A stretch of DNA of 15,569 nt, taken from contig JBHGAY010000050.1 in NCBI GenBank assembly GCA_041946735.1, positions 1 through 15,569 on the forward strand. The letters run 5' to 3'. Below, one piece after another: positions 1 through 15,569 of this stretch. Source of the DNA: Candidatus Eiseniibacteriota bacterium (GTDB lineage Bacteria > Eisenbacteria > RBG-16-71-46 > CAIMUX01 > VGJL01). A program made the translations under genes and the position numbers. The notes beneath the pieces are model-generated. The model saw nothing but the letters and a program-made list of their open reading frames with translations. It searched no databases and was not told where the DNA came from. Numbering within the stretch: the stretch's first letter is position 1; every line of letters begins with the position of its first letter.

Positions 1-95
1 GCTTTGCGCCGGAGCGGCGGCGCCGCTTTGCGCCGGAGCGCCGGCGCTGCTTGCGCCGGAGCTGCAGCGCCGCTTTCATCCGGAGCGCCCGCGGC
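1..95. repeat. Degenerate ~24-bp tandem repeat, 4 copies (may extend left of the window)
   Basis: Units at 1-24, 25-48, 49-71 (23 bp) and 72-95 share GCTT(T)GCGCCGGAGC; the fourth reads GCTTTCATCCGGAGC. Confidence 0.85.
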
Positions 96-287
96 CTCGC
101 CCTCGTGGACGGCGCTCGCCTGAGCAAGACGGACCGTTCCGGCTCGCGCCTCGGGGCTCGCTCGCGCGAATCGCCGCCCAACCCTTCTGCGGGTGGTTCC
201 CGCGCGGCGAGCACGCCACGCGGGCGAGGCCTCCCGGGCGCTCCGGCCGCGGCGCCGCGGTCGCGGCACGTCCCCGGCGCCTGCGGG

Positions 288-321
288 TTGACGCGGGCCC
301 GAACGATGAAGTTAACTGCAT
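288..321 (+). promoter_or_regulatory. Candidate sigma70 promoter with overlapping palindrome upstream of the bd-like operon
   Basis: TTGACG at 288-293; weak -10-like TTAACT at 312-317 (18-bp spacer), inside the 14/16 palindrome ATGAAGTTAACTGCAT (306-321). Confidence 0.35.
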
Positions 322-366
322 GGCGCTTGGTTCGACCCGCGCACCAGGGATGGGAGGGCCGTCGCT

Positions 367-1773
367 ATGGAGTATCCCTTCTGGGAAGTCCCGCTGCTCG
401 GCGGCGGGATGGTCATCGCGCTGATCGCGATCGTCCACGTCTTTGTCTCGCACTTCGCCGTCGGCGGCGGGCTCTTCCTCGTGCTGACCGAGCGGAAGGC
501 GCGCCGCGAGAAGAGCCCGGAGATCCTGCACTACGTCCGGTCGCACTCGCGTTTCTTCATCCTGTTGACGCTCGTCTTCGGAGCGATCACCGGCGTCGGG
601 ATCTGGTTCGCGATCGCGCTGGCCCATCCCGCAGGAACGAGCCTGCTGATCCACAACTTCGTCTTCGGATGGGCGATCGAGTGGTGCTTCTTCGTCGTCG
701 AGATCGCCGCCGCCCTCCTCTACTACTACGGCTGGGATCGACTCACCCCGCGGACGCACCTCGCGATCGGCTGGATCTACTTCGTCTCCGCCTACATGAG
801 CCTGGTCGTCATCAACGGCATCCTCTCCTTCATGCTGACCCCCGGCCGATGGCTGGAGCACGGCGGCTTCTGGAACGGCTTCTTCAATCCGAGCTACTTT
901 CCGTCGCTCCTGCTGCGCACCGGAGTGGCGCTTTCGCTGACCGGCCTGTACACCCTGCTGACCGCGTCGCTGGTCGCGCGCGAATCGACGCGCGGCAAGC
1001 TCGTCCGCTACGCGGCCAAATGGGTCTTCGCCGGCTTTGCGATCCTGCCGGTCGCCGGCCTGTTCTACCTGCTCACGATCGGCACCGATGCGCGCCACAT
1101 CGCCTTCGGCGGCGCGCCGCCGGTCGGTATCTTCCTCGGCCTCTCGCTCGGGATCTCCCTCTTCCTCCTCGTCTTCACCTGGCTTCTCGCCTGGCGCATG
1201 CCAGCCCGATTCTCCCCGGCCCTCGCGGCCCTCTTCCTCGTCGTCGGCTTCGTCGTCACGGCGACGTCCGAATGGGTGCGCGAGGCGGTGCGCAAGCCCT
1301 ACGTCGTCCACAGCACGATGTACTCCAACGGAATCCGGCCCGAGCAGGTCGCGTCGCTCGGCCGCACCGGATTGCTGCCCCACCTGAGGTGGGCTCGCGG
1401 GCAGGAGATCGGGACGCTGGGGCGGCGCGCCGCGGGCGAGGAGCTGTTCCGCTTCCAGTGCGCCTCCTGCCACACGATCGACGGCTACAACGGCATCCGT
1501 CCGCTGATCCGCGGATGGCGCGAGAGCTTCCTTGCCGAGCAGCTTCGCCACCTGGACGAGCTGAAGGGCTACATGCCGCCGTTCGCGGGGACGGACGAGG
1601 AGCGGCGCTGCCTCGCCCACTTCCTCGCCGGCCTCTGGGGCTTCCCGGCGGAGGATCAGCCGCTCCCGGTGATGGACGTGGCGCATAGCGACCCGCCGGG
1701 CTCGACGAACGCGGTCGAGGGCGCGGCGGTCGAAGGCGCGGCGGTCGAGAGCGCCGAGGAGGTGGAGCGATGA
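367..1773 (+). CDS. Cytochrome bd oxidase subunit I (CydA)-like membrane protein fused to a C-terminal monohaem cytochrome c
   Basis: GGGAGG SD upstream; about 9 hydrophobic segments; CydA-type motifs (helix-I His in IVHVFVSHF, WAIEWCFFVVE, EWVREAVRKPY resembling E..GRQPW); CASCH at 1459-1473 with a downstream YMPPF Met; no long Q-loop. Confidence 0.85.
   Translation: MEYPFWEVPLLGGGMVIALIAIVHVFVSHFAVGGGLFLVLTERKARREKSPEILHYVRSHSRFFILLTLVFGAITGVGIWFAIALAHPAGTSLLIHNFVFGWAIEWCFFVVEIAAALLYYYGWDRLTPRTHLAIGWIYFVSAYMSLVVINGILSFMLTPGRWLEHGGFWNGFFNPSYFPSLLLRTGVALSLTGLYTLLTASLVARESTRGKLVRYAAKWVFAGFAILPVAGLFYLLTIGTDARHIAFGGAPPVGIFLGLSLGISLFLLVFTWLLAWRMPARFSPALAALFLVVGFVVTATSEWVREAVRKPYVVHSTMYSNGIRPEQVASLGRTGLLPHLRWARGQEIGTLGRRAAGEELFRFQCASCHTIDGYNGIRPLIRGWRESFLAEQLRHLDELKGYMPPFAGTDEERRCLAHFLAGLWGFPAEDQPLPVMDVAHSDPPGSTNAVEGAAVEGAAVESAEEVER
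1711..1755 (+). repeat. In-frame 15-bp tandem repeat x3 (AVEGA/AVEGA/AVESA)
   Basis: GCGGTCGAGGGCGCG, GCGGTCGAAGGCGCG, GCGGTCGAGAGCGCC in the acidic C-terminal tail. Confidence 0.9.
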
Positions 1774-2912
1774 ACCCGGCCGTCCTGCCCCCGATCGACC
1801 CGCTGCCGCTGCCGGCTCCGGTCTGGATCTTCCGGGTCCTGCATCTGGTGACGTTTCTGCTGCACCTGCTCGCGATGAACCTGCTGCTCGGCGTCGGCAT
1901 CGTCACCGCGATCACCGCGGCGCGCGGGCGCCGCAACGCGCCGCACTGTCGGCGTCTCGCCGAGAAGCTGCACCCAATGCTCCCGGTCCTCACTGCCGCC
2001 ACCGTGACGCTCGGCGTCGCCGCGCTACTCTTCCTCCAGGTTCTCTTCGGCCGCTTCTTCTACACGTCGAGCATCCTGCTCGCAGTCCCGTGGTTCTCGA
2101 TCGTCTTCCTGCTGATCGCCGCCTACTACGGGCACTACTTCTCCGCGATGTCCGACACGGTGCGGCGCGAGCGGCGTGCCTGGATCGCCTGGGGCTCGGC
2201 CATCCTGATCCTGATCGTCGGCTTCATCTACACGAACAACTTGACCCTCCTGCAGACCCCCGAGCGCTTCCGCGACCTCTATCTGGCCGGACGGTCCGGC
2301 GTGCGCCTGAACTTCGGCGAGCCGACGCTGATCCCGCGCTTCCTGCACTTCCTGACCGCCGCCATCGCGGCGGCCGGGCTCGGGATCGTCGCCGTCGGAT
2401 GGAACACGATCCGGCGCGGCGAGGAGAACGAAGGGTTCGGGGCGTGGACGGTCCGCTACGGACGCAAATGGTTCCTCGGCGCGACCGCCGTCCAGCTCGT
2501 GATCGGCCTCTGGTTCCTTTTCAGCATCCCCGAGCAGGTCCGCGGCCTCTTCCTCGGCGGCGACCCGGTGCGCACCGGCCATCTCTTCGTGGCCGTCTTC
2601 CTCGCGCTCGCGGCGGTCGCGCTGCTCGCGGCGAAGCCCGAATCGGGCCGGATCGTCCTCGCCTCGGCCGGACTGCTGGCGCTCGCCATCCTCGGGATGG
2701 TCCTCGTGCGGAGCTGGGTGCGCGACGCGATGCTCGGTCCTTCGGCCGGGCTCGGAGAGCTGACCGTGCAGCCGCAGTGGGAGGTGCTCGCGATCTTCCT
2801 CGTGCTCTTCCTCGGCGCGCTCGCGACCCTCGGCTGGATGATCCGTCGCTTCCTCAAGGAAGGGAAGCGCGTGAGCCGTCGCGAGCCGGGAAGGCTGAAC
2901 CTCGTATCGTAG
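1770..2912 (+). CDS. Polytopic membrane protein, probable second (CydA-paralogous) subunit of the bd-like complex
   Basis: ATGA overlap with the upstream stop; GGAG SD; about 9 TM segments; His motifs LHLVTFLLHLL and PRFLHF resembling CydA haem-ligand helices. Confidence 0.75.
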   Translation: MNPAVLPPIDPLPLPAPVWIFRVLHLVTFLLHLLAMNLLLGVGIVTAITAARGRRNAPHCRRLAEKLHPMLPVLTAATVTLGVAALLFLQVLFGRFFYTSSILLAVPWFSIVFLLIAAYYGHYFSAMSDTVRRERRAWIAWGSAILILIVGFIYTNNLTLLQTPERFRDLYLAGRSGVRLNFGEPTLIPRFLHFLTAAIAAAGLGIVAVGWNTIRRGEENEGFGAWTVRYGRKWFLGATAVQLVIGLWFLFSIPEQVRGLFLGGDPVRTGHLFVAVFLALAAVALLAAKPESGRIVLASAGLLALAILGMVLVRSWVRDAMLGPSAGLGELTVQPQWEVLAIFLVLFLGALATLGWMIRRFLKEGKRVSRREPGRLNLVS

Positions 2913-2990
2913 AAGCGGCGAGGAGGCTGGCATCCGTGCGGGCCCCCCCCGCGGCCCGGAGCGGCTCAGCTCGAGCCGGTCGCGCTTCGA

Positions 2991-3039
2991 GAAAGGGAAA
3001 GCGCCCGGCGAACCTTGCGCGAAGAGGTTCGCCGGGCGC
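2991..3039 (-). terminator. Intrinsic terminator of the minus-strand diiron gene (possibly bidirectional)
   Basis: Perfect 15-bp inverted repeat GCGCCCGGCGAACCT (3001-3015) / AGGTTCGCCGGGCGC (3025-3039); followed on the minus strand by TTTCCCTTTC; lies between convergent genes. Confidence 0.8.
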
Positions 3040-3065
3040 GGAGCGGCCTTCCGAGGCGCGCAGGA

Positions 3066-3974
3066 TCAGGAGAACGCGGGGGCGATCTCCTCGATGCGCG
3101 CGCGAGCCGAAGGCCGGATCTTCCCGAGCGTCTCGAGGAAGACCGGGTGGGTCATCCCCGTGCCGAGGTAGGTCCAGCGGACGGCCCGGACCTGCGCCTC
3201 CTGATACTGCATACGCTCGTCATCGTGCAGCTCGCGTCCCGTCGCCTCGCGGAACGCCTCGAGGTTCATCGCGACCTGCTGCTGCAAGCCGCCGTCGAGC
3301 ATCGTCCCGATCTCGAGATACCCGTCGACTGCCGCGTCGATCTGCTCGGGCGTCCTCGAGTCGGCGAGCGCCTCGACCATGAGCACGTCCATCTTCGCGT
3401 GCTGCGCCTCCTCCATCCAGTGATGCTGGAGGAGGCTCTTGAACTGCGGATCGAGATCCTGGTTGTCCTTCATGCAATCGAGGTAGTGGCGCTGCGTCAT
3501 CCACTCGATGTGGAGGGTCACGAGGGCCACCGACAGCGGATCATGGGACAGCACCGCGTTGGCGATCGCGTCGGCCGGTCCGATGACGGGGCAGCGGACG
3601 CCGAAACCTGCCGCGAACTCCTCGGAGAAGCGATGGAAGAGCTGGATGTGCTTCGCCTCGTCGCTCGCGAAGCGCAGGAGCGCGCGCGCCCGGTCGTCGT
3701 CGCCGCTCAGATTCGGTCGCGCATGATCGAGGACGAACGGAAGGATGAACTCCTCCACGAGCCCGAAGATGTAGAGGTACTCGTTGCCGCGAATCTGGTT
3801 GAGCACGAGGCGCTCGGCGGGCGAGAGGAACGTGAGAGGCTCGACTCCGGCGAGCGCCTCGGGGAGAAAGGGCTTCGAGAAATCGAGACGATTGTCGCCG
3901 CCGATCAGGTCTTCGACCTTCCAGGAGATCTTCTCGGACGCGCTCAGGATCGCGCCGTAGCTGTACGTGGACAT
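3066..3974 (-). CDS. Ferritin-like diiron protein, AurF (N-oxygenase)-like, 302 aa
   Basis: Start reassigned to ATG 3974 (MSTYSY), with GGAGG SD about 9 nt upstream; diiron ligand pattern VEE ... DEAKH ... HIE ... HWMEEAQH. Confidence 0.8.
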   Translation of the reverse strand: MSTYSYGAILSASEKISWKVEDLIGGDNRLDFSKPFLPEALAGVEPLTFLSPAERLVLNQIRGNEYLYIFGLVEEFILPFVLDHARPNLSGDDDRARALLRFASDEAKHIQLFHRFSEEFAAGFGVRCPVIGPADAIANAVLSHDPLSVALVTLHIEWMTQRHYLDCMKDNQDLDPQFKSLLQHHWMEEAQHAKMDVLMVEALADSRTPEQIDAAVDGYLEIGTMLDGGLQQQVAMNLEAFREATGRELHDDERMQYQEAQVRAVRWTYLGTGMTHPVFLETLGKIRPSARARIEEIAPAFS

Positions 3975-4237
3975 TCGAAGGATCCTCCATCCTTTTGTGT
4001 TCGTTGTCATTCGCGCCCGCGAGCGGCGGCCGCGGCCATGTGCGGCCGAGCGGCGGCTGCGGGCCGGCGATCCCCGGCGGCTTCTTGGCGCGCCGCGCGG
4101 CTCCGTCCGAGCCGCTCTCGGTCCCTTAGTACGAAAAGAAGGGCATCCGGCTGCCATGGTTTCTTCCGAGGATGCCAGCCGCATGGGACCGCCCCCGGCC
4201 GGCGGCTTGCCTGGTAATCCGTTGCGAACGGTCCGGG

Positions 4238-4753
4238 ACGACCTCCAGGCCGCACTGTCACACGCTTCGAACAGACGGACGATCTGCCGCCGGTCAATTG
4301 TCACCTGCTACAGAGCCCCACCTGATCTCCTCCCGGCAAGGTGCAGCATGTTCCAGAGTCCCAGCAGCAGTTCGGGCGGCGTGTTGTGACGTGTCACGGG
4401 GTGCCGGGGGCAGTTCGGGCGGCGTGTTGTGACGTTTCACGGGGTGCCGGGGGCAGTTCGGGCGGCATGCTGTGACGTGTTACGCGGTGCCGAGGGCAGT
4501 TCGGGCGGCGTGTTGTGACGTGTTACGGAGTGCCGGGGGCAGTTCGGGCGGCATGCTGCAGCACGTTCCAGTGTCCCACCCGCAGATCGGACGGCAGTTT
4601 GGCGCATGTCGCAGGTTCCCACCGGCAGATCCGGCGGCGTGCTGCGACGTGCTACAACCCGCCGGGAGAGGATCCCGCGGCTCCCTGCAGCGGGTGGCAA
4701 TGCCCCGCCGGCAGATCGGGCGACGGCTTGTAACGGATCGCGGGCAAAACCGG
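4238..4753. repeat. Non-coding 43-bp tandem array, about 11-12 units, conserved centre and degenerate edges
   Basis: Unit starts at exact 43-bp steps: (4238), 4281, 4324, 4367, 4410, 4453, 4496, 4539, 4582, 4625, 4668, 4711. Central unit GCAGTTCGGGCGGCGTGTTGTGACGTGTCACGGGGTGCCGGGG. The unit at 4238 is supported mainly by an in-register TGTCAC. Confidence 0.9.
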
Positions 4754-4949
4754 GCGCACGGCCGGCTGAACCGGCGCGCGTTTCGCACGGGGTGGCGCTT
4801 CCCTTCCGCGCCAGCGTGTAGAATGGCCGGTCCTCTTGCCGGGGCGAGCGCCGCGACCGGCGCCTCGCTCCATCTGGAAGCAGACGTTCCGGTGTCCCTA
4901 CGGGGAAAGCCGGAGGTGCGACATAGAGAACGGAAGGGAGAACGCAACG

Positions 4950-5546
4950 ATGAGACCGGTCGATGGAAGGGTTCTCTTGCTGGCGTTCGTGGGCTTCCTG
5001 CTCTCGTTCGGGGGGCTCGTGGGCGTCCGCGCGGCCGACAAATCGAACGGGGGAGGCGCGAGCGCTGCGATGTCAGAAGCGCCGGAGCCTTCCGCGGAGA
5101 TCCAGCGCCTCGCATCGTACGCGGGCGTCTTCGAGGGGAGCGGCACGCTGTCGATGGAAGGCAAGTCGTTCCCCATCAAGATTCGACACGAGTGGCGATC
5201 GGTCGCGGACGGTGCGGGGATGGAGGTCCACGAGACGGCCGACTGTGAAGCGACCGGACACCGCGACGCAGCGAACCTCTTCGGAATGGACGAGAGCGGG
5301 AAGCTGCACCTGTTCACCGTCGGCAACGACGCGGAGACGCACGACCACGCCGGCACCTGGTCGGACCCCACGCACTTCCGGCTGCGCTACGAGGGGACGT
5401 TCCAGGGCAAGCCGATGATCGAGGAGATTCCGGCGACGCTCGAGGGGCCGGATCAGTACAGCTTCGAGGCGATCACGACGCTGGACGGGAAGGAGTTCGC
5501 GAAGCTGGCGGTGACGATGCGGAGGGCGCAGACCGCGGGGCGGTAG
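4950..5546 (+). CDS. Exported beta-rich protein, DUF1579-like, 198 aa
   Basis: Start reassigned to ATG 4950 after AAGGGAG SD; N-terminal signal peptide (…GLVGVRA); pattern LASYAGVFEG…FGMDESGK…GTW resembles DUF1579 barrels. Confidence 0.65.
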   Translation: MRPVDGRVLLLAFVGFLLSFGGLVGVRAADKSNGGGASAAMSEAPEPSAEIQRLASYAGVFEGSGTLSMEGKSFPIKIRHEWRSVADGAGMEVHETADCEATGHRDAANLFGMDESGKLHLFTVGNDAETHDHAGTWSDPTHFRLRYEGTFQGKPMIEEIPATLEGPDQYSFEAITTLDGKEFAKLAVTMRRAQTAGR

Positions 5547-5580
5547 CCCTTTCGGAAGGCAGGGCGGGCGCCCGGTCGAA

Positions 5581-5589
5581 TGCTATCCT
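5581..5589 (+). promoter_or_regulatory. Extended -10 promoter candidate
   Basis: TGcTATCCT (TGn-TAnnnT) about 60 nt upstream of ATG 5650. Confidence 0.5.
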
Positions 5590-5649
5590 CTCCTGTTTCC
5601 GTCCCGTCGCGAGGCCGCGCGCCGGCCGGCGGAACAGGAGAGGAGCCCC

Positions 5650-6291
5650 ATGCGGATCGGAATTCTCGGAACCGGCGAGGTCGGCAAGACGATTGCGAAG
5701 GGGCTTGCGGGCCGCGGACACGAGGTCCGGATCGGCTCTCGAGATGTCCGCAAGCTCGACGACTGGCTTCCCGAAGCGGGCCCGCGGGTGCAGGCAGCGA
5801 GCTTCGCCGATGCGGCATCGTTCGCCGAGGTCGCGATTCTCGCGACCCTCTGGAGCGGCACCGAGAACGCGCTCCGCCTCGCCGGGCACGAGAACCTCGC
5901 GGGCAAGGTCGTGATCGACACGACGAATCCGCTCGTCTTCCACTCCGACGGCCCGCCGACCCTCGCGCTCGGCTTCGACGACTCGGCGGGCGAGCAGGTG
6001 CAGCGGTGGCTGCCGGCGTCCCGCGTGGTCAAGTGCTTCAACATTACCGGCAACCGGAACATGGTCGATCCGACGTTCCCGGACGGGCAGCCGGACATGT
6101 GGATCTGCGGCAACGACTCGGCCGCGAAAGAGACGGTCTCCGGCATCTGCCGCGAGCTCGGATGGCCGCCGGTCGTCGATTGCGGCGGGATCGAGGGAGC
6201 GAGACTGCTCGAGCCGCTCGCGATGCTCTGGATCGACTACGGCATCCGCCACGGGAGCTGGACGCACGCGTTCAAGCTGCTGCGTAAGTGA
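5650..6291 (+). CDS. NAD(P)-binding oxidoreductase, F420_oxidored family (NADPH-dependent F420 reductase-like)
   Basis: AGGAGAGGAG SD; Rossmann GILGTGEVG; family motifs KVVIDTTNP, SAGEQVQ, VVKCFN, CGND, ARLLEP. Confidence 0.85.
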   Translation: MRIGILGTGEVGKTIAKGLAGRGHEVRIGSRDVRKLDDWLPEAGPRVQAASFADAASFAEVAILATLWSGTENALRLAGHENLAGKVVIDTTNPLVFHSDGPPTLALGFDDSAGEQVQRWLPASRVVKCFNITGNRNMVDPTFPDGQPDMWICGNDSAAKETVSGICRELGWPPVVDCGGIEGARLLEPLAMLWIDYGIRHGSWTHAFKLLRK

Positions 6292-6398
6292 GCGTCCGAG
6301 AGCGAGCAGCCCGAGGATCGTACGGTGAGATTCGGGCGCGGGTTTCCAGGTTCCTGCACGTTTACGATCGAGATTGTTTGGGAGCGGCACATCGCGGC

Positions 6399-6407
6399 TG
6401 CTACGAT
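6399..6407 (+). promoter_or_regulatory. Extended -10 promoter candidate for the leader-carbonic anhydrase transcript
   Basis: TGcTACGAT; predicts a start at about 6414-6415, only 3-4 nt before ATG 6418. Confidence 0.55.
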
Positions 6408-6417
6408 CCGACTCACG

Positions 6418-6495
6418 ATGCAACCCGATCCGCGGCACTTCTCCTGTTGTTGTTGTCCTCGGTCCGACAGGATCGAGGGCGGAGCGGGCTCGTGA
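6418..6495 (+). CDS. Putative polycysteine leader peptide [25 protein letters not shown] (25 aa)
   Basis: ATG 6418 to TGA 6493-6495; four consecutive TGT codons at 6445-6456; no SD, directly downstream of an extended -10; overlaps alternative RNA pairings. Confidence 0.65.
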
Positions 6496-6533
6496 TGGAA
6501 ACCCCCTGACGAAGGGGAATCTATGGAATCAGC

Positions 6534-6567
6534 GAGACCCACCGCCCCACCGGCGGTGGGTTTTCTG
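6534..6567 (+). terminator. Attenuator-type intrinsic terminator in the carbonic anhydrase 5' leader
   Basis: Stem CCCACCGCC (6538-6546) / GGCGGTGGG (6552-6560), loop CCACC, followed by TTTTCTG; about 240 nt after the upstream stop and about 70 nt before ATG 6638. Confidence 0.7.
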
Positions 6568-6637
6568 CATGCGGTCGGCGGGCTCGAGCGAGCCTCGGCT
6601 GTCGAGGAGCCCGGCGGCCCGGAGAGAGGAGACGGAG

Positions 6638-7219
6638 ATGAGCAAGGTCCTCGAAGAGGTTCTTCAGGCGAACACGGTCTATGTCGAGCAGTTCGGCGAA
6701 CGTGGCAACCTCGCGATGCCTCCGGCGAGGAAGATCGCAATCTTGACGTGCATGGATGCCCGCCTAGACCCGGCGAAGTATGCCGGTCTGGCCGAGGGGG
6801 ACGCCCACGTGATCCGCAACGCCGGCGGACGGGCGAGCGACGATGCGATCCGCTCGCTCGTGATCTCGCACAAGCTGCTCGGCACGCGGGAGTGGTTCGT
6901 GATCCATCACACCGGATGCGGAATGACGCTCTTCACCGAGGAGGTGATGGGAGAGCTGCTGGCGGAGAGCCTCGCGACCGCGACATTCGACGGGAAGGAG
7001 TGGAGGAACACACACAACGGCGGCGGATCGCCCGAGGGACGCTACATCCATTGGCTGACGATCGCCGACCAGAACCGGGCGGTCGTCGAGGACATCACGC
7101 GGATTCGCGAGCATCCTCTCGTTCCGGCAGACATTGCGATCCACGGGTTCCTCTATGACGTGCGGACCGGAAGGCTGCAGGCGGTTCCGGGAGCGGCGGA
7201 AGCAGGCCGGCCGGTCTAG
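6638..7219 (+). CDS. Beta-class carbonic anhydrase, clade D (Rv1284-like; clade includes COS/CS2 hydrolases), 193 aa
   Basis: Start reassigned to ATG 6638 after a GAGGAG SD; Zn ligands CMDAR (CxDxR) and HHTGCG (HxxC); [16 protein letters not shown]. Confidence 0.9.
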
Positions 7220-7346
7220 GCGGGCCGGCCGCCCACGTCCGGCATGCGGTCGGCACGTCGTCCGTTACAACCAGGCTTCGTCGCGCGAACGATTGCGGTA
7301 CGCTTTCGCCCGGCTGCGCGGATCGCAGCCGAGGAGGACCGCATCG

Positions 7347-7871
7347 ATGAAGCAGATGCCCTGGATCGAGCGGCGTTTCGATTTCGGCAAGCCTCCCTCG
7401 CTGTTCCCCGGGCTCATCGAACGATTGCGTGGGACCCCGGCGCGCGTGGAGGACCGGGTGCGGCGATTTCCGCCCGCGGTGCTTCGCGCGCGAGAAGGGA
7501 CGACCTGGTCGGTTCAGGAGAACGTGGGGCATCTGATCGAGGTCGAAAGCCTGTGGTTTCGGCGGCTCGATGACTATGCCGCGGGACGCGAGATGCTCCG
7601 GGCCGCGGATATGGAGAACCGGTCGACGAAGCAAGCGAGCTACAACGACCGGGAGATCGGCGAGATACTCTCCGGTTTCCGCGACATCCGCCGGAGGCTC
7701 GTCGAGCGGCTCGAAGCGCTCGACGATGCCGCGATCGAACGGTCGTCCCACCATCCGCGGCTGAACCGGCCGATGCGGGTGATCGACATGGTGGAGTTTG
7801 TGGCCGAGCACGACGACCACCACCTCGTGCGGATCTCGGAACTGATCCGCGCATTCGGAGCCGCCGAGTAG
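7347..7871 (+). CDS. DinB-superfamily (DinB_2/YfiT-like) metalloprotein, 174 aa
   Basis: GAGGAGG SD before ATG 7347; WSVQENVGHL and HDDHHL His-triad motifs. Confidence 0.85.
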   Translation: MKQMPWIERRFDFGKPPSLFPGLIERLRGTPARVEDRVRRFPPAVLRAREGTTWSVQENVGHLIEVESLWFRRLDDYAAGREMLRAADMENRSTKQASYNDREIGEILSGFRDIRRRLVERLEALDDAAIERSSHHPRLNRPMRVIDMVEFVAEHDDHHLVRISELIRAFGAAE

Positions 7872-7934
7872 AGGAGGTCGGCGAAGGCGCGGCCGCCGCC
7901 CGGCGCCGCGTGCCCGCCCCGCGCCCGCGCTCCG

Positions 7935-9022
7935 CTACGACGACCAGCGCTCGTAGGCGCCCGGAGCCGGGCCTCGATGATGCCCGGAGAGCACGATCCG
8001 CTCCGGCTTGACGAGCGAGTAGCCGCATTGCTGGCAGAGGGGAAGCGACCGGCTGAGAATCCCGCGCCGCAATGCACGGTAGCGCGCGCCGCGCCACACC
8101 GGCAGGAAGCCTCCGTCGCGAAAGGCGTTGCCCGCGACGTGGCGGCCATCGTAGTCGAAGCAGCAGATCACCACGTCGCCGTTGTACAAGACGGTCGACT
8201 GGAACGCCCAGTTGCAGATGCCGGGGCGGCGCAGCCGGTACCCCTCGCCACGCCGCTTGTACTGCACGACGGGGCTCTCGATCGGGAGAAACGCCTCGAG
8301 CAGCCTCGCGTGGTCCGCCTGGAAGAAGTCGTTCACGATGACCGGCACGAACGACACCTCATCGACGCCGAAGTCCCGGGCGATCTCGAGAATCCGGGGA
8401 ACCTCCGACTCGTTCTGCCTCATCACGACGAACTGGAGAATCACGCGCGGCGCCGAGCCGTTCGCGCGGACTCGCTCCCGCATCAGAACGTCCAGATTGT
8501 GCAGCACGCGGTCGAAGGCGGCTCCCCTCCTGTAATGAGCAAGGGTCTCGGTCGAGGCGCCGTCGAGGGCGAAGAGGACTTCATCCGGACGCGCGTCGAG
8601 TAGGGCACGGGCCTTGTCGATCGTCCCGTTCGTGCCGAGCGTCACCGAGATGCCGCTCTCTCCGACGCGAAGCGCACCATCTCCACGATCTGCGGATGGA
8701 GAAGCGTCTCGCCGGCGAAGTTCATCAGGATGCGTGAGACGAACGGGGAGACCTCGCGAATCAGCTTTCGGTACGGCTCAATTTCCATGTAGCCACGCGG
8801 GCGGGTCATGACGCCGGCCCCCACGGGACAGAGCGGGCAGTGCAGGTTGCACGCGTTCGTCGCCTCGATCATCAGGAGCCGCGGCGGCCGGCGCTCGAGG
8901 AGGTGCAGCGGCAGACATCGCAGGATCTGCCGCCGGGGAGCGGACGGCGTGCGAGAGAGAATGTGATTCAGGGAGTGGAAGCCAGCGCGAGTCACAGCAT
9001 GGGTAATCGATGGGAGGCTCAT
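7935..9022 (-). pseudogene. Radical SAM protein with C-terminal SPASM/twitch domain, split by a frameshift (real or sequencing error)
   Basis: ATG 9022 with GGAG SD; CNLHCPLC in the 5' frame; TNG, ALDG and C…GDVVICC…CQQC in the 3' frame; frame change near CTCTCTC 8656-8662. Confidence 0.8.
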
Positions 9023-9086
9023 TCGTGCTCCGTTCGGATCGTTTGCGTGTTCGATCGCTATTCGGTTGCGTCGGTTGACCGCCGTC

Positions 9087-9095
9087 GAGTGTACC
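9087..9095 (-). promoter_or_regulatory. Extended -10 promoter candidate for the radical SAM gene
   Basis: Minus-strand TGgTACACT about 65 nt upstream of ATG 9022. Confidence 0.45.
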
Positions 9096-9137
9096 ACGTC
9101 CACCGCACGTCGCCGTACGGAGAATCGGCCGGCGAGA

Positions 9138-9146
9138 TGCTATGCT
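9138..9146 (+). promoter_or_regulatory. Extended -10 promoter candidate for the RMD1-family gene
   Basis: TGcTATGCT, divergent from the 9087-9095 element. Confidence 0.45.
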
Positions 9147-9245
9147 CCGGAACTACGGCCGCGGAAGCGGAACACGCGCTTGAGCGCGTCGCCTGGGCGG
9201 CGGCGTGCGACCGAGCGGCTCGACCGCGATGGCAAGGAGGCGAAG

Positions 9246-10262
9246 GTGGGCAGGCGCAGCACGCCAGGACGGAGAGGAGGAATTCCCTGGCCGGTGGCGG
9301 GTCTCCCTCTGCGCCAGCCCGCGGCGGAAGCCTCGGTGGATCCTGGGGCCGAGACGAAGCGGCGAGAGCCAACGCGCGGGGGCGAGAACGGTCAGACGAG
9401 TGCCGCGGCGGCACGGCCCGCAGGAGGCGAGTCGCCTTCGGCGCGGCGACGAATCCGCCGGCTCGTCGGCTTGCCGAACCGCATCTCGGTCCTCTCCGAC
9501 TACTTCGACGGTCCGCTGAACGTGCGCGTCTTCCGCGCGCAGTACCCGCACTACCGAGTGCTGGCGAGCGATCCGCTCCTGATCGAGCCGGAGCACGGAA
9601 GCCTCATCGTCCTGACGAAGTTCGGCGGCCTGGTCTACTGGAACTGCAGCGAGGCGCTGATCCGGCAGATCCGCGAGGAGGTGCGGCGGCTTCCCGGCAT
9701 CCGCGAGCTGTGCGAGGAGGTGTCGGACCGGATCGAGGTCGAGGTCGGGCCGCGCACCGAGGTGCAGTTCGAGCGGATCGCGCTCCGCGAGATCAACACC
9801 GATACGGTGCGGATCGTGTCGCGGGCGCTCGCGCAATCGGTCGCGCTGGAGCTGTTCGAGATCCGGCTGAACGATGCGCTCGCGAAGGCCGAGCCGGTCG
9901 TCGCTCGCCTTCGGGACTCGGGAGCCCTTAGCCTCAATGAGCGAGAGGTGGTGCAGTCGGTCGGCTTCGCTCTCGCGACGCGCTCCAACGTGCTCGCGAA
10001 CCTGACCCTCTTCGACGATCCTCCCGAGGCGTGGGAGAGCGCCTCCATCGCGCGGCTCGTCGCGCAGCTCTGGGACTACTTCGACCTCGACGAGCGTCTC
10101 GACGCCATCAATCAGAAGGTGGGATTCCTCTCCGACCTGAACGCCACACTCCTCGGCCTGCAGAACAATCGGAAGAGCCGGCGGCTGGAGTGGATCATCA
10201 TCGTCCTGATCTTCCTGGAAATCGTCTTCTTCGTCTGGTTGGAGCTGGGGCGCCGGCTCTAG
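9246..10262 (+). CDS. RMD1/DUF155 (YagE-like) family protein with C-terminal TM helix; start uncertain
   Basis: In-frame GTG 9246 five nt after AAGGAGG (alternatives GTG 9294, 9336); motifs FGGLVYWN, SRALAQSVALE, DDPPEAWE, FDLDERLDAINQK, RLEWIIIVLI. Confidence 0.8.
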   Translation: MGRRSTPGRRGGIPWPVAGLPLRQPAAEASVDPGAETKRREPTRGGENGQTSAAAARPAGGESPSARRRIRRLVGLPNRISVLSDYFDGPLNVRVFRAQYPHYRVLASDPLLIEPEHGSLIVLTKFGGLVYWNCSEALIRQIREEVRRLPGIRELCEEVSDRIEVEVGPRTEVQFERIALREINTDTVRIVSRALAQSVALELFEIRLNDALAKAEPVVARLRDSGALSLNEREVVQSVGFALATRSNVLANLTLFDDPPEAWESASIARLVAQLWDYFDLDERLDAINQKVGFLSDLNATLLGLQNNRKSRRLEWIIIVLIFLEIVFFVWLELGRRL

Positions 10263-10410
10263 ATTTTCCGCCTCGTTCCGGGCGGCCCCCGGAGGCAGAG
10301 CCTCCACCTTCCCCAATCCGACGCGCGTCTCCCATCCGGCACGGGCGCGGGCACGGGCGCGGGCAAGGCCCGGCGCTTGCACATGGAGTGCGGCGCGAGA
10401 CGGATGGATC

Positions 10411-10419
10411 TGCTACAAT
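10411..10419 (+). promoter_or_regulatory. Extended -10 promoter candidate
   Basis: TGcTACAAT about 40 nt upstream of ATG 10459. Confidence 0.55.
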
Positions 10420-10458
10420 CCTTCGGCGCAGGGATGACACCTAAGGGAGGCCCGCCCC

Positions 10459-12045
10459 ATGAAAACGATTGCGCTCGCTTCGGCAATTCTGTGTCTTGCT
10501 CTGCTTGCCGCCGCCGGGGCCAGCCGTGCCGGGACCGTCGTCTCCGGGTCCGTGAGCGGCGTCTGGGACCTCGCCGGGAGCCCGTACTGGGTCGAGGGGG
10601 ATCTGGCCGTCACGGCCGGGCAGACGCTCACCATCGAGCCGGCGGTCGAGGTGCGCTTCCGAGGCCCGTATGCGATGCGTGTCGCGGGGACGCTCCTCGC
10701 CGTCGGCACCGAAGCCGACTCGATCCTCTTCACTCGCGACCAGCCGATCGCCGCCCATCGTTGGCACGGGATCGACATGGTCGGCGCAGGCGCATCGACC
10801 GAGATCGCCTACGCCCGTGTGGAATACGTCCGCGCTCCCGACGCCTACCCCGACGTGCGGGGCGGAGCGATGTATGTCGAGGAGTGCTCGCCGCACATCC
10901 ATCACTGCCTGTTGCAGAACAACGAGTCGCACAACGCGAACCAGAACGGGATGGGGGGAGGCGTTGCCTGCATCTCCTCCTCCGCGGTCATCGAGTTCTG
11001 CGTGATCCGCCACAACACGGCCGACTCTGGCGGCGGGATCTGCACCCTCGAGTACGGCACGGAGATCATCCGGAACAACCGGATCGAGGGGAACACGGCG
11101 CCTTATTGCGGCGGCGGCATCTACGCAGGGGTGCGCTCCTCGCCGGTCATCGAGAACAACGTGATCGCCGGCAACAGCGCGCAGGGTTGGGGGGGAGGCG
11201 GCATCACCCTCTGGAACTGGTACGCGGTCTTCGGACAGAGCAAGACGGTGCGGAACAACGTGATCGCCGGCAACACGACCGGTGTCGTGGGAGGCGGCTT
11301 CTACATCCGCTACGACACCTCGATCCTCGAGAACAACACGGTGATCGGAAACCATGCGACGGGCGGCGGGGGTGGCGTCTACGTGCTCAACGCCGGCTAT
11401 GGAGACTATCCGCCCGAGCTGAGGAACTTCGTGATCTGGGGCAACACGGGTCCCGATCCCTCCATCCGCCTCGAGTCCTCGACCGGGTCGGCGGCCTTCG
11501 TCGTCTACTCCGATGTCGAGGGAGGATTCGCGGGAACGGGGAACCTTGACGAGGATCCCCTGCTGGCGGACGAGATGGGGCACCTGGGACCGGGAAGTCC
11601 CTGCATCGACGCCGGGGATCCGTCTCCCGCCTTCGAGGACGAGTGCTTCCCTCCCTCGCTCGGCGGCGCGCGCAACGACATGGGCGCGTTCGGCGGGCCG
11701 GGCGCTTGCGGTTGGCCGGACGAGACGGCCGATGCCGCCGGTCCGCCTCCGTCGCTCGTCGCCTCTCTCCGGATCGCCGCCGCTCCGAACCCGTGCCGCG
11801 ACGGCACGTCGATCCGGTTTCGTCTCGACCACAACGGTCCGGTGGAGCTGCGCGTGTACGACCCCGCCGGACGCCTCGTCCGGACCCTCGAGTCCGGGAG
11901 GGGCTTTGGCTCGGGGGAGCAGAGCGTCCGATGGGATGGAAAGGACGACCGGGGCCGCGCGGTCGCCACAGGAATCTACATGATCCGGTTGCGTTCCGAC
12001 GATGGTGGAAGGCCTGTGACATTGAGGGTGTCCGTTTTGCGCTAG
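10459..12045 (+). CDS. Secreted right-handed parallel beta-helix protein with C-terminal FlgD-Ig/T9SS-like domain
   Basis: GGGAGG SD; signal peptide ending ASRA; repeated NNxIxGNxA..GGGI; SPCIDAGDP…DMGAFGG; tail PNP…VYDPAGRLVRTL…WDGKDDRGRAVATGIY. Confidence 0.85.
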   Translation: MKTIALASAILCLALLAAAGASRAGTVVSGSVSGVWDLAGSPYWVEGDLAVTAGQTLTIEPAVEVRFRGPYAMRVAGTLLAVGTEADSILFTRDQPIAAHRWHGIDMVGAGASTEIAYARVEYVRAPDAYPDVRGGAMYVEECSPHIHHCLLQNNESHNANQNGMGGGVACISSSAVIEFCVIRHNTADSGGGICTLEYGTEIIRNNRIEGNTAPYCGGGIYAGVRSSPVIENNVIAGNSAQGWGGGGITLWNWYAVFGQSKTVRNNVIAGNTTGVVGGGFYIRYDTSILENNTVIGNHATGGGGGVYVLNAGYGDYPPELRNFVIWGNTGPDPSIRLESSTGSAAFVVYSDVEGGFAGTGNLDEDPLLADEMGHLGPGSPCIDAGDPSPAFEDECFPPSLGGARNDMGAFGGPGACGWPDETADAAGPPPSLVASLRIAAAPNPCRDGTSIRFRLDHNGPVELRVYDPAGRLVRTLESGRGFGSGEQSVRWDGKDDRGRAVATGIYMIRLRSDDGGRPVTLRVSVLR

Positions 12046-12055
12046 GAGGTTGGCC

Positions 12056-13486
12056 GTGAATCGCATTCGTTCCCTCGACGTGGTCGGGGCGGCGATCCTG
12101 CTCTGGCTCGCGTACGCAGTCGTCCTGCCGGGCGCCTGCCTGGCCTGGACGATCGAGACCGTGGAGGGCAATGTCGTCGGCGCCTACTCGAACCTGAAGA
12201 TCGGGCCGGGCGACGTGATTCACATCGCGCACTTCGCAGGGGCCTCCGGGACCTGCCGCTACTCCTATCACAGCGGCAGCTCATGGACGAACGAGCCGTT
12301 GGACTCCCAGTACCTGTCCGGGCATTATCCCTCGCTTGCGCTCGGCCACTCCGGAGACCCGCACGCCGCCTATCGCTTCTACTCGGGCCGGTCGATCCGC
12401 TACGCCTCTCGCTCCATTACCGGGTGGACCTACACGGAGTTCGAGACCGATCCGGACATGGAAGCGGACATTTCGCTCGCGCTCGATAGCGCGGAACGTC
12501 CCCACGTCGCCTTCTGGGACGGCGAGTTCGCGGGGGAGGCGAACGACCTCAAGTACGCTTCGTTCGACGGCGTCCAGTGGACGTCCGAGGTGGTCGACTC
12601 CGAGGGGGATGTCGGCAGGGGCTGCTCGCTTGCGATCGATTCACAGGATCATCCGCACATCTCCTACTACGACGTCACGAACCTCTCGCTGAAGCACGCG
12701 ACCTTCGACGGCTCGCAATGGATCGTCGAGACGGTCGACGACGACCTGGTGGCGATCGTGTTCAACTTCCGGACGGCGATCGCCGTCGACTCGCACGACC
12801 GCGTCCACATCGCGTATTCCGCCTATCATTACGAGGCGCCCGACTGGATGGGGCAGATGAAGTACGCGCGGAACGACGGCTCCGGCTGGTCGATCCAGGT
12901 GGTCGAGCAGGCGCTCCGGACGCGCGACTACAGGATCCCGGCGATCGTCACCGACAGCGAGGACATGCCGAGGATCACCTACCTGCACTATTACAATGTC
13001 GAGACCAACCCGAGCGAGCTGCGCTACGCGTTCCCGATGGGAGCGACCTGGGTCGCGGAGACGATCGACACGGGAATCCCCGACAGCCAGTATTCGAACT
13101 CGATCGACGTGGATTCGCACGGCCAGCCGCACGTCTCCTACGCCTCCGACGCCTACACGCTGAAGCATGCGGTCGGGGAGATGCCGGTCAGCGTCGAGGA
13201 TCCCCTCCTTGCGGTCGCGGCCGGATGGAGTCTCGCCCTGCCCTTCCCGAATCCGTCGAACTTGAAGACCGGTCCCGCGTCGATCGCATTCTCTCTCGAT
13301 CGCGAGACGGCGCTCGATCTCGGCCTGTTCGACGTGGCCGGACGGCGGCTGGCGACCCTGGCTCGCGGCAGCCGCGCGGCCGGACTTCACTCGGTCCCGA
13401 TCGATCTGTGGCTCGCCCCCGGGACGTACCTCTGCCGCATGACGGTGGGGACGAGGCAGCAGACGCGCAAGCTGGTCGTGCGGTAG
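12056..13486 (+). CDS. Secreted beta-propeller-like repeat protein with C-terminal T9SS/FlgD-like sorting domain
   Basis: AGGAGG at 12044-12049 favours GTG 12056 over TTG 12050; signal peptide (…ACLA); about 7 repeats of SLAxDSxxxPHIxY…LKYA…W..ETVD; tail PNP…FDVAGRRLATL…PGTY…KLVVR. Confidence 0.8.
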   Translation: MNRIRSLDVVGAAILLWLAYAVVLPGACLAWTIETVEGNVVGAYSNLKIGPGDVIHIAHFAGASGTCRYSYHSGSSWTNEPLDSQYLSGHYPSLALGHSGDPHAAYRFYSGRSIRYASRSITGWTYTEFETDPDMEADISLALDSAERPHVAFWDGEFAGEANDLKYASFDGVQWTSEVVDSEGDVGRGCSLAIDSQDHPHISYYDVTNLSLKHATFDGSQWIVETVDDDLVAIVFNFRTAIAVDSHDRVHIAYSAYHYEAPDWMGQMKYARNDGSGWSIQVVEQALRTRDYRIPAIVTDSEDMPRITYLHYYNVETNPSELRYAFPMGATWVAETIDTGIPDSQYSNSIDVDSHGQPHVSYASDAYTLKHAVGEMPVSVEDPLLAVAAGWSLALPFPNPSNLKTGPASIAFSLDRETALDLGLFDVAGRRLATLARGSRAAGLHSVPIDLWLAPGTYLCRMTVGTRQQTRKLVVR

Positions 13487-13505
13487 GGGGCGTCGCTTGT
13501 TGCGC

Positions 13506-13547
13506 CGCCGGTCGGGCGCCGCCGGAGGGCGGGCGGGCCGACCGGCG
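13506..13547. terminator. GC-rich hairpin between convergent genes (no U-tract)
   Basis: CGCCGGTCGG (13506-13515) / CCGACCGGCG (13538-13547), plus an inner CCGCC-GGAG-GGCGG stem-loop. Confidence 0.5.
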
Positions 13548-13579
13548 ACCGAGCTGACCGGCGACCGGGCCGCGGCGGG

Positions 13580-15385
13580 TCAACGATTCACGAGGACGAT
13601 CCGTTTGACGGCGCTCGATCTGCCCTGCGTGAGCCGAAGGAAGTAGACGCCGGCCGGGGCGAGACGGCCGCTCGGGTCGCGCCCGTCCCATTCGACGGAA
13701 CCGTCCGGCGATGTGGCGCCGGCCGGCCCTCGAGCATCGACCGTCCGACTCCAGACCAGCCGCCCGGTCACGTCGCGCACTTCGATTTGCGCGACTGAGT
13801 CCGCAACCTCGCGGGACGACGCGCCGTGCCCACGGAGCTCGTAGGCGATGCCGACCGGAACGGCTGCAGGATTGGCCGTCCGGATGGAGAGGGATCGCGC
13901 AGGACCCCCCAAGCCCGGATCGGGCTCGGAGACGGCGGCCGGATCGAGGGCTCTGTAGACGACGACGGCGAACCCCGCTCCTTGGTCGTCGAACTGCGGA
14001 GCGCCGGCCAGGATGTCGGCGCGGCCGTCGCCGTTCAGATCGCCCGCGTTCGCCACCGATAGCCCGAGCTGATCGGGGCCCGGACCGCCGGTGACGAAGA
14101 GATCCGCGCTCGAGGCGGAACGAGCGCCGGCGAGCGGGCCGCGGAAGAGATAGGCGCGGCCGGCGCGCGTCCCTCCGGCGTTGTCGTCCCAGGCTCCCGC
14201 GAGAACCGCGCCTGCGCCATGACCGCTGTCGCCTGGCAAGACCGCGACGGCGTTACCGAAGACGTCGCCCGGTTCCTCGCCGGTCAGGATCGCGTCCGCC
14301 GAGCCTGCCTGGATCACGGCGTCGAGAGGGGAGAGCATCACGTAGGCCTTTCCCGGTCCGCCTTCGAAGATCTGCGGCGCGCCCGCCACCAGGTCGCCGA
14401 GACCGTCGCCGTCGACGTCCCCGATCGCGACCGAGGTCCCGAAGGCGTCGCTCAGGTCTTCTCCGAAGACAGTCACCTCCGCCTGTTCCGCGTTCCGCGG
14501 TCCCCCTTCGATCGGACCGAAGAAGACATAGGTCCTTCCGGTGTCCGCGCCATTCACCGGAGGGCGAGGGGCGCCGATCGCGAGGTCGTCGACGCCATCG
14601 CCGTTGAGGTCGCCGATCGCAAGCGAGGATCCGAGCTCTTCGTTGAAGAGGACTCCGGTGATCGACGCGCTGGCGCCGGCGGTTCCCAGAGAGCCGTCGA
14701 CCGGGCCGAAGTAGACATAGACGGCGCCCGAGCTGATCGGGCCCTGGGACGCGAGCGGCGCGGCTATGACGAGGTCATCGTGTCCGTCGCCGTTCAAGTC
14801 CCCGGCCGCCACGGCGCGCCCCAACTCGTCGAACTCGTCTCCCGAGACGATCACGTCGGCGCTCGTCGCCGGGCGGTCCCCGTGCAGAGGCCCGCGGAAC
14901 ACGTAGGCGCGGCCTGCCTGGATCCCATTGCCGTCGTTGCTCCGCGCTCCAACGATCAGGTCATCGAAGCCGTCGCCGTCGATGTCGAAACCGCCCGCCG
15001 CAGAGAAGCCGAGATTGTCTCCGAACGCCTCGGCGGTGATCGTCGCATCGGCGTGGGATGCGTCGAGCTGCGAATCGAGCGGACCGTAGAACAAATATGC
15101 GCGGCCGGCCCAGTCCGCGAAGCCATGGTAGGAAGGGGCGGTGACGAGAAGGTCCGGCTCGCCATCCCCGTTCACGTCGCCGGCCGGGCAGACCGCCCAT
15201 CCGAAGTCATCGCGCGGCTCTTCGCCGTGCACGATGACGTCGGGGGGCGCTTCGGCGGCGCGGGCGGGGAGTGGGGAGAGTTGCGGCGCGAGGAGCAGGA
15301 GCAAGGCGGCCGCAGCGGTGGCCGCGGCGGTGACTGTGGAAGTGGCCGGAGCGGCGGCGAGCCGTCCGGACCGATCGAATCGCAT
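13580..15385 (-). CDS. Secreted FG-GAP (integrin-alpha-like beta-propeller) protein with C-terminal FlgD-Ig domain, 601 aa
   Basis: Start reassigned to ATG 15385 after AAGGAG SD; signal peptide ending PARA; seven FG…GDxNGDGxxDLxxGAP…GxxYVFxGP-type repeats; tail RDVTGRLV…WDGRDPSGRLAPAGVYF. Confidence 0.9.
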   Translation of the reverse strand: MRFDRSGRLAAAPATSTVTAAATAAAALLLLLAPQLSPLPARAAEAPPDVIVHGEEPRDDFGWAVCPAGDVNGDGEPDLLVTAPSYHGFADWAGRAYLFYGPLDSQLDASHADATITAEAFGDNLGFSAAGGFDIDGDGFDDLIVGARSNDGNGIQAGRAYVFRGPLHGDRPATSADVIVSGDEFDELGRAVAAGDLNGDGHDDLVIAAPLASQGPISSGAVYVYFGPVDGSLGTAGASASITGVLFNEELGSSLAIGDLNGDGVDDLAIGAPRPPVNGADTGRTYVFFGPIEGGPRNAEQAEVTVFGEDLSDAFGTSVAIGDVDGDGLGDLVAGAPQIFEGGPGKAYVMLSPLDAVIQAGSADAILTGEEPGDVFGNAVAVLPGDSGHGAGAVLAGAWDDNAGGTRAGRAYLFRGPLAGARSASSADLFVTGGPGPDQLGLSVANAGDLNGDGRADILAGAPQFDDQGAGFAVVVYRALDPAAVSEPDPGLGGPARSLSIRTANPAAVPVGIAYELRGHGASSREVADSVAQIEVRDVTGRLVWSRTVDARGPAGATSPDGSVEWDGRDPSGRLAPAGVYFLRLTQGRSSAVKRIVLVNR

Positions 15386-15480
15386 GAACGTTCTCCTTCT
15401 TTCCGGGCGCGGTATGCGGTGTTCGCAGGATGGGCCGTCCGAGAGACGACACGGAACTCGTGAATCCGGCGGCACGGAAT

Positions 15481-15537
15481 GGGCGCGAAAGCGGGACGCC
15501 GGGGGGTGGGGGTCTCGATCGTCCCGCCCTCGCGCCC
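15481..15537 (-). other. 18-bp stem-loop upstream of the FG-GAP gene
   Basis: Arms 15481-15498 and 15520-15537; 16 Watson-Crick pairs plus 2 positions that are G-U only on the minus strand. Confidence 0.6.
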
Positions 15538-15569
15538 GCACACTGGTCGCGAAGGAAAGGGAGGCTGAT

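Follow-up and report, generated by a model that had tools for sequence, protein, structure and literature searches.

A cysteine-codon leader and terminator upstream of a clade D beta-carbonic anhydrase gene in Candidatus Eiseniibacteriota: a predicted transcription attenuator with a possible role in sulfur supply

Why should a short open reading frame (sORF) with four consecutive cysteine codons stand, together with a GC-rich hairpin and T-run behind it, ahead of a gene annotated as a carbonic anhydrase? The question is raised by a stretch of 15,569 nt from Candidatus Eiseniibacteriota, which we refer to as the window, and for which a first-pass annotation had proposed a cysteine-sensing attenuator upstream of the carbonic anhydrase gene. 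Our analysis supports that reading, through the leaders of all four carbonic anhydrase orthologues found in the phylum, eight further leaders on sulfur genes and a folding model of the window's leader. We propose, with a probability of roughly 0.8, that the leader is a ribosome-mediated transcription attenuator that senses cysteine by way of charged tRNA-Cys and controls the clade D beta-carbonic anhydrase gene, most likely turning it on under cysteine shortage.

Table 1. Positions of the leader elements and genes in the window
Feature	Position	Strand	Remarks
Promoter-like site	6378..6407	+	-35 TTGGGA 6378-6383, 18-nt spacer, extended -10 TGcTACGAT 6399-6407; read from sequence
Leader peptide sORF, 25 codons	6418..6495	+	ATG 6418, UGA 6493-6495; counterparts 5' of the carbonic anhydrase orthologue in 3/3 other genomes
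Putative sensor: codons 10-13, an unbroken run of four TGT (Cys)	6445..6456	+	Read from sequence
Hairpin directly 3' of the Cys run	6455..6480	+	6455-6465 pairs with 6470-6480; in MFE
Predicted antiterminator, 5' strand (segment 2)	6477..6496	+	Last six sense codons and sORF stop codon; alternative partner 6414-6427
Small hairpin, CCCCC-UGACG-AAGGGG region	6503..6517	+	Inside antiterminator helix; from folding
Predicted antiterminator, 3' strand	6528..6547	+	Overlaps terminator 5' arm; from folding
Predicted intrinsic terminator	6538..6566	+	CCCACCGCC (6538-6546), loop CCACC, GGCGGUGGG (6552-6560), UUUU 6561-6564, then CU; hairpin -19.2 kcal/mol
Cab-type (clade D) beta-carbonic anhydrase, 193 aa	6638..7219	+	Pfam Pro_CA (PF00484) E 3.7e-12, 47.2 bits vs cut-off 25.7
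DinB_2 family gene	7347..7871	+	Pfam DinB_2 E 7.9e-19; 127 nt 3' of carbonic anhydrase gene

Direct reading of the sequence confirms what had been claimed for the start of the leader, namely an sORF with four TGT codons that lacks an SD and follows the box TGcTACGAT (Table 1). The 10 nt preceding the ATG at 6418 contain no purine-rich SD, and this same distance of 10 nt separates the ATG from the end of the -10-like box. Judging from this promoter spacing, the sORF mRNA would be leaderless or would carry a 5' leader of only a few bases. A consensus promoter scan returned no site at 6378-6407, where the two hexamers make only 8/12 matches and fall below the threshold. Inspection by eye finds boxes of the form TTGnnn-17/18-TAnnnT situated 6-10 nt 5' of the sORF start in five related leaders (L004, L005, L201a, L204 and L205); the box-to-start spacing is 6-10 nt in six of the 12 leaders discussed here, and SD-like GGAGG or GGAGA is present in three others.

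The choice of cysteine codon is unusual. In 1885 long, high-GC3 open reading frames of the window's genome TGT accounts for 811 of 9984 Cys codons (8.1%), such that four out of four TGT codons would be expected with a probability of about 4e-5 (0.081^4) if codons were drawn at random. That the Cys motifs of neighbouring genes use TGC was noted when the sequence was first annotated; TGT also makes up 10/12 of the Cys codons in the three other carbonic anhydrase leaders, which were found through the carbonic anhydrase protein and not by a Cys pattern. Codon-position GC bias is not evident in the region 6292-6637 (0.65/0.62/0.67), and a search of 5900-7000 against Rfam at E <= 10 returned only ar14, with an E of 1.9 and 16.3 bits, where the gathering score is 58.8. 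A search for tRNA-Cys, meant to check its anticodon, was negative: the assembly's 47 tRNAs do not include one. DNA contigs from three sequencing runs show no differences over 6250-6750.

RNA folding provides further insight into how such a leader could act. The region 6410-6570 folds with -77.1 kcal/mol, compared with -58.5 +/- 4.3 kcal/mol for 200 shuffled sequences (z = -4.33), none of which is as low. Three of the four pairings proposed in the first-pass annotation are recovered in full. A hairpin assigned to 6456-6479, right after the Cys run, is present in the MFE; segment 2 makes 13 Watson-Crick pairs, 6477-6492 with 6533-6547, and this is the MFE of a transcript ending before the 3' arm of the terminator; and the terminator at 6538-6560 followed by TTTTCT is seen both by folding and by a terminator scan, in which the stem 6546-6560 followed by TTTTCT is the only plus-strand terminator-like site in 5600-7600. 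The fourth, a pairing of 6414-6433 with 6479-6494, holds in part, as the full-length MFE includes it but limits it to 6414-6427 with 6484-6494. The antiterminator helix is built from GGGCGG (6477-6482) with CCGCCC (6542-6547), GGG (6486-6488) with CCC (6538-6540) and CUCG (6489-6492) with CGAG (6533-6536), and the pairing also joins 6493-6496 with 6528-6531.

These elements suggest the following model. Transcription would begin at or shortly before the AUG at 6418, and a ribosome would read the 25-codon sORF. With ample Cys-tRNA, the ribosome would pass the four UGU codons and reach the UGA at 6493, where it would cover segment 2 (6477-6496), allowing the terminator (6538-6560) to form and RNA polymerase to stop at the U-run. 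When Cys-tRNA is scarce, the ribosome would stall on 6445-6456 and hide what segment 2 otherwise pairs with, namely the arm 6455-6465 (the 5' arm of the hairpin 6455-6480, which lies under a ribosome stopped at the Cys codons) and, in part, 6414-6433. Segment 2 would then be free to pair with 6528-6547, the terminator would not form, and transcription would enter the carbonic anhydrase gene. The expectation that stalling frees segment 2 and that coverage at the stop codon permits termination agrees with our model of the window's leader, in which upstream pairing of the terminator 5' arm has a probability of 0.84-0.89 for a ribosome on the Cys codons and 0.39-0.41 for one on the stop codon. The full-length leader RNA at equilibrium always adopts the terminator fold, and therefore the switch must be kinetic.

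Comparison with relatives supports this reading. A close orthologue of the carbonic anhydrase is found in four of 206 genomes of the phylum, the window's own (G000) and three others (G003, G004 and G136), and in all four the gene is preceded by an sORF with three or four consecutive Cys codons in frame with its start, a GC-rich hairpin and a T-run. The Cys sORFs of the three relatives encode MLNLTHRTHNVLYGNSLGACCCRRGCAGGRTPSI, MDLILYHLACCCCVDVDRREEVRAMGGDRFR and ..LARFAPCACCCRVSHGTTRPIGVERGVT. It had been allowed that homologous leaders might lack the Cys run or favour a different frame; the run is present in all four. Nothing but the ORF with its Cys run and the terminator is common to them, and their sequences are otherwise unalignable. 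A DNA search of 60 relatives with the leader likewise found no homologue, only one 40-nt match at chance level (E 6e-4) outside the sORF. Chance occurrence of such runs in the window's genome can be gauged from its 366 (TGY)>=3 runs in 2 x 4.89 Mb, or about 1% per 250 nt; 46 of these 366 lie outside long high-GC3 frames, and only the run in the window is accompanied by an sORF and a terminator.

The same arrangement is not general across phyla, since searches of carbonic anhydrase loci elsewhere are nearly empty and at the level of the control. Among 154 loci of other phyla none has a convincing poly-Cys sORF with a terminator. A (TGY)>=3 run lies upstream in one of the best 80 genome loci (L063, in a frame without a start) and in one of the best 80 metagenome loci (TGCTGCTGC, inside a long frame), and a looser rule (an sORF with at least three Cys in six residues) finds 6/154 in the forward direction versus 4/154 in a reverse-complement control.

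Within the phylum the element is not an isolated case: we found eight further leaders comprising a poly-Cys sORF and a terminator, among 21 fetched TGTTGTTGY sites of other genomes (20 regions were picked by eye among about 150 listed matches). These eight leaders, with 3-7 consecutive Cys codons, all precede genes for sulfur assimilation or cysteine synthesis: ATP sulfurylase with sulfite reductase (one leader), ATP sulfurylase (one), sirohaem synthase (two), PALP (CysK) with serine acetyltransferase in a cysK-cysE arrangement (one), PALP with rhodanese (one), and an ATP-grasp-like gene with a luciferase-like monooxygenase (two). That such a leader stands ahead of cysteine and sulfur genes in other genomes of the phylum ties the Cys run to cysteine supply, and the carbonic anhydrase leader is, as far as sequence comparison can indicate, one member of a lineage-wide set of putative Cys attenuators. 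The device is patchy: a poly-Cys run lies within 1500 nt upstream in only two of 29 ATP-sulfurylase loci of the phylum, and in the window's genome neither cysE-cysK nor a second cysK has a poly-Cys leader.

How well the switch itself generalizes bears on an alternative in which the sORF does sense cysteine and acts by occlusion of a translation start, as in mycobacteria, or through Rho or mRNA stability, with the hairpin and U-run as a partial stop that is constitutive, or as a site of processing. Applied to the 12 leaders, the equilibrium model of stalled versus terminating ribosomes gives the expected contrast in six, none in three (L004, L005 and L201b) and the opposite in three (L202, L204 and L205), so that it fails in half of them. 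With a ribosome on the last Cys codon, the terminator arm is more sequestered than in shuffles, the level found in the window being reached by 7/300, the corresponding figures being 23/300 for L004 and 18/300 for L005; for the duplex of segment 2 with the terminator arm, equally good shuffles number 52/1000 in the window (marginal), 8/1000 in L004 (good) and 526/1000 in L005, where the signal is absent. In L004 and L005 the stop codon falls outside the antiterminator strand, 16-38 nt past it, and a terminating ribosome in these leaders would leave the strand uncovered. It also favours this alternative that the only poly-Cys sORFs studied by experiment act on translation, according to the available text of bioRxiv 10.1101/834739. 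Against it, in all 12 leaders a canonical GC-rich hairpin with a T-run directly behind it separates the sORF from the gene, and in the window segment 2 and the terminator arm overlap by 13 pairs. Moreover, the start and SD of the carbonic anhydrase gene lie 70 nt past the terminator, and the SD region (6621-6637, GGAGAGAGGAGACGGAG) has no complement to UGUUGUUGUUGU. We regard a mechanism of this kind as improbable, although it is the strongest competitor of transcription attenuation.

Somewhat less probable again is the suggestion that the ORF arises by chance within a structured non-coding RNA (an sRNA or something akin to a riboswitch, or else the stretch where the upstream F420-type oxidoreductase gene has its 3' end) and that the U/G-rich run is an RNA motif and not a series of codons. 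Open frames are plentiful in high-GC genomes, the structure is strong on its own, and TGT TGT TGT can equally be viewed as GUU or UUG repeats, with the GTT frame open from 6374 into the carbonic anhydrase gene. The extension that this frame would add to the enzyme is not conserved and lacks a GC3 signal, however, and there is no Rfam match. Two observations on the reading frame weigh in favour of codons, as anticipated by the comparison of frames suggested at the outset: an in-frame start allows the run to be read as Cys in 4/4 carbonic anhydrase leaders and 8/8 others, with a stop 5-18 codons after it, and the exchange of TGC for TGT at some positions in L005, L168, L200 and L201b keeps Cys. 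The gene 5' of L004 is divergent, leaving no co-directional gene upstream, and the L004 terminator therefore cannot belong to an upstream gene. A chance ORF would also leave the link to sulfur genes unexplained.

The least probable explanation is that the product of the sORF is itself functional, a Cys-rich micropeptide that might for instance bind metal or sulfur to help the zinc enzyme with which it is co-expressed, for although four adjacent thiols could bind zinc, carbonic anhydrase is a zinc enzyme and some residues after the run recur (CCCP in 5/12 and CCCR in 4/12 leaders), P and R are common anyway in GC-rich frames, the four carbonic anhydrase leaders conserve nothing outside the Cys run, sORFs of the same kind precede unrelated enzymes, and a terminator between sORF and gene argues for control and against co-expression.

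If transcription attenuation by cysteine is the preferred reading, we may ask what the controlled enzyme does. Its gene is preceded by the SD GGAGAGAGGAGA, and the protein has the Zn ligands C38, H91 and C94 together with D40 and R42, all invariant in 5/5 orthologues. Its relatives in the PDB are 5ztp, 3las, 6jqc, 1ylk, 3vqj (a COS hydrolase; E 2.1e-29) and 3ten (a CS2 hydrolase; E 1.7e-24), the best being Cab-type enzymes; the clade D label is borrowed from the available part of PMC12035519, where it covers CafC, Rv1284 and COS hydrolases. Some 20 residues of the protein (about 117-139) form an insert that does not align to 5ztp or 3las, and when residues 96-193 were compared with solved structures only the part after the insert was aligned, leaving the insert unplaced. 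An N-terminally extended protein, from the frame open at 6374, was considered and rejected as the orthologues start at the same Met (MSK or MSA) and the extension has no GC3 signal. The terminator scan places no site between the carbonic anhydrase gene and the DinB_2 gene, and the two are possibly co-transcribed; the DinB_2 neighbour is not conserved, different genes lying beside the carbonic anhydrase in L004, L005 and L168.

Control by cysteine hints at an enzyme for sulfur supply and not for CO2 handling, and the protein may be a COS or CS2 hydrolase that provides sulfide. It shares the Cab-type beta-carbonic anhydrase fold and the same zinc site with the COS hydrolase of Thiobacillus thioparus (3vqj), the fungal clade D COS hydrolases and the CS2 hydrolase 3ten, as described in the accessible portion of PMC12035519, but unlike these hydrolases its closest solved relatives are annotated as plain carbonic anhydrases (5ztp, 3las), along with Rv1284, an active carbonic anhydrase. 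The available portions of PMC12035519 and PMC10880591 describe fungal clade D enzymes as COS hydrolases in sulfur assimilation, the Trichoderma enzyme channelling COS sulfur into assimilation (PMC10880591). According to the available portion of PMC12035519, COS hydrolases and carbonic anhydrases are not told apart by any sequence feature, be it the extra loop of 3vqj or the residues of the tunnel. Uptake of atmospheric COS by soil is ascribed to beta-carbonic anhydrases of clade D in the parts of PMC6330096 and PMC8209446 that were available.

The genome offers some context for this suggestion. Genes for sulfate reduction were not detected in the window's assembly, which is 94.8% complete and in which PF01077, PF01507 and PF01747 were not found, and cysE-cysK is present. 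The missing sulfate reduction is not specific to carriers of the carbonic anhydrase, because the absence of ATP sulfurylase is the rule in the phylum (present in 28/206 genomes, and in 0/5 of the window's family). The context of the carbonic anhydrase in other phyla (80 loci, 145 flanking frames) is varied: 13 loci have a LysR gene in divergent orientation, and four of the 80 have sulfur-related neighbours (rhodanese, a Cys/Met PLP enzyme, TauE and TauD), which is too weak to speak for or against a role in sulfur metabolism. Since a putatively Cys-controlled gene here encodes a relative of COS/CS2 hydrolases in a genome in which sulfate reduction is not detected, the physiological job of the enzyme is probably the release of sulfide for cysteine synthesis. 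The fuller proposal, that the annotated carbonic anhydrase is a COS (or CS2) hydrolase and forms a sulfide route induced by cysteine starvation in this uncultured lineage lacking detectable sulfate reduction, is put forward tentatively and at somewhat less than even odds. The targets of the eight other leaders all serve cysteine supply; for the carbonic anhydrase to do the same, the enzyme would have to release sulfide from COS or CS2.

Attenuation through leader peptides is standard textbook matter, and its mechanism in amino-acid operons was reportedly set out by Yanofsky in 1981. Like the classical attenuators trpL, hisL, thrL, leuL and pheL, the leader in the window has a short ORF with a run of codons for the amino acid it would sense, a predicted antiterminator hairpin that would exclude the terminator hairpin, a stop codon inside the predicted antiterminator strand and an intrinsic terminator 5' of the first structural gene. 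It differs in its apparent sensing of cysteine, its apparently leaderless start without an SD, its uncultured lineage and its target, a single gene of the carbonic anhydrase family and not a biosynthetic operon. The mechanism of the classical systems is summarised in the available text of bioRxiv 10.1101/834739 (Canestrari et al. 2020), which also describes the mycobacterial polycysteine leaderless sORFs Ms5788A, Rv2334A and others. These resemble what is predicted for the window's sORF: a leaderless type with consecutive Cys codons, control in cis by cysteine supply and several loci that make up a cysteine regulon. In the mycobacterial sORFs as described there, the Cys tract is located 3'-terminally and pairs with the next gene's SD, in a translational mechanism without a terminator, whereas the window's sORF has its run in the middle (codons 10-13 of 25), ahead of a canonical terminator, and the SD is unpaired. 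This translational form is the only cysteine attenuation established by experiment in that text, in which, Table 1 aside, the words 'carbonic' and 'anhydrase' do not occur.

Two predicted systems are closer in form. The motif uORFC-8-2, 5' of cysS in Rhodobacterales, likewise combines a predicted uORF that has tandem Cys codons with an intrinsic terminator behind it, and is interpreted as ribosome-mediated attenuation (Brewer et al. 2021, PMC8632094, in the part available). Its Cys codons, mostly UGC, are two in number and occupy positions 14-15 in the first stem, and the motif is reported there only 5' of cysS in one alphaproteobacterial order; the leaders of the present phylum have 3-7 mostly UGU codons, no sequence relation to it that we could see, and targets among carbonic anhydrase and sulfur-assimilation genes, both systems being predictions. 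The Cys leader peptides proposed for Actinobacteria (Seliverstov et al. 2005, PMC1262725) are also short ORFs with runs of Cys codons, located 5' of cys operons and cbs and, in the available part of that report, given without terminators, unlike the explicit terminator of the window's leader. The novelty is thus the target, a Cys attenuator on a carbonic anhydrase gene, as Cys-codon attenuators themselves are known.

The leaders described here would represent a complete, terminator-based form of cysteine attenuator, as predicted from sequence, in a little-known uncultured phylum, and they span a recognisable sulfur regulon. For the enzyme, a regulator that reads cysteine would assign a physiological role to a gene annotated as a carbonic anhydrase, and a clade D enzyme that appears to be controlled by cysteine, in bacteria of soil and waste sites that show no sulfate reduction, makes a concrete, testable case of COS as a bacterial sulfur source. 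If the COS/CS2 reading is true, the only Cys-attenuated gene of the genome would be the one whose product draws on a trace sulfur gas of the atmosphere, and the regulatory signature could separate sulfur-scavenging clade D enzymes from true carbonic anhydrases, unlike sequence alone.

Between the genes for an F420-type oxidoreductase and a beta-carbonic anhydrase (CA), on a 15.6-kb contig that the window covers in full and that belongs to a metagenome-assembled genome of 4.89 Mb (G000), lies a 346-nt spacer that lacks codon-position GC bias and matches no Rfam family. Reading of this spacer bears out, item by item, the first-pass annotation, which had described a -10-like box, an ATG without a Shine-Dalgarno (SD) sequence, a 25-codon ORF (the sORF) with four TGT codons, a hairpin immediately 3' of this Cys run and an intrinsic terminator; comparison with other leaders supports the interpretation placed on them. 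We propose a leader-peptide transcription attenuator that senses cysteine, a reading to which, from the sequence comparisons described here, we give a probability of roughly 0.8. The 161-nt leader folds with z = -4.33 relative to shuffled sequences, none of 200 being equally good, and TGT is a rare codon in G000 (811 of 9984 Cys codons, 8.1%, over 1885 long ORFs). Just upstream of the sORF, all three copies of the 7-mer TACGATC in the window fall within 93 nt (6316-6408), the last forming the -10-like box; 1.39 copies are expected in the whole window and 31/200 shuffles reach three, and it is the clustering that stands out. These copies might serve a further, protein-based control as its operator, or mark a second promoter.

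Coordinates of features in the window and of the predicted pairings in the leader
Feature	Position	Pairs with	Remark
Cytochrome bd subunit I-like protein	367-1773		C-terminal cytochrome c domain (Cyt_bd_oxida_I + Cytochrome_CBB3)
F420-type oxidoreductase gene	5650-6291		upstream border of spacer
TACGATC, copy 1	6316-6322		minus strand
TACGATC, copy 2	6363-6369		plus strand
-10-like box TGcTACGAT	6399-6407
TACGATC, copy 3	6402-6408		plus strand
sORF	6418-6495		ATG at 6418
TGT x4	6445-6456
Hairpin 3' of Cys run	6455-6480
Antiterminator, GGGCGG/CCGCCC	6477-6482	6542-6547
Antiterminator, GGG/CCC	6486-6488	6538-6540
Antiterminator, CUCG/CGAG	6489-6492	6533-6536
Antiterminator extension	6493-6496	6528-6531
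Small hairpin	6503-6517		enclosed by antiterminator
Terminator stem CCCACCGCC/GGCGGUGGG	6538-6560		followed by UUUUCU
Beta-carbonic anhydrase gene	6638-7219		Pfam Pro_CA; downstream border of spacer

At equilibrium the complete leader always folds into the terminator, whichever part is masked, so that any switch must act during transcription; for this reason we also folded the RNA as present before the terminator 3' arm is synthesised. The structure predicted for this shorter RNA is the antiterminator that the first-pass annotation had drawn. A ribosome was modelled as a mask of 28 nt. Pairing of the terminator 5' arm with upstream sequence then has a probability of 0.84-0.89 for a ribosome with a Cys codon in its A site (stall) and of 0.39-0.41 for one on the UGA (stop). 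Like a classical attenuator, the leader has its stop codon within the antiterminator strand. Shuffle controls back the predicted alternative pairing no more than moderately: 52 of 1000 dinucleotide shuffles match the energy of the duplex between the 3' part of the sORF and the terminator arm, and 7 of 300 match an ensemble measure of arm sequestration.

No DNA homologue of the leader was found in 60 relatives, and the comparison was therefore traced through the CA protein, for which six of the 206 species genomes of the phylum hold an orthologue at E <= 1e-40. Four of these form a close group with 68-69% identity, three from the window's family (G000, G003 and G004) and one from another (G136). 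In all four a Cys-run sORF with three or four consecutive Cys codons precedes the CA gene, and the order is sORF, GC-rich hairpin, T-run, 110-200 nt 5' of the CA start; no other conservation was found among them in the peptide outside the run, in length (25-34 codons) or in stem sequences. Three of the four leaders were found via the protein, independently of any Cys pattern, and 10 of the 12 Cys codons in these three are TGT. The terminator of L004, one of these leaders, cannot belong to the gene upstream, which is divergent. A poly-Cys leader is absent upstream of the two more distant CAs (G009 and G017; 56-57% identity). Outside the phylum the CA is found at 63-73% identity in Proteobacteria, Binatia, Bryobacterales and others, and a run of three TGY codons lies upstream in 2 of the best 80 + 80 loci, both noise-like, with a looser rule scoring in 6/154 loci versus 4/154 on the opposite strand. 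Judged from these loci, the enzyme is very widespread outside the phylum and the leader is not. A divergent gene for a LysR-type regulator flanks the same CA orthologue in 13 of 80 genome loci (L022, L029, L030, L038, L043, L045, L046, L056, L062, L069, L071, L074 and L076; Methylococcales-type among those checked), with a NUDIX hydrolase gene downstream in seven of the 13, an arrangement in which this CA would be controlled in another way, through a protein.

A scan of the 206 genomes for TGTTGTTGY, 80-110 nt and TTTT gave matches in 68, from which 20 intergenic-looking regions holding 21 runs were chosen by eye. Eight runs lie in an sORF of 18-31 codons that has a start codon and 3-7 consecutive Cys, with a hairpin ending at the T-run (-17.9 to -30.6 kcal/mol) and a co-directional gene behind; the 13 left out of the count comprise nine in longer frames or without a start or clean terminator, and four ambiguous ones (L209, L213, L214 and L217). 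Pfam hits were obtained for 12 of 13 proteins behind the eight leaders: ATP sulfurylase and sulfite reductase in G013, ATP sulfurylase in G021, sirohaem synthase in G025 and G021, a CysK-type PALP enzyme and serine acetyltransferase in G045, a PALP enzyme and rhodanese in G151, and, in G104 and G166, an ATP-grasp-like protein (RimK being the sole model above its cut-off) followed by a luciferase-like monooxygenase. By these family assignments the genes are a cysteine and sulfur regulon. From this regulon comes the strongest evidence that the Cys run is decoded as cysteine and signals how much cysteine is available. Such leaders are patchy across the phylum: a poly-Cys run lies within 1500 nt upstream in 2 of 29 ATP-sulfurylase loci when searched from the gene side, G000 has no such leader at its cysE-cysK or second cysK, and the CA leader is the sole one found by scanning that genome.

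Some of these loci have further features. A distance of 2.5 kb separates two poly-Cys leaders with terminators on contig C47 of G021 (L201; 353-500 and 2918-3100), which precede sirohaem synthase and ATP sulfurylase, the second with seven consecutive Cys codons (MTFSSRYSCCCCCCCPTGRAGHGVVIGDLDR). The gene behind the leaders of G104 and G166 (L204 and L205) is conserved, with an N-terminus containing ..YYEHPDWFRPLF.. and weak ATP-grasp similarity, and in L205 the monooxygenase gene comes next; the conserved gene possibly encodes an unknown cysteine- or sulfur-related ligase.

The start of the sORF and the predicted switch differ among the 12 leaders compared. By eye, six (the window, L004, L005, L201a with CAGAAT, L204 and L205) have a promoter-like TTGnnn, 17-18 nt, TAnnnT placed 6-10 nt before the start and no SD, which makes an mRNA that is leaderless, or almost so, likely for the window; an SD-like GGAGG or GGAGA is found instead in L168, L200 and L202, and the remaining three are ambiguous. 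The stall-versus-stop model gives the expected contrast in six (the window, L168, L199, L200, L201a and L206), none in three (L004, L005 and L201b) and the reverse in three (L202, L204 and L205). A terminating ribosome would miss the antiterminator strand in L004 and L005, where this strand lies 16-38 nt ahead of the stop codon; the competing partner there may be the 5' end of the sORF. The parts are conserved across leaders, the exact choreography being beyond what folding alone establishes. The residue directly following the Cys run is Pro in five leaders (CCCP) and Arg in four (CCCR), which may be mere GC-rich composition or may add to stalling.

Action on translation has been demonstrated for mycobacterial leaderless poly-Cys sORFs (Canestrari et al. 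2020, bioRxiv 10.1101/834739), which are without a terminator, whereas the leader in the window has one; the accessible text of that paper does not mention carbonic anhydrase. The available portions of two other papers describe Cys leader peptides without terminators (Seliverstov et al. 2005, PMC1262725) and a predicted Cys uORF with a terminator before cysS in Rhodobacterales (Brewer et al. 2021, PMC8632094). Our literature search found no Cys attenuation of a carbonic anhydrase and no attenuator of any sort in Eisenbacteria.

The zinc site of the CA is of the Cab type (C38, D40, R42, H91 and C94). Its nearest solved relatives are, in order, the CAs 5ztp and 3las, fungal CafC (6jqc) and Rv1284 (1ylk), followed by a COS hydrolase (3vqj) and a CS2 hydrolase (3ten). 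Clade D comprises both true CAs and COS/CS2 hydrolases, with, in the accessible part of the source, no sequence or tunnel feature separating them (PMC12035519). An insert of about 20 residues (about 117-139) in this CA and its close orthologues is unaligned to 5ztp or 3las, and for residues 96-193 the match to solved structures is confined to the part after the insert.

G000 (94.8% complete) has cysE and cysK and gave no match to the sulfite/nitrite reductase, PAPS reductase/CysD or ATP sulfurylase families, each of which was matched in 5 to 14 of 14 control genomes. The incomplete related genomes G003, G004 and G136 likewise gave no sulfite/nitrite reductase or ATP sulfurylase match, although ATP sulfurylase is present in 28/206 genomes of the phylum and so missing from most regardless of the CA. 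Sulfur-related neighbours occur at 4/80 CA loci in other phyla, which gives little support for a sulfur role. Aragorn finds 47 tRNAs in G000, including tRNA-SeC(tca); tRNA-Cys, tRNA-Ile and tRNA-Ala(tgc) are missing among them and are probably located in unassembled parts.

The unusual and testable feature of the proposed attenuator is its target, a CA gene. Fungal sulfur assimilation from COS via such an enzyme is described in the accessible part of PMC10880591. If the CA were to free H2S from COS, it would supply CysK directly, and this would account for its predicted control by cysteine.

Follow-up and report, generated by a model that had tools for sequence, protein, structure and literature searches.

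The window, a 15,569-nucleotide stretch of a Candidatus Eiseniibacteriota genome (G000), carries a clade D beta-carbonic anhydrase (CA) gene behind a short leader open reading frame with a run of cysteine codons and an intrinsic terminator. On balance we favour the reading that this enzyme is induced by cysteine starvation and supplies sulfide by way of carbonyl sulfide (COS). Each of the three components, enzyme family, reaction and switch type, is known or predicted from other systems; the literature searched yielded no case in which they are repeatedly coupled. The features concerned are:

6402..6407, plus strand: possible -10 hexamer TACGAT, inferred from sequence, 10 nt before the leader ATG
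6418..6495, plus strand: leader ORF of 25 codons with four consecutive Cys codons, from the translation; counterparts in G003, G004, G136 and G079
6445..6456, plus strand: putative sensor codons, four TGT (Cys), from the sequence
6476..6492, plus strand: antiterminator strand in the last leader codons, pairing with the 5' arm of the terminator in constrained folding
6536..6566, plus strand: intrinsic terminator, 11-bp stem, -21.7 kcal/mol, short U tract; near-identical hairpin in G003
6627..6631, plus strand: Shine-Dalgarno-like AGGAG of the CA gene, from the sequence
6638..7219, plus strand: clade D (Cab-type) beta-CA family protein of 193 aa, a candidate COS hydrolase

The three clade-D-type motifs named in the first-pass annotation are all present, TCMDARL at residues 37-43, IRNAGG at 59-64 and HHTGCG at 90-95, and both PDB matches and fold scores are Cab-type. 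The protein has the Cys-x-Asp-x-Arg plus His-x-x-Cys zinc site of beta-CAs; across 66 aligned sequences neither the ligands C38, H91 and C94 nor the D40/R42 dyad varies. It matches Pfam Pro_CA above cut-off (E 3.7e-12); NCBIfam returned only a CA model below its cut-off. All nine matches in a PDB sequence search are Cab-type or clade D-like, led by 5ZTP (3.6e-39) and then 3LAS, CafC (6JQC) and Rv1284 (1YLK), with the COS hydrolase 3VQJ sixth (2.1e-29), the CS2 hydrolase 3TEN seventh (1.7e-24) and Cab (1G5C) and 6Y04 following. A single-sequence fold (pLDDT 42.6) was replaced by a model built from the 66-sequence alignment (pLDDT 96.4). This predicted structure reaches Z 20.3-21.7 with 3LAS, CafC, Rv1284 and 5ZTP; for the COS and CS2 hydrolases the range is 17.2-17.9, and other beta-CAs score no higher than 15.0. 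Sequence and fold alike place the enzyme nearer to the Cab type than to the plant-type/Can group (Z 17.2-21.7 versus at most 15.0). As far as the residues tell, the motifs form an intact beta-CA active site; they do not indicate the substrate.

The enzyme belongs to a widespread subfamily marked by an insertion of roughly 15-19 residues around 113-137; when the subfamily was searched, every one of the 8000 candidates scored passed E 1e-10. It is the sole PF00484 (beta-CA) gene found in G000, a genome 94.8% complete in which a search for alpha-CAs gave none and two gamma-CA/PaaY-like genes are present. Its neighbours encode an F420-dependent oxidoreductase and a DinB protein, and the neighbours of its relatives differ. 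Elsewhere in the window, 367-2912 (plus strand) holds a membrane protein resembling cytochrome bd subunit I that carries a cytochrome c at its C terminus, followed by a 380-aa membrane protein with no Pfam match, and an array of a repeat of about 43 nt (4291-4687; 8 copies in register, 64-81% identical to the reference) lies between an AurF-like gene and the gene of a small exported protein. A radical SAM/SPASM protein (7935-9103, minus strand) is spread over two ORFs with a 4-nt overlap, and the break lies within the radical SAM domain; a frameshift, a pseudogene or an assembly error are the alternatives.

The leader is very probably a real attenuator. Of the elements of a classical attenuator, the ORF with sensor codons is present, and a terminator with a competing antiterminator appears in predicted folding. 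With scarce Cys-tRNA, a ribosome would stall on the TGT run, the antiterminator would form and the CA gene would be transcribed; with ample cysteine, the ribosome would reach the stop codon and mask the antiterminator strand, and transcription would end near 6566. We think it very likely that such a Cys-tRNA-dependent stalling switch controls the gene. In constrained folding the terminator 5' arm is sequestered with a mean probability of 0.82 when the ribosome sits on the Cys codons, 0.48 when it is at the stop and 0.24 when there is none. Because less masking by the ribosome itself favours pairing, comparison with shuffled sequences is a fairer test than that of stalled and stop states, and here the antiterminator duplex reaches -19.7 kcal/mol versus -13.4 for shuffles (p 0.037). 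TGT makes up 7.5% of Cys codons in the 1718 long genes of G000, and the main Cys runs of 16 CA leaders hold 38 TGT versus 16 TGC.

No Shine-Dalgarno sequence was seen before the window leader ATG, so the leader ORF may be nearly leaderless; a consensus promoter scan found no full sigma-70 site there, and in G003 and G079 -35/-10-like hexamers were recognised by eye 7-9 nt before the leader ATG. Within G000 the arrangement is singular: three Cys codons followed by a terminator lie upstream of none of the 1704 long control genes and two Cys codons with a terminator upstream of two, both spurious-looking, and a genome-wide scan for at least three Cys codons plus terminator gave five candidates of which the CA leader alone is convincing. 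Three runs contain identical contigs: X2 from industrial waste, which covers nearly the whole stretch, X3 from a landfill and X4 from a rhizosphere; since the attenuator (6418-6566) is identical in the X2 and X4 contigs, it is not an assembly error. Rfam gave nothing significant on window positions 6250-6700 and only tRNAs on 20 leader loci, and NCBIfam has no family for the leader peptide.

The arrangement recurs in the phylum. Clade D matches (E 1e-25) were found in 7 of 206 phylum genomes, and five of these seven homologs (G000, G003, G004, G136 and G079) are preceded by a Cys leader with a U-tailed hairpin amid differing neighbours; the remaining two, G009 and G017 of one genus, have no Cys leader. 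Among the five, the G136 start codon is uncertain, and G079 combines a leader of only two Cys codons with a short-type enzyme 44.5% identical to the window CA. Constrained folding favours the antiterminator in all five when the ribosome is stalled (0.54-0.82 versus 0.04-0.48), and the duplex beats shuffles at p at most 0.05 in two, G000 and G004. The attenuator premise of the earlier annotation thus came through the tests run, the leader being conserved, as read from sequence, before homologs with unrelated neighbours. A strict leader pattern run over the 206 genomes matched only in G000 and G003, both times before the CA, so no wider regulon is demonstrable in this phylum.

Coupling of the same kind is found in Acidobacteriota. 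Four overlapping samples of 401, 61, 161 and 119 genomes, the third searched with a short-type query, contained a clade D CA in 76 genomes once the unpublished G670 and G688 had been excluded, both of which are included in the raw tally of 50/161 for the third sample. Leaders were judged by eye from script output, and weak cases with only two Cys codons and no clear terminator (for example G725, G726, G786, G790 and G677) were scored as no leader. On this basis 13 of the 76 genomes show leader coupling, 11 through direct leaders and 2 through operons; the 63 unled ones include G620, which has no upstream DNA, and G642, a fragment. For the insert-bearing subfamily to which the window enzyme belongs, 9 of 21 copies with upstream DNA are led. 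In the two operons (G414 and G821) a poly-Cys leader and terminator are followed by cysH, a NirA/Sir-type reductase gene and the CA, which starts 50 nt behind the reductase stop or overlaps it and whose product is 68% and 71% identical to the window CA.

In the leaders of G226, G634 and G206 the Cys run forms the end of the ORF and no intrinsic terminator follows; the U tract of G351 is weak. This second leader type, with the Cys run at the ORF end, was seen upstream of the CA at L294, L317 and L318, where a conserved stretch after the leader folds into a hairpin, and at the cysM-like genes of L360 and L362, where the leader may overlap the gene start. G206 is labelled Heliobacteriaceae, but G226 belongs both to its family and to the Acidobacteriota sample. 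In both G226 and G206 a poly-Cys leader precedes the CA as well as a cysM-like operon. Outside the Cys run, leader residues are not conserved. Led enzymes occupy at least three separate places (starred branches) in trees that were quick searches with many open forks and with L315 standing in for the COSase, and parsimony counts 7-9 changes. As at least three changes are needed, the coupling is not a single recent event.

A metagenome search looked for three Cys codons, a gap and a window-like terminator, leaving reading frame and downstream gene free. It returned at least 120 loci, and in 118 of the 120 listed an in-frame stop shortly before the terminator closes a short Cys-rich ORF whose last 30 codons include 4 or more Cys (median 8). 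After removal of L107, L157, L170, L203 and L221, the downstream ORFs of the listed loci clustered into 72 sulfite reductase-like, 8 sulfurtransferase, 7 CysD, 3 CysK, 2 SsuA-like and others; CysH and ThiS genes are found behind such leaders as well. Predicted folding sequesters the arm above 0.5 in 114 of 115 scored leaders among those listed when the ribosome is stalled and in 1 of 115 when it is at the stop, and the duplex beats shuffles at p below 0.05 in 46 of the 115. L103-L222 make up a family of poly-Cys attenuators of transcription that lie ahead of sulfur-assimilation genes and have no Rfam match; at L110 the attenuator heads a ThiS-led operon and at L177 it precedes the gene of a 150-aa membrane protein without a name. 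Among the matches listed, no leader is followed by a CA as its first gene; at L103 a CA of the window subfamily lies in an operon divergent from a leader-sir unit. From these observations it appears likely that the window CA belongs to a cysteine-supply regulon.

The visible link between CA and sulfur genes is confined to two phyla. Among the best 80 GTDB loci, mostly Pseudomonadota, one has a poly-Cys leader and 79 have none, and a sulfur gene lies within the fetched flanks of 4 of 114 CA loci, one of them chosen by the leader pattern. The sulfur context expected of homologs was borne out in part: two of them end Cys-attenuated cysH-sir operons, and most proteobacterial ones show none. Unled groups may use protein regulators. 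A divergent LysR-type regulator gene adjoins the CA in 16 GTDB loci (for example L100:3916-4818), mostly from Methylococcales, and could be such a regulator in lineages without the leader.

The sulfur metabolism of the genome fits this placement. PF01507, PF01077 and CysH gave no match in G000, while control genomes match; a CysK above cut-off is encoded immediately downstream of a CysE-like gene that scores below cut-off, and G000 also has a CBS-like/CGL-like pair. With these genes and no detected sulfate reduction, the organism can use sulfide, but producing it from sulfate seems beyond its reach. No such leader precedes the cysE-cysK operon of G000. The start of this operon is overlapped by a gene (G000:C23:97780-100502, minus strand) that we take, from its motif, to encode a metallo-beta-lactamase fold, and in G003 and G004 such a gene likewise lies ahead of the cysE-like gene (L323; L340). 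Thiocyanate hydrolase (PF02979), considered as a COS source, gave no match in G000, nor in any control genome.

CysH is absent from 15 of the 16 genomes with a directly led CA. Within Acidobacteriota it occurs in 1/11 directly led versus 41/63 unled genomes (p 7e-4) and, for the window subfamily, in 1/7 versus 12/12 (p 3e-4), p values that overstate the contrast because the genomes are related and incomplete and kin are not independent. Inside the G436 family the contrast, 1/6 versus 22/42, falls short of significance (p 0.19). One class contains both forms, with CysH present in the operon-bearing G414 and G821 and absent from G863 and G867 with their direct leaders. In the phylum of the window CysH is found in 5 of 125 genomes and both unled genomes also lack it, which makes the contrast uninformative there. 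Of the 16 led genomes 10 were tested for a cysKM-type gene, and all 10 have one, in nine above cut-off; in G079 the cysKM match falls under the cut-off and there is no CysE-like gene. Since the coupling occurs mainly in bacteria without the usual sulfate pathway, the enzyme probably supplies sulfide.

In the reading that we lean towards, the zinc-bound hydroxide would split COS into H2S and CO2, and cysteine would be made from the H2S by the CysE/CysK pair. In its accessible text, PMC12035519 describes fungal clade D COSases with kcat of 35 and 135 per s and Km of 300 and 634 uM, minimal CO2 activity and some CS2 turnover, and it holds that sequence cannot yet separate COS-preferring from CO2-active clade D enzymes; Rv1284 is given there as CO2-active and CafC as having very low CO2 activity. 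The available part of PMC10880591 reports growth with COS as sole sulfur source and an approximately tenfold improvement of E. coli growth by a fungal COSase, and calls the role of COS degradation in heterotrophic bacteria unknown. CO2-active Rv1284 matches the window CA as well as CafC does, and better than the COSase.

The COS/CS2 hydrolase assignment of the first-pass annotation has kept its sulfur link, through the leaders, the cysH-sir operons and the led copies mostly in CysH-less genomes; its CS2 half is disfavoured. An FF pair after the RS helix motif marks CS2 hydrolases, and those of the Acidianus type assemble into rings or catenanes. The FF pair of 3TEN aligns to L80-L81 of the window CA, the position is LL in 111 and FF in none of 117 scored loci, and identity as a CS2 hydrolase is unlikely on this sequence comparison. 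Orthology with the Thiobacillus COSase was rejected because the window CA is 35% identical to L315 and, in the alignment, lacks the extra loop (Gly150-Pro158) by which the tunnel is narrowed. L315 itself (G242:C15:41201-41767, Acidobacteriota) is a close ortholog of the T. thioparus COSase (E 3.7e-113 to 3VQJ) and has no Cys leader. As fungal COSases also lack the Thiobacillus loop, its absence does not exclude COS activity.

Scavenging of COS from the atmosphere was rejected as the sulfur supply. Dissolved COS at air level amounts to 9 pM (500 ppt COS, solubility from the available text of PMC12035519). With assumed cell size, enzyme copies and diffusion constant, 1e3-1e5 enzymes would gain 1e2 to 7e4 S atoms per day versus about 2e7 per small cell, so that air is far too dilute for the demand and a local or internal source is needed. 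Under the COS reading the substrate would come from a locally enriched or intracellular source, and by this estimate dissolved COS would have to reach about 10 nM or more. Places of the industrial waste, landfill and rhizosphere type can be richer in COS.

The regulatory and contextual evidence would fit equally well with a cysteine-regulon enzyme acting on another sulfur substrate, such as CS2, a thiocarbamate or similar adduct, or a salvage intermediate. The dilution of air COS, the CS2 turnover of COSases (PMC12035519, accessible text), the insert peculiar to the subfamily and the lack of a characterised member in the literature searched all speak for such a substrate; against it, the FF pair of CS2 hydrolases is LL in the window CA and 111 of 117 loci and FF in none, and COS is the only sulfur substrate shown to be assimilated via a clade D enzyme in the literature searched (PMC10880591, as far as available). 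We regard another substrate as improbable. Somewhat less probable still is an ordinary CO2 hydratase that is co-induced with sulfur genes to balance pH or bicarbonate during sulfur stress. Its nearest solved relatives do include CO2-active Rv1284, it is the only beta-CA of G000, and most homologs have no sulfur context. A housekeeping CA, however, would be switched off whenever cysteine is ample; 199 of 206 phylum genomes manage without a clade D match, G226, G634 and G206 retain a separate Can-type beta-CA elsewhere in the genome, and direct leaders are found mostly where no sulfate reduction needs buffering.

Two further explanations concern the leader, and we give each of them very little weight. 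It might be a relic, left when cysH and sir were deleted from a leader-cysH-sir-CA operon, with the CA remaining unselected. One class does hold the operon form (G414, G821) beside the direct form (G863, G867), and such a deletion alone could produce the CysH contrast; even so, the CA must still have been in a cysteine-regulated operon, and the leaders retain frame, Cys run and terminator pairing in diverged sequences across two phyla and two enzyme subtypes. Alternatively, the CCCC peptide might sense zinc, another metal or thiol oxidation and not the cysteine supply. Two cysteines of the enzyme are zinc ligands, Cys leaders that sense metals exist and a clade D enzyme is redox-labile, but leaders of this architecture also stand before cysK, cysD, cysH, sir and ssuA-like genes, and the leader is conserved only in its Cys run.

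Known systems resemble the window in parts. The fungal clade D COSases of Trichoderma harzianum THIF08 and Gloeophyllum trabeum (PMC8209446, PMC12035519 and PMC10880591, each in its accessible portion) share its zinc site and, in these texts, its proposed use of COS as a sulfur source; their activity is described there as constitutive, in contrast to an enzyme behind a cysteine attenuator. Neither they nor the window CA have the Thiobacillus-type extra loop, the short fungal enzymes lack the window insert, and the tunnel positions Met and Leu agree with the T. harzianum COSase but also with Rv1284. The COSase of T. thioparus THI115 (3VQJ, 3VRK) shares the clade D fold (Z 17.8-17.9, 36% over about 168 residues) but serves energy metabolism in a sulfur oxidiser, according to the available part of PMC10880591, and its ortholog L315 has loops absent from the window CA and forms a separate long branch. 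The Acidianus A1-3 CS2 hydrolase (3TEN) has the same fold as well (Z 17.4, 32% identity), with its FF replaced by LL here. The top sequence and fold scores (Z 18.2-21.7) belong to Cab-type CO2 hydratases and uncharacterised relatives, namely Rv1284 (1YLK), Cab (1G5C), 3LAS, 5ZTP and CafC (6JQC), for none of which cysteine attenuation is reported in the literature searched.

Cysteine leaders have been described in mycobacteria (10.1101/834739), in actinobacteria (PMC1262725) and as uORFC-8-2 before cysS of Rhodobacterales (PMC8632094). As the accessible texts present them, they are, like the window leader, short and nearly leaderless ORFs with tandem Cys codons and cysteine-related genes downstream, and for uORFC-8-2 an intrinsic terminator is predicted at the end, as here. 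The tested mycobacterial leader acts on translation, unlike the transcription attenuation proposed for the window, and the actinobacterial ones lack terminators. The word "anhydrase" does not occur in the main text of 10.1101/834739, its operon table (an image) excepted, nor in the available text of PMC8632094. In the literature searched, largely without subscription journals, no clade D CA was linked to cysteine attenuation, and no paper was found for a link of Rv1284 with cysD, which was not used as evidence. The Aspergillus CA genes of a metR study are presumably not of clade D. They are lowered in the metR mutant according to the available part of PMC3757043, a result likewise not used as evidence.

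More generally, clade D beta-CAs may repeatedly have come under the control of the bacterial cysteine-starvation regulon in the role of COS hydrolases, which would open a route from COS to sulfide for heterotrophs that lack sulfate reduction; we give this proposal slightly less than an even chance. PMC13098186, in its accessible portion, places the known COSases in a beta-D2 subclade and describes COS as a tracer of photosynthesis for which soil is a major sink, so that sulfur-dependent induction would matter for flux models. A cysteine attenuator before a CA offers a genomic marker that names COSase candidates. If the proposal is true, the annotation of a large CA subfamily would be corrected, the degradation of COS by heterotrophic soil bacteria would have a physiological reason, and part of the soil COS sink would be controlled by microbial sulfur status.
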